This document shows, one piece after another, positions 1 to 64,000 of a stretch of 64,000 bases of DNA. The DNA lies in assembly GCA_965237525.1 (NCBI GenBank), contig CBDEFO010000008.1, positions 608,001 to 672,000 on the forward strand, written 5' to 3'. A program made the position numbers and the translations under genes. Source of the stretch: Candidatus Latescibacterota bacterium (GTDB lineage Bacteria; Latescibacterota; CBDEFO01). The notes under the pieces are model-generated. The model saw nothing but the letters and a program-made list of their open reading frames with translations. It was not told where the DNA came from and did no database searches. Within the stretch, counting starts at the first letter, position 1. The number at the start of each line of letters is the position of its first letter.

Positions 1-112
1 ACTCCGACCGGATACATTTTGTGTTGAGGTGAAGAGTGATATGTCGAAGTTAGACAGCTTTGGTGACAAAAAGATAACAAGACGAATTCAGAAATTTACG
101 ATCGGGAGCTAA
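1..112 (+). CDS. 3' end of a gene running in from outside the window, possibly a PD-(D/E)xK nuclease
   Basis: Frame 2 reads LRPDTFCVEVKSDMSKL...GS* and ends TAA at 110-112, 3 nt before the next ATG. PD...VEVK resembles a nuclease motif, but only 36 codons are visible. Confidence 0.3.
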   Translation, partial: LRPDTFCVEVKSDMSKLDSFGDKKITRRIQKFTIGS

Positions 113-115
113 CCG

Positions 116-1804
116 ATGACAAAATTAAATGAAATGAACATTTTTTTGGAAGGTATTGGTCATGCTCTTGCCGACAACATGTTGTCCGTCCCAATATATC
201 AACGCTCATACGCTTGGGAGGACCGCCATGTCAAAGATCTCTATCAGGATATTGCTAACGCCATCAATGAAGGCGAAAAGGAGTACTTTCTCGGATCTAT
301 TGTCATTACAGAAAACACTTCAGACCGCCCAGAAGTAGTTGACGGTCAACAGCGGCTTGCGACAACTACAATCCTTATAGCGGCTATCAGAGACTGGTTC
401 TATGAAAACGAAGATACTGATCGGGTCGAGGATATTGAACGGGAATTCCTGATAACCAGAGACCTCCGAACGCAGGAAAAGGTTTCCAAACTTCGACTTA
501 ATGAAATCGACCAGGACTTTTTCTCGAAGACTATCTTGTCAAAGCCCGATAGTCCCGAACGATCGGTAGCTTCTTCAAAAGAGTCTCACAAGAAGATTAC
601 AAAAGCGAGCGAGATTGCTGCAGATCACCTTAGAAATATTGTTGAGCTTTCAAATAAGCCAGCTGACCGTTTGATTGATTGGATAGATTATCTGAAAACG
701 GGAGTTCGGGTAATTTGGGTCAAGGTACCCGATGATGCCAACGCGTTCACTATATTTGAAACCCTCAATGATCGAGGACTTGATCTAGCTATCTCGGACC
801 TTCTTAAGAATTACCTCTTCCATCTTTCTGGTGATCGTATTAGCGAGGCACAGCAAAGATGGGTGTCAATGTTTGCTGCGCTTGAGGCAGTAGACAATGA
901 AGAGATTGTTGTTGACTACATAAGACACCTTTGGTCGTTAAAGTACGGCTCAACACGGCAAAGAGACCTTTACGACGGAATAAAAAAGCGTATTACAAGC
1001 AAACAGTCTGCCATTGACTTTGCGAATGAGTTGGCAGAAAACGCCAAACTGTATGCCGCCATACTGAATCCTGACCACGAGATTTGGTCTTCATATGGTT
1101 CAACGTCACGCTCTCATATTGTGACGATCAACCTGTTGCGGATGGTGCAAATTAGACCATTGCTGCTTGCCATTCTTGCAGAATATGATCGGGAGGAAGT
1201 AAAGAAAACATTGTCGGTGATGGTTTCCTGGGCAGTACGCTTTCTAATATATGGTGGCCTGGGAGGGGGTACTCTGGAAAAATACTACTCAGATGGAGCA
1301 AAAGACATTAGCTCGGGGAGTGTAAAAACGGCACAAGACTTGCTCACTGCAATGACTCCCGTGGTTCCGACAGATGGTCAGTTTGAATCTGCCTTCACGA
1401 CCGCTACGGTATCAAAAAACTATCTTGCCCGCTATTACCTTCGTGCACTGGAGAAAGAATCCTGTAACGAACCTGATCCTGAATTGGTACCGAATCCGAA
1501 TGAGGAAATCGTAAACTTGGAACACGTCTTACCGGAACATCCTTCTGAGAAATGGGCTCATATCGATGATGAAATCGTAAAGATATACTACAAGCGAATC
1601 GGGAATCTCGCGTTGACAAAAATGCGCATAAACTCGGATGTTGGAAATGACGGTTTCCATGAAAAACGTTCCTTCTACGCGAACTCTGATTTCCAGCTAA
1701 CATCGTCAATAGCGGACTTTGATAATTGGGGTCCAGAGGAGATTGAGAAACGTCAAAAGGAACTCGCCAAATTAGCGGTGCGTGCTTGGCCCAGCAAGAT
1801 CTGA
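116..1804 (+). CDS. DUF262 + DUF1524 (HNH) protein, GmrSD-like modification-dependent restriction endonuclease
   Basis: Motifs YQRSYAW, VVDGQQRL, IFETLNDRG (DUF262) and NLEHVLPE...RIGNLAL (DUF1524/HNH). Confidence 0.88.
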   Translation: MTKLNEMNIFLEGIGHALADNMLSVPIYQRSYAWEDRHVKDLYQDIANAINEGEKEYFLGSIVITENTSDRPEVVDGQQRLATTTILIAAIRDWFYENEDTDRVEDIEREFLITRDLRTQEKVSKLRLNEIDQDFFSKTILSKPDSPERSVASSKESHKKITKASEIAADHLRNIVELSNKPADRLIDWIDYLKTGVRVIWVKVPDDANAFTIFETLNDRGLDLAISDLLKNYLFHLSGDRISEAQQRWVSMFAALEAVDNEEIVVDYIRHLWSLKYGSTRQRDLYDGIKKRITSKQSAIDFANELAENAKLYAAILNPDHEIWSSYGSTSRSHIVTINLLRMVQIRPLLLAILAEYDREEVKKTLSVMVSWAVRFLIYGGLGGGTLEKYYSDGAKDISSGSVKTAQDLLTAMTPVVPTDGQFESAFTTATVSKNYLARYYLRALEKESCNEPDPELVPNPNEEIVNLEHVLPEHPSEKWAHIDDEIVKIYYKRIGNLALTKMRINSDVGNDGFHEKRSFYANSDFQLTSSIADFDNWGPEEIEKRQKELAKLAVRAWPSKI

Positions 1805-1952
1805 GGGAAGAAGAAACTCAGTGATCAGCCATTCAAGGCAGCGACGTTTAGAATGGCATGAAAGACACGACAACCTTTGTTCCAGCAGCATAGACCGACT
1901 TCGTTATCTTTGTTCGGACAGCTGAAATTTATAATTTACTGAAGGCGAAAAG

Positions 1953-2600
1953 ATGATCAGACTAGAAGGCGTCTCAAAGTACATAGGGGAATCGGCTATA
2001 TTAGAGGATATAAGCCTCAACGTAGAAAAAGGCCAGATAGTCTTTTTATTCGGTCCCGTCGGAGCGGGCAAGAGCACGATAATAAGATTGGTTCACTTCG
2101 ACGAGCGTCCCACATCGGGCAGAGTCATAGTCGGAGACTACGATTCAGCGACTCTAAAAAAGAGGCACATACCTTTGGTCAGGCGGAAAGTGGGAGTGAT
2201 CTTTCAGGATTTCAAGCTCTTAAAGGACAGGAATGTATTTGAGAACGTGGTTTTCGCCCTGAGAGTGACAGGAACAAAGGCAAAGGAGGCTAAAAGGAGG
2301 GCCATTCAGTCGCTGGCTATGGTGGACCTGGGACACAAAAGGAATTCTCTGCCTGGCCACCTGTCCGGAGGAGAACTGCAAAAAGTCGCAATAGCAAGGG
2401 CTCTGGCTCTGGAACCGTTCGCGCTTTTGGCAGACGAACCTACAGGAAATCTGGATGCCGATGCAAAGCGCGATATAATGGACATACTGCGCAAGATCAA
2501 TCATAAGGGGACAGCTGTCCTTCTCGCCACGCACGATGAAGGACTTCTGGACCAATCCAACGGCAAAGTCGTAAGGATCAAGGGGGGCAGGCTCTGCTAA
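1953..2600 (+). CDS. ftsE: Cell division ATP-binding protein FtsE
   Basis: GAGKST Walker [24 protein letters not shown]; followed by ftsX. Confidence 0.92.
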
Positions 2601-2656
2601 GCCTGTTCTTTGCAAGATTCTTCGACGAGAAAATTATCTTCTCCCCCACTTCAAGA

Positions 2657-3526
2657 ATGAGTCTGGGTTACGTATGTAAGGAGGCACTTTCAGATCTTCA
2701 GCGGTCCTGGATGATGAGCCTGGTCTCTTCTGGGATAATGGCTATTTCTCTTTTGGTCCTGGGCATCTTTGGACTCGTCTCTATCAGCGCGTACAATTTG
2801 GTAGAAGATATAAAAAAGCGGGTGGAGATAGAGGCTTACCTGAGCGATGAAGTGGACATCAAAGGAGCTATACAGATAAAGGCCGACGTGGAGAAGCTAA
2901 ACGGCGTGGAGCAAGCCAGATATATAGATAAGCAAAGGGCTTCCGAGGAGTTCCGAGCCGAGTTCGGAGATGACCTACTCGATGCGGTCGGAGTCAATCC
3001 TCTGCCCGCCTCCATAAGGATAACGCTCGTAGATCAATTCAGGACATTGGATTATGCCACCAGCGTAGTCTTTCAACTAGAGAAGATAGAGGGAGTAGAG
3101 GATGTACACTACGGAGTGGACTGGATCGGAAAGTTAGATCGCATCGTGACTATCCTTTTTATAGCAGGTTCAACGATAGGATTGGTCATCTTCGTTGCAT
3201 GCGTCTTCGTGACGTCCAACACAGCAAAACTGGCCGTGTTGTCCCGGCGCGAGTCCATTGGGGTTATGAAGCTTGTTGGAGCCACCGATAGGTTTATAAG
3301 AGGACACTTCCTTGTAGGAGGGATAATCCAGGGATTGGTCGGTGGCATAGTAGCAGGTACTTTGCTCTTTCTAATATACCGGTGGACTTCTTCAAATTTT
3401 CCTGAACTCCCATTGAGGTCTTATCCGTCTCTTCTGGTATCTCTTTCTACGGTCGTTCTCGGAGCGATCTTAGGCGGAATTGGAAGTCAGACCTCCCTGA
3501 GGAGGGTCTTAAACGTCCTCTCTTAG
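2657..3526 (+). CDS. ftsX: Cell division permease FtsX
   Basis: NPLPAS motif, MKLVGAT, four TM segments, downstream of ftsE. Confidence 0.92.
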   Translation: MSLGYVCKEALSDLQRSWMMSLVSSGIMAISLLVLGIFGLVSISAYNLVEDIKKRVEIEAYLSDEVDIKGAIQIKADVEKLNGVEQARYIDKQRASEEFRAEFGDDLLDAVGVNPLPASIRITLVDQFRTLDYATSVVFQLEKIEGVEDVHYGVDWIGKLDRIVTILFIAGSTIGLVIFVACVFVTSNTAKLAVLSRRESIGVMKLVGATDRFIRGHFLVGGIIQGLVGGIVAGTLLFLIYRWTSSNFPELPLRSYPSLLVSLSTVVLGAILGGIGSQTSLRRVLNVLS

Positions 3527-3575
3527 AGTAGAGGTGCGTCGAGTAGGGACATCGCATGCGGCAGAAGGGCTTGGC

Positions 3576-4877
3576 ATGATGAAGCTGTCGAAGAAAATTG
3601 ACATCGAGTGGTCGTACAGCCAGAAAAGAGATAGAACTCTCACGGGTGTGGCTGCCCTGTCTCCCCCGACTAATTCTATCGGGGGCAATTGTCTACTGTC
3701 TACCCTTTTGAGCCTTTGTCTGATCCTTCTCTCTGCTCCTTATGTAAGATCTGCCCCGCGCACAGATGAACTCAAAAGAAAGGTGGAAGAGAGAAAGACT
3801 GAGCAGGAAGATCTCCGGAGGGAAGTGGAGGAGAACAGAAGACAGGTGGCAAGCCTCAAAGGAGTGGAAGGTCAGGTAGGGGATCGGATAGATGCTCTCG
3901 AAAAAGAGATAGACTCCCTCGAAAGATACATAGCTCTCTTAAAGAGGCAGGAGCGGGAACTTGAGTCGGAGATAAAAAGTACAGAGTCTTTGTTGAAAAA
4001 GACAATAGAGAGACTCTCCCAACACCAAAAGGCGATGTCGAACAGGCTACGGGAGATTTACAAAAAGGGAAAACTGGACGGACTGGAAATCATTCTATCG
4101 TCAAGTTCTTTTTCCGATCTTTTGAGGAGGTCTAAGTATCTTTCTTTAGTAGCGTCCCAGGACAGGGATAATTACGAAAAGATAAAACTCCACAAGGCCA
4201 GTATAAAGGAGGCCAAAAGCAGACTGGAGGCCGACTACAAAAAGAAGGTGAAAATAGAAGGTGAAAAGATAAGGGAGAACAAAAGACTCAAGGTGAGCAG
4301 AGAAGAACACACAAGGCTCCTTGTCTCTGTTCAGAAGGATATGAAACTTAAGCAACAGTTAATAGATGAGAACACTCGCTCCGTAGCCCTCCTGGACGAG
4401 GAGATAAACCAGTTGTATGAGGTGATTCAAAGAGAAGCGCAAAGTAGAAAAGGCCGGGCCGGGTTTGAGGATTTTGCCAAGATGCAAGGAAAGTTGCTGT
4501 GGCCTGTTGCAGGCAAGATTGTGAGTAGCTTCGGAAAGCACAGGGATGAGAATCTAAAGACCGTTACTTTCAACAGGGGCATTGACATTAAGGTGGCAGA
4601 GGGGACGGAAGTGATAGCAGTTGCGGCGGGCGAGGTCGTCATGACAGATTGGATGAGGGGCTACGGAAAGTTTGTCATAGTCCATCACGGGGACGGATAT
4701 CTTACAGTCTATGCCCACCTTTCGGAAGTGTTTGTGAACAAAGGGGATATGGTAGATACAGGAGACATACTGGCTTATTCAGGACGGACGGGGTCTTTAG
4801 ACGGTCCAAAGCTCCACTTTGAACTGCTCGAAGGCAAAGAACCTCAAAATCCCACGAGTTGGCTGAGCAGTAACTGA
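3576..4877 (+). CDS. envC: Murein hydrolase activator EnvC family (coiled coil + M23 domain); start uncertain
   Basis: Long coiled coil, WPVAG, NRGIDI, YAHL, LHFE; ftsEX context. Confidence 0.85.
   Translation: MMKLSKKIDIEWSYSQKRDRTLTGVAALSPPTNSIGGNCLLSTLLSLCLILLSAPYVRSAPRTDELKRKVEERKTEQEDLRREVEENRRQVASLKGVEGQVGDRIDALEKEIDSLERYIALLKRQERELESEIKSTESLLKKTIERLSQHQKAMSNRLREIYKKGKLDGLEIILSSSSFSDLLRRSKYLSLVASQDRDNYEKIKLHKASIKEAKSRLEADYKKKVKIEGEKIRENKRLKVSREEHTRLLVSVQKDMKLKQQLIDENTRSVALLDEEINQLYEVIQREAQSRKGRAGFEDFAKMQGKLLWPVAGKIVSSFGKHRDENLKTVTFNRGIDIKVAEGTEVIAVAAGEVVMTDWMRGYGKFVIVHHGDGYLTVYAHLSEVFVNKGDMVDTGDILAYSGRTGSLDGPKLHFELLEGKEPQNPTSWLSSN
3663..3685. repeat. Palindromic repeat family A copy, within the envC N-terminal region
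   Basis: cccccgactaattctatcggggg, a variant of CCCCGATAGAnTCAATCGGGG. Confidence 0.7.
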
Positions 4878-4889
4878 AGGCAAAACAGG

Positions 4890-5456
4890 ATGTCCCACAA
4901 CAAATCCCTGATAAGAAAGACGATATTAAAAATGAGAGATTCCCTTGCAAAAGAGGATGTTGAGCACAAGACCAAGGCTATAAGAGAAAGGTTATACAAG
5001 ACCCTGGAGTACAAAATGGCCGCGACGGTTCACTGCTACGTCTCGATCAGGAACGAGGTCGATACGCGCGTATTAATCCGCGATATGATCAGATCAAAAA
5101 TAAGTGTGATAGTGCCGGTGACAGATGTGAATACAAAAGTCTTGCGACATTCCCGGATAACAGATATAGATACTCTGCGCCCAGGCACAATGGGGATACC
5201 CCAGCCGGAAAGGGTAGATATGAAGGAGTTGGATTTAGACAAGGTGGACCTTGTGATACTTCCTGGCGTGGCTTTCGACCGTTTCGGGAACAGGATAGGT
5301 TTTGGAGGTGGATTTTACGATCCCTTCCTTTCAGAAATCGACGCCGTGAAGGTCGGGTTGGCTTACGAATTTCAGATAGTAGACAAAATAGAGGCCGATC
5401 CTCACGACGAAACGGTGGATAGGATTATCACACAGGATAGGATATATGAAAAGTAG
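4890..5456 (+). CDS. fthC: 5-formyltetrahydrofolate cyclo-ligase
   Basis: NEVDT, LPGVAFDRFGNRIGFGGGFYD, DPHD motifs. Confidence 0.93.
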   Translation: MSHNKSLIRKTILKMRDSLAKEDVEHKTKAIRERLYKTLEYKMAATVHCYVSIRNEVDTRVLIRDMIRSKISVIVPVTDVNTKVLRHSRITDIDTLRPGTMGIPQPERVDMKELDLDKVDLVILPGVAFDRFGNRIGFGGGFYDPFLSEIDAVKVGLAYEFQIVDKIEADPHDETVDRIITQDRIYEK

Positions 5457-5604
5457 TTCCCCATCGGTGCAGCAAATCCCGATATTCCAGTGGAATTGGA
5501 CCTAATCTGGACCTCCAAAAAGTCGGATACCGATTCCGTGGTGCACAGGCGACGTTTGCCGTCGCATGATCCTCCGGAAACTATCGAAGAACTTTTCGGG
5601 GAGC
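5456..5604 (+). ncRNA. Candidate structured RNA, possibly 6S-like
   Basis: Ends pair (gttcccc/ggggagc; cgata-ttccagtgga with tcctccggaa-ac-tatcg), internal hairpin gcgacg-tttgc-cgtcgc; adjacent to the cyclo-ligase gene. Confidence 0.3.
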
Positions 5605-5636
5605 AAAGAACTTTTTTGAGAAAAAATGGAGATAAT

Positions 5637-6386
5637 TTGGACTCTGACGCCCAAATCCAAAAGGAGCTCGTAGAGGGAGGCAATCTGCCCAGGCACATTG
5701 CCGTTATAATGGACGGGAACGGGAGGTGGGCAAAGAAAAGAGGCCTGTCGCGTAATGATGGCCATAGAGCAGGAGTGAAATCCGTACGGGACATAGTGCG
5801 CACCTGTGGAGAGCTGCACATAGAGGTCCTAACTCTGTACGCCTTCTCGTCTGAGAACTGGATTCGTCCTAAAGAAGAAGTACTGTTCCTTATGAGGCTG
5901 ATAAAGGATACCGTGTCGGGAGAGTTCCTGGAACTTCACAAAAATAACGTGAAACTGGTAAGTATAGGCAGAATGAATCATCTCCCCAGAGCCAGCCGCC
6001 TTGCCCTTTTAAGGGTTATAAAAAACACCTCGAAAAACTCGGGACTAATGTTGAACTTAGCAGTGGACTACGGAGGCAGGAGCGAGATTGTTGAAGCGGT
6101 AAGAGAGATCGCCAGTAGAGTGGAAAAAGGGAAGCTTAAAAGTTCACAGATAGATGAACAGCTCTTTTCACAATTTCTCTATACTGCCGAACTCCCTGAG
6201 CCAGATCTGCTCATAAGGACAAGCGGAGAGATGAGGCTGAGCAACTTCCTCCTATGGCAGATGGCTTACACTGAAATATGGGTCACCCCGGTATATTGGC
6301 CAGATTTCACGAAGGAACACCTCTATGAGGCAATGAGGAATTATCAATCCAGAGAAAGACGGTTCGGTGGACTGGAGTCGACGTAG
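5637..6386 (+). CDS. uppS: Undecaprenyl/isoprenyl diphosphate synthase; probable TTG start after GGAGA
   Basis: PRHIAVIMDGNGRWA, AFSSENW, PDLLIRTSGEMRLSNFLLWQ. Confidence 0.95.
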   Translation: MDSDAQIQKELVEGGNLPRHIAVIMDGNGRWAKKRGLSRNDGHRAGVKSVRDIVRTCGELHIEVLTLYAFSSENWIRPKEEVLFLMRLIKDTVSGEFLELHKNNVKLVSIGRMNHLPRASRLALLRVIKNTSKNSGLMLNLAVDYGGRSEIVEAVREIASRVEKGKLKSSQIDEQLFSQFLYTAELPEPDLLIRTSGEMRLSNFLLWQMAYTEIWVTPVYWPDFTKEHLYEAMRNYQSRERRFGGLEST

Positions 6387-6434
6387 TATCGTCCCTCACC
6401 TTGATTGGGGCTGCTTTGCTGGAGCGGCAGCAAG

Positions 6435-6456
6435 CCCCCGATAGATTCAATGGGGG
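6435..6456. repeat. Palindromic repeat family A copy
   Basis: cccccgatagattcaatggggg upstream of the probable cdsA start. Confidence 0.7.
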
Positions 6457-6508
6457 ACAAGCCAGGAATCGGGCGAAGAACTTTTTGGGTAAAAAGCAGA
6501 AAGACGTG

Positions 6509-7336
6509 ATGCTGGAATCTATCAAAGAACTTTTGACAAGGGCCCTCTATGGAGCGGTTCTGACAGGAGTTTTAATAGCGGTCTCGATTAAGGGCGGTAT
6601 CTTATTTCTGATCTTTATAGACGTTATAATCGCTCTGGGAATATGGGAGTTCTTCCGACTCCAGATGAAGAAAGGACACCTTCCGAATCGAACTTTGGGT
6701 ACAGTGTTGGCACTATCAATAAGTTGGGCATCTTTTTTCCTTGCGGAGCATTACCTTATCCTGATCCTGACAGCTTCGGTTCTGCTCCCATTAGGAGCAG
6801 AATTGTGGAGAAAAGATAAGGGATCAGCTTTGGCAAATGCCGGCGCGACAATGATGGGCATATTCTACGTGGGATATCTGGGGAGCTTTTCGATCCTCCT
6901 TCGGGAGGTAGGAAACGGGGCGTTGGACTATTCGGCGGCGGGATATTTAGTCCTGTTAGTCTTTGTGGGAATATGGACTTCAGATACGCTTGCTTATCTT
7001 GCAGGTGTCGCTCTGGGAAGGCACAAGCTCTTTCCAGAAGTGAGTCCCCAAAAGACGGTGGAAGGCTCCGTAGCCGGACTACTGGGAGCTCTCTTAATAG
7101 GCTGGATAGGGAGTCAGAAACTGGGATTTCTGTCTCTTCACCAGGGTCTGACAATTGGAATTATAATTGGAGTCGTCGGACAGGTAGGCGATCTTGTCGA
7201 GTCTTTGATGAAAAGAGACGCGCAAGTTAAAGACTCCTCAACGCTCATACCAGGACACGGCGGAATATTAGACAGATTCGACAGCTACTTCTTTGTCTTT
7301 CCTTCGGTCTATTTATACATCAGGTATGTTAGATGA
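6509..7336 (+). CDS. cdsA: Phosphatidate cytidylyltransferase
   Basis: SPQKTVEG, GDLVESLMKRDAQVKDS, IPGHGGILDRFDS. Confidence 0.95.
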   Translation: MLESIKELLTRALYGAVLTGVLIAVSIKGGILFLIFIDVIIALGIWEFFRLQMKKGHLPNRTLGTVLALSISWASFFLAEHYLILILTASVLLPLGAELWRKDKGSALANAGATMMGIFYVGYLGSFSILLREVGNGALDYSAAGYLVLLVFVGIWTSDTLAYLAGVALGRHKLFPEVSPQKTVEGSVAGLLGALLIGWIGSQKLGFLSLHQGLTIGIIIGVVGQVGDLVESLMKRDAQVKDSSTLIPGHGGILDRFDSYFFVFPSVYLYIRYVR

Positions 7337-8487
7337 AAAGAGTTGTTCTATTAGGATCGACCGGTTCTATCGGAACGAGTAGTCTCTCTATAATAGATAG
7401 CCTGTCGGACAAATTTCAAGTGGTAGGTCTCGGCGCAGGAAAGAACATAAAGCTCCTTTGTGACCAGGCTCGCAAATATCGCCCTGCAATAGTCGGGGTG
7501 GAGACCGAAGAACTGGCTGATGATCTCAGCCGTGATCTGTCCCCTCTGAATATAGGAGTGGTCTTCGGGATGGCAGGGTTGATAGAGCTCGCAGAGCATA
7601 AAGCCGACCTTGTGATCAACGGCCTGGCGGGGAGCATTGGGCTGATCCCTACTATACGCGCCATAGAGAGCGGAAAAGACGTAGCGATGGCTAATAAGGA
7701 ATCCCTCGTAATGATGGGGGACATACTTATGGAAGAGGCTAAAGAGCACGGGGTCAACATACTTCCGGTGGACAGCGAACCCGCCGGGATTTGGCAGTGT
7801 CTGGAGAATCATCCCGCTGAGCAGGTTCACAAGATAATTCTGACCGCTTCGGGAGGGCCATTCGTAGACCTTCCCAAGGAAGAATTTGAAAAAATCACTC
7901 CACAGCGGGCTCTATGTCATCCTACCTGGAAGATGGGCAGTAAGATAACCATAGATTCAGCTACTTTGATGAACAAGGGCCTTGAGGTCATAGAAGCGTG
8001 CTGTTTGTTCGGAATGTCACCGTCATCTGTTGAGGTGTTGGTCCACCGTCAATCGGTTGTGCACTCATTAGTGGAGTTTGTGGACGGCTCCCTTATAGCT
8101 CAATTAAGCCAGGCGGATATGCGCCTCCCGATACAGTACGCCTTGACGTATCCAGACAGGCTCCCCGCTAAAGTCCCGTCTTTGGATCTTGCCAGTCTTG
8201 GAAAGTTGACGTTTGAAAAACCGGATCTGCGGAAATTCCTGTGTCTGGAGCTCTGCTATGAAGCGGCAAGGATAGGAGGAACAGCCCCTGCCGCCTTAAA
8301 CGCAGCCAACGAGGTCGCAGTGGACGCTTTCTTGGGCAACAGAATAGGGTTTACGGACATCCCAAAGATAAACAGGATCATTTTAGAGTCTCACTCTCCG
8401 AAAGAGTCGCCTCTCTTGGAGGACGTGCTTGAAAGCGACAATCGGGCAAGGAACCTGACTCGACAAATGATGGAAAATTTATCATAA
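7333..8487 (+). CDS. dxr: 1-deoxy-D-xylulose-5-phosphate reductoisomerase
   Basis: LGSTGSIG, ANKESLV, LTASGGPF, HPTWKMGSKITIDSATLMNKGLE. Confidence 0.96.
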   Translation: MKRVVLLGSTGSIGTSSLSIIDSLSDKFQVVGLGAGKNIKLLCDQARKYRPAIVGVETEELADDLSRDLSPLNIGVVFGMAGLIELAEHKADLVINGLAGSIGLIPTIRAIESGKDVAMANKESLVMMGDILMEEAKEHGVNILPVDSEPAGIWQCLENHPAEQVHKIILTASGGPFVDLPKEEFEKITPQRALCHPTWKMGSKITIDSATLMNKGLEVIEACCLFGMSPSSVEVLVHRQSVVHSLVEFVDGSLIAQLSQADMRLPIQYALTYPDRLPAKVPSLDLASLGKLTFEKPDLRKFLCLELCYEAARIGGTAPAALNAANEVAVDAFLGNRIGFTDIPKINRIILESHSPKESPLLEDVLESDNRARNLTRQMMENLS

Positions 8488-8592
8488 ATCGGGAACCCAA
8501 ATCTATGCAGGAGTGTCTATGATAATGTCTGAGAAGATTTGTATACAGATGCACGTTCTGGCCATGCATGATTTTCCCATTCATAATTTGAA

Positions 8593-10341
8593 ATGATGGC
8601 TATGCTTATATCCTACGTGACTACAGTTATATCCTTCATTATCACTGTCATTACACCCTTCCTATTTGTGTTGGGAGTTCTGGTCTTCTTCCACGAGTTG
8701 GGACACTTTCTGGTGGCTAAGAAAGCGGGGATCAGGGTGGAGAGGTTTTCCCTGGGATTTCCACCCAAGATGTTCGGTTTTATGATAGGTGAAACTGAGT
8801 ACTGTATTTCATGGATTCCGTTCGGTGGATACGTCAAGTTGGCAGGGATGTCGGACATAGGGTACGAGGAGGTACGCGGCGATCCGTGGGAATTCATGTC
8901 CAAGCCGATTTGGATGAGGATGTCTGTTATCGCTGCAGGACCGCTTATGAACTTCCTCTTAGCTGTTCTGATATTCTTCGCGATACTCTGCTTTATAGGT
9001 AAGACGACCTATAACACGACGGTGATAGGCCAGATAGGTTGGGACTCCTCCGCTCAGTCCGCTGGCTTGAAGTCAGGAGATCAAATACTATCTGTGGGCG
9101 GCAAGAGCGTGGAAAACTGGGATGACATAGCAGAGGCATTCCAAAAAGAGAGCGCAAAAGGAATGACATCGGTGGAGGTCTTAAGAGGAAATGAGACGCT
9201 GTTCTTAAATGTTAATATCGAGGAGGATTTGGGGATAGATCCTTTTATGTCGTCGAAGATTGGTTTGGTCTCAAAGGACTGGCCCGCCCAAAAGATGGGG
9301 CTTGATAGTGGAGATGTGATAACTTCGGTGGAGGGGGAAGCTATAAAAGAGTGGCCGGACGTGAGCAGGAGCATCAGAAAAAGGCCGATGGAAGAGATTA
9401 CCCTAGAGTGGATAAGGAACGGAGAGAAGATGTCCGGAGCGGCTGTGACCAAGACAAGAATCGTTTATGAACCGGATGAAAGGAACGTGGACCTAAATAA
9501 ATTAGTGGACAGTTCTTTGTCTTCTTTTGATAAGAAGACCAAAGAAAAGAAGGTGATAATCAAAAGATTTCTTGCTCACATGCCCATGATAGGAAGTGAT
9601 GAAGATCACTTAAACGGGTTAATTTCGAGCCTGGTAGAAAGGTCGTTGAACTTCATATCCCAGGATGGGGAACTGACAATTCGGACACAGTTTACAGAAA
9701 GCCCCCAAAATGAGAAAGAAGCGGCGTTAGCGATCTTCAGGATCGAAGCATCGAGGGTCTATCCTGAGGTTATTGGGCAAACTGAGGGAGGTCGGACGGA
9801 TAGATACACAATCAGGGGGGAAGACGGGGAATTAGAGGGAATAGTGGCAATCGAAAGGAGTGTCCAAGGGCAGGTCGCGGAGCTGACTCTATATCAGGAA
9901 TATGGGATAATAGGCATAAAATCCGCTGCAGACTATGTTCCCATAGGACTTCTGGAGGCAGCCCATGGGAGTATTGGACGTACTCTATTTATAATGAAGA
10001 TTATTGGGGCTATGATCAAGAACCTAATAGTAGGCGAGGCCTCGCTCAAGCAGTTAGGAGGACCGATTACAATAGCCCGGATGGCGGGAGACAGCGCCCA
10101 GTCGGGACTTGAGCAGCTTTTCACCTTCATGGCCGTTATAAGTATTAACTTGGGAATTTTGAACATGCTTCCCATACCGGCTCTGGACGGCGGACATTTG
10201 ATGTTTCTGACGTTTGAAGGGATTTTCCGGCGACAGCTTTCCATAAGACAGAAAGAGGTTGTTCAGCAAGTAGGAGTGGCTCTGCTACTGTTTTTGATGA
10301 TCTATGTTACCTTCAACGATATCGTCAGGATACTTGAGTAG
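8593..10341 (+). CDS. rseP: RIP metalloprotease RseP (M50, two PDZ domains) with an extra ~140-aa insertion
   Basis: HELGH, GGYVK, AGPLMN, NMLPIPALDGG; uppS-cdsA-dxr context. Confidence 0.93.
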   Translation: MMAMLISYVTTVISFIITVITPFLFVLGVLVFFHELGHFLVAKKAGIRVERFSLGFPPKMFGFMIGETEYCISWIPFGGYVKLAGMSDIGYEEVRGDPWEFMSKPIWMRMSVIAAGPLMNFLLAVLIFFAILCFIGKTTYNTTVIGQIGWDSSAQSAGLKSGDQILSVGGKSVENWDDIAEAFQKESAKGMTSVEVLRGNETLFLNVNIEEDLGIDPFMSSKIGLVSKDWPAQKMGLDSGDVITSVEGEAIKEWPDVSRSIRKRPMEEITLEWIRNGEKMSGAAVTKTRIVYEPDERNVDLNKLVDSSLSSFDKKTKEKKVIIKRFLAHMPMIGSDEDHLNGLISSLVERSLNFISQDGELTIRTQFTESPQNEKEAALAIFRIEASRVYPEVIGQTEGGRTDRYTIRGEDGELEGIVAIERSVQGQVAELTLYQEYGIIGIKSAADYVPIGLLEAAHGSIGRTLFIMKIIGAMIKNLIVGEASLKQLGGPITIARMAGDSAQSGLEQLFTFMAVISINLGILNMLPIPALDGGHLMFLTFEGIFRRQLSIRQKEVVQQVGVALLLFLMIYVTFNDIVRILE

Positions 10342-10376
10342 TCTTGACTCTGTCCCCTCAACTTCTTTTTCTGACG

Positions 10377-10895
10377 CTACTTTGCAATGACAGGCACATC
10401 AAAAAGACCGAAAACTTCTATGAGGATGCCAGTATCGCTGATTCCTATAAATTCAAAGTTGCCTTGGATATTATCTTGAGTAAGTTGCTCAACGATGATC
10501 TGTCCTGAAGTTCCGGTGTCCGTCCTAAACTCGGTGCTCTGCGATGAAAAGATGCCCTGCGCGCCAAATACACCGGTTTTGAGGAGCCCGTAGTTCTTGT
10601 ATTGGTCCCCAAAAGCGGTGGGGAATTGAGTATCAAAGTGGGTCTCTATAAAGAGGTCAATTATATCGCCGATAAGATCGCCTTGGTTGTCCACAGCCTG
10701 GAGATGTATGAACCTTATCTGGGCTTTCTGATTCGCCACGAGCGTAGCTGTAGCTGTCCCTGAGTCCTGGAACAGGAATTGTCTGTCAACTGTGGCAGAG
10801 AGATTTCCGGTCTTTTTAGGCGATGTAGATTCGTCTCCCCCGCAGGCTACAAGGAGAAATAGAATGGATACGACAAGGGCGTGTCTCAGTTTCAT
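10377..10895 (-). CDS. Hypothetical lipoprotein
   Basis: Signal peptide with LVAC lipobox, beta-rich mature region. Confidence 0.75.
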   Translation of the reverse strand: MKLRHALVVSILFLLVACGGDESTSPKKTGNLSATVDRQFLFQDSGTATATLVANQKAQIRFIHLQAVDNQGDLIGDIIDLFIETHFDTQFPTAFGDQYKNYGLLKTGVFGAQGIFSSQSTEFRTDTGTSGQIIVEQLTQDNIQGNFEFIGISDTGILIEVFGLFDVPVIAK

Positions 10896-11012
10896 ATGTA
10901 GCTGTTATCCCGCTTGTTATCCTATCTCCTGACAGATAAAGTTCTGTAATTTACCTTCATGTCGTCAAGGAGTTCTATCTATAATGCTAAAGCAGAGAGG
11001 AGTTATAGAGCG

Positions 11013-11603
11013 ATGAAATATCTTTCGATTCTTCTGACAGTCGCTATGGTATTTGAGACCATTATGTTCTCAGGTCCTGTCTTTGCCCAGGGCAAATTCG
11101 AGTACGATGTTCGACTCTATCTTAAAGACGGAGACATTGTCACCGGAAAATTGATCGAACATTCCGAAGATTTGATTATTTTGAAGGCTAAAAAAGAGAT
11201 ATTCACCTTTGAACCTGAAGAGGTAGATAAGATTGTCACCCTCGATTCCCTCGGGGCGGGGGCCAAGACAGTTGAGGTCATCACGTTTCCTAGGATAGGC
11301 TTTTTAGGAGCCACAGTCGGATTGGGAGCCGTAGCTCTCTTAGCGTTCAACAGCGCCTCCGAAAAGGACAAAGACGCAGAGAACAACAGGAGTTCAGATG
11401 ACCCAAAACTTATAGCATCAGCTGAGAAATTGGAAGATGAGGCTACGACGCGCAGGCTCATCGGCTGGATCGCCACGAGCCTTGCTGTGGGCGCCACAGG
11501 CTTTGCATTCTATCCCGAAAAGGAAGAAAGGCGAATCTTTCCCGACGTTAGTCTTATGCCCGGGAATATGTCTGTTAAAGTTACGTACGCTGTCCAGTTT
11601 TGA
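11013..11603 (+). CDS. Hypothetical exported/membrane protein
   Basis: Signal peptide ending VFA-Q, N-terminal LKDGDIVTG domain, two hydrophobic segments; GAGG upstream. Confidence 0.7.
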   Translation: MKYLSILLTVAMVFETIMFSGPVFAQGKFEYDVRLYLKDGDIVTGKLIEHSEDLIILKAKKEIFTFEPEEVDKIVTLDSLGAGAKTVEVITFPRIGFLGATVGLGAVALLAFNSASEKDKDAENNRSSDDPKLIASAEKLEDEATTRRLIGWIATSLAVGATGFAFYPEKEERRIFPDVSLMPGNMSVKVTYAVQF

Positions 11604-11651
11604 ATCGGTATTTGGCCTTGTTACCTGATATTCGATTATGTTTTCCGCCCG

Positions 11652-12944
11652 TTAGATGCCTTCATAAAGCGTTGTATATGGTCCTGGCCAACTCTCACCA
11701 TATACTTCAATCACTTTCTCCAAATGTTCTCTTGGAGCCGCTGATTCTATTTCATCCAGATAATCGAAAAATTCACCCCTAGTGTTTTGTGAGAAAATCT
11801 TTGTTCCATAATCTATTTCTTCGCATAAGGGATGTTCCCTTAGATAACTATGACATTCGTTGTCTATGAACATGGCATCGCAATATGGCAATAAAGTTGA
11901 TATCATCTCAATATCATTATTTATGCCTAGATTTGGAAGCTTCTTTTTACCAGCACCAGCCTTGCGAGCTAACGCTGCAACTAGCAAAGCCCCAATCTTA
12001 TTAAATGGGACGTCCTTTAAAGAGGAAGAGTTCAGATACTCTGACGTTTTGGAGAATATATCGGAATCCTGTATCCCTGCCTCCTTAAACACCGCACGAA
12101 CTGAGTGAATTAAGATAGTTGAAACCGGAGGGGATAGATTGTTTGCTGTCATTTCTGCAAAGCCTGCTGATATTTCTGCAAGTCTGCTCAGATGAATCCA
12201 ATGAACTTGCAAGATTCCTCTTCCTAAAGCCATGCTTTCTTCCTCAAACCAATCGTTAAAGGTTTTATCTTCCTCATCTTTCCAGCGTTCAAAGACTTTA
12301 CTTAATGCCTCAAAAAGTTTTTCTCTATCCTTTCGCAAATTCTCTATCCCATCCTCACCTATTATCGAATCTACTGACAGTATCCATCTTTCTTGCCACG
12401 CGTTAATTTCCCCGTGTACCACAGAATGCACATCTAAGTTAAGATTTTCTTTCTGCTTACCAGAGATCCAATTCTTAGCATGCTCACATATTTGAAATCG
12501 TTCAATTCTCGTATGATCATCGAAGCTAACTCCATAAGACAGTGATTTATACATCCGCTTTAGAGGTTTAACATAAGGTGACAAAAGGGATTCCTCCCTG
12601 TGGAAAGCAGAGTCAGGACAAATTGCAAGCTGCAATTTACATAAGCTATGAAGCCTTTCAAGTAGTCTAACCCAAAACCCATCTAATGTTCCTTTCTTAT
12701 ACGCTTTCGTCTTAGGGTTAATTGCTTTCATCATATTGCTTATCGCAAATTGATCGATATATATAATTTTTTTGTTTAACTCAGGGAGAGGGTAACTCAT
12801 CGTGTTCCGACACTCTTTACATCTTCGAACGTAGTGATGGTCACAGACCATCAAGACAACAAAGCTGTCTGGAGCATTACAACGTAGGCATTTACGATAT
12901 GGTGGTCTAATAAATATTTTTGGATCAAATTCAAAGGTATTCAT
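11652..12944 (-). CDS. Hypothetical protein with N-terminal Zn ribbon and PIN-like acidic motifs, AT-rich
   Basis: CLRC...CKEC; IIYIDQFAISN; NDIEMISTLLPYCDAMFIDNE. Confidence 0.65.
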   Translation of the reverse strand: MNTFEFDPKIFIRPPYRKCLRCNAPDSFVVLMVCDHHYVRRCKECRNTMSYPLPELNKKIIYIDQFAISNMMKAINPKTKAYKKGTLDGFWVRLLERLHSLCKLQLAICPDSAFHREESLLSPYVKPLKRMYKSLSYGVSFDDHTRIERFQICEHAKNWISGKQKENLNLDVHSVVHGEINAWQERWILSVDSIIGEDGIENLRKDREKLFEALSKVFERWKDEEDKTFNDWFEEESMALGRGILQVHWIHLSRLAEISAGFAEMTANNLSPPVSTILIHSVRAVFKEAGIQDSDIFSKTSEYLNSSSLKDVPFNKIGALLVAALARKAGAGKKKLPNLGINNDIEMISTLLPYCDAMFIDNECHSYLREHPLCEEIDYGTKIFSQNTRGEFFDYLDEIESAAPREHLEKVIEVYGESWPGPYTTLYEGI

Positions 12945-12990
12945 TCATCATTCCGTTTGGGTTGTGGAATCCCAAAATGTTATTGTTCTA

Positions 12991-13275
12991 TCATTCTTTT
13001 GAATAGTGCTCAATCCTATCTTTAATCCAGTTCCAATCAGGTCTCCCATGATCGAAGAAGGATTCAAAATTGTCCTTAAGCCACTCATAGTAATCATCCT
13101 CAGCATATTTGCAGAAAGTCGCTACAAGCACTTCTTTGGAAATATCCTCAGGTATTTCTACCCCTTCAAGTTCTTCAGCTAGGAATTCCTGCAGAACTCC
13201 TCTATCAAGTATGTTGCCATCCCTTATTGATTAGCTATCTTTCTGATATTCTTACCTAATTTCGCTATTGTGTAG
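12991..13275 (-). pseudogene. Frameshifted, start-less small ORF remnant
   Basis: YTIAKLGKNIRKIANQ* then, in another frame, IRDGNILDRGVLQEFL...WNWIKDRIEHYSKE*. Confidence 0.4.
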
Positions 13276-13301
13276 ACAATTCTAGTTATTCTAAGTTCCG
13301 C

Positions 13302-14498
13302 CTATCTATCCAGCTTACTCAGCCCCTCTTCTATTCTATCCAGAGCCTTCTCTATATTCTCCATAGACGTAGCGTATGAAAGCCTTATGTTCTCATCCGT
13401 CCCGAAGCCTGCGCCGGGCACGCAGGCGACTTTTGCCTCATCAAGGAGATAAGTGCACATGGCGACCGAGCCTTCTATGGCTTTCCCGTTGAAGCGAGAA
13501 CCATAGTAGGACGATACATCGGGATAGGCGTAGAAGGAACCTTTGGGAGTGATGCACGATGCTCCCTCAATAGAATTCAGCCTCTCTAGAATATATCTCC
13601 GGCGCTCGTCGAAGGCTTTGAGCATCTCATTAAAAGCGTCCTTGGAACCCGTTATAGCTTCCAGAGCCGCCATCTGAGAGATGGAGGAGGGATTTGAGGT
13701 CTCCTGGCTCTGGATCTTACCCATAGCCTTTATGACATCCCCTGGTCCCGCCGCGTACCCTATCCTCCAGCCCGTCATAGCGTAGGTCTTGGACACACCG
13801 TTCACAGTGATGGTCTGATCCTTCATCCCATCTCGAAGGGCTGCTATGCTGTAGTGAACCTCGCCGTCGTAGATTATGCTCTCGTACATCTCGTCGGAGA
13901 TGACCCAGACGCCTGTATCTAAAAGTACATCCGCAAGCCCCTCTAGTTCCTCCTTAGTGTAAACCGCGCCGCTCGGATTGGATGGGCTGTTCAGCATGAA
14001 CAGCCTGGTCTTGGGGGTAACTGCATCCTTCAACTGTCCGGGAGTGATCTTGAGGCCCGTTTCCTTCTCAGCCTTCACGAGCACGGGATTCCCACCTGCA
14101 AGCTTGGGCTGTTCAGTATACGTGACCCAATACGGAGCGGGGATTATCACCTCATCACCCGGATTTAGGATGGCCATCACAGCTATGAATATCGAATGCT
14201 TGGCCCCACAGCTTACCACCACTTCCGAAGGCTCGTAATCTAAATCATTATCCCTCTTAAATTTCTGGCAGATAGCCTCTCTCAGCTCAGGGATGCCCAC
14301 CGCTGGTGTGTACTTCGTAAATCCGCTCTGGATAGCCCTGTATGCCGCCTCCTTTATGTTCTCTGGAGTGTCGAAGTCCGGCTCTCCCGCGCTCATCGAT
14401 ATTACATCGATCCCCTGTGCCTTCATAGCCTTTGCCTTGTCTGTTACGGCCATAGTTATAGAAGGCTCCATCCTCTGTACGTTCCTCGAGATTTCCAT
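13302..14498 (-). CDS. aspC: Aspartate aminotransferase (PLP class I/II)
   Basis: AGEPDFDTP, NSPSNPSG, SDEMY, SKTYAMTGWRIGY. Confidence 0.9.
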   Translation of the reverse strand: MEISRNVQRMEPSITMAVTDKAKAMKAQGIDVISMSAGEPDFDTPENIKEAAYRAIQSGFTKYTPAVGIPELREAICQKFKRDNDLDYEPSEVVVSCGAKHSIFIAVMAILNPGDEVIIPAPYWVTYTEQPKLAGGNPVLVKAEKETGLKITPGQLKDAVTPKTRLFMLNSPSNPSGAVYTKEELEGLADVLLDTGVWVISDEMYESIIYDGEVHYSIAALRDGMKDQTITVNGVSKTYAMTGWRIGYAAGPGDVIKAMGKIQSQETSNPSSISQMAALEAITGSKDAFNEMLKAFDERRRYILERLNSIEGASCITPKGSFYAYPDVSSYYGSRFNGKAIEGSVAMCTYLLDEAKVACVPGAGFGTDENIRLSYATSMENIEKALDRIEEGLSKLDR

Positions 14499-14600
14499 TC
14501 TTGATCCTTCTTTTTCCCCCCAAATTGGTAGAACAGACATTTTTGTCTGTTCCATGTCAGAGGGAGAATATCTGACCCACCGATACTTTTGGAGGGGACA

Positions 14601-15806
14601 TCAAGTTGTGTACTCAGCGTTTATCTTTACATAATCGTAGGTAAGGTCGCAGGTGTAGAACTCTATCTTCTCTGAACCTTGCCCCAGGTCTATGTCGATA
14701 CAGACGTTCTCCTCAGACAAGACCTCTACTGCCTTTGCGTGATCGAAATCGACTCCGAGACCGTTCTGGTAGACTGAGATGCCTCCGATCTTGACCGTGA
14801 TAGTTCGCTCATCCACATCTACACCTGAGTATCCTAGGGCGCACAGGATCCTGCCCCAGTTCGGGTCCCTTCCGAACACAGCCGTCTTGACCAGATTCGA
14901 CTCAGCTACAGATTTTGCTGCCTTTTTCGCATCTTCAAATGTCCTTGCTCCCTCCACTTTGACAGTCACAAATTTCGTGGCGCCCTCTCCATCTTTGGCT
15001 ATCATCTTGGCAAGCTCAAGCGTCGCGAAGTCCAATGCCTCCACAAACTTGGCGGTATCATCAGACTCCAGTACAAGGGAAGATGTCCCCGACATCCCGT
15101 TAGCCAGCACGATCACAATGTCGCTGGTGCTCATATCTCCGTCTACCGTTATGCAGTTGAACGAACGATCAACAGATTTGCGGAGCAGTTCTCCTAATAG
15201 ATCAGATTCTATGGAAGCGTCAGTAGTAATAAAGCAATGCATGGTGGCCATATTGGGAGCGATCATCCCGGACCCCTTTGCAATTCCGCCTACAGATACA
15301 AGACCGTCTGAAAGCTGGATTTCGACTGCGATCTTTTTGGGGAAAGTATCTGTGGTCATAATTCCGAGCGCCGCTGCGTCTCCCCCGTCCACAGAAAGTT
15401 CTTGTGCGATTCTCTTGATCCCAGCCTCAATCTTATCCATAGGTAGCGGGACTCCTATGACACCCGTAGATGTCGCAAGCACGTCCTCACTTCTTATACC
15501 CAGAACTTCTGCGGTCAGCTTTGCAGTCCTCTCTGCGTTTTCAAATCCCCTGTCGCCTGTACATGTGTTGGCGTTTCCGCTATTTGCGATTATGGCCTGT
15601 GCCCTGCCGTCCTCTAAATGCTTCTGATTAAGAAAAATCGGCGGTGCCTTTACTTTATTTTGTGTATAGACAGCCGCCGCATTTCCAGGGTTCTCTGATA
15701 ATATCAAAGACAAGTCCCTAAGGTCAGGATCGTCCTTTATCCCGCAGCGTATGCCAGCCGCTTTGAAGCCTTTGGGAGTTGTTACAGAACCTCGTATGAC
15801 GTTCAC
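14601..15806 (-). CDS. argJ: Glutamate N-acetyltransferase / ornithine acetyltransferase
   Basis: NSGNAN, IMTTDT, KGSGMIAPNMATM, DGEGATK, DPNWGRI, INAEYTT. Confidence 0.96.
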   Translation of the reverse strand: MNVIRGSVTTPKGFKAAGIRCGIKDDPDLRDLSLILSENPGNAAAVYTQNKVKAPPIFLNQKHLEDGRAQAIIANSGNANTCTGDRGFENAERTAKLTAEVLGIRSEDVLATSTGVIGVPLPMDKIEAGIKRIAQELSVDGGDAAALGIMTTDTFPKKIAVEIQLSDGLVSVGGIAKGSGMIAPNMATMHCFITTDASIESDLLGELLRKSVDRSFNCITVDGDMSTSDIVIVLANGMSGTSSLVLESDDTAKFVEALDFATLELAKMIAKDGEGATKFVTVKVEGARTFEDAKKAAKSVAESNLVKTAVFGRDPNWGRILCALGYSGVDVDERTITVKIGGISVYQNGLGVDFDHAKAVEVLSEENVCIDIDLGQGSEKIEFYTCDLTYDYVKINAEYTT

Positions 15807-15892
15807 TCTAGTATCCTTTTATCTTTGTGACATTTTGTATGGATGAAAATCGGTAGATGGGAAGCAATGACATTACTTGGTTTTTTGCCTTC

Positions 15893-15927
15893 GGTCATTG
15901 CGTGAGTTGCAACCCCCAAGCAATCTC
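15893..15927. repeat. Repeat family B (GTCATTGCG...GCAATCTC) copy overlapping the aminotransferase stop
   Basis: ggtcattgcgtgag...caagcaatctc, plus the inverted arm gcaatgac at 15864-15871. Confidence 0.65.
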
Positions 15928-17095
15928 AAAAGAGGCATTTTTTGATATTCCTGACCGCCTGTCTGATGCGATGCTCGTTTTCAACAAGGGCGATTCTGAC
16001 GTACCCTTCTCCCTTATCCCCGAAGCCCACACCCGGGGCCACCGCGACCTCCGCTTCCTTCATAAGCTTCATGGAAAACTCGATAGATCCCATAGACTTA
16101 TATTCCTCGGGCAGGGCGGCCCACACGAACATAGTTGCCCTCGGCTTTTGGATAGGCCATCCTATGCGATTCAGACCGTCCACCAGGACGTCTCTCCTGT
16201 TCTTGTAAATCTGTGCCGCTTCTCTTACGCAGTCTTGAGGTCCGTCCAGGGCCGCTATTGCAGCCACCTGCACAGGAGTAAAGATACCGTAGTCGTAATA
16301 TCCCTTTATCTTTGCAAGTGCCGCTATGACATCCCTGTTGCCCACGCAGAAGCCGATCCTCCAGCCGGCCATGTTGTAGGATTTGGACATGGTGAAGAAC
16401 TCGACGCCGACGTCCTTTGCTCCCTTAACTTGCATAAGGCTCGGAGCCTCGTAACCGTCGAACACGATGTCCGAATACGCCATATCGTGTATGACGACTA
16501 TCCCCTGCTTTCGACCGAAGGCGGCTAGTTCCTCCAAAAACCCAATGTCTACAGTGGCCGCTGTGGGATTGTGGGGAAAGTTGAAGATCATCATCTTGGG
16601 CTTTGGCCACAGTTCCCTTGTGATCTCCTCTATGTCCGGAACGAAGTCCTTTTCTTCTTTCAACGGAATGCTGACCACGTTTCCGCCAGCTATAGCCACG
16701 CCGTAGATGTGAATCGGGTACGTGGGATTGGGAACCAGAGCCAGATCTCCCGGATCGAGCAGCGCCAGGCATATGTGGGCCAAACCCTCCTTAGAGCCTA
16801 TCACTGATATCGCCTCCTCCTCCCAATCCAGATCCACGTCAAAGCGACGCTTATAGTGACGGCAGATGGCCTTCCTGGTGGCGGGTATTCCCTTTGACGC
16901 TGAATACCGATGCGCCTTGGGATCGTGCGCCACCTCGCACAGTTTCTCTATTATGTGCGAGGGAGCAGGTCTGTCGGGACATCCCATCCCCAGGTCAATA
17001 ATGTCAACGCCCTGCTGTCGGAGTTTGAGCTTGAGGTCGTTGATGCGACCAAACATATAGGGTGGAAGTCTTTCCAAACGCTGAGTTTTAATCAT
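15926..17095 (-). CDS. PLP aminotransferase, AlaC / LL-diaminopimelate aminotransferase-like
   Basis: [48 protein letters not shown]. Confidence 0.88.
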
Positions 17096-17155
17096 TTAGA
17101 TAGGCCCCTCCGAGAGCAAGTGGACAGGAGCACCTCTCTCATCTCTGTACGCTGT

Positions 17156-18736
17156 CTACTTTTTTGGTAGACCTTTAAAGAGATCTTGTAGCTCAAACTG
17201 TCCACTAAAGCTATCCAGCTTGCCTCTATCACATTCGTAGAGACGCCGACAGTGTCCCATGAGTCCTTCCCCGTCTGAAGACTCGATGAGGACCCTCACC
17301 TTTGCTGCGGTTCCGTGTCCGCTCGAAAGCACGCGAACCTTATAGTCCTCAAGATGAACCTGTTCAAGCTCAGGATAGAATCTGTAGAGAGCCTTTCTCA
17401 GAGCGCTATCCAGAGCATTTACAGGTCCATTTCCCTTTCCGACCGTATGTTCGTTTTCTCCACTCACAGATACCTCAACTATAGCTTCGGAGAAGAGCCG
17501 TCCGTCTTCGTCCTGTCTTACCACAGTGCGATAGCTTATCGTACGGAAAGGCTCCTGATAGCTGCCCATGATCTTTCTTGCACGTATTTCGAACGAAGCA
17601 TCGGCAGCTTCAAAGGCGTATCCCTGGTTTTCAAGTTGCTTCACATCAGCCAGGACCTTCCCGACGTCAGGGTCCTGCTTGCTGATCTGTGGTTTGATCC
17701 TTTGCAACTTACTTACCACAGTAGAGCCGCCCGACTGATCGGAGACTAGGAATCGCCGCTCATTGCCCACAGATTGGGGATCGACATGCTCGAAAGACCG
17801 CCTCACCTTCATAACCCCATCCACGTGCGCTCCTCCCTTGTGGGCAAAGGCGCTCTTCCCCACGTAGGGCTGTCTGTGATCGTGAAAGACGTTTGCCACT
17901 TCGCTTACATAGCGGGATACCTCCATCAGCTCAAACAGTTTCTCTCTCCCGATACATGCCAGATTCAGCTTGAGCTCGATACTTGGAATTACCGTGCAAA
18001 GATTCGCGTTCCCGCAGCGTTCACCGTAGCCGTTTATGGTTCCCTGAACCTGAAGGGCGCCCAACTGCACAGCGGCTATCGTGTTGGATTCTGCAGATCC
18101 AGCGTCGTTGTGAGTATGTATCCCGAAGGAAATCGAAGTGTGCTTTACGGTCTCTTTTATTATCATCTCGATATCTGAAGTGAGCATTCCCCCGTTGGTA
18201 TCGCACAAGATCAGAATATCCGCTCCTCCCGCCTCTGCTGCGATCAGAGTCTTAATTGCATAACGAGGATCTGCTCTATAGCCGTCGAAATAGTGCTCAG
18301 CGTCATAGATGACCTCTTTGCCCTTGTCTTTAAGATAACGCACCGAGTCCTCAATCAATATCAGATTCTCATCCAAAGTCGTCCTTAACACCTCTGTCAC
18401 GTGAAGGTCCCAACTCTTTCCGAAGATGGCTATGGCCTCGGTTTGGGCGTTTAAGAGAGTGTTCAATATCGCATCGTCTTCGGGCTTATTTGCCGTCCTC
18501 CTGGTAGAGCCGAATGCAGTGATCCTGGCGTTTTTGAACTTGTAATCCTTTGATCTTTCAAAGAAGGCCAGATCCTTCGGATTGGTGGGATTGGGCCAGC
18601 CACCCTCGATATAGTGGACTCCTAAAGAGTCCAGCCTTCGGGCGATAGAGATCTTATCCTCCCAAGAGAAATTGATTCCCTCGCCCTGAGCCCCATCTCT
18701 CAAAGTCGAGTCGAAAACTTCTACTTCTGCTTCCAA
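17156..18736 (-). CDS. cimA: Citramalate synthase; the C-terminal ~30 codons are frameshifted in this sequence
   Basis: DSTLRDGAQGEG, GKSWDLHV, AFAHKGG, GNGPVNALD; the conserved tail WDTVGVSTNVIEASWIALVDS lies in another frame after 17269-17272. Confidence 0.92.
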   Translation of the reverse strand: MEAEVEVFDSTLRDGAQGEGINFSWEDKISIARRLDSLGVHYIEGGWPNPTNPKDLAFFERSKDYKFKNARITAFGSTRRTANKPEDDAILNTLLNAQTEAIAIFGKSWDLHVTEVLRTTLDENLILIEDSVRYLKDKGKEVIYDAEHYFDGYRADPRYAIKTLIAAEAGGADILILCDTNGGMLTSDIEMIIKETVKHTSISFGIHTHNDAGSAESNTIAAVQLGALQVQGTINGYGERCGNANLCTVIPSIELKLNLACIGREKLFELMEVSRYVSEVANVFHDHRQPYVGKSAFAHKGGAHVDGVMKVRRSFEHVDPQSVGNERRFLVSDQSGGSTVVSKLQRIKPQISKQDPDVGKVLADVKQLENQGYAFEAADASFEIRARKIMGSYQEPFRTISYRTVVRQDEDGRLFSEAIVEVSVSGENEHTVGKGNGPVNALDSALRKALYRFYPELEQVHLEDYKVRVLSSGHGTAAKVRVLIESSDGEGLMGHCRRLYECDRGKLDSFSGQFELQDLFKGLPKK

Positions 18737-18793
18737 CGCAATACCTCCTGCACCTTTCGATCAATTTGCCCCTCGGGACCTTTCTTAGATATT

Positions 18794-19867
18794 CTACGCC
18801 TTGGCTACTGCCTCGGCCACAAGGTCGCCGACTTGACTTGTGGAATAGCCCATTTCCCCAGCCGACAGGCTCTTGAGTTTCGTACTCAACACCTCCACTA
18901 TAGCATTTTCGAGTATCCGGGATGCCTTTGATTCCCCTAAAACGTCCAGCATCATCTGGCACGCTGAGATCGCAGCCATAGGATTGATGATGCCCTGTCC
19001 CGTGTACTTGGGGGCCGATCCCCCTATAGGCTCAAACATGGAGACGCCCTCAGGGTTGATATTCCCACCTGCCGCTATACCCATACCGCCCTGTATCATG
19101 GCTCCAAGATCGGTTATGATGTCGCCGAACATATTGTCAGTGACTATCACGTCAAACCATTCAGGATTCTTGACCATCCACATGCAGGTGGCGTCCACGT
19201 GGGCGTATTCCCGCTTTACCTCGGGATAGTCCTTTGCTCCCACTTCGTGAAAGACGCGTTCCCAAAGATCAAAGGCGTACGTGAGCACATTGGTCTTGCC
19301 GCAGAGAGTTACGGTCTTTTCCTTTTCGCGCCTACCACACAGTTGGAAGGCGTATCGAATGCACCTTTCGACGCCTTTCCGCGTATTAATCGACTCCTGA
19401 ACGGCGATCTCATCTGGTGTGCCCTTCTTTACAAAGCCACCTGTACCAGTGTAGATCCCCTCCGTATTCTCTCTAACTACCACAAAATCTATATCCTCTG
19501 GACCCTTATCCTTTATGGGAGTCTCAACCCCTGGGTAGAGCTTAACCGGACGCAGATTGATGTACTGATCCAGTTCGAATCTGAGTCTTAAAAGGATGCC
19601 CTTTTCCAGGATGCCGGGTGCGACGTCGGGATGACCGATAGCACCTAAGTATATGGCGTCGAACTTTCTCAACTCTTCGACTGCAGAATCGGGAATGACC
19701 TCCCCGGTCCTTTTATACCTTTCCCCTCCGAAATCGAAAGTTGTAACTTCATATTTAAGGGCGGCCTTATCTGCTACAGCTTGCAGAGTCTTAAGCCCTT
19801 CAACCACTACTTCAGGACCCGTCCCATCGCCTGGTATTACGGCTATTTTGTACAATTTAGTCTCCAT
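18794..19867 (-). CDS. leuB: 3-isopropylmalate dehydrogenase
   Basis: IPGDGTGPEV, VRENTEG, DNMFGDIITD, FEPIGGSAP; leu operon context. Confidence 0.92.
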   Translation of the reverse strand: METKLYKIAVIPGDGTGPEVVVEGLKTLQAVADKAALKYEVTTFDFGGERYKRTGEVIPDSAVEELRKFDAIYLGAIGHPDVAPGILEKGILLRLRFELDQYINLRPVKLYPGVETPIKDKGPEDIDFVVVRENTEGIYTGTGGFVKKGTPDEIAVQESINTRKGVERCIRYAFQLCGRREKEKTVTLCGKTNVLTYAFDLWERVFHEVGAKDYPEVKREYAHVDATCMWMVKNPEWFDVIVTDNMFGDIITDLGAMIQGGMGIAAGGNINPEGVSMFEPIGGSAPKYTGQGIINPMAAISACQMMLDVLGESKASRILENAIVEVLSTKLKSLSAGEMGYSTSQVGDLVAEAVAKA

Positions 19868-19956
19868 CTTAAATTGGTCGTCCAATTCATGCGCGTACAT
19901 CACTTGGCGCTTTGCTGCCTCCACTTCATGCTCCCTAACAGAGCGCCACGGCGCCC

Positions 19957-20568
19957 CTACATTTTTCCTTCAAAAGCCTCTATTTCCTTTCTGTACTGCA
20001 GTGTCCAGCCGATCTCGTCGAGTCCTTCCAACAGACAGTATTTCTCAAAGGCGTCAATATCGAATGAATATGTTCTACCATCCATAAGTACTACCTCTTG
20101 ATTTTCTAGATCGACAGTAATCTTATAGCCGACCTGTCGCAGAACGTCCGCAAATATCCTGTCAACGAGAGAATCTGGAAGCACTATAGGTAGCATCCCG
20201 TTCTTATAGCAGTTTCCGCGAAAAATATCCGCAAATGAGGGCGCGATAATCACCGGGATTCCGAAATCCCCAAGCGCCCAGGGGGCATGCTCGCGGGAAC
20301 TGCCGCATCCGAAGTTCCTTCTTGCGATTAAGATACTGGCACCGTTGTATCTTTCCTGATTGAGCGGGAAATCGGGATTCAGCGTCCCATCCTCCAGATA
20401 GCGCCAATCGTGGAAAAGGTATTCTCCAAATCCCGTTCGCTCGATCCTCTTGAGGAACTGCTTGGGGATTATCTGATCCGTATCTACATCGACGCGATCT
20501 AACGGGACACAGAGCCCGACGTGTCCGTCCCCGATTGAACCTATCGGGGATTTGATAAAATTCCGCAT
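19957..20568 (-). CDS. leuD: 3-isopropylmalate dehydratase small subunit with a 9-aa repeat-derived insertion
   Basis: [29 protein letters not shown]. Confidence 0.96.
20524..20550 (-). repeat. Family A palindrome inserted in frame in leuD
   Basis: tccccgataggttcaatcggggacgga encodes SPIGSIGDG between MRNFIK and [10 protein letters not shown]. Confidence 0.85.
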
Positions 20569-20579
20569 TATGACTCCTT

Positions 20580-21983
20580 TTATACCCACTTTCGAATATC
20601 CACAAAGTGACCTGCTATAGCTGCGGCTGCTGCCATCTGTGGGCTAACTAAATGTGTCCTGCCGCCTTTGCCCTGTCTGCCTTCGAAATTCCTGTTGGAC
20701 GTGCTGGCACATCTCTCTCCGGCACCAAGGACATCTGGATTCATCCCGAGACACATACTGCACCCAGACTCCCGCCATTCAAACCCTGCTTCCTTGAATA
20801 CCGTACCCAGTCCCTCGCATTCGGCCTCTCTCTTGACAGACTGCGAGCCGGGGACGACAAGTACTTGGACGTGATCCGCCACTTTACGCCCGTTGATAAC
20901 GGAGGCGGCCGCTCTCAGGTCACTGATCCGGGAGTTGGTGCAACTTCCGATGAAGACCTTATCAATCTTGATGTCGGTTATCCTCGTGTTCGGCTTCAGA
21001 TTCATATAGTCAAGTGTTCGAAGGGCGGCCTTTCGATCGTCCGAACTCGGCATCTTATCCGGATCAGGAACAACGTCGGTAACATCTACCACCATCCCTG
21101 GATTTGTCCCCCATGTCACCTGTGGTACAACGCTATTTGCGTTGAGCTGGAGCGTCGCGTCGTAGATTGCGTCTTCATCTGTCGCAAGTCTCTTCCATTC
21201 CTCTACAACGCGGTCAAAATCTTCGCCTTTGGGACAGAATGCACGTTCTGCAAGATATTCAAACGTAGTATCGTCTGGAGCGACCATCCCTGCCTTTGCC
21301 CCTGCTTCAATGGACATATTGCACACGGTCATCCGCTCCTCCATACTCATAGATCTAACCGCAGAGCCCGTGTACTCTATCACCTTTCCTGTCCCGCCAT
21401 TTATACCGATCTTCCCGATAATCGTCAATATGACATCTTTGGCGGTCACGCCCTTTGAGAGTTGGCCGTCAACTCTTATCTCAAACGTCTTTGGGCGATT
21501 CTGCAAGAGACATTGAGAAGCTAGAACGTGTTCGATCTCGCTGGTTCCTATGCCGAAGGCAAGCGCTCCGAAAGCCCCATGAGTAGATGTATGACTGTCG
21601 CCGCAAACAATAGTCTTGCCCGGCTGTGTAATCCCCAACTCGGGGCCGATAATATGAACGATCCCCTGGTTCGGGCTGTTAAGATCGTAAAGAGTAACTC
21701 CATACTCCTTGCAGTTTTGGGCCAGCGTTTCCATCTGTCTGTTTGCAATTTCGTCGAGGATAGGCAGCGATCTGTCCGTGGTCGGGACGTTGTGATCCAT
21801 CGTGGCAAAGGTCAAATCGGGGCGCCGGAGGATTCTGCCCGCCTGTCTCAATCCATCGAACGCCTGAGCTGAAGTGATCTCGTGAACCAGATGGACATCT
21901 ATATATAAGATGGTCGGCTCTCCACCGTGCTCTCGCACAACATGAGCGTCCCATACCTTCTGAAACATCGTCCTGCCGTTCAT
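20580..21983 (-). CDS. leuC: 3-isopropylmalate dehydratase large subunit
   Basis: [42 protein letters not shown]. Confidence 0.97.
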
Positions 21984-22011
21984 AGAGTTTCTCACTGACT
22001 GGGACGAGTGG

Positions 22012-22100
22012 TCCCCGATTGAATCTATCGGGAATCGCCCTACATTACACAGGGCTGGGTTAGGTGCCCTGTCTACTGTTTGCAGTCTACTGTCTATTTG
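22012..22100. repeat. Family A palindrome plus family C heptamer (TGTCTAC)-type element
   Basis: tccccgattgaatctatcggga, then acagggctgggttaggtgccctgtctactgtttgcagtctactgtcta. Confidence 0.75.
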
Positions 22101-22103
22101 TTT

Positions 22104-23678
22104 TCAGACTGTTGGCTCTATCCTATCTTCCTTCTGTTCCCTCTTTGCCACTAACTTGTTCAGGCCGTCAACGTATGCCTTTGCGCTGGCAAGGATCACG
22201 TCAGTGGAGACGCCCTTGCCAATAATGATTGTGCCGTCGTCCTTAAGCCTGACTATAGCCTCGCCCATAGCTTCTGTCCCGCTGGTGATGGCTCTAATGG
22301 AGTATTGCTCAAGCTCCACGTCCAGACCTGTAACCTTCCCGATTGCCTTGTAGGCAGCATCTACAGGGCCATCTCCGCAGGCCGCCTCTTGAACGACCTC
22401 CTGCCCATCTATCCTCATCCGGATCGTGGCTGTCGGAATAGCATCCGTCCCGCTCAAGGTATGCAGATACTGAAGCTGATACTTCTCCGGGACGTCCCTT
22501 ATCTCATCTTCGACTATGGCCTCCAGGTCCTCGTCGAAGACCTCCTTCTTTTTGTCAGCCACCTCTAGGAATCTCTCATACGCCCGTTCAAGCTCCTCAT
22601 CTGAGAGCTTATATCCCAGGGCCTCTATTCTGACCTTAAACCCGTGCCTGCCCGAATGTCGGCCGAGCACTATCTTGCTGGATTCGAGACCTATAGACTC
22701 CGGGGTCATGATCTCATAGGTCTCTCTCTTTTTGAGGACGCCATCCACGTGTATGCCGGACTCGTGAGCGAACGCGTTCGCTCCTACGATGGCTTTAGTG
22801 GGTTGAACGTGTATCCCGGTCAGATTGGACACAAGCCTGCTGGTCCTGTATATCTCCTCCGTCTTGATGCCGGTGTGCACGGCCGTTATGTCCCGGCGCG
22901 TCTTGATCGCCATTACGATCTCTTCCAACGAGGCGTTGCCAGCGCGTTCTCCCAAGCCATTTACCGTACATTCGACCTGTCTTGCCCCGTTGTTGACTGC
23001 CGCAAGTGAGTTGGCTACGGCGAGGCCCAAGTCGTTGTGGCAATGCACGCTTATTATGGCGTTGTCGATGTTGGGCACCCTGTCAAAGAGCACCTTTATC
23101 ATAGCCCCAAATTCCGCAGGCATGCAGTATCCTGTAGTATCAGGTATATTTACTGTCGTGGCTCCGGCGTCTATCGTAGCCTCGGCAACGCGGCAGAGAT
23201 AATCGGGATCTGTCCTTCCCGCGTCTTCGGGGGAAAACTCCACGTCCTTTGTATAGCTCTTCGCAAGCTTTACGGAGTCCACAGCCATCTGGAGGATCGT
23301 ATCCCTCTTCTCCTCCAGCGTTTCTCCGTACTTGTCGGAGCCGAATTTCCCCTTGATGTGGATGTCAGACGTGCCGATAAAGGTATGTATCCGGGGCTTT
23401 GGGGCGTCCTTTATAGCCTCCCAGACCCTGTCAATATCCAGCTTTACGGCCCTTGCCAGTCCTGCAATTATAGGACCTTCTACCTCCCTTGCTATTATCT
23501 CCACAGCCTCAAACTGAACCGGAGACGATACGGGGAAGCCCGCCTCGATGATGTCAATGTTGAGCCTGGCCAATTGATGAGCGATCTCTACTTTTTCGTG
23601 TATGTCCAGACTGGCGCCGGGCGATTGCTCACCGTCTCTCAAGGTGGTGTCAAATATTAATACCTTATCTTTATCCAT
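22104..23678 (-). CDS. leuA: 2-isopropylmalate synthase
   Basis: [47 protein letters not shown]. Confidence 0.96.
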
Positions 23679-23683
23679 CCTTT

Positions 23684-23809
23684 TTACTCCCCTGCATCCG
23701 CCGGAGTGGAGGTTTCAAAAGCAGATGGAACCCTCCGGCGATCTGGCTTCATCTGCTCAAGTAGACATAGTTCATCTTCGTCTTTCAAACCGCTAAGGTT
23801 GGATTCCAT
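23684..23809 (-). CDS. 41-aa small ORF / structured leader upstream of leuA
   Basis: AAGGAGGTG RBS, then [41 protein letters not shown], stopping 5 nt before the leuA ATG. Confidence 0.45.
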
Positions 23810-23862
23810 CTCTTTCACCTCCTTCGGATGCTGACAAGATATTTTCTATATCGATTTTTCGA

Positions 23863-24420
23863 TTAGCCACTTCTTTCCACCTGATTCCATTCATGCTCAA
23901 GCATAGCATATAGAAAGGAGTCGCGCCATCTTCCCTTTTCGTAACTGTCCTCTCGGAGATGCCCCTCCTGCCGCATTCCAATTTTCTCTAAGACTTTCGC
24001 CGACGCAACGCTTTCTGTGTCGCACGTGGCAAAGATCCTATGTAAGCCCAACTGCTCGAAACCGAAAGCAAGAATCGTCTCCCCAGCCTCAGTTGCGTAT
24101 TCCCGTCCCCAGAAGTGCCGACTATAGCAGTATCCGATCGATCCTTCCAGATGGCCTTCCACAGAAATACCACATCCACCTATAAGCCGATCCTCTTCCT
24201 TCAGGACAACTGCCAACTCAAAGTGCCTCCGGGGTTCAGCCCGTTGATGTGTGATCACCCTCTGGATGAAATCACTCGTATCCTCTTCGCTGTCGGGTCC
24301 CCATTCCATGTAGCGAACCACCTCAGGATCAGAGGCGTAGGTATGTACCGATTCCCAATCGGCTTCCTCAAAGTCTCGAAGTATAAGACGCTCCGTTCGC
24401 AATGGCAGATTAATGATCAT
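23863..24420 (-). CDS. GNAT acetyltransferase, RimJ/RimL family
   Basis: LRTERLILRDF, IGYC...FWGREYATEA, ASAKVLEKIGMRQEG. Confidence 0.9.
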   Translation of the reverse strand: MIINLPLRTERLILRDFEEADWESVHTYASDPEVVRYMEWGPDSEEDTSDFIQRVITHQRAEPRRHFELAVVLKEEDRLIGGCGISVEGHLEGSIGYCYSRHFWGREYATEAGETILAFGFEQLGLHRIFATCDTESVASAKVLEKIGMRQEGHLREDSYEKGRWRDSFLYAMLEHEWNQVERSG

Positions 24421-24431
24421 CCTCTATGCTT

Positions 24432-24472
24432 TCTGCTTCTCCAGCCAACTCATCATACCTCTCAATTTCTTT
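24432..24472 (-). repeat. Direct repeat copy 2 of the ilvC 3' end
   Basis: 38/41 nt identical to 25640-25680; encodes KKLRGMMSWLEK. Confidence 0.9.
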
Positions 24473-24522
24473 GCGACCTGTTCCATTAAAGGATCAAAAA
24501 CGCCACAATCTTATCAGTTTGA

Positions 24523-25554
24523 TCATTCAAGTTTTTTCCTGGCTTCTATTTTCTCACGCCCTTTTCCACGGTTCACTGCAAAGCAGTACCCACAATCACT
24601 ACATTGCATGGCGCTTATTCCTGAGGGCAATGGATTTGCAAAAACCGTGCGGCCCTCAGCGAAATCGAGTGTCCCCATTCCACAAACTGGGCAGAATTCC
24701 GTTGTCAGTTCTAGTGGAGGATATCCCCGAGCAATCACGAGGCGAATTATGGTGCAATCACCGAGTGCTTCTTTAGCGTCTTTCCAACGATCAACGGGTT
24801 TGTGGCGAATTGTTTTCTCAAAGATATGATGCAGGTGCCAGGTCTGTGGGTGGTCTGGAAAAATTGATTCCATAGATTTTGCGTTGAACACTGGTGATTC
24901 CCTAGCGAGAGCCATTAAGTTCGTGATTGCCGACCAAAGGATCTTCCCAGCAGAATAAAGATCTGAAGAACTTGATATTTCACCTTCTGCGCCTGGCTCG
25001 CATTCAGGTGCCAAGTAATAAGGGGTTCCTACACCTTCGTCGGTCAACGTTATTCGTGTGGCTTCTTCAATTTGACATATTCCGAAATCTATCACTTTGA
25101 TTGATTCATCTGGCACTATCAGAATATTAGCTGGACTTAGATCACGATGTACAATCCCTATAGCTTCACACTCACGAATAACTTCAACAATCTGAGTAAA
25201 CAAATCTAAAGATTTCAATACATTTCCATAATAAGGATTTTCATCTATCTCCATCAGTTTTTTCAAGGACCTAGCCCCTTCAACGAGTTCCATTACGTAA
25301 TAATTGAAATCATCGTCGATTTCGGAGTGATCTAATATCTTAGCTATGAAGGGATGATCTAGGTTCTTAATTGCATGTATTTCTCTGTGGAATCTCTCAA
25401 ATGCCTTCTGAGGTTTGTTCTTCGACAAAACCTTCATCGCATACTTCCTCTTGTCTTTTTCCGTTTTGTCTTCCACCTCAAGAACCTTTCCTTGCCCACC
25501 TTCACCGAGAGTTATTCCTCTGAATTCCCATTTAAGGTTGTCAGGTATTTTCAT
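24523..25554 (-). CDS. Hanks-type Ser/Thr protein kinase with C-terminal Zn ribbon, AT-rich
   Basis: GEGGQG, AMK, HRDLSPAN, DFG, GTPYYLAPE; CPVC...CSDC. Confidence 0.92.
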   Translation of the reverse strand: MKIPDNLKWEFRGITLGEGGQGKVLEVEDKTEKDKRKYAMKVLSKNKPQKAFERFHREIHAIKNLDHPFIAKILDHSEIDDDFNYYVMELVEGARSLKKLMEIDENPYYGNVLKSLDLFTQIVEVIRECEAIGIVHRDLSPANILIVPDESIKVIDFGICQIEEATRITLTDEGVGTPYYLAPECEPGAEGEISSSSDLYSAGKILWSAITNLMALARESPVFNAKSMESIFPDHPQTWHLHHIFEKTIRHKPVDRWKDAKEALGDCTIIRLVIARGYPPLELTTEFCPVCGMGTLDFAEGRTVFANPLPSGISAMQCSDCGYCFAVNRGKGREKIEARKKLE

Positions 25555-25640
25555 TTTTCGTTTTGACTGATATCTCCTAAAACGGCAGTTGTACTAGCCG
25601 TTTGGGCAGTACAAAAGCACCGCCCTATCTTCCATACCCT

Positions 25641-26694
<1,054 letters not shown>

Positions 26695-26698
26695 TTAT

Positions 26699-27190
26699 TC
26701 AGGTTTTGCCCCTGTACTCTCTGGCAAGAGCGACTTTACCTGTGCGGGCTATCTCTTTTACGCCGAAGGGCTTAAGCATGCTAATTATGGCGTCGACCTT
26801 ATCCACCGAGCCGGTGGCCTCCACCGTAAGAGTACTCGGACTTATATCTATTATTTTGGCGCGAAATACATCCACAATCTCCATAATCTCAGATCTGGAA
26901 CTCCTACCAGCCTTCAATTTCACCAGAGCCAGCTCGCGTTCTACAAAGTTCTCGTTGGTAAGGTCCACAACTTTAATGACATCAATTAATCTATTAAGCT
27001 GTTTGGTGACCTGTTCCAATGTCCTATCGTCTCCGTTGACGACGATAGTCATCCTTGAGACGGTGGGATCGTCTGTCTCCCCCACAGAGAGACTGTCAAT
27101 GTTGAAGCCCCTTCCGGCAAAGAGCCCGGAGATGTGACTTAAAACACCTGCCTTATTCTCTACCAGAACCGAGATAGTATGATTCTTCAT
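26699..27190 (-). CDS. ilvN: Acetolactate synthase small subunit
   Basis: ISVLVENKAGVL, RGFNIDSL, ERELALVK, EIARTG. Confidence 0.95.
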   Translation of the reverse strand: MKNHTISVLVENKAGVLSHISGLFAGRGFNIDSLSVGETDDPTVSRMTIVVNGDDRTLEQVTKQLNRLIDVIKVVDLTNENFVERELALVKLKAGRSSRSEIMEIVDVFRAKIIDISPSTLTVEATGSVDKVDAIISMLKPFGVKEIARTGKVALAREYRGKT

Positions 27191-27245
27191 GGATAACTCT
27201 CACTTAAAATAGTACATGACAACAAGTAGGCGACGCAGTCTAAGC

Positions 27246-27358
27246 GAGATTGCTTCCCCCCACCCCCCGATAGAGTCAATCGGGGCTTCAATCGGAGACT
27301 CGCAATGACGGTTTAGGGAGGAGAGGCGGTCCCCCCTGTCTACTGTTTGCTGTCTACA
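27246..27358. repeat. Composite repeat: family B arms enclosing a family A palindrome, followed by family C heptamers
   Basis: gagattgcttc...ccccgatagagtcaatcgggg...ctcgcaatgac...ctgtctactgtttgctgtctac. Confidence 0.8.
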
Positions 27359-27362
27359 GCTT

Positions 27363-29081
27363 TCACGCCATTCCGTCCACCATGTGATCTAACTTGTCCT
27401 TTGTGACCAATCCGCCGACCATCTCATGTATCGCCTTTCCCGCAGGGACCATGGGATAGACATTTTCCATCTGATCCACGATGAAGTCAACGACCACGGG
27501 ACCGTCCATAGAGAGGGCCTGTTGGATTAGGGGTCTAACCTCACTCGGCTTTGTGGCTCTTATACCCGGTATGCCGTAGGCTTCTGCCAGCTTCACAAAG
27601 TCGGGAGACACTCCTAAATACGTGGCCGAATACCTGTTCTCGAAGAACAACTCCTGCCACTGTCTGACCATGCCCAAATACAGGTTATTGATGATGAATG
27701 CCTTAATCGGCATCCTGTTTTCGGATATAGTTGCAAGTTCCTGCGAGTTCATAACGAAACTACCGTCGCCCGAAAGATTAATAATAGTATGGTCGGGCTT
27801 TGCGTAGTATGCCCCCATACAGGCTGGAAGTCCGAAGCCCATTGTCCCCAGACCCCCAGAAGTTATGTGCGTCCTGCACTTTGTGAACTTATAATACTGA
27901 GCCGTCCACATTTGATGCTGTCCCACATCGGTGATTACTATGGTTTTATCTTTATCGCAGAGGTCATCCATCTGGTCTATGACGTATTGCGGCTTTATGA
28001 CCTCGTCGCTTTGATCATATATCAGCGGGAACTCCGACTTCCAGGCATCTATCTTATCGTTCCACCCGTTTCTTTCCTTGGGCTTCAATAGCTTATTAAG
28101 TTCCCTCAATATCTTCTTGGCGTCCCCGACAACAGGTATATCCACCTTAACGTTCTTACTTATCGCGGCAGGGTCTATGTCTATGTGTATGACCTTAGCC
28201 TGCGGGGCAAAGGCGTCCAACTTGCCCGTAACCCTGTCGTCGAACCTGACTCCCACAGATATGATAAGCTCGCACTCCTGGAAGGACATATTGGCACACC
28301 TTGTCCCGTGCATCCCGGGCATCCCCACAAAAAGAGAATGATCTCCCGGGAAAGCGCCTAGTCCCATAAGAGTAGTGGTTACAGGAGCCTTTATCTTCTC
28401 TGCTAATTGGCGCACTTCATCTGCCGCATCCGAGGCGATTATCCCGCCGCCCACGTAAAGGTAACAGGCGTTTGCCTCCATTATCATCTGGGCCGCTTTT
28501 TCTATCTGTCTGGAATGCCCCTGTGTGGTGGGCTTGTAGCCCCTTATGTTTATCTTTTCTGGCCACACAAACTCCGTCTTTGCCATTATTACGTCTTTGG
28601 GAATATCTATCAAGACAGGACCGGGTCTGCCTGTCGCAGCGATATGGAAAGCCTCCCTCACTACTCTTGCTACATCTTTAAAACCTTTAACAAGAAAGAC
28701 GTGTTTTGAAACAGGTCTGGCCACCCCCGTCGTGTCAGCCTCCTGAAACGCATCGCTGCCTATCGCAAAGGTGGGTACCTGACCCGTAATGACCACCATA
28801 GGTGAAGAGTCCATCTGGGACGTAGCCAGTCCCGTCACGGTATTTGTAGCAGCAGGCCCCGAAGTTACCAAACAGACTCCCGGCTTGCCAGTAGCCCTTC
28901 CGTAGCCATCTGCCGCGTGAGCCGCGCCCTGCTCGTGCCTTGTCAGTACGACCTTAATATCATCCTGTTTGTAAAGGTCGTCGAAGACGGGAATGACCAC
29001 ACCGCCGGGAATACCGAATATAACCTCCACACCCTCTCTTTTGAGGGATTCTATGAGTATCTGAGAGCCTGTCATCTCCAT
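27363..29081 (-). CDS. ilvB: Acetolactate synthase large subunit
   Basis: FGIPGG, RHEQGAAHAADG, DVGQHQMW, SGGLGTMGFG, GDGSF, LGMVRQWQ. Confidence 0.96.
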   Translation of the reverse strand: MEMTGSQILIESLKREGVEVIFGIPGGVVIPVFDDLYKQDDIKVVLTRHEQGAAHAADGYGRATGKPGVCLVTSGPAATNTVTGLATSQMDSSPMVVITGQVPTFAIGSDAFQEADTTGVARPVSKHVFLVKGFKDVARVVREAFHIAATGRPGPVLIDIPKDVIMAKTEFVWPEKINIRGYKPTTQGHSRQIEKAAQMIMEANACYLYVGGGIIASDAADEVRQLAEKIKAPVTTTLMGLGAFPGDHSLFVGMPGMHGTRCANMSFQECELIISVGVRFDDRVTGKLDAFAPQAKVIHIDIDPAAISKNVKVDIPVVGDAKKILRELNKLLKPKERNGWNDKIDAWKSEFPLIYDQSDEVIKPQYVIDQMDDLCDKDKTIVITDVGQHQMWTAQYYKFTKCRTHITSGGLGTMGFGLPACMGAYYAKPDHTIINLSGDGSFVMNSQELATISENRMPIKAFIINNLYLGMVRQWQELFFENRYSATYLGVSPDFVKLAEAYGIPGIRATKPSEVRPLIQQALSMDGPVVVDFIVDQMENVYPMVPAGKAIHEMVGGLVTKDKLDHMVDGMA

Positions 29082-29238
29082 AATTCATCACCTCTTTGTT
29101 GTTTATTGGGTTCTTTAATCAAGTTTCTTAAAGGTCTTTTTTCCAGAAATAAATATAAGAATGCCACTTACCTTTGAATTCCTTTCAGAGGCTCAAGTCC
29201 TTAAGTCAGTATTTTGTTTTCAAAGGGGGAATTAAGAC

Positions 29239-29355
29239 TTAGGGAAGGGCCTCTTTTTTGCCAATTAGTAGAAGTACAATTACGAGGCCTATCGATACAG
29301 GAAGGATACGTACAGCGACCATGGGAAGTACGATGTTTGTAATAGACAATAACAT
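29239..29355 (-). promoter_or_regulatory. Ile/Leu/Val-rich leader peptide (38 aa), probable attenuator of the ilv-leu operon
   Basis: GGAGGTG RBS; MLLSITNIVLPMVAVRILPVSIGLVIVLLLIGKKEALP has 21/38 I/L/V; lies between a sigma70-like promoter and ilvB. Confidence 0.75.
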
Positions 29356-29486
29356 GCCTGCACCTCCGGCAGAGGCTACGTTGAAAGAGACAGATTCAGA
29401 GTTAGAAGCAGTATTGTCGGTAAACATTACCCGTTACCCGTAATTTGTAGAAGTTGCTATTATTTGGGGGATCCTTTCACAACTGA

Positions 29487-29515
29487 AATATATATAATAT
29501 ACATAGAGTTGTCAA
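29487..29515 (-). promoter_or_regulatory. Sigma70-type promoter of the ilv-leu operon
   Basis: TTGACA-17 nt-TATATT on the minus strand. Confidence 0.7.
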
Positions 29516-29879
29516 GTAAAATTTGGAGTCGTAGAGACTTTCCCTCTGCGATACAGCATACTCCACTTCAAAAGTTCTGTGTTCCACACAAAAGCAGCTT
29601 TAATTGCAATCCAAGCGTAGATTTTGCTTGCCTGTAAACAGTGATATGAGTATATTTGCTTTTGATGGCGACCCTGAATCTACAAAGGGTATCCAAAATG
29701 GAAGTTCTCCATAATTGTAATTGAAGTCTTCCATGATTGCGATTATGGAACTTCGACAATAGTAAATCCTCGATACCTGGTAGGTTGGGTCGCCTTTTTA
29801 TCTACAAGCCGTACGAAGAAACAGATGATAAGATAGTCCGGATGTTACAATCCGAATAAACTGTCCCCGTATCTACAAA

Positions 29880-31163
29880 GTGACCCGCGCTCGTACTCCC
29901 AAACTCTTATATGTCTTTCTTGTCCTTCCTCTTTTATACTGCTCTGATAGAGATAGGTCCAATCCATTTGATCCCCAAAACCCGACTACTGAGGGTCGTC
30001 CTACTGGACTCAGAGTCGTTGCCGGGGATAGGAAGGTGGATTTAAGCTGGGACTTTTCCTCTTTTTTTGATATAACTGGCTACAACATATACCGCAGAAA
30101 AGAAGGCGAAGGCAATTCGCAAAAGATTACTCCGAAGCCGTTTTCAAGAGAGTCTGTCTCCTTTACTGACGAAGATGTTGTAAATGGTGAGACTTATCTA
30201 TACAGTATAAGCGTCTTAGTAGAAGGGTCTGGAGAAAGTTCGATATCTGTCGAAGAGCAGGCCACTCCCGGGCCCGAGGTCGGCTGGATAGCCGACAGAT
30301 CCGCCGGGCGGGTCTATAAGATAAGCCCCGATGGAAGGGACATAATCCTTGAGGTATCGGACTTGAGGGAGCCCGTCTCTCTTTCTGTAGACCGCACCGA
30401 CCATAGCTGCTGGGTGGCGGATAGATTCTCTGGTGAAATCCGTCAGATCACGTCCCAGGGCAACTTTGGGGCACGCTTTGAAGGCGTGAGACTCCCATCA
30501 GACATCCGGATAGACTCCCAGGGCGGCCTGTGCTGGGTCATAAGCTCGGGGGAGAGAAAGGTGATCTGGGTGGAACTTCACCAGTTCCGACAGGGTAGCC
30601 CTTTGGATAATATAATCTTTAACGTCGTGGACGCCAACTTCGACGATCCAACAGATCTTTCCCCTTTGGAAGGATTGTGCTGGATCTCAGATCGGGCAGC
30701 CGGTCGCGTCATCAAATACCCTGTGTCTGGCGCAAATCCAGTTATCTTCCCGGACATCGATTCCCCATCAGATGTCGCCTCCGATGAGCGTTCGGGCGAC
30801 TGCTGGGTCGTTGTCAACGGCTTTCGGATAGACAGACTCAGTTCAGAAGGGGATTCCGTTTTAGCCGTCACAGATACTCTGGATGCAGTAAAAGCCATAG
30901 ATGTCGTCGCATCCACAGGAGAAATCTGGGCAATCGGAGGGACGGCAATCTATAAATTTGATGGAGACGGGGAATTAAATATCGCTGTTGAGGGCTTTTC
31001 AAGTGCCTCAGCACTTGCTGTAAACGATACAGATGGCAGTTGCTGGGTCATATCCAGAATCAGACTTTGGAAGATCTCTTCCGACGGAGAAATTCTAAGC
31101 TCGCTTGGGGGACAGTTTTTCAACCTTATCGACGTGGCAGTGGATCCGGGCAGAGGAGAATAG
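29880..31163 (+). CDS. Lipoprotein with FN3 domain and beta-propeller (NHL-like) repeats
   Basis: LLYC lipobox-like site, RSNPFDPQNP, VDLSW...GYNIYR, repeated CWV/W-D units. Confidence 0.75.
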   Translation: MTRARTPKLLYVFLVLPLLYCSDRDRSNPFDPQNPTTEGRPTGLRVVAGDRKVDLSWDFSSFFDITGYNIYRRKEGEGNSQKITPKPFSRESVSFTDEDVVNGETYLYSISVLVEGSGESSISVEEQATPGPEVGWIADRSAGRVYKISPDGRDIILEVSDLREPVSLSVDRTDHSCWVADRFSGEIRQITSQGNFGARFEGVRLPSDIRIDSQGGLCWVISSGERKVIWVELHQFRQGSPLDNIIFNVVDANFDDPTDLSPLEGLCWISDRAAGRVIKYPVSGANPVIFPDIDSPSDVASDERSGDCWVVVNGFRIDRLSSEGDSVLAVTDTLDAVKAIDVVASTGEIWAIGGTAIYKFDGDGELNIAVEGFSSASALAVNDTDGSCWVISRIRLWKISSDGEILSSLGGQFFNLIDVAVDPGRGE

Positions 31164-32949
31164 CTTGAATCTCAAGATAAATACGCAGATCTTCAGCCTA
31201 TTGACCGTTCTTATTCTCCTGGGAGAAAGCTCAGCTCTGGCCGGTACGAGCGGATACCTCAGGATAGAAGAGGACTTTCAAAAGGGAGACATAGATTACG
31301 AAGCCGCGCTGGAATATAAAGCCTACTTTATATTCGACAGGTCGAAACTCCCTCCCGATTACCAGCAAGGAGGCAACCTGCCCATCTGCGGAACTCCTGA
31401 TATCCTGGAGATCCATTCCGAACTGTGGAGATTGAGCAAACCCCTCCAAATAGAGGTCACTTCTTATTTTCAAAGGCCCCTTCTTGAAAAATCCTACGAC
31501 AGCCCAACGGGACATTTTCGCATCCATTACAACACCACAGGGACAGGAGCTGTAGACCCAAGAGACAGGAACATAAACCGCGTACCCGACTTCGTAGAGG
31601 AGACGGCAGCGGCTTTCGACAGCGCATGGTCGGCACAGATAAACCGTCTGGGCTACAGGGAGCCGCTTTCCGACGGTGGAGAAGGCGGAGGAGATCAATA
31701 CGATGTATATATCATCGAGATGACCTCAAGAGGAGCTTTCTACGGCTTTACCTATCCCGAGAGTTCTCGCGGCAATACGTCTACCAGCTATATGGAAATA
31801 GATAACAACTATACGGACAGCATCTACAGACAGACAAGGGGTATTGATGCACTCAAGGTGACAGCCGCCCACGAATTCTTTCACGCAATTCAATTTGCTT
31901 ACTACGACGGCAGGGACGCTGCCTGGTGGCAGGAGGCGACTGCCACGTGGATGGAGGACTTTGTCTACGACGAGATAAACGACTACTTTCAGTATCTCAA
32001 CTCCTTCTTGAATTCTCCCAACGATCCTCTCGACAGAGCAAGAGGCCCTGCAGATATACATCCCAACGGAGCATCGTTATTCTGCCACTATCTGTCCGAA
32101 AGGGAAGAAGGCGGCGAAGACTCTATCAGGAGGACCTGGGAGGAGCTCGCTGAAGCCCGTAGGATGACCTTTTCAGCTTTTGAGAGGTCAATCCCTGGAG
32201 GACTGGCGGATGCCCTGTCAGAATTTGCCGTGTGGAACTTCTTTACCGGCTCAAGGGCAAAGCCCGGCCTGTTCTATTCCGAAGGAGCATTCTATCCGGA
32301 GGTGTCTGCGGACGATATAGTAATAGAATTGAGCAAAAAAGTGGCGGCAGATTCCAGATCCTGCCAAAGACTCGGATCCGATTACGTCATTGTTCTACCC
32401 AGAAGGGGATCTGGTTCTGCATCAATCTCCTTCCAGGGGGATCAGAGCGCAAAATGGAAACATAAGGTAATCCTGCTTAACGAACAAACTGAAGTCCAGG
32501 TATTAGACCTCACCGAGAGAGTGGGGACAGTGACAGGATGGGGATCTTACGAACAGGTCGCTCTGGTATCCACAGCCACAGCTACAACGGGCGGACCTTT
32601 TTCTTACTCCTATGAAGTTCTTTTGGATTCTATGGCAGTAGAAATCTCCGGCCCCATTTTAGGGCAGAGCTACCCTTCTCCTTTCCTTTCTGACGGGACC
32701 AAGAAAGTTACCATGCCCGTGAACCTCAACGAATCCCAGAGACTAAGCGCTCAAATATCCATATTCACATTTTCAGGGGAACTGGTCAAAAGGCTGACGC
32801 TGGAAAATCCCGACTCTCCGGACAAATTCTGCTGGGACGGAAGAAACCAAAACAATGAACTTGTGGGATCTGGATTTTACATATATCAACTGGACGGAGA
32901 GGGCATAATAGAAAGACGTAAGCTGGCGGTGATAAGGGAGAATCTATGA
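31164..32949 (+). CDS. Secreted MXAN_6640-like metalloprotease with C-terminal FlgD-Ig-like domain; start uncertain
   Basis: HFRIHY, VPDFVE, TAAHEFFHAIQFAY, WWQEATATWME; C-terminal WDGRNQNNELVGSGFYIY. Confidence 0.82.
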
Positions 32950-34271
32950 GCTTGTTAGGGTCTATGGTGCTTGTACTGGTCTCCTGGGGGCTATGCTACC
33001 CCGAATCGGAAAAGATGGACAGCTCCACCACATTGGTTAATCCTCCCTTCAAACATACCCTGGGCATCAACAGAGTCAACCAAGCCATGCTTATCCTTCT
33101 GGCGGGAAGCGAGGCGGCGATTGACAACCCGGAGGGCATAGCCGCTGTGAAACTTTCCGCCTTTGACGATCCTTCCACAGAGAAGGACGACGACGAAGTT
33201 ACGGTCTATGGAGTGAACTCTGGCAAAGGAAATATTATCTACAGCACATCCATATGGACTTTAGACGTATTTGGAGAAAAAGGAAGGGCAGACGGACAGT
33301 TTCTGAATCCCTCCGGAATCGCAGCCGATAGAGTGGGCAACGTATATGTAGCCGATACAGGCAACCACAGGGTCGTCCACCTTTTAAATTCAGGGGGGAA
33401 ATTAAAGTTCATAGCGAACATAGATCCAGGCGGAACGTCTGCTGCGGGGGGATTCGACAGCCCCAAAGACGTCGCATTGGGAGACGGCGAAATATTCGTC
33501 ACAGACTACAAAAAGAGCGTAATTCAAGTATTCGATGCGGACCATAAACTTAAAAGAACGATAGAAAATATCCCCCTCCCTCTGGGAATAGCGGCCAACG
33601 GCCCAAAAGAAAAATGGTCTTACAGAAAACAAAAAGCAATATACGTTATAGTCGAACATGGGAAGGGCATTATGAAATTGGACTTCTGCGGAAACCTCCT
33701 GTCCCAGGTCGATATAGAGAATACAGGTTTCCAAGACGGAAAACTTCTCTATCTGGCGCTGGACTACTACGACAACGTATATGCAACAGACCAGACAAGC
33801 AGTTGCGTCCACAAATTCGATAGAGACTTGAACTATATAACCTCCTTCAGCAGGAGGACAAGCGACGGAAAACTCATCTCGCCCAGGGGAATTGCTATCT
33901 CTCGCCAGTTGGGACAAGTCTTCGTCGTGGACCCAGATGGAGTCAGCTACTACTGGATCGGCACAGACTTCAAGAGTATTGATGTGAGCTTTTTGGAAAC
34001 CGAAGCTCGGGGCGAAGTCAAGATATCCCTCGTTCCCACAGAGAGATCATTTGTAAATGTGAATATATTTAGGGGCGAGGATCAAGTAAGAGGGCTCGCA
34101 GCCAAAAGCATAGTGGAAATTCTTGGACGCACCTTTATCTGGGATCTAAAAGACGAGGGTGGAAAGCCCGCACCTCCGGGAGAATACACCGTGGAGATCG
34201 GAGCTCGCTCTACCTACTCCTCCTACAAACACTTTGAAAAGAAAGTCCAAAGGGCTGTAAAAGTAAGATAA
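32946..34271 (+). CDS. Secreted NHL-repeat protein with C-terminal FlgD-Ig-like domain
   Basis: GQFLNPSGIAAD...VYVADTGNHRV; WDLKDEGGKPAPPGEY. Confidence 0.8.
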   Translation: MSLLGSMVLVLVSWGLCYPESEKMDSSTTLVNPPFKHTLGINRVNQAMLILLAGSEAAIDNPEGIAAVKLSAFDDPSTEKDDDEVTVYGVNSGKGNIIYSTSIWTLDVFGEKGRADGQFLNPSGIAADRVGNVYVADTGNHRVVHLLNSGGKLKFIANIDPGGTSAAGGFDSPKDVALGDGEIFVTDYKKSVIQVFDADHKLKRTIENIPLPLGIAANGPKEKWSYRKQKAIYVIVEHGKGIMKLDFCGNLLSQVDIENTGFQDGKLLYLALDYYDNVYATDQTSSCVHKFDRDLNYITSFSRRTSDGKLISPRGIAISRQLGQVFVVDPDGVSYYWIGTDFKSIDVSFLETEARGEVKISLVPTERSFVNVNIFRGEDQVRGLAAKSIVEILGRTFIWDLKDEGGKPAPPGEYTVEIGARSTYSSYKHFEKKVQRAVKVR

Positions 34272-34287
34272 CCCACAGATTGAACTG

Positions 34288-35196
34288 ATGAAAAAGTTGG
34301 CCAAGACATTTGTGATAACAGCCTTGACGTTCATCCTATACGCCGATATTCTCCATAGCAAAGAGACAAACGGACTCGTCATTTTGATAACAGACTTCGG
34401 GACGAAAGATTTCTACGTCGGAGCCGTCAAGGGAGTCATATACTCGATCTACCCCGAGGTGAGGATAGACGATATCTCGCACAACGTCTCCTCCTTCGAG
34501 GTCGCCGAAGGAGCTTACACCCTCCAGAAAGCCGCAGCCGAGTTCCCAAAGGGAACAGTCTTCGTCGCCGTAGTGGATCCGGGTGTGGGAACCGAAAGGA
34601 AGCCTGTGGCCTTAAAGACCAAAGACGGAAAGTTCTTTGTAGGGCCTGACAACGGTCTCTTCAGTGTGGTGATGGATAGCTTGGGAATCGATGTCATATA
34701 CGAAATCTCCAACCCCCACGTAATGCGTAAAGGCAGACTATCCAGCACATTTCACGGGAAAGACATCTTCGGCCCCTGCGCCGCTCATCTGGCTTCGGGA
34801 TTCCCTATAGAGCTTGTGGGGCCTGTGCTTAAAGATTATGTCAGACTGAAAGCTCGTTCTCCTGTAGTGCAGAAGGATACGATCATAGGCAACGTAGTAA
34901 CGATAGACAAATACGGAAACGTGATTACAAACGTGCAGGAGGAACTGCTAAGAAAGATCGAAATTGGAAGAGGTGACCTTGTAATACTTAAGATCAAAGA
35001 TGTAGAAATGAGAGCCAAATACGTGAAGGCTTACGCAGATGTCCCTACAGGAGAATATCTTTGTCTGATCGGAAGTACAGGCGCCTTTGAGGTGGCGATC
35101 AACATGGGGAATTTGGCCCAAAAGATCGGGGTCAAAAGAGGGGATAGCATAAGCATAAGAAAGATCCTACAGACGAAAAGAGGTGAAAAGCTATAA
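34288..35196 (+). CDS. SAM-dependent chlorinase/fluorinase / SAM hydroxide adenosyltransferase (DUF62) family
   Basis: LITDFGTKD, VVDPGVGTER, GPDNG, STFHGKDIF, DKYGNV. Confidence 0.9.
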   Translation: MKKLAKTFVITALTFILYADILHSKETNGLVILITDFGTKDFYVGAVKGVIYSIYPEVRIDDISHNVSSFEVAEGAYTLQKAAAEFPKGTVFVAVVDPGVGTERKPVALKTKDGKFFVGPDNGLFSVVMDSLGIDVIYEISNPHVMRKGRLSSTFHGKDIFGPCAAHLASGFPIELVGPVLKDYVRLKARSPVVQKDTIIGNVVTIDKYGNVITNVQEELLRKIEIGRGDLVILKIKDVEMRAKYVKAYADVPTGEYLCLIGSTGAFEVAINMGNLAQKIGVKRGDSISIRKILQTKRGEKL

Positions 35197-35882
35197 GTTC
35201 AACTCTTATCGCCTTTGTCAAAGAACCTGTTCCCGGGCAGGTCAAGACCCGACTTACCCCGCTTTTGGACCCTCACAACGCCGCAAAGCTGTACAGAGCT
35301 TTCCTTCTCGATCTACCGAATCTTTTTGAGTCCACAAGATGTGACCATAAGGTGATAGCTTATTCCCCCGCGCATGCCCAGGCGACGATAAAATCTATCA
35401 TAAAAGGCGCATTCAGCTTTCGGCCTCAATATGGGAAGAGTTTAGGCGAAAGACTGATCGAAGCGTTCAAATGGGTATTTGAAAAGGGAGGATCCAAGGC
35501 CGTCATAATCGGGTCAGACAGCCCAGATCTTCCTGCCGATTATATAAATTTATCCTTTGAAGCGCTTGATGATAACTCCGTTGTGTTAGGTCCCTGCACA
35601 GATGGCGGATACTATCTTGTCGGGCTAAAAGAGGAGTTCCCGAAAATGTTTACGGACATAGAGTTGGGAACGGATAAAGTTCTAAATGAAACGCTGACGA
35701 CAATCCGGACAGAGGGGAAAAGCCTCCATCTTCTGCCGCCATGGTATGACGTGGACACGCCTGATGAATTGGAGTTCTTAAAGACACATTTAACAGGGCT
35801 GGTCTTGGCGGGCAAAGACATAATCTGCAAGGAGACGTTGAAGATCTTGGAGGAGACAAATTTAGCAGACAGCAAACAGTAG
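35193..35882 (+). CDS. DUF2064 / TIGR04282-type glycosyltransferase-like protein; apparent ATA start
   Basis: In-frame FVKEPVPGQVKTRL upstream of the listed ORF start; IIGSDSPDL, LGPCTDGGYYLVG, WYDVDTPDEL. Confidence 0.85.
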   Translation: MSSTLIAFVKEPVPGQVKTRLTPLLDPHNAAKLYRAFLLDLPNLFESTRCDHKVIAYSPAHAQATIKSIIKGAFSFRPQYGKSLGERLIEAFKWVFEKGGSKAVIIGSDSPDLPADYINLSFEALDDNSVVLGPCTDGGYYLVGLKEEFPKMFTDIELGTDKVLNETLTTIRTEGKSLHLLPPWYDVDTPDELEFLKTHLTGLVLAGKDIICKETLKILEETNLADSKQ

Positions 35883-36054
35883 ACAGCGTACAGGGACTCT
35901 CCCCGGTGCGCTTCGTCAACTATCTACGACCTTGCTTGGCTTGGCTGGAAATGACATCTGCTGAGAACTTTGGTCATTCCGAGGTGTCAATGCCCCGACC
36001 CCGTCAGGAGCTGTGACCTCGAAGAAGACGCGAAGCTGAATAAGAGGCAATCTC
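35863..36054. repeat. Family C heptamers and a family B element between convergent genes
   Basis: agcagacagcaaacagtagacagcgtacaggg; ggtcattccgagg...gaggcaatctc. Confidence 0.6.
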
Positions 36055-36097
36055 CATTAGAAGGCCTTTCCCTGTGTGCTATGTCTGCCTTCAGCAG

Positions 36098-36427
36098 CTA
36101 TTCCCCCTGTTCCTTCATCTCCTTTTCCATCTTCTCCTGTCTGACTGCTGACAGATGCTCCTCCTTTTCCTTTAACTCCGTCTCGAGCTCCTTGATAGTC
36201 TCTATGAGCCTGGTTACCTCTTCGTCCTTCTCGATGTTCGACTTTCCCTCTTGGATGAGCCGATATACGGTGATCCCTAACTCGGTTTGCGTCCCTTTTA
36301 TCCTGTTTTTGACGTTAGCCACGTTGAGTCTGGCCTTGCTCACTCTTGTCAGATCCTCGGTGGTCTCCACGATTGTAGAAACCCCCTCGCTGACGGTCTT
36401 TTTTACCTTATCCCAAACTCCTGCCAT
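36098..36427 (-). CDS. Hypothetical coiled-coil protein
   Basis: Amphipathic helical 109-aa ORF with GAGGTG RBS, 7 nt downstream of the BMC gene. Confidence 0.75.
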   Translation of the reverse strand: MAGVWDKVKKTVSEGVSTIVETTEDLTRVSKARLNVANVKNRIKGTQTELGITVYRLIQEGKSNIEKDEEVTRLIETIKELETELKEKEEHLSAVRQEKMEKEMKEQGE

Positions 36428-36434
36428 TTTTGGT

Positions 36435-36917
36435 TCACCTCTTTTCTCTGGCTTTTCTGATCTCCCCAGTTAACTTCTCTTTGTTGGCTGATGAAATCTG
36501 CCTCCCCTTTATACTCAATCCTTGGATGCCGCGGGCCAATCTTCTGAGTTGCACAACCGTCATAGAATCCAGATCGTTAGAAGGGACGTCACCGACTTTG
36601 GAGGGATCCTCTACTCCTGCCTCAGCCCTTTCCCTTGAAATGTCCCTCAGACCAAGCACATTTATGAGATCGCCATAGGGTCTGGGTATAACGTGCATGC
36701 TTACAAGCTCGCCCACTTCTTTGACGGCCTCTCCGCCTGCACTCACCGCAGCCTGCACAGAACCCACATCGCCTATGATACTTATCATAACCAGTCCCCC
36801 TGTGGTCAGTTTGTAAGAGACTACTTCTACGTTCGCGGCCTTAGCAGCCGCATCGGCAGCCTCCACAACACCCACAAATCCCTTAGTCTCTATAAGTCCT
36901 AGTGCCTTTTCTTCCAT
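36435..36917 (-). CDS. Bacterial microcompartment shell protein (BMC-H) with C-terminal helical extension
   Basis: ALGLIETKG, EAADAAAKAANV, GDVGSVQAAV, HVIPRP; tail LDSMTVVQLRRLAR...ISSANKEKL. Confidence 0.9.
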   Translation of the reverse strand: MEEKALGLIETKGFVGVVEAADAAAKAANVEVVSYKLTTGGLVMISIIGDVGSVQAAVSAGGEAVKEVGELVSMHVIPRPYGDLINVLGLRDISRERAEAGVEDPSKVGDVPSNDLDSMTVVQLRRLARGIQGLSIKGRQISSANKEKLTGEIRKAREKR

Positions 36918-36920
36918 ATT

Positions 36921-36955
36921 AGGGCTCCGCATGAGGGCTCCACTTAGGGCTCCGC
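36921..36955. repeat. Three tandem AGGGCTCC units (12-13 nt period) at the BMC gene start
   Basis: agggctccgcatg agggctccactt agggctccgc. Confidence 0.6.
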
Positions 36956-37042
36956 CAATTCTAAGTTAAGCCGACAGGACATCTCCCATCCCTTAAGATT
37001 TCTTCGCTGACCCTTCGCTTCGCTCTGGGCTTCCCCTGACCA

Positions 37043-37150
37043 CCGATAGAGTCAATCGGGGACTCGCAATGACACCCTTTGACTTGACCCTCAGTCGTTG
37101 CAAGGGGTGGAACCCCGACCCCGAAGGAGACGCGAAGCGGAACCAATCTC
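37043..37150. repeat. Composite family A + B repeat; its 32-nt end is an exact inverted copy of 54599-54630
   Basis: ccgatagagtcaatcggggactcgcaatgac...ccccgaaggagacgcgaagcggaaccaatctc. Confidence 0.8.
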
Positions 37151-37170
37151 ATCTGTCTACTTAGATCCGT

Positions 37171-38187
37171 TTAATCCGCGAAATGCCGGTATCCTGAGCT
37201 CTCCAATTTCTCTTTTTTTCCATCGCCGTAGACAATATGGATCCCCTCTTTTGGATCTGTGATATTGCCTATAACTGACATGGGAGTTCCTGTCCTCTCC
37301 TGGAGAGAATATTTTACTTTCTGGACATCCGATTCCCCGAGCGTAAAGAGGAGCTCAAAGTCCTCGCCACCCGACAGGGCGTATTCCATACCAGTAGAAG
37401 AATCTTGGGCCGCCACTTGACGGGTGGCGCTATGTATCGGAACTTTATCGGAGAATATCTGCGCCCCTTTGTTGCTCTCTCTGCATATATGATTCATCTC
37501 CGACGACAGCCCGTCGCTTATGTCTATCGCAGCATGGATCGGAGCGACATCTCCCATAGCAAAAGCTTCTGAAATTCTGGGATAAGGTCGGCGATATCTT
37601 TCTTTTAAATAATCTAAATCTGCAGAGTCAAGATTAAAATTTGCGGTTCCAGATAGAAGTTCCAATCCGGCTTTGGAACCCCCTAATGCACCCGTCAGGC
37701 AGATTGCGTCACCGATCTGAGCGACGCTTCGAAGAGTCAACCTTTCTTTATTCGTCCTCCCCAAGACTGAAATCGAAATTACAGCCGAATCTGGAGACGA
37801 TGTAGTATCTCCGCCGATTATGGGACATCCGAACTCCGATCCGACCCGGTCCATCCCACTGTAGAGAGCCTCAACGTCCCCGACGTCCATCTTCTTTGAA
37901 AGGCAAAGGGAGACCAAGGCGCAGACCGGCTCACCTCCCATGGCCGCTATGTCGCTCACGTTAGCGGCCATCGCCCTCCATCCGACATCGCAAAAGGGCA
38001 TGTGCTCCCTTTTGAAGTGCACTCCTTCTACTAAAGTGTCGGACGCAAATAGCAAGAGATTTCCATCCTCTGCCTCTAAAACAGCAGTATCATCTCCAAT
38101 GCCAATTATAACGAATTTTTGGGGTGTTGTCACGCATTTTTTTATTCTGTCTATAAGGCCAAACTCTCCCAAATCTGTTATATTCAT
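37171..38187 (-). CDS. thiL: Thiamine-monophosphate kinase
   Basis: GEFGLI, GIGDDTAV, NVSDIAAMGG, GGDT, IDISDGL, GGEDFELLF. Confidence 0.95.
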   Translation of the reverse strand: MNITDLGEFGLIDRIKKCVTTPQKFVIIGIGDDTAVLEAEDGNLLLFASDTLVEGVHFKREHMPFCDVGWRAMAANVSDIAAMGGEPVCALVSLCLSKKMDVGDVEALYSGMDRVGSEFGCPIIGGDTTSSPDSAVISISVLGRTNKERLTLRSVAQIGDAICLTGALGGSKAGLELLSGTANFNLDSADLDYLKERYRRPYPRISEAFAMGDVAPIHAAIDISDGLSSEMNHICRESNKGAQIFSDKVPIHSATRQVAAQDSSTGMEYALSGGEDFELLFTLGESDVQKVKYSLQERTGTPMSVIGNITDPKEGIHIVYGDGKKEKLESSGYRHFAD

Positions 38188-38192
38188 AGCCG

Positions 38193-39281
38193 CTACCTCT
38201 CGTACTCCCTGTCCAACTTTATCTTATAGTCCTCCGTCAGAATATTTTCCCCCTTATACAGCGCGTTAATGTTTGTCTCCTGCCTCTTCATATAAGGATA
38301 CGGGAGCATGCCCACCAGATAGATCGGATAGAGAATTGCAAAAAACCCTAAGAAAAAGTCCTGGAAAGAGTGCAAAAAGCGGACATTCCCGTATTCAGCA
38401 TAGAAATCAGCAAGTGGATCTAAGAGTCCAAGCGATATATCTCCGCTATTTCCGACCATCTTCAGGAAATCCTGTAAATATAAGACCCCCGCTATGCCCG
38501 CTACCATGCTCGTCCACCCCACAAGTCGCACCCTCCTTTTGATCTTGCGTATCTTGCCGTGGTTTTCCCTGTAGAACCTCTCCAGATAGTCTCTCAGCCA
38601 ACCACACCTGTGATTCATCCTGAAGTATTCTACGTAATCATCAAGGAACAGCCCACTTTTTTCTATCTCCTCTATGGCCGTTCCTTTCACCAAATTTATG
38701 ATGTATCCCAACTGCGAAGCCCTGTTCATCTTTGAAACTGATCTTAGCCTCTTTCTATCCGACAGAAAGTCCTGACAGCAAGCGTCCAAGGAGAAGAATA
38801 TCTCCTCAATTCGCTCTATGCGCTCCCCAAGTTCCTCCAAGTCCCAAGCGCCTTCTTGCTTAAAGAGATCCAAAAAGAGTCTGAGCTTCGCATCTAAGGA
38901 GCAGAGCTTTACATCGTCCTCCCGATGCCTGCGCTCAGACCAATCGAGGCAATCTATATGGAGGCCGTCTATCTGGTACTCTGACGTGCTCTTTATAAGG
39001 GACGCCAGAGACGAAAACGACTCCGACTTTAGAGCCATGTCCAATACGACATCTACCTTATTCCGTCCGGTGATAACCCCAGACAGACCCAGCTTCTGCC
39101 TTATGACCTCCAAAAAAGTGGAGAAGTACTTTTCCGCTATCAGCACATACCTGTAGTGGAGGGAATCTATGAAATGCGACAGCGCATCTTTTAGAAGCTC
39201 CTCCTGCTGTACTTCATATTCCCTTAGCCCCTCTGCACCTGAAGTCTGAAGGAGATCCTCTAATAGCTTTTTTCTATCCAT
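38193..39281 (-). CDS. Hypothetical membrane protein (large helical region, two C-terminal TM helices)
   Basis: 362-aa ORF overlapping the upstream gene; hydrophobic segments WTSMVAGIAGVLYL and FFLGFFAILYPIYLVGML. Confidence 0.75.
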   Translation of the reverse strand: MDRKKLLEDLLQTSGAEGLREYEVQQEELLKDALSHFIDSLHYRYVLIAEKYFSTFLEVIRQKLGLSGVITGRNKVDVVLDMALKSESFSSLASLIKSTSEYQIDGLHIDCLDWSERRHREDDVKLCSLDAKLRLFLDLFKQEGAWDLEELGERIERIEEIFFSLDACCQDFLSDRKRLRSVSKMNRASQLGYIINLVKGTAIEEIEKSGLFLDDYVEYFRMNHRCGWLRDYLERFYRENHGKIRKIKRRVRLVGWTSMVAGIAGVLYLQDFLKMVGNSGDISLGLLDPLADFYAEYGNVRFLHSFQDFFLGFFAILYPIYLVGMLPYPYMKRQETNINALYKGENILTEDYKIKLDREYER

Positions 39282-39535
39282 TCTCCTTCTCCTGTTTCCT
39301 CTTTAATAGACATATCCAACAGGGCGTTGAGGTAGTTTCTTGTCACTATGCTGTACGCCTCCTCGACATCCAGGTCTCTTTCTGCTCTATCTGATAAGTG
39401 AGCCCTTCGTATCGAAGCGATTCTCCAGTTGACCGAATCTATCAACTCCGATAGCGGTTCGTAATCTTCCCCGTCCTCTCCCTGCTGCAGTGGACGCTCC
39501 GCCTTCATTAAGTCTACCACCACCTCGTTCCACAT
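39260..39535 (-). CDS. Small acidic hypothetical protein
   Basis: 91-aa ORF starting 2 nt after the upstream stop and overlapping the next start. Confidence 0.6.
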   Translation of the reverse strand: MWNEVVVDLMKAERPLQQGEDGEDYEPLSELIDSVNWRIASIRRAHLSDRAERDLDVEEAYSIVTRNYLNALLDMSIKEETGEGEWIEKSY

Positions 39536-39537
39536 AT

Positions 39538-42510
39538 TTATGAGGATACGTCGCCTGCGCCCAGGCGCCAGAAATTCTTTCTTATGCCTGTAAGCTGCTC
39601 TTTGGGCGTAAAGCCGCGCTCAAAATCCAGATCGATCCCGGAAAGTCCGCTCGCACTTAAACTTATATCCACAAAGCTTGTGACCCTCCTTTCGAATCTG
39701 CCTCTTGTGCTATCATCCGACTCTGAAATCGCCACTTGCTTGACTCCACTGGGGACAAAATCACCCAAAATTGTCGCCTTTAAGAGCGCTTTCTTGTCCC
39801 TTTTCCCATCTCTCTTGTCCATACCAGAAGGACCCTTAATCTCAGCATCCCGTGTGATCATGGAGTAAAACCCGAAATCCACGATGTAGCAGCCGTACTC
39901 AGGATCTCTGCTCTTGTGCTCTCCGAAGAAAAGACATCCCTTGCTATAATACTTTTTAGCACTATTCACACTGATAGCCTTATCCTTTATACCTTTGCGA
40001 TCTATAATGACCGCCTCTATGATCTCCTGATTGTCCAGAGGGGAAAATATCTCTGTGAAGGACCTGTGCAAATCGGATATTTTTCGCATGAAATCGCTTA
40101 TGGGGATGCTATCTTTGCCCTTTTTCTTGTTCTCTTCGTCCCATCTTTTCAGAACGTAAAGCCCCAATATCCACAGCAAGAGCAAAACAGAGATAGATAC
40201 ATATAGATTCTCTCTGGCATACCCTATGGAATGAGACAATATATAGTTCAGCTTATCTCTGATAAAGTCGTTGTAGACCGCTCTAATGCGATTAAACAGG
40301 ATCATCCACGGCCCTTCCTTTGTGCGGATACCCGAAGCGTCAAATATCCTCCATCCCATCCCCGGTATGTAAGCCTCTATCCATCCGTGTCCCGGAGGAG
40401 ACGCAGTGCCGGGTTTTGTCCTATACCCCACCACCAGACGGGTCGGAATCTCAAATTGATCCCGCACTATCGCTGCTAAAACAGTGTTGGCGACATCGCA
40501 GTCTCCCACCATGTACTTCAGTGCCGTATCTACGATATTCATCTGGCTGTTTTTGAAGACCCTGGATGTTCTCCTGCTGGTGCTGTACAACATGGTATTT
40601 TTGAGATAATCTTCCACCGCCTCCACCTGCGTTTCAGAATCCAGGCCGTAAAGGGAATTAAGACCGTTGAATATCTCTGCAGGATAAGCGATGTCAAAGG
40701 GCACCTGCGTATATTTGTGAAATTGGGCCTCGGTCAACTCCTCGGGCTCATAGATCCTGTCCCCATTCCCGTCCTGCGTGAGGACATTGTATCTAACCTG
40801 CCCGTCGAATTTTCTCCCCACCTCTACAGTCATCTCGCCTAGTTTGTTTACGTAAATTTCATCTATTTGGCTGTCGTTAAGACCAAACCATAAGGCGGTG
40901 GAATTAAAGGGCATCAGGACGACGATTTTTCCTTTTCTGGACTGAACTTTCCATTCGAACTCGAAATTCCTCCCCCGATTCTCCACATTCGGCCTTTGTG
41001 GCATTTCCAAAAGGGGCGAGTCTGTGCTACTTATACGATGGAACCTTTCTCTGCTTTTGGCCCAAGTTCCGTCCGGCAGCAGAATATCATATACCCCGGA
41101 CTTGAGATAGAGAACTTTTTTCGGTGTAAAATGAAGAAATGGAGGCGCGCCGTCCACAGCCCAAGAAATGCGGGGCTTGTGAATGGTGCTCGATGCATTT
41201 CCGTCTAACTCCGATTCTGCCACCTTGCTCCTGGACGACCCAAGTTTCATCTGGATTGAGTGAGCAATCGGATACAATCCCAGCGTCAAAATAGTTATCA
41301 ATATAAAGGGAAAAAAGAAAAAGGAGTTAAACGTCCTGACGTTCCTGTTCTGTAATATATCCCTTATCACCCTTCCAAAGGAGGGTCTGTATCTTTTCAA
41401 AAATCTCCACTCGTAAGCGTTGACAGAGGAGATATTCTCCTTCAAATAATAGTAAAAGCCCGTCTTTATGCCGTCCATCTTTCCGGTTATCGACTCCTCC
41501 AGATCCCCGGGGATGTTCTCCCTTGTCCTTGGGAGCAAAACGTTTGAAGGGAGTGCGAACGTGCTCTGAGTCATCCCATCGCGGCTCGGTCTTTTAAATC
41601 CGACCCAGCCTCCCTGAAGGAATACCTCTTCGGCAGAGGAGCGGTCCACAGCCCGTAAAGAGACGTCGACGGAGATCTTTCTATCTTCATAGTCGTATTC
41701 CTCTTTGGTTCTGTACGTCTTAATCCTTCCGCCCTTTGTCTCAGAATTGCCTGAGACGGGCTCTCCATTGACGGTCAAAAGATATTTACCTTCAGTCTGA
41801 TATGTCCCCACCTTGGAGAAGAAATCGGTAGGGTTGGCTGAATTTAAAACCAGCCCTTTAAGTGTGATCTTGGTTCCCTCAAATATGTCGCTCTTTTCGC
41901 CGATCCTCAGCGTATATCTATTCGGGCTTGCAGGCGACGATGGTCGATTGGAATATTCCCCATCTTTCCATGCGCGCGTCAGACCTCCATGTGATTCTAT
42001 CGTCACTTCGTGGCTGTACTCCAGGGCGGGCTTGAAGCCGATGCCGTGACCTCCATATTGATTCTCCTTTCCCATCTTTGTGGTATCGCCTATGGAAAGA
42101 AGCTTGAAAAGAACGTCGTGGAGGATCATCCCCAGAGCCCAATCCCTTATTGACACGTCGAATAGGTTGGGGCCATTCTGCTCCCAGCTTACCTCTATTC
42201 TTAACGGATACTCTATATGACCTCCGCTCTCTAAAAGATGAGTGGTCAGATCGTCGTACGCGTCCGTCACGTTCTGACATCCTATCTCTCTTAGAACCCT
42301 CTCCCCATCCAAGAGCTGATGCCTGACAATGTGGTCAATTCTCTTTCTGATGTTCTCTAAATTTGCTCTTTGCCCGGCCCTTTTCAATATCCATCCGATC
42401 CGGTCCAGGTCCAAATTTCCCACTGCTATCTCCCTGGAAAATGCCTCGACAAGCTTCGGATCGCACCTGACCGCTTCCAAAAGAGCGTATTCAAACTCTA
42501 TAAAATCCAT
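39538..42510 (-). CDS. GHKL (Hsp90/MORC-like) ATPase - TM - transglutaminase-like domain - TM fusion protein
   Basis: REIGCQNVTDA, IRDWALGM, GGHGIGFK, EGTKITL; GDCDVAN...RLVVGY...GHGWIEAYIPGMGWRIFDAS. Confidence 0.82.
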   Translation of the reverse strand: MDFIEFEYALLEAVRCDPKLVEAFSREIAVGNLDLDRIGWILKRAGQRANLENIRKRIDHIVRHQLLDGERVLREIGCQNVTDAYDDLTTHLLESGGHIEYPLRIEVSWEQNGPNLFDVSIRDWALGMILHDVLFKLLSIGDTTKMGKENQYGGHGIGFKPALEYSHEVTIESHGGLTRAWKDGEYSNRPSSPASPNRYTLRIGEKSDIFEGTKITLKGLVLNSANPTDFFSKVGTYQTEGKYLLTVNGEPVSGNSETKGGRIKTYRTKEEYDYEDRKISVDVSLRAVDRSSAEEVFLQGGWVGFKRPSRDGMTQSTFALPSNVLLPRTRENIPGDLEESITGKMDGIKTGFYYYLKENISSVNAYEWRFLKRYRPSFGRVIRDILQNRNVRTFNSFFFFPFILITILTLGLYPIAHSIQMKLGSSRSKVAESELDGNASSTIHKPRISWAVDGAPPFLHFTPKKVLYLKSGVYDILLPDGTWAKSRERFHRISSTDSPLLEMPQRPNVENRGRNFEFEWKVQSRKGKIVVLMPFNSTALWFGLNDSQIDEIYVNKLGEMTVEVGRKFDGQVRYNVLTQDGNGDRIYEPEELTEAQFHKYTQVPFDIAYPAEIFNGLNSLYGLDSETQVEAVEDYLKNTMLYSTSRRTSRVFKNSQMNIVDTALKYMVGDCDVANTVLAAIVRDQFEIPTRLVVGYRTKPGTASPPGHGWIEAYIPGMGWRIFDASGIRTKEGPWMILFNRIRAVYNDFIRDKLNYILSHSIGYARENLYVSISVLLLLWILGLYVLKRWDEENKKKGKDSIPISDFMRKISDLHRSFTEIFSPLDNQEIIEAVIIDRKGIKDKAISVNSAKKYYSKGCLFFGEHKSRDPEYGCYIVDFGFYSMITRDAEIKGPSGMDKRDGKRDKKALLKATILGDFVPSGVKQVAISESDDSTRGRFERRVTSFVDISLSASGLSGIDLDFERGFTPKEQLTGIRKNFWRLGAGDVSS

Positions 42511-44930
42511 TGTGACTTACTTGTGTTTAATATCTTGTATGTCCCTCTTAGATACGCCAGCGAAATTCCGTCATCAGTAGTCCGGAAGACCCTGTGATTT
42601 AAGTTTACTATCAGATGTTTTTTCCCCTTCATCGTCCACAGCACAAAGGGCAGTGGAGCATCTCCATTTAGATGATTTATTGGAAAGACCTCAATGCCTC
42701 CAGCTTCCACCTCTTTGAAGAATTTGCTGAACGAACCGTGCCAACGGGAACTCTTTGACCCGCCTGTTGTGGACGATCCACTATCTATCCCGTTTTGATA
42801 TAGGAAGCTACCGATATCTAAAAGGTGAGGGCTTACCTCAATCCCTGGGAAACGGCTCACATCTATAAGGTAACACCCCTTCAAAAAGAGCAATATATTC
42901 TTGTCTAACTCCGCGTCGAAGGATACTATGTCTCCCCCTTGATCAAGCTGGCTGTAGCTTTTGTGCAGGCGCAACAGTCCTGTTATCTCCTCCTTCGACG
43001 CCCGTCTGTAGAAGTCCTCAAAAAGACCTCTATCCTGAAGGAAGTTATAAAGTACCGATTCGAACTTTCGGAGCTGTTCCTTCTTGGAAAATTCCTCCCT
43101 TATATACTCAAGATAAGGGATCACTCCTCCTTTGACAAGGTTGTAATTATAGTAAGACACCGCTTGGCTCTTTACGAAGTGATCCCTTCCCTCCACAGGG
43201 TCCAGGACAACAGGATAGTTTACCACAAGGTTGAAGGGTCTCGACTCGGAATGAAAGAATATGTCCCCCGAAAGAACCCTGAATTCTCCCATGTCTCCTT
43301 GCGTCCGGTAATCTATCCCCGCCTGAATTGTACCTCTTTCTGTCCCTATTTGATACACCTTTGTAAGTCTTGTGAACCTGTAAGGATTCTGTTTGTTGAT
43401 CCTTTTCCTTCCGATGTAGACCTGCATCTCGGATTTGGATATGTTCTCAAGGTAGAGTTTAACTACGGTCTCCCTTTTCCTGTTTAATTCTCGGAGGCGG
43501 TTCCCCTTGAATACAAGTCCTTTCACAGCTCCGTATTCGCTCCTATCGCCGTAGAACATGTTCACCGTTACGCCTCTTTTTTTCCTTGAAGCCTTGGAAA
43601 ACCCTATAAACAGCTCCCCATCCTTCAGAGAATATCTGTTTCGGTATGTCTTATCTCTTTGCAGTGGAGATTCCGATTTTGAAATGACTATCACCTCTCC
43701 TCTTCCCTCCAACACCTCAACGAGCTTGGCTTTGCTGCCTATCCCCAGACGTCCTCTGCTGGTTACCACTCCTTTTTCGTTCAGTTTTTTCGACTCGTTA
43801 AAGAGCGGATACGTCCCGAACAGAAACTGCGGCTCCATAGCCAGCCCATCGTCTTCTATTGAGCAGCCGTTGTAGCAAAATTTGAAGACTACTTTAGACG
43901 ACTTGTGATCTAAACTGTTCTGTCCCTCTTCGGCCAAGTACCTTATGTGTAGAGGAAATTGATACTTTATCGAATCCTTCGTGTTGGACGATATTTCTCC
44001 TGAGGAGAAATCTATCTCCTCAAACGACAGCCGGTTGAAATGGATGAGGCTATAGACCAACTGAACTTTCCTTTTCAACTTATCCTCACCTTCTCCCTCG
44101 GGATAGAGCAAGTTCACAGAATCGTCCAGCCAGGAAAGCTCCTTAAGTTCCTCCTTCAAATCCATATCAAAGGAAAAAGTCTGAGAATCTATGTAAGCTA
44201 CAACCTCAGGCACTCGTATTTGATCTATCTTCTGCTTGTAGTGCAGATCCAATCGTTCAAATACCGCCTCTAATCTTGAGAAACTCCTGCTTACGTATTC
44301 CCGCAATATTTCAGCAGTTCTCCTCCAGGACCCCCGAGAGGTTATCTTATAATCTCTGTCAAACGGGAAGTCCTCCACAAGACTTTTGAACTCTAAGAAC
44401 TCATCAGAAGCAGAATCGTTCCGCTCTGAAATCAGATTCTTGAGCATAACGAACGACTCGTTGACGAGCGTTCTCTTGAAAGAGTCGTCTTCGAGTCTCC
44501 TGTAGCTCTCCTCTATCTTGCTGAGCTTTATATACGCCTCGCGCCTTAGATTGTCCCCTATATCGTGCACGTTGGACTTGCACATATATAGAGGAATAGA
44601 GCCTTCGGCATAGTTCCTATCCAGCCTCAGCAGTGACTCCAGGCGATTCCTGAAGTGGAGGAGAGACAGATGTCTCTTAAATTCCTCTCCCCATTTCAAG
44701 CTCAGCTCTCCGAGATCCTCATCCAGAATCTTAACCACAAGGTCGATGAACCTGGCGTAATCGTCCTTTCTGGCCTGAGAGAAGGTGAGCATCTCCTCCA
44801 GGGAAATCTCTATTTCCAACAAATCTCCGTCACGGAGTGGTCGCACGCGGAGTGTACGTCGCACCACCTCTCTTTCCAGATAGGGAGTTCTGGTTATAAA
44901 GTCAGCAGCTTTTTCTATAGCTTTCCTCAT
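42498..44930 (-). CDS. Large soluble protein with a central GHKL (Hsp90/MORC-like) ATPase domain
   Basis: AEEGQNSLD, IEDDGLAM, RGRLGIGSK, RGVTV after a ~320-aa helical N-terminus. Confidence 0.78.
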   Translation of the reverse strand: MRKAIEKAADFITRTPYLEREVVRRTLRVRPLRDGDLLEIEISLEEMLTFSQARKDDYARFIDLVVKILDEDLGELSLKWGEEFKRHLSLLHFRNRLESLLRLDRNYAEGSIPLYMCKSNVHDIGDNLRREAYIKLSKIEESYRRLEDDSFKRTLVNESFVMLKNLISERNDSASDEFLEFKSLVEDFPFDRDYKITSRGSWRRTAEILREYVSRSFSRLEAVFERLDLHYKQKIDQIRVPEVVAYIDSQTFSFDMDLKEELKELSWLDDSVNLLYPEGEGEDKLKRKVQLVYSLIHFNRLSFEEIDFSSGEISSNTKDSIKYQFPLHIRYLAEEGQNSLDHKSSKVVFKFCYNGCSIEDDGLAMEPQFLFGTYPLFNESKKLNEKGVVTSRGRLGIGSKAKLVEVLEGRGEVIVISKSESPLQRDKTYRNRYSLKDGELFIGFSKASRKKRGVTVNMFYGDRSEYGAVKGLVFKGNRLRELNRKRETVVKLYLENISKSEMQVYIGRKRINKQNPYRFTRLTKVYQIGTERGTIQAGIDYRTQGDMGEFRVLSGDIFFHSESRPFNLVVNYPVVLDPVEGRDHFVKSQAVSYYNYNLVKGGVIPYLEYIREEFSKKEQLRKFESVLYNFLQDRGLFEDFYRRASKEEITGLLRLHKSYSQLDQGGDIVSFDAELDKNILLFLKGCYLIDVSRFPGIEVSPHLLDIGSFLYQNGIDSGSSTTGGSKSSRWHGSFSKFFKEVEAGGIEVFPINHLNGDAPLPFVLWTMKGKKHLIVNLNHRVFRTTDDGISLAYLRGTYKILNTSKSQWIL

Positions 44931-44959
44931 AATCCTGTGCCGTAAGTTATTTCTTCAAA

Positions 44960-46792
44960 TTACCAGCCTGAGGCAGTGCGGTCTATGATATCCTTGGCTA
45001 ACATCTCCATAGCAGCCAATTTCCCCTCTTCCCTTTCATCTTCGCTATCACCCGACTCGGCGCTGTACGTCCCCCATCCCTCCAGGACCTCTTCCTCCCA
45101 GAGCACTTTGTCCTTCTTCTCGTCGAAATAGGAGATCTGGGCAAAGATGCGAATCCTGAAACTTTGAGCCTCTTCCTTTGCGCTGTAGGTAAACGGCTCA
45201 TCTTTTATCCTCAGCACTACCCCCCGTATTATCGAATCGGCTCTATCTTCGTCTACGACCCTAAGACTGCCATCATCCACCAGACCGTCAATCACCACAT
45301 CTGTCAACTGTTCTATTACACCGTACTCAACGCTCTGGTCATCTGAGATCTCAAAGAGCGGCACCGCCACCGTCTTGATGTGAGCGTAGGAAGAACTGGA
45401 CATCGAATAGATTCCGCACGCTGAAAGGACACAAAGGACAGTAGACAGTAGACAGTAGAGGTTATTTATCAAATGAAATCGGTGCACTTCTCTTTCGATC
45501 TTTGATTGATCTTGAATGATAGGTTTTCGACAATCTTTGGTTTCTGTTCTTTTTCAAAATGGATGTATAATTGTTCTTCTTTTAGGTTCCATTCAGCCAG
45601 GACAAAGTAGTTGGTGTAAGAGGAGGGAAGAGATACTTTCTCATTTAGGACATCGATAAAGGCTTTATCTGTCTGTTCTGTGTCCTGTTTGACTTGTCTG
45701 ATAAAATAGGTCTTGGGAATGAAATCTTTCTCGTTTGACTTCTCTTGCTTAGGTGGACGGTAGCCGGTGTATCTCTGTGATGAAAGATTAAACCATTCTA
45801 ACTTCTGATCAACTTCTTGTAAGCTTTTGAACTGAATTCTGTTCCAGAACTTCCTTGAAAATACAGAATTGTTGCCTTCTATAGATGCTTGAGAAAAGGG
45901 CCTTCTGGGAACGGCAAATATCGGAATCACTTGATTTTTCAAGAGAAACTGCATTGCTTTGCTGACATTCCTTTTACCTGAAACACTGCCAATAGTCGCC
46001 GAGCAATTGTCCACCTTAACGAAATCTGGTTTTTCAAACCTGTCAAAGAAAGACTGACACTTCTCGATAAAGTTAGTTGCTGTTTGACCGTCAACCCGCC
46101 GAAAATACCTTAACTTAGGCTCTTTCTTAAAGGAAAATCCAACGAAGTTGACCGGCTCAGTTCTGCCGGTAAGATACTTTTTACCAATAAAGTCTGATTC
46201 TAGGACTCTGCCTCCTGAAAGATAGTAAATGGTATACTCTGGATAACAAAGATAACGAGATGCACCCTTGTTTTTACCTTTCTTCCTTCTCTGGGAAAGT
46301 CCTAAATCTGAAAGCATTCTGCCGATAGTCGGCAACGACGGAGGAGGGGTGCTAGAATATCGATTCCTCCATTCTTGTTCAATAACAGTGGCTCCTGAAT
46401 AGAACTGATAAGGATCGTCCTCTAAGCTATGGTAAATCTCTTTGATTCTCTGTTCGTCAACTTTAGCCAATTTTCGCCTTTTTCCTTTTGGCCAACCCCG
46501 ATTATCTATGGCAAAATCCTGATCCAGAGATTTAGTCCAAGCCGTAACGAAATCATTGGAAACTCTCGCTTGTTTGATAACTTCTCGCTTTGACATTTCT
46601 TTCTTAAAATACATCTCGTTGACTTCTTGTCTTAATACGGCCAATCTCTCTTTGTCCATAGGACTCCGTAGATTAAAGTTAAGACAATCAACTCAACTTA
46701 ATCTACTAATACTCTAAACAAAGATCAAATTAGGTGCACCGATTTCATTTGATATTCAACCAGTAGACAGTAGACAGGGCAATCCTACCCAT
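44960..46792 (-). CDS. lptE: LPS assembly lipoprotein LptE-like, interrupted in its signal peptide by an IS
   Basis: LSAC lipobox, HIKTVAVPLF, ADSIIRG; removing the IS and one TSD restores MGRIALSTVYCLLSTVLCVLSAC from the ATG at 46792. Confidence 0.78.
45460..46761 (-). mobile_element. Insertion sequence, 1302 bp, with an rve/IS481-like DDE transposase
   Basis: 28-bp imperfect IRs GGTT(att/gaa)TATCAAATGAAATCGGTGCAC; 6-bp TSD AGTAGA at 45454-45459 and 46762-46767; AT-rich. Confidence 0.9.
45469..46659 (-). CDS. DDE transposase (HTH + integrase core)
   Basis: PSLPTIGRML, ESDFIG, KVDN, PFSQASIEGNN; lies inside the IRs. Confidence 0.82.
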   Translation of the reverse strand: MDKERLAVLRQEVNEMYFKKEMSKREVIKQARVSNDFVTAWTKSLDQDFAIDNRGWPKGKRRKLAKVDEQRIKEIYHSLEDDPYQFYSGATVIEQEWRNRYSSTPPPSLPTIGRMLSDLGLSQRRKKGKNKGASRYLCYPEYTIYYLSGGRVLESDFIGKKYLTGRTEPVNFVGFSFKKEPKLRYFRRVDGQTATNFIEKCQSFFDRFEKPDFVKVDNCSATIGSVSGKRNVSKAMQFLLKNQVIPIFAVPRRPFSQASIEGNNSVFSRKFWNRIQFKSLQEVDQKLEWFNLSSQRYTGYRPPKQEKSNEKDFIPKTYFIRQVKQDTEQTDKAFIDVLNEKVSLPSSYTNYFVLAEWNLKEEQLYIHFEKEQKPKIVENLSFKINQRSKEKCTDFI

Positions 46793-46905
46793 CCCTGTTT
46801 TAGGAGCAGTAGACAGTAAATAGCATGTAGAGGCGAAGTTACCTCGCCCAAAAGACAGGACATCCCTACCCAGTAAAAGTTTTGGGGTAAACTTTCGCAC
46901 GGGGT

Positions 46906-47334
46906 TTAAGCCTCCTGTCCCATGCTCTTGACTCTATCACCTACAGCCACAGGCTTGAGTTTGGGCCTTCCTGACATGTCCTGCGCATTAACGCTAAGTT
47001 CTTCTACGCCCTCTCCTCCACCGTGGGGTCCTTTTGAGATCTCCATCATCACAGAACTCAAGGGACGCCATCCCGAGCTGCCTGAACTTTCCTCGGAAGC
47101 TTCCCTAGGAGGAGGATTCGCCGTACACATCTTCTCCTGCGTGTTTGTAACCATTACCTGCCCCTTGATGATCTCCCACTTTCCCAGGGACTCTCCAGTA
47201 TCGGGATCTTTTACTTCATCTCCCTCGTCCAGGACGGCAAAGACCGTGCCGTCTTTGACCCCGTCTTCGGATCCTACGCTCAATATTAGCGTCCTGCTGT
47301 CGATTATTTTGGCTATCTTTCCCTCTATTGCCAT
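46906..47334 (-). CDS. Hypothetical protein, FlgT C-terminal-like beta-barrel
   Basis: LSVGSEDGVKDG, EVKDPDTGESLG, VAVGDRV. Confidence 0.7.
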   Translation of the reverse strand: MAIEGKIAKIIDSRTLILSVGSEDGVKDGTVFAVLDEGDEVKDPDTGESLGKWEIIKGQVMVTNTQEKMCTANPPPREASEESSGSSGWRPLSSVMMEISKGPHGGGEGVEELSVNAQDMSGRPKLKPVAVGDRVKSMGQEA

Positions 47335-47378
47335 ACCTTTTCTCCTGTGTCTTTTGTAGGTAAGTTCCTATTTTATCA

Positions 47379-47981
47379 TTACTTCTTACAGTTTCTTGAA
47401 TTCTCTACCAGTTCATTTATCTCATCATGCCTGAAGCAATCAACAGCATGATCATTTACCATGCCTACTGATTGCATAAACGCATAGCATATTGTGGCCC
47501 CAACGAATTTAAAACCTCGTATTTTCAGGTCTTTGCTCATGGCATCAGATTCCACGGTCTTATCAGGTATGTCCGAAAGTGATTTGAACTCATTTCTTAT
47601 GGGTTGATAGTTGACAAATTTCCAAAGATATTTGTCAAAAGCACCAAATTCCTTTTGAATATCCAGGAAAAGTTGAGCATTACGAACTGTAGAGCCAACT
47701 TTTAACCTGTTGCGAATAATTCCTTTATCATGTAGTAATCGTGTAACATCGTTCTCGGTATACTGTGAAACAAGAGCAGGATCAAAATTATCAAATGCTT
47801 TACGATAAGTTTCTCTTCTCTTAAGAATAGTTGACCACGTCAAGCCTGCTTGGGCCCCTTCTAAAGTCATCATCTCAAACAACATCCTATCATCGTGCAC
47901 AGGCACCCCCCACTCCAGATCGTGATATTCGATCATTAACGGATCACTACCTGTCCAAGAACATCTTTTTTCCTCTGTCAC
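47379..47981 (-). CDS. tag: DNA-3-methyladenine glycosylase I
   Basis: RCSW, YHDLEWG, LEGAQAGLTW, IIRNRLK, GFKFVG, GMVNDH..DC. Confidence 0.95.
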   Translation of the reverse strand: MTEEKRCSWTGSDPLMIEYHDLEWGVPVHDDRMLFEMMTLEGAQAGLTWSTILKRRETYRKAFDNFDPALVSQYTENDVTRLLHDKGIIRNRLKVGSTVRNAQLFLDIQKEFGAFDKYLWKFVNYQPIRNEFKSLSDIPDKTVESDAMSKDLKIRGFKFVGATICYAFMQSVGMVNDHAVDCFRHDEINELVENSRNCKK

Positions 47982-48230
47982 CCTTTTATCCTTGCGTCTT
48001 CGTTCGATCTTCAAATCTCTTCGATGTTCTACCACTGACGCAGAGAAGCCGAACTGCCTCTGTGGACTATCGTTCCTTCTGTCTGCACAGTCTTTCTCCT
48101 GTTCTCTGTAGACATGGAGGAGAAGGTCTACTCTGTCTAATGTCTACCAGATTGTTTGGCTTTGACCTTTACTCCTTGCGAGGTGTCAAACCGCTAGGCT
48201 AGCTCATTGTCTAATTCTACTTTTTGACGG

Positions 48231-51200
48231 TTATTCTCCGACAACTGCAAATTTACCTCGTCTTATGTCCCCATTGTCTTCTACTATATATAGATATATA
48301 CCCGATCCTACGGTCTCTCCGTTCTCATTTCTGCCATCCCATTCGACTCCGCCGTCTCCTTCCTGATCGATTAGTGTCCGTAATAGGGAACCGTCCGAGG
48401 TATATATGTTGACCGTCGCACTCAGCGCTAAGTTCCCGAATATGAGCTCGGACCGTCCGACGCTCGGCAATCTGAAGGGATTTGGGAAAACAACTACATT
48501 ATTAATATCACCCGCTGCGATCCTGATAGTTTCAGCGTCGGATACGATCCTGTCCGATTCATCCTTTAGATTATCGACCGAGAGCACATATGTCTGGCCG
48601 TAAGATAGAAGGGGCGTATCCTGGCTTAGAGTCAGTATCACTTTCCTTCTATCCGAAGAATCCACCTTCGCTGACTCTATCAGTATCCCATCTGATGTGC
48701 TGCGACCGCTCCGTATCGAATAGAGAGAGACTTTATTGGAAAGGGGATCTATCTTGTCGCTGAAAGTTATTTCTATTTTCGTGCGCGAGAGAGTCTGTAA
48801 AGAGGCGATCTTTACGGCTGAATTCTCTCTTTTCAGGACGGAGAAGGAGACTTTGTTGTGATCTTTTATCTCTGAGCCGAACAGATCCCTTACACCCGTG
48901 ACTTCCAAAACGTAGCCCGAATCTGGAGGAATTGGATTCTCAAATCCCAGGACGACCCTCATCCCCTCTCTATCTAAGACAGTGGAACTCGGAGATCCTA
49001 TCTTATCTGATACGTTGTAATGTCCGGGTGACTTGGCCGAAGGTCCCAAAGGTTCATTGAAGATCGCCTCGATATGGTTTTTGGTTATAGCGTTAGCCGA
49101 AATCAGCCTCGGCGCAGCACTGGCCACTCCAGCTACGATGTCCGACAATCGCCCCTCAGAGGGAGGCGCATTAGAATCTAAAGACGAGATAGCGTAAAAG
49201 TATGTGATATCGGTCACAAGCCCAGCGTCTATGTAGAAGGGATCCGAGACTCCGTCCGCTATCAGAGTCAGATCATCTCTGTTACTACCTCTGTAGACTC
49301 TATACGATCCGCTTCCTCCCTCCCACGATAGTCTAACCCTTGTCGAATCCACCACAGAGACAGTCAATCCACCCGGCGGAGAGATTCCGCCTCTTGGAGC
49401 GTCCATCTCGTATATCCTTACAGCCCCGTCCCTGTTGAACATCACCTCTGGAAGACCGTCTCTGTCGAGGTCGCCGATAACGGGGAGGAACGTCAGATCC
49501 ACATCTATGTACCATACAGGACTGTAGCTGTCAGGGGCCTTGCTATCGAATAGATAGAGGTTCGGGAGTGCGCATACTGCAAACTCGTCCTCTCCGTCCC
49601 CGTCAAAATCTCCGGTAGATATTCCATTTCCCGGAGACTGAACCCCCAATATCTCCTGCTGCCATTCGACCTCGTAGCTGTCCTCTTTGGTAGATTGGTA
49701 GACGGAGATCCTCCACCTGCTCCCTCTTGGATCGAAAGGATCTGTGAACCTCCTGCCGACTATAAACTCTATCTTCCCATCTTTATCTATATCGCTTCCT
49801 CCCCCGACGATCCTGGCGTCAGAATGAGGGACACTCTCAGACCACGTCTTTCTGAACAGATCGTCCCCTCTGCTTTCGTATATGTACACGTCTCCGTCCG
49901 AATCGCCCGCTAAGATCTCTCCCTTTCCGTCGCCATCGAAGTCTCCCAGTACAAAGCGCGGCCCGATCTGGTTTTCGCCGCTCGTGAAGTTCGTCATTGA
50001 TCCCACAGTCTTGAACGAATTGTCCCCATCGCTTTCAAAGACGACTACGGCTTTGTCTATGTTGGAACGAGCTATGATCTCATACTGTCCGTCACCGTCT
50101 ATATCGCCCAATTCTCCGCCCCACATATCCTTTGCCTCCCATATCTTCCTCGTCGGAAAGGAGTTTGTACGATCTCCTTCAAATATCCTGAGCCTTGCAG
50201 AGTCGACGCCCATCAGCTCAAGCTTACCGTCTTTGTCTATATCCCCTATGTTCCAGGGAAGAAAGAGGTTCCTGCTTGAAAATTCTTTGGCGATGCCCCC
50301 ATCTGGCTGCACCTCATAGATTGTTGTAATGTCGTACGTGCTGTCCGTATAGGGCATCAGAGCTATCTCCATATTCCCGTCGTTGTCGAAGTCCGACGTC
50401 CTGTTAGACAGATATCCGTCGGGCAGAGACCACGCCTGTGAATATCCCCCCTGCCTGATATTTTCTCCTTCCAAGGTCACAGTTCCCCTCGAACTTGAGG
50501 ACAAAAGCCCTCCTGGGTTCTGAGCAGACACAAAAAAGGAATAATCCCCAGGTTCTATCTCATCGGGTATCCTTACGGAATGAAAATCGGTCTGATTGGG
50601 CGCTCCCAGAATTTCTGGATCTCCCGATTGTCCGTTACGAGTTAATGTCAGCGTTCCAGTCGTCGGATCGTCCGTCCTCCACTCCACAAAGTAGGCAACT
50701 TTGTTCCCGTCCAACCTTTTGGCTATGGAGATATCCCTTATCTGCGGGGCACTGTGATCCACCCTGACGACTACCCTGTCCTCCACTGCCGATCCATCTA
50801 TAAGGAACGCTCTCAATCTCACCACATAGAGTGAAGCTTCAAGCCTCGACGTATCCCAGAAAGTCAGGGTATCTTCCAAAGCTGTTGTTCCTACCGCTTC
50901 GAACAATTTATTCCAGCTTTTCGGATCGCTTCCCCTGCCCCAGCTTACCTCGTAAGAAGTGATGCCTTCTCCCAGTACGGTCCCCACTATGGCCGCGCCC
51001 AAGTCCGCTCCTCCTCCAGTCTCTGGCTTGGATATTCGAACTGTAAATGGAGAATTCTGGGAAAGCGCCTTTTCGACATCTATTGCCCCCGATCCTGAGC
51101 GGGCGTCCCATCCCTCCCCGCTTGAATCTATCGGGGACCGAATATCGAGCGCAGACGAAGCTACGGCCATCCGCAGCTCCTCCGGCGAAAGCCCGGGATC

Positions 51201-52442
51201 CTGGCTAAGCAAAAGTCCCGCCAGGCCCGATACAAAAGGAGCCGCCATAGATGTTCCGGAAAGCAGAACGTATCCTCCTCCCAGGCCAGCGCTGATGATC
51301 GCAACCCCCGGGGCGACTACATCCAAGTTCCATCCGAAATTGGAAAAGGAAGCCACTTGGCTCCTCACATCGATCGCCCCTACAGCTATAGTTTTGTCGA
51401 AACCCGCCGGATAGAAGAGACTCTCCTCAGCTTCATTCCCGGAAGATGCTACTAAAACGACGCCCAATTGATATGCGTACTCTATAACGTCCCTCATAAG
51501 AGGAGAGGGCCTGGGGTCTCCCCAGCTCATGTTTATCACATCTGCTCCATTATCTGCGGCATAGACTATGGCTGAGGCTACATCGTCGTCCTCAAGGAAG
51601 GCTCCCAGGCTCAGGTTCAGTCCTGCTCGCAAGGCCATAATTCTGCAATCTGGACAGACCCCCGCTATCCCCAGGTTATTGTCCACCACAGCTCCAGCTA
51701 TCCCGGCCACGTGCGTCCCGTGGCCCGACTCGTCCATCGGATCGTTGTCTGGCTCCAGGTAGTCGCCTACTCCCGGAAGTGTAGGGGCGTCAGTGAAGTC
51801 CCATCCCCTTATGTCATCTACATATCCGTTCCCGTCGTCGTCAACGCCCTCACTTCCTGATGCCTCTTTTAGGTTAATCCATATATTATCTTTCAGGTCC
51901 TCGTGATTGTAATCCACGCCTGAGTCTACTATTGCTATGATCACGCCTCCGCCTCTTGAGAATTTCCCCCTCGCTTTCTCCCAGCCGATAGCTCTCAAGC
52001 CCCACTGATCCTTATATTTTGGATCTTTCGGAGCTGTGTGATAGCGATTCAGATAGTTGGGCTGAGCGTATTCGACATAGCTTTCACTCTCATATTCCTC
52101 TATGGCATCTTCAACATCAGATGACACATCCATCCTCAGCTTATATATATAGTCCAATCCTCCCACTACAGGTTTGCCGATCCCTTTCCCGCTTCCATAG
52201 CGCGGGAAAAGTTCCTCCTCTGAGAACACTTTGAATTTCTCAGACATGCTGTCCCACTCCGCTGCCGCCTGGGACGACATCTTGGCACTTCCCGCCTTGA
52301 GCTTCACAATCAGTTCACCCGGAGCGTACCCCTCTGCTATAGCCTCCGAGACTTCATCGGATAGTGCTAACGATATGAATCCACAGACGAGCGCCTGCGC
52401 TGTAAGAGCTAACAGTACGATCCTTATCGCTATATCCCTCAT
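48231..52442 (-). CDS. Secreted S8 (subtilase) protease with FG-GAP repeats, FN3/Ig-like domains and C-terminal FlgD-Ig-like domain
   Basis: Catalytic IVDSG, HGTHVAG, GTSMAAP; DxDxDG repeats; FPNPF...WDGRNENGETVGSGIYLY. Confidence 0.92.
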   Translation of the reverse strand: MRDIAIRIVLLALTAQALVCGFISLALSDEVSEAIAEGYAPGELIVKLKAGSAKMSSQAAAEWDSMSEKFKVFSEEELFPRYGSGKGIGKPVVGGLDYIYKLRMDVSSDVEDAIEEYESESYVEYAQPNYLNRYHTAPKDPKYKDQWGLRAIGWEKARGKFSRGGGVIIAIVDSGVDYNHEDLKDNIWINLKEASGSEGVDDDGNGYVDDIRGWDFTDAPTLPGVGDYLEPDNDPMDESGHGTHVAGIAGAVVDNNLGIAGVCPDCRIMALRAGLNLSLGAFLEDDDVASAIVYAADNGADVINMSWGDPRPSPLMRDVIEYAYQLGVVLVASSGNEAEESLFYPAGFDKTIAVGAIDVRSQVASFSNFGWNLDVVAPGVAIISAGLGGGYVLLSGTSMAAPFVSGLAGLLLSQDPGLSPEELRMAVASSALDIRSPIDSSGEGWDARSGSGAIDVEKALSQNSPFTVRISKPETGGGADLGAAIVGTVLGEGITSYEVSWGRGSDPKSWNKLFEAVGTTALEDTLTFWDTSRLEASLYVVRLRAFLIDGSAVEDRVVVRVDHSAPQIRDISIAKRLDGNKVAYFVEWRTDDPTTGTLTLTRNGQSGDPEILGAPNQTDFHSVRIPDEIEPGDYSFFVSAQNPGGLLSSSSRGTVTLEGENIRQGGYSQAWSLPDGYLSNRTSDFDNDGNMEIALMPYTDSTYDITTIYEVQPDGGIAKEFSSRNLFLPWNIGDIDKDGKLELMGVDSARLRIFEGDRTNSFPTRKIWEAKDMWGGELGDIDGDGQYEIIARSNIDKAVVVFESDGDNSFKTVGSMTNFTSGENQIGPRFVLGDFDGDGKGEILAGDSDGDVYIYESRGDDLFRKTWSESVPHSDARIVGGGSDIDKDGKIEFIVGRRFTDPFDPRGSRWRISVYQSTKEDSYEVEWQQEILGVQSPGNGISTGDFDGDGEDEFAVCALPNLYLFDSKAPDSYSPVWYIDVDLTFLPVIGDLDRDGLPEVMFNRDGAVRIYEMDAPRGGISPPGGLTVSVVDSTRVRLSWEGGSGSYRVYRGSNRDDLTLIADGVSDPFYIDAGLVTDITYFYAISSLDSNAPPSEGRLSDIVAGVASAAPRLISANAITKNHIEAIFNEPLGPSAKSPGHYNVSDKIGSPSSTVLDREGMRVVLGFENPIPPDSGYVLEVTGVRDLFGSEIKDHNKVSFSVLKRENSAVKIASLQTLSRTKIEITFSDKIDPLSNKVSLYSIRSGRSTSDGILIESAKVDSSDRRKVILTLSQDTPLLSYGQTYVLSVDNLKDESDRIVSDAETIRIAAGDINNVVVFPNPFRLPSVGRSELIFGNLALSATVNIYTSDGSLLRTLIDQEGDGGVEWDGRNENGETVGSGIYLYIVEDNGDIRRGKFAVVGE
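51115..51137 (-). repeat. Family A palindrome in frame inside the S8 protease gene
   Basis: tccccgatagattcaagcgggga encodes SPIDSSGE within DIR-SPIDSSGE-GWD. Confidence 0.8.
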
Positions 52443-52478
52443 ATTGCTCCTATCTTCAAGACACCCTGTTGAATCTCT

Positions 52479-52506
52479 ATTATATTAGTTATATTAGTGA
52501 AATCAA
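52479..52506 (-). promoter_or_regulatory. Possible sigma70 promoter for the S8 protease
   Basis: TTGATT-16 nt-TATAAT. Confidence 0.45.
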
Positions 52507-52523
52507 GGACATATGTCAAATCT

Positions 52524-52566
52524 AAAAAAGACAACAAGAAACCGCCTTTGGAAGGTTAAAAGGCGG
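52524..52566 (-). terminator. Probable intrinsic terminator
   Basis: ccgccttt/aaaggcgg stem followed on the minus strand by tttcttgttgtctttttt. Confidence 0.6.
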
Positions 52567-52610
52567 CTGAAGAGATATGGGATACTACCTGTAAGGGGAT
52601 ATAGTGTCGT

Positions 52611-53356
52611 TTATGGTATTCTCCCTTGGATTGCTAAATTAAGGAAAACTTGTTGCTTTATATGACCCCAGGTGTGGGATGACACAGCCGAGGGGCGAAT
52701 TGCATCCTGTTTTTCGACACGTTTACCGTCAATTATTGCGTACAATACTCTCAGCTTGTTCTGAAAAGAAGGGAAGTCTGAAAGAATAAATGCTATAGTG
52801 GATCGTCTCAGGCCAAAGAATTGGATAAAATTTGCATCCCTTTGGTCGTATGCTTGTTCGTGGCCTAAAAAAATAAAATTGAATTGAAGGATAGGAAGAT
52901 TTACAATCGCTCTTCTTACCATAGTGTCGCCGTTATGTTCTGGAATAGCATAGAGCCCCTCGATGTAAGGGCTAAAATTATAGAGAGAGCTCGGTATCCT
53001 GCGAGCGCTCCATCAGACGACCATCCTCAGCAAACCGAACCTTCTTGCCTGCTAGAAAGAAATAGGGCGCCCGCGGAAAGTCATACCCCAGGTCACTGAA
53101 CACATAATAGGTGTGCCTGTCAATCTCTTCGGTATGTGTAATTGTGATCGTTACCTCAGTAAGTGCAACCCTCAGTGAGTCCGGTATGGGATCGATCTCA
53201 GGCTTGATCAAATCGAGATCATTGAAGTAGCTGTGACTGTAGGTCCAACTAATTCCCCACCGCCAAGGGCAGGAAATCCTCAGGGTTATAGTCTTGTCCC
53301 CACGTCATATTTGCTACCCACAACTGCGCTACTACGAAAAACGCAAATCTTTTCAT
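52611..53356 (-). pseudogene. Doubly frameshifted secreted protein with a TWGxIK-type C-terminal motif
   Basis: MKRFAFFVVAQLWVANMTWG-QDYNPEDFLPLAVGN / SWTYSH...ELSL / YNFSPY...AVSSHTWGHIKQQ across three frames. Confidence 0.7.
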
Positions 53357-53362
53357 TTAGCA

Positions 53363-54574
53363 CTATACTAACCGTATAAGCGCAATCTCAGGCGGGCAGT
53401 TCAGCCTGACCGGAGTGCCCGTCACGCCCACTCCTCTTGAAAGATAAAGATGACTCTTTCCCTTCCTGTATAGCCCTTCTATATATTCTGTGACGAGCAT
53501 CGCAGGACACCACTTCAGACCCAGAAACTCAAGCACGACCTGACCGCCGTGTACGTGCCCCGATAAGGTCAGGTCGATCCCCCTTTGGACCGCATAAGGA
53601 AAATACCAGGGCTTGTGGCAGAGCAAGATCTTGGGATCTTCGTGAGAAGCCCTCCTCAGAGCTATATCCATCTCATCGTCCACTCTTCTCGTCCTGTTGT
53701 CCACGCCTATTATATTGATCCTATTCCCCTTAACATCCAAGACCTCCGCTTCATTCCTCAGAATACGGACACCTGATCTTTCCAAACTCGCTGCTATCTC
53801 CTCGGGGTCAACCCAATGATCGTGATTGCCAAGGCACCCGTAGATGCCGTATTTTGACCTCAATCGGGACAGGGCTTCCTCGCACGGGGGGATATACCTT
53901 GTCGAATGAGATACAAAATCTCCTGTCAGAGTTACAATGTCTGCCTCAAGCCCGTTCGTTATAGCGACCACCTCATCTAAGTTTTCCTTGTCCACAAATA
54001 TGCCCGAATGAAAGTCGGTTACGTGAGCGATTTTAAGCCCGTTAAGAGCGTCAGGCAGGTTCTCAAGCTCTACCTCAACGTTTGTGACATCGTACTTCTT
54101 AGATTGGTGCAAGGCTCCGTAAGTGGAAGAAATAAAAGGAGAAGACGCCACACCGAAGGAGAGTTTCTTGATGAAGTTTCGTCTGCTTACCGAATTTATA
54201 GGCGAAAATTTCCTCTCGCTTGAATGCAGGGACAAGCTGGCACTGCCCCTACGAATTATCTTCAAGATACCATCCTTGATTAAAAGAGCCCAATCGTTTA
54301 GAAGCAGAAAGGGCAGAAGAATTAAAGATCCTGTGGTCCACACCGCAAAGGGAAATATCACAGCCCAGATTGTCCATTCGGGAAATAGATTCTGAGAATT
54401 TCTCCAGAAGAACAGAAATAACCAGGGCAGATTCATATAGACAAAAAACGTAGCGGTCAGGCTTTTAAAGTTGCCGTATTCCTCTGCAAAAGCCACCACC
54501 TTGCGATAGATATAGTATTGACTCCCTACCATAAGACCTGCAAATGCCAGCGCGCCTATAATTCTCCCGATCAA
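53363..54574 (-). CDS. Membrane-anchored metallophosphoesterase
   Basis: TDFH, TGDF, LGNHD, LSGHVHGGQ, PPEI; N-terminal TMs and SRRNFIK. Confidence 0.9.
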   Translation of the reverse strand: MIGRIIGALAFAGLMVGSQYYIYRKVVAFAEEYGNFKSLTATFFVYMNLPWLFLFFWRNSQNLFPEWTIWAVIFPFAVWTTGSLILLPFLLLNDWALLIKDGILKIIRRGSASLSLHSSERKFSPINSVSRRNFIKKLSFGVASSPFISSTYGALHQSKKYDVTNVEVELENLPDALNGLKIAHVTDFHSGIFVDKENLDEVVAITNGLEADIVTLTGDFVSHSTRYIPPCEEALSRLRSKYGIYGCLGNHDHWVDPEEIAASLERSGVRILRNEAEVLDVKGNRINIIGVDNRTRRVDDEMDIALRRASHEDPKILLCHKPWYFPYAVQRGIDLTLSGHVHGGQVVLEFLGLKWCPAMLVTEYIEGLYRKGKSHLYLSRGVGVTGTPVRLNCPPEIALIRLV

Positions 54575-54598
54575 CTCTTATCACCTGGACCTTTCTAC

Positions 54599-54649
54599 GA
54601 GATTGGTTCCGCTTCGCGTCTCCTTCGGGGTGGCTTGGCTCGCAATGAC
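54599..54649. repeat. Family B repeat copy
   Basis: gagattggttccgcttcgcgtctccttcggggtggcttggctcgcaatgac. Confidence 0.8.
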
Positions 54650-54762
54650 AGTTTAGGGCGTTCGTAATAATGTGACTGGCTTTGGGCTTCAACAGGACAG
54701 ACGAAAATGTCTATCCTACTACCAAGCACAGTGGGTCAGACCTCCTGTCTGACGAAGCAATC

Positions 54763-55278
54763 TCACTTTCTTTCGCCTTTAGGTTTTGCAAAGAGCGGAA
54801 GCGAACGGTCCGTCTCGGCCTCTATTTTCCGGTGGCAGGAGTGACACACACAGATCAGGTTCTCCAGCCTGTTCGCTTCCACGTTCGACTTGAACATCCG
54901 GTATGGCAGAATGTGATGCACGTCCAACTGCTTTCCCAATTCTTTCTCCGTGGCACCGCATGTTTGGCAAGTGTAAAGGTCCCTTTCTCTTGCCTGTTGA
55001 GCCTGAGATTCCCAGTTCCCCCCTCTTTTGTCAGGGTGCCCGTCTAAACGGATAAGGGGCTCCTTATCCGCCTCCCTTTTCCATTTCTCGAAACACTCGC
55101 TGTCACAAAAATGGAGCTTCAGTCCATGCTTGACGTACCATTCGGGCATCTGGACAAGCTTTGAACAATAGCTACAAGGGACATCTAACATCTGATCCTT
55201 CGTCACATCCGCACCCGGAAACTCGAAAGTCATCTGATCGGAGAGAGAGTCCGTTTCATTTAATTTACATATCGACAT
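54763..55278 (-). CDS. HNH endonuclease with an N-terminal Cys-rich Zn-binding region
   Basis: CSYC...FCDSEC; RERDLYTCQTC, LDVHHI, NRLENLICVCHSCH. Confidence 0.85.
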   Translation of the reverse strand: MSICKLNETDSLSDQMTFEFPGADVTKDQMLDVPCSYCSKLVQMPEWYVKHGLKLHFCDSECFEKWKREADKEPLIRLDGHPDKRGGNWESQAQQARERDLYTCQTCGATEKELGKQLDVHHILPYRMFKSNVEANRLENLICVCHSCHRKIEAETDRSLPLFAKPKGERK

Positions 55279-55537
55279 GACTACCTGGTAGCAAGTCTGG
55301 GAAAAACTCCGTTTATCCCGCGTTCGGGTTATTCGATTCTGCCGTTAGTCAGGTTCAGCGGTATGGAAAGGGGGGGCTCTGATGCATCTCTTGCAGACGT
55401 CTCCTCAGGGACAAAGGATATATCCACAGGAACATCTACTACGTCAGCGGGGATATTTATTATAGGGCCTCTGGCCGGCGATATTATCACCTCCCGGTCG
55501 TCGGTGGTTGAAAAGACTATTATCCTGAGCGTATTAG

Positions 55538-57056
55538 AAGCCTTGTGAAATAGTTATGTCCCAGGCAGCGTCTGAAGCGCCGATTATGGGTCAAAGAGAA
55601 GCATATCGTATCGTTTTGCTGTGGAATAAGCAAAATAGTCTTATCAGAGTTCTGGTCAGCAAGGAACAGGAGCTGTTTGAAGAACAGGATGCACTGTCTT
55701 TGACAGGCAGGGCACACATAGACGCTTTCCCCCTTCTTATGAAAGATACAAGCCTCTTGAGATTCTGTACTGTTGCAACAAGATTCAACTGTTCATTCAG
55801 TGAGGCTGGTCCTCTATAACGGGCTCGTCCCATACCGTGTTGTTGCCTGGCTTCAGCAAAGATATGTTCACTGCGTTTACGGAGTCTCCGGGAGAGTTTG
55901 TAGTCAGCTGTTAATGAGATAGACCGTGCATGATTTCTGGCTTTCGCCTCTCGCACTTTTCTATCCCGTTCGGCCTGAATATGTGCTGGATTTGTCTTGT
56001 TTTTCCATGTAGGAATCGGTTCAATCTTCTCATCGGCTCGCAGAGGAATATGGGGTATGATTCCCCGGTCAAGTACATCAGCGATAAAATTACCAGAACC
56101 GTAACCGGTATCGGCACTAAGTGTCTGAATGTCTTTGGGCATGGTGTATGTTTCAAGGTCATCTACCATCTTAAGGGCACTTTCGGGCTCTGCTGTCCCT
56201 GTCGCCTGCGTGCCCTGAGTCTCAAGGATTACTCTGCTTTTTGTGTCGATCAGATCATGGCCCATAAACGAGAGAAAAGCCCCTTTGCCCTTCGATTTGC
56301 TGTATAAGCGCGCGTCGGGGTCTGTAGTCGAACGGTGTGTTTGGTTCGTCCACTTTTCACCATGAAAGTCTTTATCCTGAGGATGCCCGGACCTACCCTT
56401 TGTCTTATCACCTTCAAAACCGATTCCCTTGAGATAATCATCAAGAGAAACAGGGGGTTCTATCGGCTCAATACTTTTCACTGAAGCATCAGCTTGTATC
56501 TGAGTGCCGTCGACACTAAGGTGTTTACCGCTCACAACACCGACATCTATGCAACACTGGACTACCTGACGCATTATCCGTTCAAACAACCCACTGGATG
56601 CCCACTTGTGATTGCGAAGCTTGTTGATCGTGCTCCTATCCGGAACCGCATCATCAAATGTCTGATGACAAAACAACCGATATGCCGCATGCATCCCCAC
56701 TTCCTGACAGAGCCGATTCTCACTCAAATTATACAGATAGCCAATAAGGATCATTCGAACAACTAATTCAGGATCAATACCGGGTCTGCCATTGTCAGGG
56801 CAATAACAATCTGATACAACGTCTCGTACAAATGAAAAATCAACTGCCTCATCAATCTGACGAAGGATATGATCCTCGGGAACTAAATCCTCCATCTGAA
56901 AATAGTGAAACATCGGATTTGTCTGTTCCTGCTTTTGTGGGGTCATTGTTTCCTCCATGTATAATATTATCAATAACATAATATAATACATCGGAGCTGC
57001 TTTATCAATGCTTGTTCTATACTACTTTCTGAATCTAAGGGTTTTTCACAAGGCTT
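55538..57056 (-). mobile_element. IS1182-family insertion sequence, 1519 bp
   Basis: IRs AAGCCTTGTGAAA at both ends; 4-bp TSD TTAG at 55534-55537 and 57057-57060. Confidence 0.92.
55591..56946 (-). CDS. IS1182-family transposase
   Basis: LVPEDHILR, GRPGIDPE, VDGTQIQADAS, STTDPDARL, ADTGY, EHIFAEAR, QNLKRL. Confidence 0.92.
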   Translation of the reverse strand: MTPQKQEQTNPMFHYFQMEDLVPEDHILRQIDEAVDFSFVRDVVSDCYCPDNGRPGIDPELVVRMILIGYLYNLSENRLCQEVGMHAAYRLFCHQTFDDAVPDRSTINKLRNHKWASSGLFERIMRQVVQCCIDVGVVSGKHLSVDGTQIQADASVKSIEPIEPPVSLDDYLKGIGFEGDKTKGRSGHPQDKDFHGEKWTNQTHRSTTDPDARLYSKSKGKGAFLSFMGHDLIDTKSRVILETQGTQATGTAEPESALKMVDDLETYTMPKDIQTLSADTGYGSGNFIADVLDRGIIPHIPLRADEKIEPIPTWKNKTNPAHIQAERDRKVREAKARNHARSISLTADYKLSRRLRKRSEHIFAEARQQHGMGRARYRGPASLNEQLNLVATVQNLKRLVSFIRRGKASMCALPVKDSASCSSNSSCSLLTRTLIRLFCLFHSKTIRYASL

Positions 57057-57904
57057 TTAGATCCTATGAGATTAGAATCTATAAAGAATTCATCCGGAAC
57101 CCTTTCGGTCGTTTCAGGGTCCCCAAAGGTTATCTTGCTCATGTCAGCAGTTATGTCCATCTGGAGTCCGCGAACAGGTTCAGCATTATCCAATATGAGG
57201 GGGATTTGAATACTGTCCCCCGGATTTGCGTCTATCGTGGGGATCGAAAGCACTGTGACGCCTGAGACTACTTCTATGGTTTTGCTACCTGTCGACTGAT
57301 CTTTCCCGTCGCTGACTGTAAGGGTGATCGTGTATATTCCCGGTTGCAAAGGAGCTTGCCATTTTACTTCAGGAGACATGGATCCTTCAGGAAATGTCCC
57401 GCCGTCGCTGGTCCAACTGTAGTTAAGGAGATCATTTTCTGCATCAACGACCTCTGCGACGATGACGATTGTCTCTTCAGGTTTTACTTTGGCGCGCTCG
57501 GGTCGGATCGAGTTTATCTGAGGCGGGTTGTTGACAGGCCCTGTTGGGCTATCATCCCCTCCGCAGCTTAGAAATCCGAAGATCAAAAGACAGAAAAGGG
57601 CAAATAACGGTCGGGGCAATCTTTCAACTTTCATCTTTCCTCCCTAGAGATAAGAGATATTTCAATCCCTCTTTCTTCACGTTGTGGCCAGGAGCATCCG
57701 GGTGAATCTCTTAGGAAGCAGATCACACCGAAGACACAAGCTTATTAGCTTCCATCAAGGTACCAAGAAATCAACAACTTGTCAAGGGGAAAGTCGCCTC
57801 TTAGCTTGTATCCTGAAGGTACCGGATAAAGACACACAGTATCCACTTTCGACAGAATTAGATTGAAAAGATGAACATCGAGGTCTTCAGAATTCAAAAA
57901 GTAT

Positions 57905-57933
57905 TTGCAAAATGAATGCAAATTGTTTATATT
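57905..57933 (+). promoter_or_regulatory. Probable sigma70 promoter of rpsU
   Basis: TTGCAA-17 nt-TATATT; AGGAGG RBS downstream. Confidence 0.55.
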
Positions 57934-57992
57934 ATCTGTAGTTACTAAATATAGAGCTTCAAATTGCTAAGGAAAGGAGGGAGAATTTTTGC

Positions 57993-58181
57993 ATGGCTGG
58001 CGTTACTGTTAGAGAAAAAGAGCCATTTGAAAAAGCACTTAGAAGGTTCAAAAAGACCTGTGAGAAGGCTGGTATAATGTCCGATATAAAAAAGCACCAG
58101 CACTTTGAAAAGCCAAGTGAAAGACGGAAACGCAAGATTAATTCAGCAAAGCGGAGGAAGTTAAGATTCAGCTCATCCTAA
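57993..58181 (+). CDS. rpsU: 30S ribosomal protein S21
   Basis: EPFEKALRRFKK...HFEKPSERRKRK. Confidence 0.97.
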   Translation: MAGVTVREKEPFEKALRRFKKTCEKAGIMSDIKKHQHFEKPSERRKRKINSAKRRKLRFSSS

Positions 58182-58593
58182 TGATAGGAAAGAGCACAAG
58201 GTAAGATTACTGGGATGCCAGATGCTATAAGCTATTTCTTTCCTGGCAGAGGTTTCTCGGTACTTCTGGGGCGCCTTTTGAATAGGCCTTTCGTGAACTA
58301 ACCTATTGTAACTCCCCGCGGTGGACGTTTCACTGCAAAGGAAGCTATAAGTTGTGTGCTAAAGCTTTGGATAGTACACAACTTTGGTTCTGACAAGCCT
58401 CAACGAAGTTGCAGTCCGTAGGCTCAATTTCGTCTTTCGCAGAAGCTATGAAAAATGACCGGATCGAATGTGACCCGGTCATTTTCATTATGATCTTCTA
58501 TGGGCCAAAAAGCTATAGTTTGGGGGAAAACCTGTTAGCATGAGGTTACGAAGCTTAGCGTGTGGTAGTTCACATGCTGATGGACATCCAATA

Positions 58594-58627
58594 CCTTCGG
58601 TCAAAAAAGACCGGAGGTTATTTTTTG
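58594..58627 (+). terminator. Intrinsic terminator-like hairpin upstream of the ECF sigma gene
   Basis: ccttcggtc-aaaaaa-gaccggagg followed by ttattttttt. Confidence 0.55.
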
Positions 58628-58693
58628 CCTCCTTCAGAAAAAAGTGAAATATTTCAGGTCATTCCCTCGTAGTACATAAAGAGAGAAACGCCT

Positions 58694-59242
58694 ATGCCTG
58701 AGCAGAACGATATAACGCTTGTTAAAAGGACGCTAAAGGGAGATAAAAGATCCTTTGAAAGCTTAGTTGTGCGCTATCAAGTTCCCGTCTACAACATCGC
58801 CTATCGAATGCTTCAAAACAAAGAAGAGGCACAGGACATCGCTCAGGAAGCCTGGCTTAGATCCTACAGGTCACTACGGACATTTAAGAGAAATCTCAAA
58901 TTCAGAGTGTGGCTCTTTAAAATAACTACCAACCTGTGTGTCGATAGACTCAGAAGCGGAACAAATCGTACGGTCTCCACAGACGAGGAGGATGCACCTC
59001 AAATTCCAGACGACAAAGACGCCCCTGATGTGGAGTTAGAATCCAAAGATATAAGAATGGAGGTACAAAGAGCTATAAACTCGCTTCCAGAACATTACAG
59101 GTCGGTCGTAATTCTCAGACATTTACAGGACTGTGCGTACGAGGAGATAGCGGAAATACTTGACATACCGACAGGAACGGTGATGGGGAGACTGTTCAGA
59201 GCAAGAAAGATACTGCAGAGTACATTGAAAGATCTGATATAA
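58694..59242 (+). CDS. ECF sigma factor (SigW/RpoE-like)
   Basis: AQDIAQEAW, FRVWLFKITTNLCVD, YEEIAEILDIPTGTV..RLFRAR. Confidence 0.93.
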   Translation: MPEQNDITLVKRTLKGDKRSFESLVVRYQVPVYNIAYRMLQNKEEAQDIAQEAWLRSYRSLRTFKRNLKFRVWLFKITTNLCVDRLRSGTNRTVSTDEEDAPQIPDDKDAPDVELESKDIRMEVQRAINSLPEHYRSVVILRHLQDCAYEEIAEILDIPTGTVMGRLFRARKILQSTLKDLI

Positions 59243-59257
59243 ACGGAGCATGTAAAA

Positions 59258-59815
59258 ATGCACAAGGCCATGGGGAACCATCTTCAAGCCTACATAGACG
59301 GGAGGCTTATAGAGCCTCAGCGAAAAGAAATCGAAAGACACATAGAAGACTGTCCATCTTGCAGAAAGGAATTAGAATCGTTGAGCAAAGTAATAACACT
59401 CACAGAGACGACGCCCCAGATAGCTCCGCCTGAAGATTTCGTCCAAAGCGTTATGGACAGGTTGCCCTACATATATGGACAGGAGAAAGTCCCCCTCCTC
59501 CAGCGCATCCTCGAAGTCGTCTTGAAACCCGCTGTGGCCTTGGCCTCGTTATTATTGCTGCTCGGATTGACTCTGATCTCATACGTCTATGTGATCGGTC
59601 CTTTAAATCTCGCATCGGAGATAGTCTCAGCGCTCCTTGGCATCCGCAACACCGCAGAAGCGCTGTTGCCATATATAAGGATCACCGCAGAGATCTCAGG
59701 CCTGTTCTCCAAGGAACTTACCATAGCGATGGGAATTGCCCTCTTTCTTTTCGGAGGGATTTTGATGAGATTTATAAATCTTGTAAATGGACGTGTTAAA
59801 ATCAGAAACCTATAA
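59258..59815 (+). CDS. zf-HC2 anti-sigma factor with TM helices
   Basis: LQAYIDG...HIEDCPSC (HxxxCxxC). Confidence 0.88.
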   Translation: MHKAMGNHLQAYIDGRLIEPQRKEIERHIEDCPSCRKELESLSKVITLTETTPQIAPPEDFVQSVMDRLPYIYGQEKVPLLQRILEVVLKPAVALASLLLLLGLTLISYVYVIGPLNLASEIVSALLGIRNTAEALLPYIRITAEISGLFSKELTIAMGIALFLFGGILMRFINLVNGRVKIRNL

Positions 59816-59830
59816 ACAAAGGAGAAGGAG

Positions 59831-60817
59831 ATGAATAGGATCTTCATCGTCACAACGTTAGCCACAGCTCTATTCCTTATGGCATCTCAGGCCTTCGCCG
59901 CCAACGATATGGTAAGGTCGGGCCAGAATATAGTAGTTGAGGAAGGTGAAACAGTAAAAAACGTAGTCGTTATAGGCGGCTCCGTCAAAGTGAAAGGAAA
60001 TGCCAAAGATGTTGTGGCTATCGGAGGAAGAATTGATGTCCAGGGCCAGATCAGAAACGCTGTGGCCATCGGAGGGAGCGCGAGAGTCTCAGGAAAGACC
60101 AGAGATGTAGCAGCTATAGGAGGAAATGTCTATTTAGAAGCGGGAGCCGAGGTCAAAGACGTACTCTCAATAGGAGGACATATAGTAACTGACAGCACGG
60201 CAATAATAAGCGGAGACGTGATGGAAGTGGGGAATATTCAAGGCTTAAAGGCAATACTCCCCCCTATAGCACGCCGCGCATTTACGCCTGAAGGCAGGGA
60301 TAAGATTTCCGGTTTCCTTTTCTTCGCCAAAATCATTTACAAGATCACGGTCGCCCTGGTTGTCATAGCCCTGGGTGCACTCCTTATGATCTTCTTTCCC
60401 AGACATATCGAGAGCATATCCCATAACGCAAGAAACAGTATATGGCAGTCTGTACTTATTGGTCTTTTCGGATTGATATGCGTAGGTCCTCTTATGGTGC
60501 TCATTGGCATAACCATAATCGGAATACCCCTCGTGCCGCTTGTTGGACTTGCCGCTTTTGTCGCTATGTTCCTCGGATACATAGCTGTCACACTCGTAAT
60601 CGGCAAGGAGATACCTCTTAAAATAAAAGGGAAGTCCCCCATACTGGAGCTTGCAATTGGAGCCATAATCCTGGCGCTTGTGAACCAGATACCGTATCTC
60701 GGTTGGCTCACCCTGTCAGCGGCTATTGCCCTTGGATTCGGAGCTGTTCTTACATCCAAATTCGGGACAGTAAGGATAGAGACAGTAAGGGAGAACGGAG
60801 AGGCCCAGGCTTCATAG
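59831..60817 (+). CDS. Membrane protein with bactofilin-like beta-helix repeats and a C-terminal multi-TM domain
   Basis: Repeated VxIGG units; LIGITIIGIPL, NQIPYLGW, LGFGAV. Confidence 0.82.
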   Translation: MNRIFIVTTLATALFLMASQAFAANDMVRSGQNIVVEEGETVKNVVVIGGSVKVKGNAKDVVAIGGRIDVQGQIRNAVAIGGSARVSGKTRDVAAIGGNVYLEAGAEVKDVLSIGGHIVTDSTAIISGDVMEVGNIQGLKAILPPIARRAFTPEGRDKISGFLFFAKIIYKITVALVVIALGALLMIFFPRHIESISHNARNSIWQSVLIGLFGLICVGPLMVLIGITIIGIPLVPLVGLAAFVAMFLGYIAVTLVIGKEIPLKIKGKSPILELAIGAIILALVNQIPYLGWLTLSAAIALGFGAVLTSKFGTVRIETVRENGEAQAS

Positions 60818-60886
60818 ACTCATTTTTCAAAATCCACAACACGCATTAGCCTTTCGGGAACAGCTACCGCACAAAGGAGGAGAAAG

Positions 60887-61348
60887 ATGAACTTCATACT
60901 TTTCCTGGGTCTTATAGCCCTGGGAGCGCTCCTTATAACCTTCCTTCCTCGACACGTCGAGAACGTATCCTACACCTTACGAAACAGTTTATGGCAGTCT
61001 GTACTTATAGGTCTGTGCGGGCTGATTTGCATAGTTCCTCTTATGGTGCTCATAGGCATAACCATAATAGGGATACCCCTTTTACCGCTTATCGGACTTG
61101 CCGCTTCTGTCGCGATGTTCCTCGGATACATAGCTATAACACTCGTCATCGGAAAAGAGATACCGCTTAAAATAAAAGAGAAGTCCCCCATACTGGAGCT
61201 TGCGATTGGACTCATAATGCTGACCCTCGTAAACCAGATACCGTATTTCGGCTGGTTCACCTTATCGGTGGCTCTTGTTCTCGGCTTCGGAGCTGTGCTC
61301 ACGTCCAAGTTCGGGACAGTAAGGACGGAAGAAGTAAGGGAGAACTGA
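60887..61348 (+). CDS. Stand-alone duplicate of the preceding gene's TM domain
   Basis: Closely similar to the C-terminal ~150 aa of 59831-60817; own AGGAGG RBS; intact frame. Confidence 0.82.
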   Translation: MNFILFLGLIALGALLITFLPRHVENVSYTLRNSLWQSVLIGLCGLICIVPLMVLIGITIIGIPLLPLIGLAASVAMFLGYIAITLVIGKEIPLKIKEKSPILELAIGLIMLTLVNQIPYFGWFTLSVALVLGFGAVLTSKFGTVRTEEVREN

Positions 61349-61567
61349 GAGACTCAAGTTTCATAAAAACTGGGTGTGTAGACTGCCTTCTCGCGCCGGG
61401 CGGAGGAAACGTCCATCTTCCCAATCTTATCCCACCTTTGTCGCAGGAGACATCTCGGCGCTCCGATGTCAATCTGTGGGGCAAATCTGCCTAATTTTCT
61501 CGCCGATCCGAATCACGGTTAAGAGAATGACAATTTGTCTGCTGAAGGCACATGAGATGCACTCTTC

Positions 61568-61830
61568 TCAAAGTTGGAGAGAAGAGAGTCGAGGATCAAG
61601 ATTTTCTGTGGTTTGGTGTTGAATGGCTATTTGTAGAAGGGGTTCGAATTCTTCGTAGCTATTCTTTCTTTGGGAATTGAACATCCATTGATAGGCTTGG
61701 AGTTTCAGGCAAAGGTTCGATCGGTCAGTGGTCTGGAGAGTATTGTAGAATTCGCATTCGATCAGGCCGTGACGCGTTCGGCATCGGATTGGTTTGTAGT
61801 TGCTCTTTCGGGGTCCGTCTATGTTTGAGA
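61568..61830 (-). pseudogene. Degraded rve/IS481-like transposase C-terminal fragment
   Basis: NQSDAERV / HGLIECEFY...KLQAYQWMFNSQRKNSY...PLLQI across one frameshift. Confidence 0.5.
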
Positions 61831-61850
61831 TCTCTTTATCGAAAATATAG

Positions 61851-61879
61851 TTGACATCGGCATGTAGTATTTTTATATT
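61851..61879 (+). promoter_or_regulatory. Sigma70-type promoter
   Basis: TTGACA-17 nt-TATATT. Confidence 0.6.
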
Positions 61880-61930
61880 TGAGTTACAATCGGCTTTGGT
61901 GATTTGAGGTTATCAGGAGATCAAGAGCGT

Positions 61931-62164
61931 ATGTCAAGGCAGTTGAAAGAGGATATCGTAAAGGAATTGATAGAAGATTCTTGGGGGAATTCCTCCCAAG
62001 GCACGCAGGATGTGGAGGAAATAAGGAGTTCTCCCATGGGGATCTTTATAAGAATGGAGGAGAAGGTAAGCGCGATAGAACAAGATGTTAGTTTTTCAAA
62101 GGATGAGGTCCTCACTACGCGCCAAAGTGCGGTCACAAAGGACGAGTTAAGGACAATCACCTGA
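61931..62164 (+). CDS. Small hypothetical coiled-coil protein or fragment
   Basis: MSRQLKEDIVKEL...; follows the promoter and an AGGAG site. Confidence 0.4.
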   Translation: MSRQLKEDIVKELIEDSWGNSSQGTQDVEEIRSSPMGIFIRMEEKVSAIEQDVSFSKDEVLTTRQSAVTKDELRTIT

Positions 62165-62221
62165 CCTACAGGACATTTTTGCAGTGTTAAATATGGGGAT
62201 CATAATCGCCCGTTATTTGGG

Positions 62222-62865
62222 ATGCGATGGAAAGCGATAAAATTAGCCTGCCAGGAGAAGAAGATTCCGGGAGATGATCTAAAGGAGAGGCTTGAGAAGC
62301 TGCACCGATACGGGTATGAGGGGGTGCAGTTTCGCGGCAGCAATGTTGCGGAGAGAGAGGATGAAATCGCTTGCATCCTCTATACTCTATCTGTACAGGA
62401 TAGACAGGTTGTGCGCTCGGTCCGGATAAGGAACAGAGGGACCTTGCGGTAAAAGACATAAAGCGCCTTTTGGAGGCGAGTGCGAAGATAGGTTAGGATC
62501 AGCCCTTCTTTTAAAGCCCTTAAACAGGTACGAGTCCCACCTCTTGAATACGTTGGAGGACGCAGTCTATTACGCCAAAGAGATAAATAGCCCTGGCGTA
62601 AAGATAACGGCTGATTTTTCCACATGCACACAGAGGAAGGAGACACGCCCCAAGCCATAAGGCAGGCCGGTAGGTACATCCATCATGGCATCTTGCAGAC
62701 AACCCCAGACTCCTTCCGGGTTACGGGGATATAGATTTCAAGGCTGGTTTTGCGGCTCTCAAAGAGATCGGTTACGATAAGTACATGGCTATGGAATGTC
62801 GTATCCCGGGCGATCCTGAAATAGAGATCCCTAAATCCGCTCAATATCTGAAAAAGCAGATGTAG
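62222..62865 (+). pseudogene. Sugar-phosphate isomerase/epimerase (xylose isomerase-like TIM barrel) pseudogene
   Basis: GYEGVQF; PLNRYESHLLNT; ADF/FHMHTEE; HLAD..RLLPGYGDIDF; GYDKYMAMEC, across several frames with a central deletion. Confidence 0.82.
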
Positions 62866-62881
62866 GAGGTGCCGACTGTCT

Positions 62882-63421
62882 ATGGATAAAAGCGGAGTCC
62901 AAAAGGAAGCTGAGGATTGTTGGAGGAAGGCATACCAGATTCAGATGCAGGCTCATCAGGCTCAAAGTGAGGGCAGGGAGGAGGAGGCGCTTATATATTT
63001 TGAGGAAGCGATCAAGTACTACGAGCAATCCATAGACTTTTATCCCACCGGAGAAGCGCATACGTTCCTGGGGTGGAATTACAGTTTTATGGGAAGTCTA
63101 CACGAAGCGATAGGGGAGTGTAAAAAGGCAATAGAAGTAGATCCCGACTTTGGTAATCCCTACAACGATATAGGAGCTTATCTGATCGAGTTGGGAAGGT
63201 TCGATGAAGCTGTACCCTACCTCAAGAAAGCCATGGTAGCCAGAAGATACGAGTGCTATCACTATCCTCACTTCAATTTGGCAAGGATTCTGGAACTTCA
63301 GGGAGCCTGGCTTGAGGCCATTGAGGAGTACAAGAAAGCTTACGAGGAAGCTCTAACTGCAAATTATGACTACCCTGAAGCTAAATGGGCTATACTAAGG
63401 GTTAAGAGCCTGATGAATTGA
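62882..63421 (+). CDS. TPR-repeat protein
   Basis: EAHTFLGW, AIEVDPDFGNPYNDIG, PHFNLAR. Confidence 0.85.
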   Translation: MDKSGVQKEAEDCWRKAYQIQMQAHQAQSEGREEEALIYFEEAIKYYEQSIDFYPTGEAHTFLGWNYSFMGSLHEAIGECKKAIEVDPDFGNPYNDIGAYLIELGRFDEAVPYLKKAMVARRYECYHYPHFNLARILELQGAWLEAIEEYKKAYEEALTANYDYPEAKWAILRVKSLMN

Positions 63422-63439
63422 AATGGGGAATAGGCGAGT

Positions 63440-64000
63440 ATGACTCTTGATCAGATAGATCTATTTGAGAGCGAAGATGAAAAAACCGTAACGGAGTCTA
63501 CGTTTGACCTTTCGAACTCCGACATAGAACTGAAGAAGTCCTTAGATTTGCTCTTTGAAAAGTACAACACGCCGGATTTCATACCGAACGATCCGGTCAA
63601 ATTCGTGCACAGATACTCAGACGATAGAGATCGCGAAGTCGCCGGGATGATTGCCTCTATTATGTCTCAGGGCAGGAGGACTAACATACTTTCAAGCTTG
63701 GAGAAGATATTCAGACAAATGGAAGATAGACCTTACAAGTTCGTAGCCAATTTTGATCCAAAAAGAGATATCGAGCGTTTTGAAGGCTTTTCTCATTTTG
63801 CGTATCGATTGATATTGGGCGACGACGTAGCGTGTGTGATCTATCTTTTGAAACAGGTCATAGAAAAATACGGGTCCATACAAGAACTCTTTATAAGGGG
63901 GCTCGATCTCTCAGATGAGACGATCAGGCCGGCTTTAACGAGGTTTGTCCAGAACATCTATAATCTGGATCCACTCCCAGGGACGGATGCGATTCCCCAA
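63440..64000 (+). CDS. TIGR02757 / DUF2400 family protein, truncated by the window end
   Basis: YNTPDFIPNDPVKFVHRYSDDRDREVAGMIAS; open to the end of the window. Confidence 0.8.
   Translation, partial: MTLDQIDLFESEDEKTVTESTFDLSNSDIELKKSLDLLFEKYNTPDFIPNDPVKFVHRYSDDRDREVAGMIASIMSQGRRTNILSSLEKIFRQMEDRPYKFVANFDPKRDIERFEGFSHFAYRLILGDDVACVIYLLKQVIEKYGSIQELFIRGLDLSDETIRPALTRFVQNIYNLDPLPGTDAIPQ

Follow-up and report, generated by a model that had tools for sequence, protein, structure and literature searches.

The cyanobacterial SDRs are dispersed repeats of 21-27 nt that occur at filled and empty orthologous sites, and Elhai et al. 2008 is said to have described them as nested in themselves, in 7-mer tandem repeats and in mini-transposons. 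The hairpin analyzed here is likewise dispersed with filled and empty orthologous sites, its length is also in the low twenties (23 nt), and like the SDRs it is mobile without a known enzyme. It was also found inserted into its own copies, into tandem repeats of 7-mers and within mini-transposons, as SDRs reportedly are. A literature search gave no match for the motif or the junction pattern; Elhai et al. 2008 may already describe such junctions. According to the passages on SDR5 in the cited accounts (PMC5861425, PMC4390886), this repeat is a precise insertion in HIP1 and is confined to Nostocaceae, whereas our hairpin replaces or duplicates four bases at a degenerate site and its core crosses phyla. 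Sequence and phyla also appear to differ.

It has been reported, in the parts of the literature on Rickettsia palindromic elements (RPEs) used here, that RPEs are ~105-150 bp long and that nearly half of them lie in ORFs (PMC10969869, PMC3184786). An earlier note on this DNA had drawn an analogy to RPEs. The analogy is fair, but RPEs are not the closest system. Both are palindromic repeats found in frame in unrelated genes, and insertion in frame relative to orthologues was observed here as well; the hairpin is only 23 nt long and has 17% of its copies in called genes. The GTAG/CGTC REPs, as portrayed in the relevant part of PMC3733652, are small stem-loops, mostly intergenic with some in ORFs, and the CGTC REPs have no dedicated transposase. 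Our hairpin resembles them as a short stem-loop with many mostly intergenic copies, and its fold lies within the stem of 5-13 bp and loop of 2-20 nt used to define them. It differs in having no tetranucleotide tag (the flanks are variable, the commonest right flanks being ACCGC in 36 and GTAGA in 28 of 540), no clustering at gene 3' ends and no RAYT in the genome; neither was any repeat-flanked RAYT of the REPIN kind found. The hairpin enters CGTC repeats and is not a member of that class. The yeast mitochondrial GC clusters, in the portion of PMC8811140 that treats them, are short GC-rich mobile palindromes with short target duplications and an in-frame occurrence in var1, all of which recall the short palindrome, short duplications and in-frame copies seen here. 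The GC clusters are organellar, however, and translational bypass occurs at some of them, whereas two frameshifting copies of our hairpin simply split ORFs, so that there is no sign of bypass. Finally, the hairpin does not behave as a MITE: a target duplication was found at 26 of 592 copies, deletion is commoner, and the target is unlike that of both resident YTAR elements.

Identification of the hairpin and its copy number

The window is a stretch of 64,000 nt from a Latescibacterota assembly (GCA_965237525.1, contig CBDEFO010000008.1), here called G000, whose completeness is 96.6%. Seven 21-nt cores were found in it at no more than three mismatches (shuffled sequences gave a mean of 0.05 and a maximum of 1), starting at 3664, 6436, 20529, 22013, 27265, 37041 and 51116. 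All seven copies listed in the earlier note are thus present, the one given at 37043 being off by 2-3 bases. At the same threshold 592 copies were counted in the whole genome, compared with 0-3 in three shuffles, and the genome-wide enrichment that the earlier note had left to be counted is therefore real. The unit is 23 nt long: the 21-nt core is preceded by a pyrimidine and followed by a purine, and these two end bases form T..A in 291 of the 592 copies, C..G in 178 and mixed pairs in 76. It folds into an 8-bp stem with a 7-nt loop. The stem is imperfect, with one mismatch, and one of its pairs covaries, from G-C to A-T in 24 copies and to T-A in 9. A stricter pattern gave 375 copies in G000, 362 in G001 (a sister species of the same genus, about 95% identical; both genomes are near-complete) and none in 39 other genomes of the phylum. 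A shorter relative of 17 nt has 17 copies in G000. Rfam gave no hit in the window at gathering score. The element is real and was active recently; at 23 nt it is a very small mobile hairpin, and its general kind is known.

Copies in the window and their host genes

The copy at 20528..20550 (minus strand) lies in leuD (19957..20568, minus strand), which encodes the small subunit of 3-isopropylmalate dehydratase (PF00694). Together with a degenerate 4-nt duplication at 20524-20527 it makes an exact 27-nt in-frame gain at 20524-20550, which accounts for nine extra residues (SPIGSIGDG). From F to DTDQI the spacing is 24 residues in this protein, compared with 15 in 110 of the 120 homologues examined (eight of the others were not parsed, one has a spacing of 12, and one, P0005, is the query protein itself). 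In the leuD of G001 a second copy is nested within the first, adding 18 nt (six residues) with the frame kept. In the AlphaFold model of LeuD, residues 1-15 have no secondary structure and the first strand begins at residue 16; confidence is low at residues 1-10, and the insert is therefore not firmly placed. The second genic copy, at 51115..51137 (minus strand), lies in frame in a gene for an S8 peptidase with FG-GAP and FlgD-Ig domains (48231..52442, minus strand). It reads SPIDSSGE, is common to G001 and gives a net gain of six residues, with LDIRSPIDSSGEGWD here and an EDIGTPGWD-type segment in all three phylum orthologues. The insertions proposed for these two proteins thus hold up against alignment, as the homologues are shorter by 9 aa and 6 aa rather than of equal length, and the proposal of a very small selfish hairpin that inserted recently and adds (predicted) peptides in frame is supported.

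A third copy, proposed for the N-terminus of an EnvC protein, is an uncertain case. At 3663..3685 (plus strand), in the 5' region of an envC-like ORF, it adjoins 7-mer tandem repeats and is absent from G001. The frame (PPTNSIG) is open and the orientation opposite, as described, but translation of the copy is uncertain because G001 has a different 5' region throughout and the start codon of the ORF is not firmly assigned. The copy at 6435..6457 (plus strand) lies between uppS and the likely start of cdsA, so that it is probably upstream of cdsA; it has a perfect 4-nt duplication, with CAAG on both sides, and is common to G001. The intergenic copy in the leuA-leuC gap, at 22012..22034 (plus strand), has an empty counterpart both in G001, where the difference is +19 nt, and in a contig of run X2. 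A nested pair occupies 27258..27297 (plus strand) inside a CGTC-type repeat, with the inner copy at 27264-27286 set in a degenerate older one; in G001, 12 nt are missing from the right arm of the outer copy. The last copy, at 37040..37062 (plus strand), is intergenic, lies in a CGTC-type repeat and is common to G001. Tandem repeats of 7-mers of the GTAGACA type were seen in the window at 22069-22096 and 27338-27359; they are common between genes and frequently host the hairpin.

Filled and empty sites, junctions and target

G000 was compared with 2.8 of the 4.54 Mb of G001. Species-specific sites numbered 117 of 335 in G000 and 90 of 319 in G001, and 218 of the 335 G000 sites were common to both. 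Clean junctions could be read at 43 of the 207 specific sites, 164 being dropped for divergent flanks or large indels. Among these 43, 21 insertions replace 3-4 nt, 6 duplicate 4 nt and 16 do neither. A stricter exact-flank search, which included orthologues and paralogues, gave 19 of 39 that replace 4 nt and 10 of 39 that duplicate 3-4 nt. Two junction classes were thus recognised, one in which a 4-mer is replaced with a gain of 19 nt and one in which it is duplicated with a gain of 27 nt; most of the sites have no outgroup, and some of the +27 cases could be slippage losses. Over 18 events, 57 of the 72 target positions agree with the form R^YNNR^Y, with the reservation that events in repeats and across the two genomes are not fully independent.

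Perfect 4-nt duplications are also more frequent in G000 than expected (26 compared with 4.7). They are of the form TNNA or CNNG in 24 of the 26 cases, 25 are preceded by a purine and 20 are followed by a pyrimidine. Similarly, the flanks of the 592 copies are RY in 350, YY in 122, RR in 110 and YR in only 10. Insertion occurs in either orientation, and 332 of the 592 copies are near other repeats or other copies. For a MITE that carries the hairpin, the empty allele is an intact CGTC-type repeat, which suggests that the direction of the change at this allele was insertion. With regard to short palindromes in G000, CTAG is strongly depleted (observed/expected 0.27), and GANTC shows neither avoidance nor excess.

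The hairpin as a target of itself

Nested copies lose the same four bases of the host 5' arm in 30 of 38 cases in G000 and in 22 of 28 in the compared part of G001, nested loci common to both genomes being counted in each. At ten loci the hairpin is single in one species and nested (+19) in the other, and the inner copy is inverted at eight of these ten; slippage cannot produce such inverted copies. The R^YNNR^Y rule predicts that nested hosts should have a pyrimidine after the four bases. This is what was found, with a pyrimidine in 62 of 64 nested hosts compared with 674 of 919 copies overall (p 2e-6). The inner copies at this hot spot mostly have C..G ends (25 of 39 in G000), and the bases removed are TAGA.

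Distribution in genes and reading frame

Gene calls were made with a simple custom model, by which called genes cover 82% of the genome. Only 103 of the 592 copies (17%) lie within called genes and 461 lie outside them; genes hold 28 copies per Mb, compared with 584 per Mb elsewhere, a 21-fold lower density. Copies occur at 0.58 per kb in co-directional and in convergent gaps and at 0.39 per kb in divergent ones, and their median distance is 102 nt from a stop and 126 nt from a start, so that no clustering at gene 3' ends was seen in G000 by gap-type density or by these distances. There is no orientation bias to transcription (157 compared with 159) or to local GC skew.

Of the genic copies, 56 lie more than 30 residues from both ends of the gene, in four stop-free frames. 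The four predicted peptide readings are SPIDSIG, SPIESIG, PDRFNRG and PRLNLSG, and they occur in unrelated proteins. Hosts in G001, where 25 were scanned, include LpxD, MeaB, an AcrB-type transporter and a DinG-type exonuclease-helicase, and in-frame copies were also found in other lineages, for example in RelA. Besides LeuD and the S8 protease, 14 further pairs of filled and empty peptides were obtained. Duplication-type copies (at most one mismatch) are enriched in genes, with 20 of 103 compared with 38 of 489. Separately, paralogous genes at C8:1372288 of G000 and in tile L084 of G001 carry the hairpin at the same spot, one per species, which suggests a hot spot or gene conversion.

In-frame insertion had been regarded as the defining trait of the family, and this does not agree with the low density in genes or with the commonest gain of +19/+20 nt, which breaks the frame. 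When genes were called on the empty allele, coding gains were multiples of three in 17 of 20 cases (two of the 17 represent one tandem event), compared with 38 of 96 non-coding gains (p 3e-4). These coding gains mostly keep the frame, but frameshifting insertions do exist: one of the three out-of-frame coding cases has a divergent 5' region, and the other two split an ORF, namely that of an IS transposase (+20) and that of a 151-aa protein (+19). The element itself does not preserve frame, and the best reading of the genic in-frame copies is that they are the ones selection has spared.

Occurrence beyond the genus

Ten other genomes, picked for having a match, were checked; eight have 6-36 copies and two have one. 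Titles of the carriers include Deltaproteobacteria, the PVC group and Thermodesulfobacteriota. None of the 66 genome matches listed was cyanobacterial, and viral contigs gave no exact match. In metagenome contigs the core lies inside the repeats proper to those lineages, where equivalent sites carry it in either orientation. Of the variants outside the genus, the asymmetric one is flanked by RY in 26 of 37 cases and by YR in none. A perfectly symmetric variant does not follow this rule (12 RY and 12 YR of 28) and may for this reason be a separate family.

Search for the enzyme and resident insertion sequences

The earlier note had proposed looking for RAYT/IS200-type or GIY-YIG genes flanked by the motif, and no such partner turned up in the loci examined. 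Pfam profile searches gave no RAYT/Y1 gene (PF01797) in G000 or G001, no RVT_1 in G000 and no Ku in five of five genomes. One small GIY-YIG gene is present in G000, and the G001 match is only of UvrC size. When profiles for GIY-YIG, DUF559, Y1, RVT_1, four-helix bundle, Ku, IS110 and IS1380 were run on 5-10 carriers, none was common to all except GIY-YIG, which was found in five of five, partly at UvrC size. None of 53 GIY-YIG, DUF559, Y1 or reverse transcriptase loci in five carriers is bracketed by the motif (6 have a single match), nor is any of the 25 Y1 loci in three carriers besides G000 and G001, two of these loci having one weak match. In G000, 42 genes have a copy on each flank; these, and the families into which 626 neighbouring genes were clustered, looked ordinary. 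Neighbours of 80 metagenome copies (127 of 145 ORFs, by Pfam) are mostly housekeeping genes with no nuclease cluster; they include two transposases (IS630-type and IS110) and one HTH_38 ORF.

Two reverse transcriptase genes in G001 (L218, L220) were not found in G000; one of them is retron-like, lies beside a 294-aa partner ORF and appears to be interrupted by an IS. G000, in which no Y1/RAYT gene was found, nevertheless retains several further families of small hairpins, GTAG-type repeats among them. In the window, a small HNH endonuclease ORF (54763-55278, minus strand) adjoins an IS and has no flanking hairpin copy, and an IS1182-type transposase gene (DUF772 and DDE) lies at 55591-56991 (minus strand). 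The IS1182-like element is about 1.5 kb long, duplicates YTAR on insertion and is represented in G000 by 138 marked copies; in 2.8 Mb of G001 the marker turned up only twice, so the burst looks species-specific. It was rejected as the hairpin driver because it duplicates YTAR and no hairpin was found in the copies parsed. The two commonest other hairpins, considered as CRISPR repeats, are actually parts of this element. An IS1380 element is intact in G001 (C1:2921195-2922841) and frameshifted in G000 (C7:60944-62589), a linked MITE family of 220-260 bp has about 45 paired copies in G000, and over 40 near-identical copies of another IS1380 are present in G001. Both resident IS systems that make 4-bp duplications prefer YTAR.

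Proposed mechanism of insertion

The junction rule is unusually clear. We consider it probable that the element is a non-autonomous 23-nt hairpin with about 590 copies whose insertions after the split of the two species replaced or duplicated a four-base target. The likely route is a staggered cut of 4 nt at R^YNNR^Y by an enzyme acting in trans. In the proposed mechanism two nicks four bases apart would be made at the symmetric degenerate site, and one such pair could give both classes, with trimming of the four bases leading to +19 and fill-in leading to +27. The hairpin sequence would be supplied from another copy. Purifying selection would remove most coding insertions, leaving net gains of multiples of three, and other lineages may have been reached by the hairpin as a passenger of ISs and MITEs.

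Two observations sit uneasily with a pure cut. Of the 43 clean junctions, 16 belong to neither class, and at non-self sites the removed 4-mer resembles the outer 2+2 bases of the element at 34 of 48 bases, compared with a shuffle mean of 24.9, a resemblance that also suits a microhomology route. This route would do without a dedicated cut: during replication or gap repair, template switching primed by microhomology, or gene conversion, would make new copies from existing ones, and flanks carried over from the donors would account for the four-base pattern. The many copies near other repeats or copies (332 of 592), the extra flank bases in some filled alleles and the fruitless enzyme searches agree with it. 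We nevertheless regard it as unlikely: at the self hot spot mostly C..G-ended inner copies (25 of 39) replace TAGA, sharp modes of -4 and +4 with TNNA or CNNG duplications are not expected from random microhomology, and the copies favour no orientation with respect to transcription or local GC skew. As for the cut itself, a speculative and rather improbable proposal is that an element of about the smallest possible mobile size crosses phyla by hijacking a host enzyme that makes a 4-nt staggered cut, one reaction giving either the deletion or the duplication. The obvious candidate would be a type IIA topoisomerase. In the relevant sections of PMC6379681 and PMC3814380, these enzymes are described as leaving 4-bp 5' overhangs at a symmetric degenerate site and as preferring REP hairpins in E. 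coli, but their drug-trapped sites as favouring G at +1.

Movement of a REP-type element by a RAYT or IS200-family HUH transposase that has since disappeared or has diverged beyond detection is already a weakened reading and appears quite improbable. The small imperfect hairpin with its stem mismatch and covarying pairs, the GTAG- and CGTC-type repeats of the genome and the Y1 genes in three other carriers would fit such a history; but the hairpin has variable flanks with no GTAG or CGTC tag, its copies are not concentrated at gene 3' ends, PF01797 gave no hit in G000 or G001, and no Y1 locus was bracketed by the motif. The E. coli TnpA-REP, moreover, requires GTAG and cuts single strands at C^T, not R^Y, according to the part of PMC3333891 that bears on this. 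The resident IS1380 was also considered, with the hairpin as a minimal two-end derivative moved by its DDE transposase. The 19-nt core matches 11 of 13 bases of the right TIR of this IS and of the 220-260-bp MITE, the IS makes 4-bp duplications, and its transposase is intact in G001. DDE integration, however, is not known to yield target deletion, which is the commoner outcome for the hairpin. Furthermore, the MITE duplicates YTAR whereas the hairpin duplicates sequences of the CAAG, CAGG and TCAA types, two extra bases lie outside the TIR-like start of the hairpin, only one of eight other carrier MAGs gave a PF13701 hit, and genomes of the phylum without the hairpin also contain the TIR. We therefore judge this origin very improbable. 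The least probable reading is that the copies are functional sites, whether as hairpins that bind proteins or act in regulation or as peptide tags of use to the host, and that host selection keeps them with the frame preserved by design. Its support comes from the 218 of 335 sites common to both species and the recurrence of the same core in other phyla; against it, about one third of the sites are filled in one species only, the element enters its own copies and MITEs and splits genes, the modal +19 breaks the frame, and four different (predicted) peptides appear across unrelated proteins.

Implications

The question of how repeats too small to hold transposon ends can move arises for SDRs, CGTC REPs, RPEs and GC clusters alike. 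Two genomes at 95% identity here provide about 200 species-specific sites, from which a testable target rule and cut geometry were obtained that narrow the enzyme search. For the host, the element is a steady source of predicted insertions of 5-11 residues in dozens of proteins, and it misleads start-codon calls. If a transposase-free route proves to be true, it could also explain SDRs, CGTC REPs and many of the tiny in-frame palindromes of uncultured bacteria.
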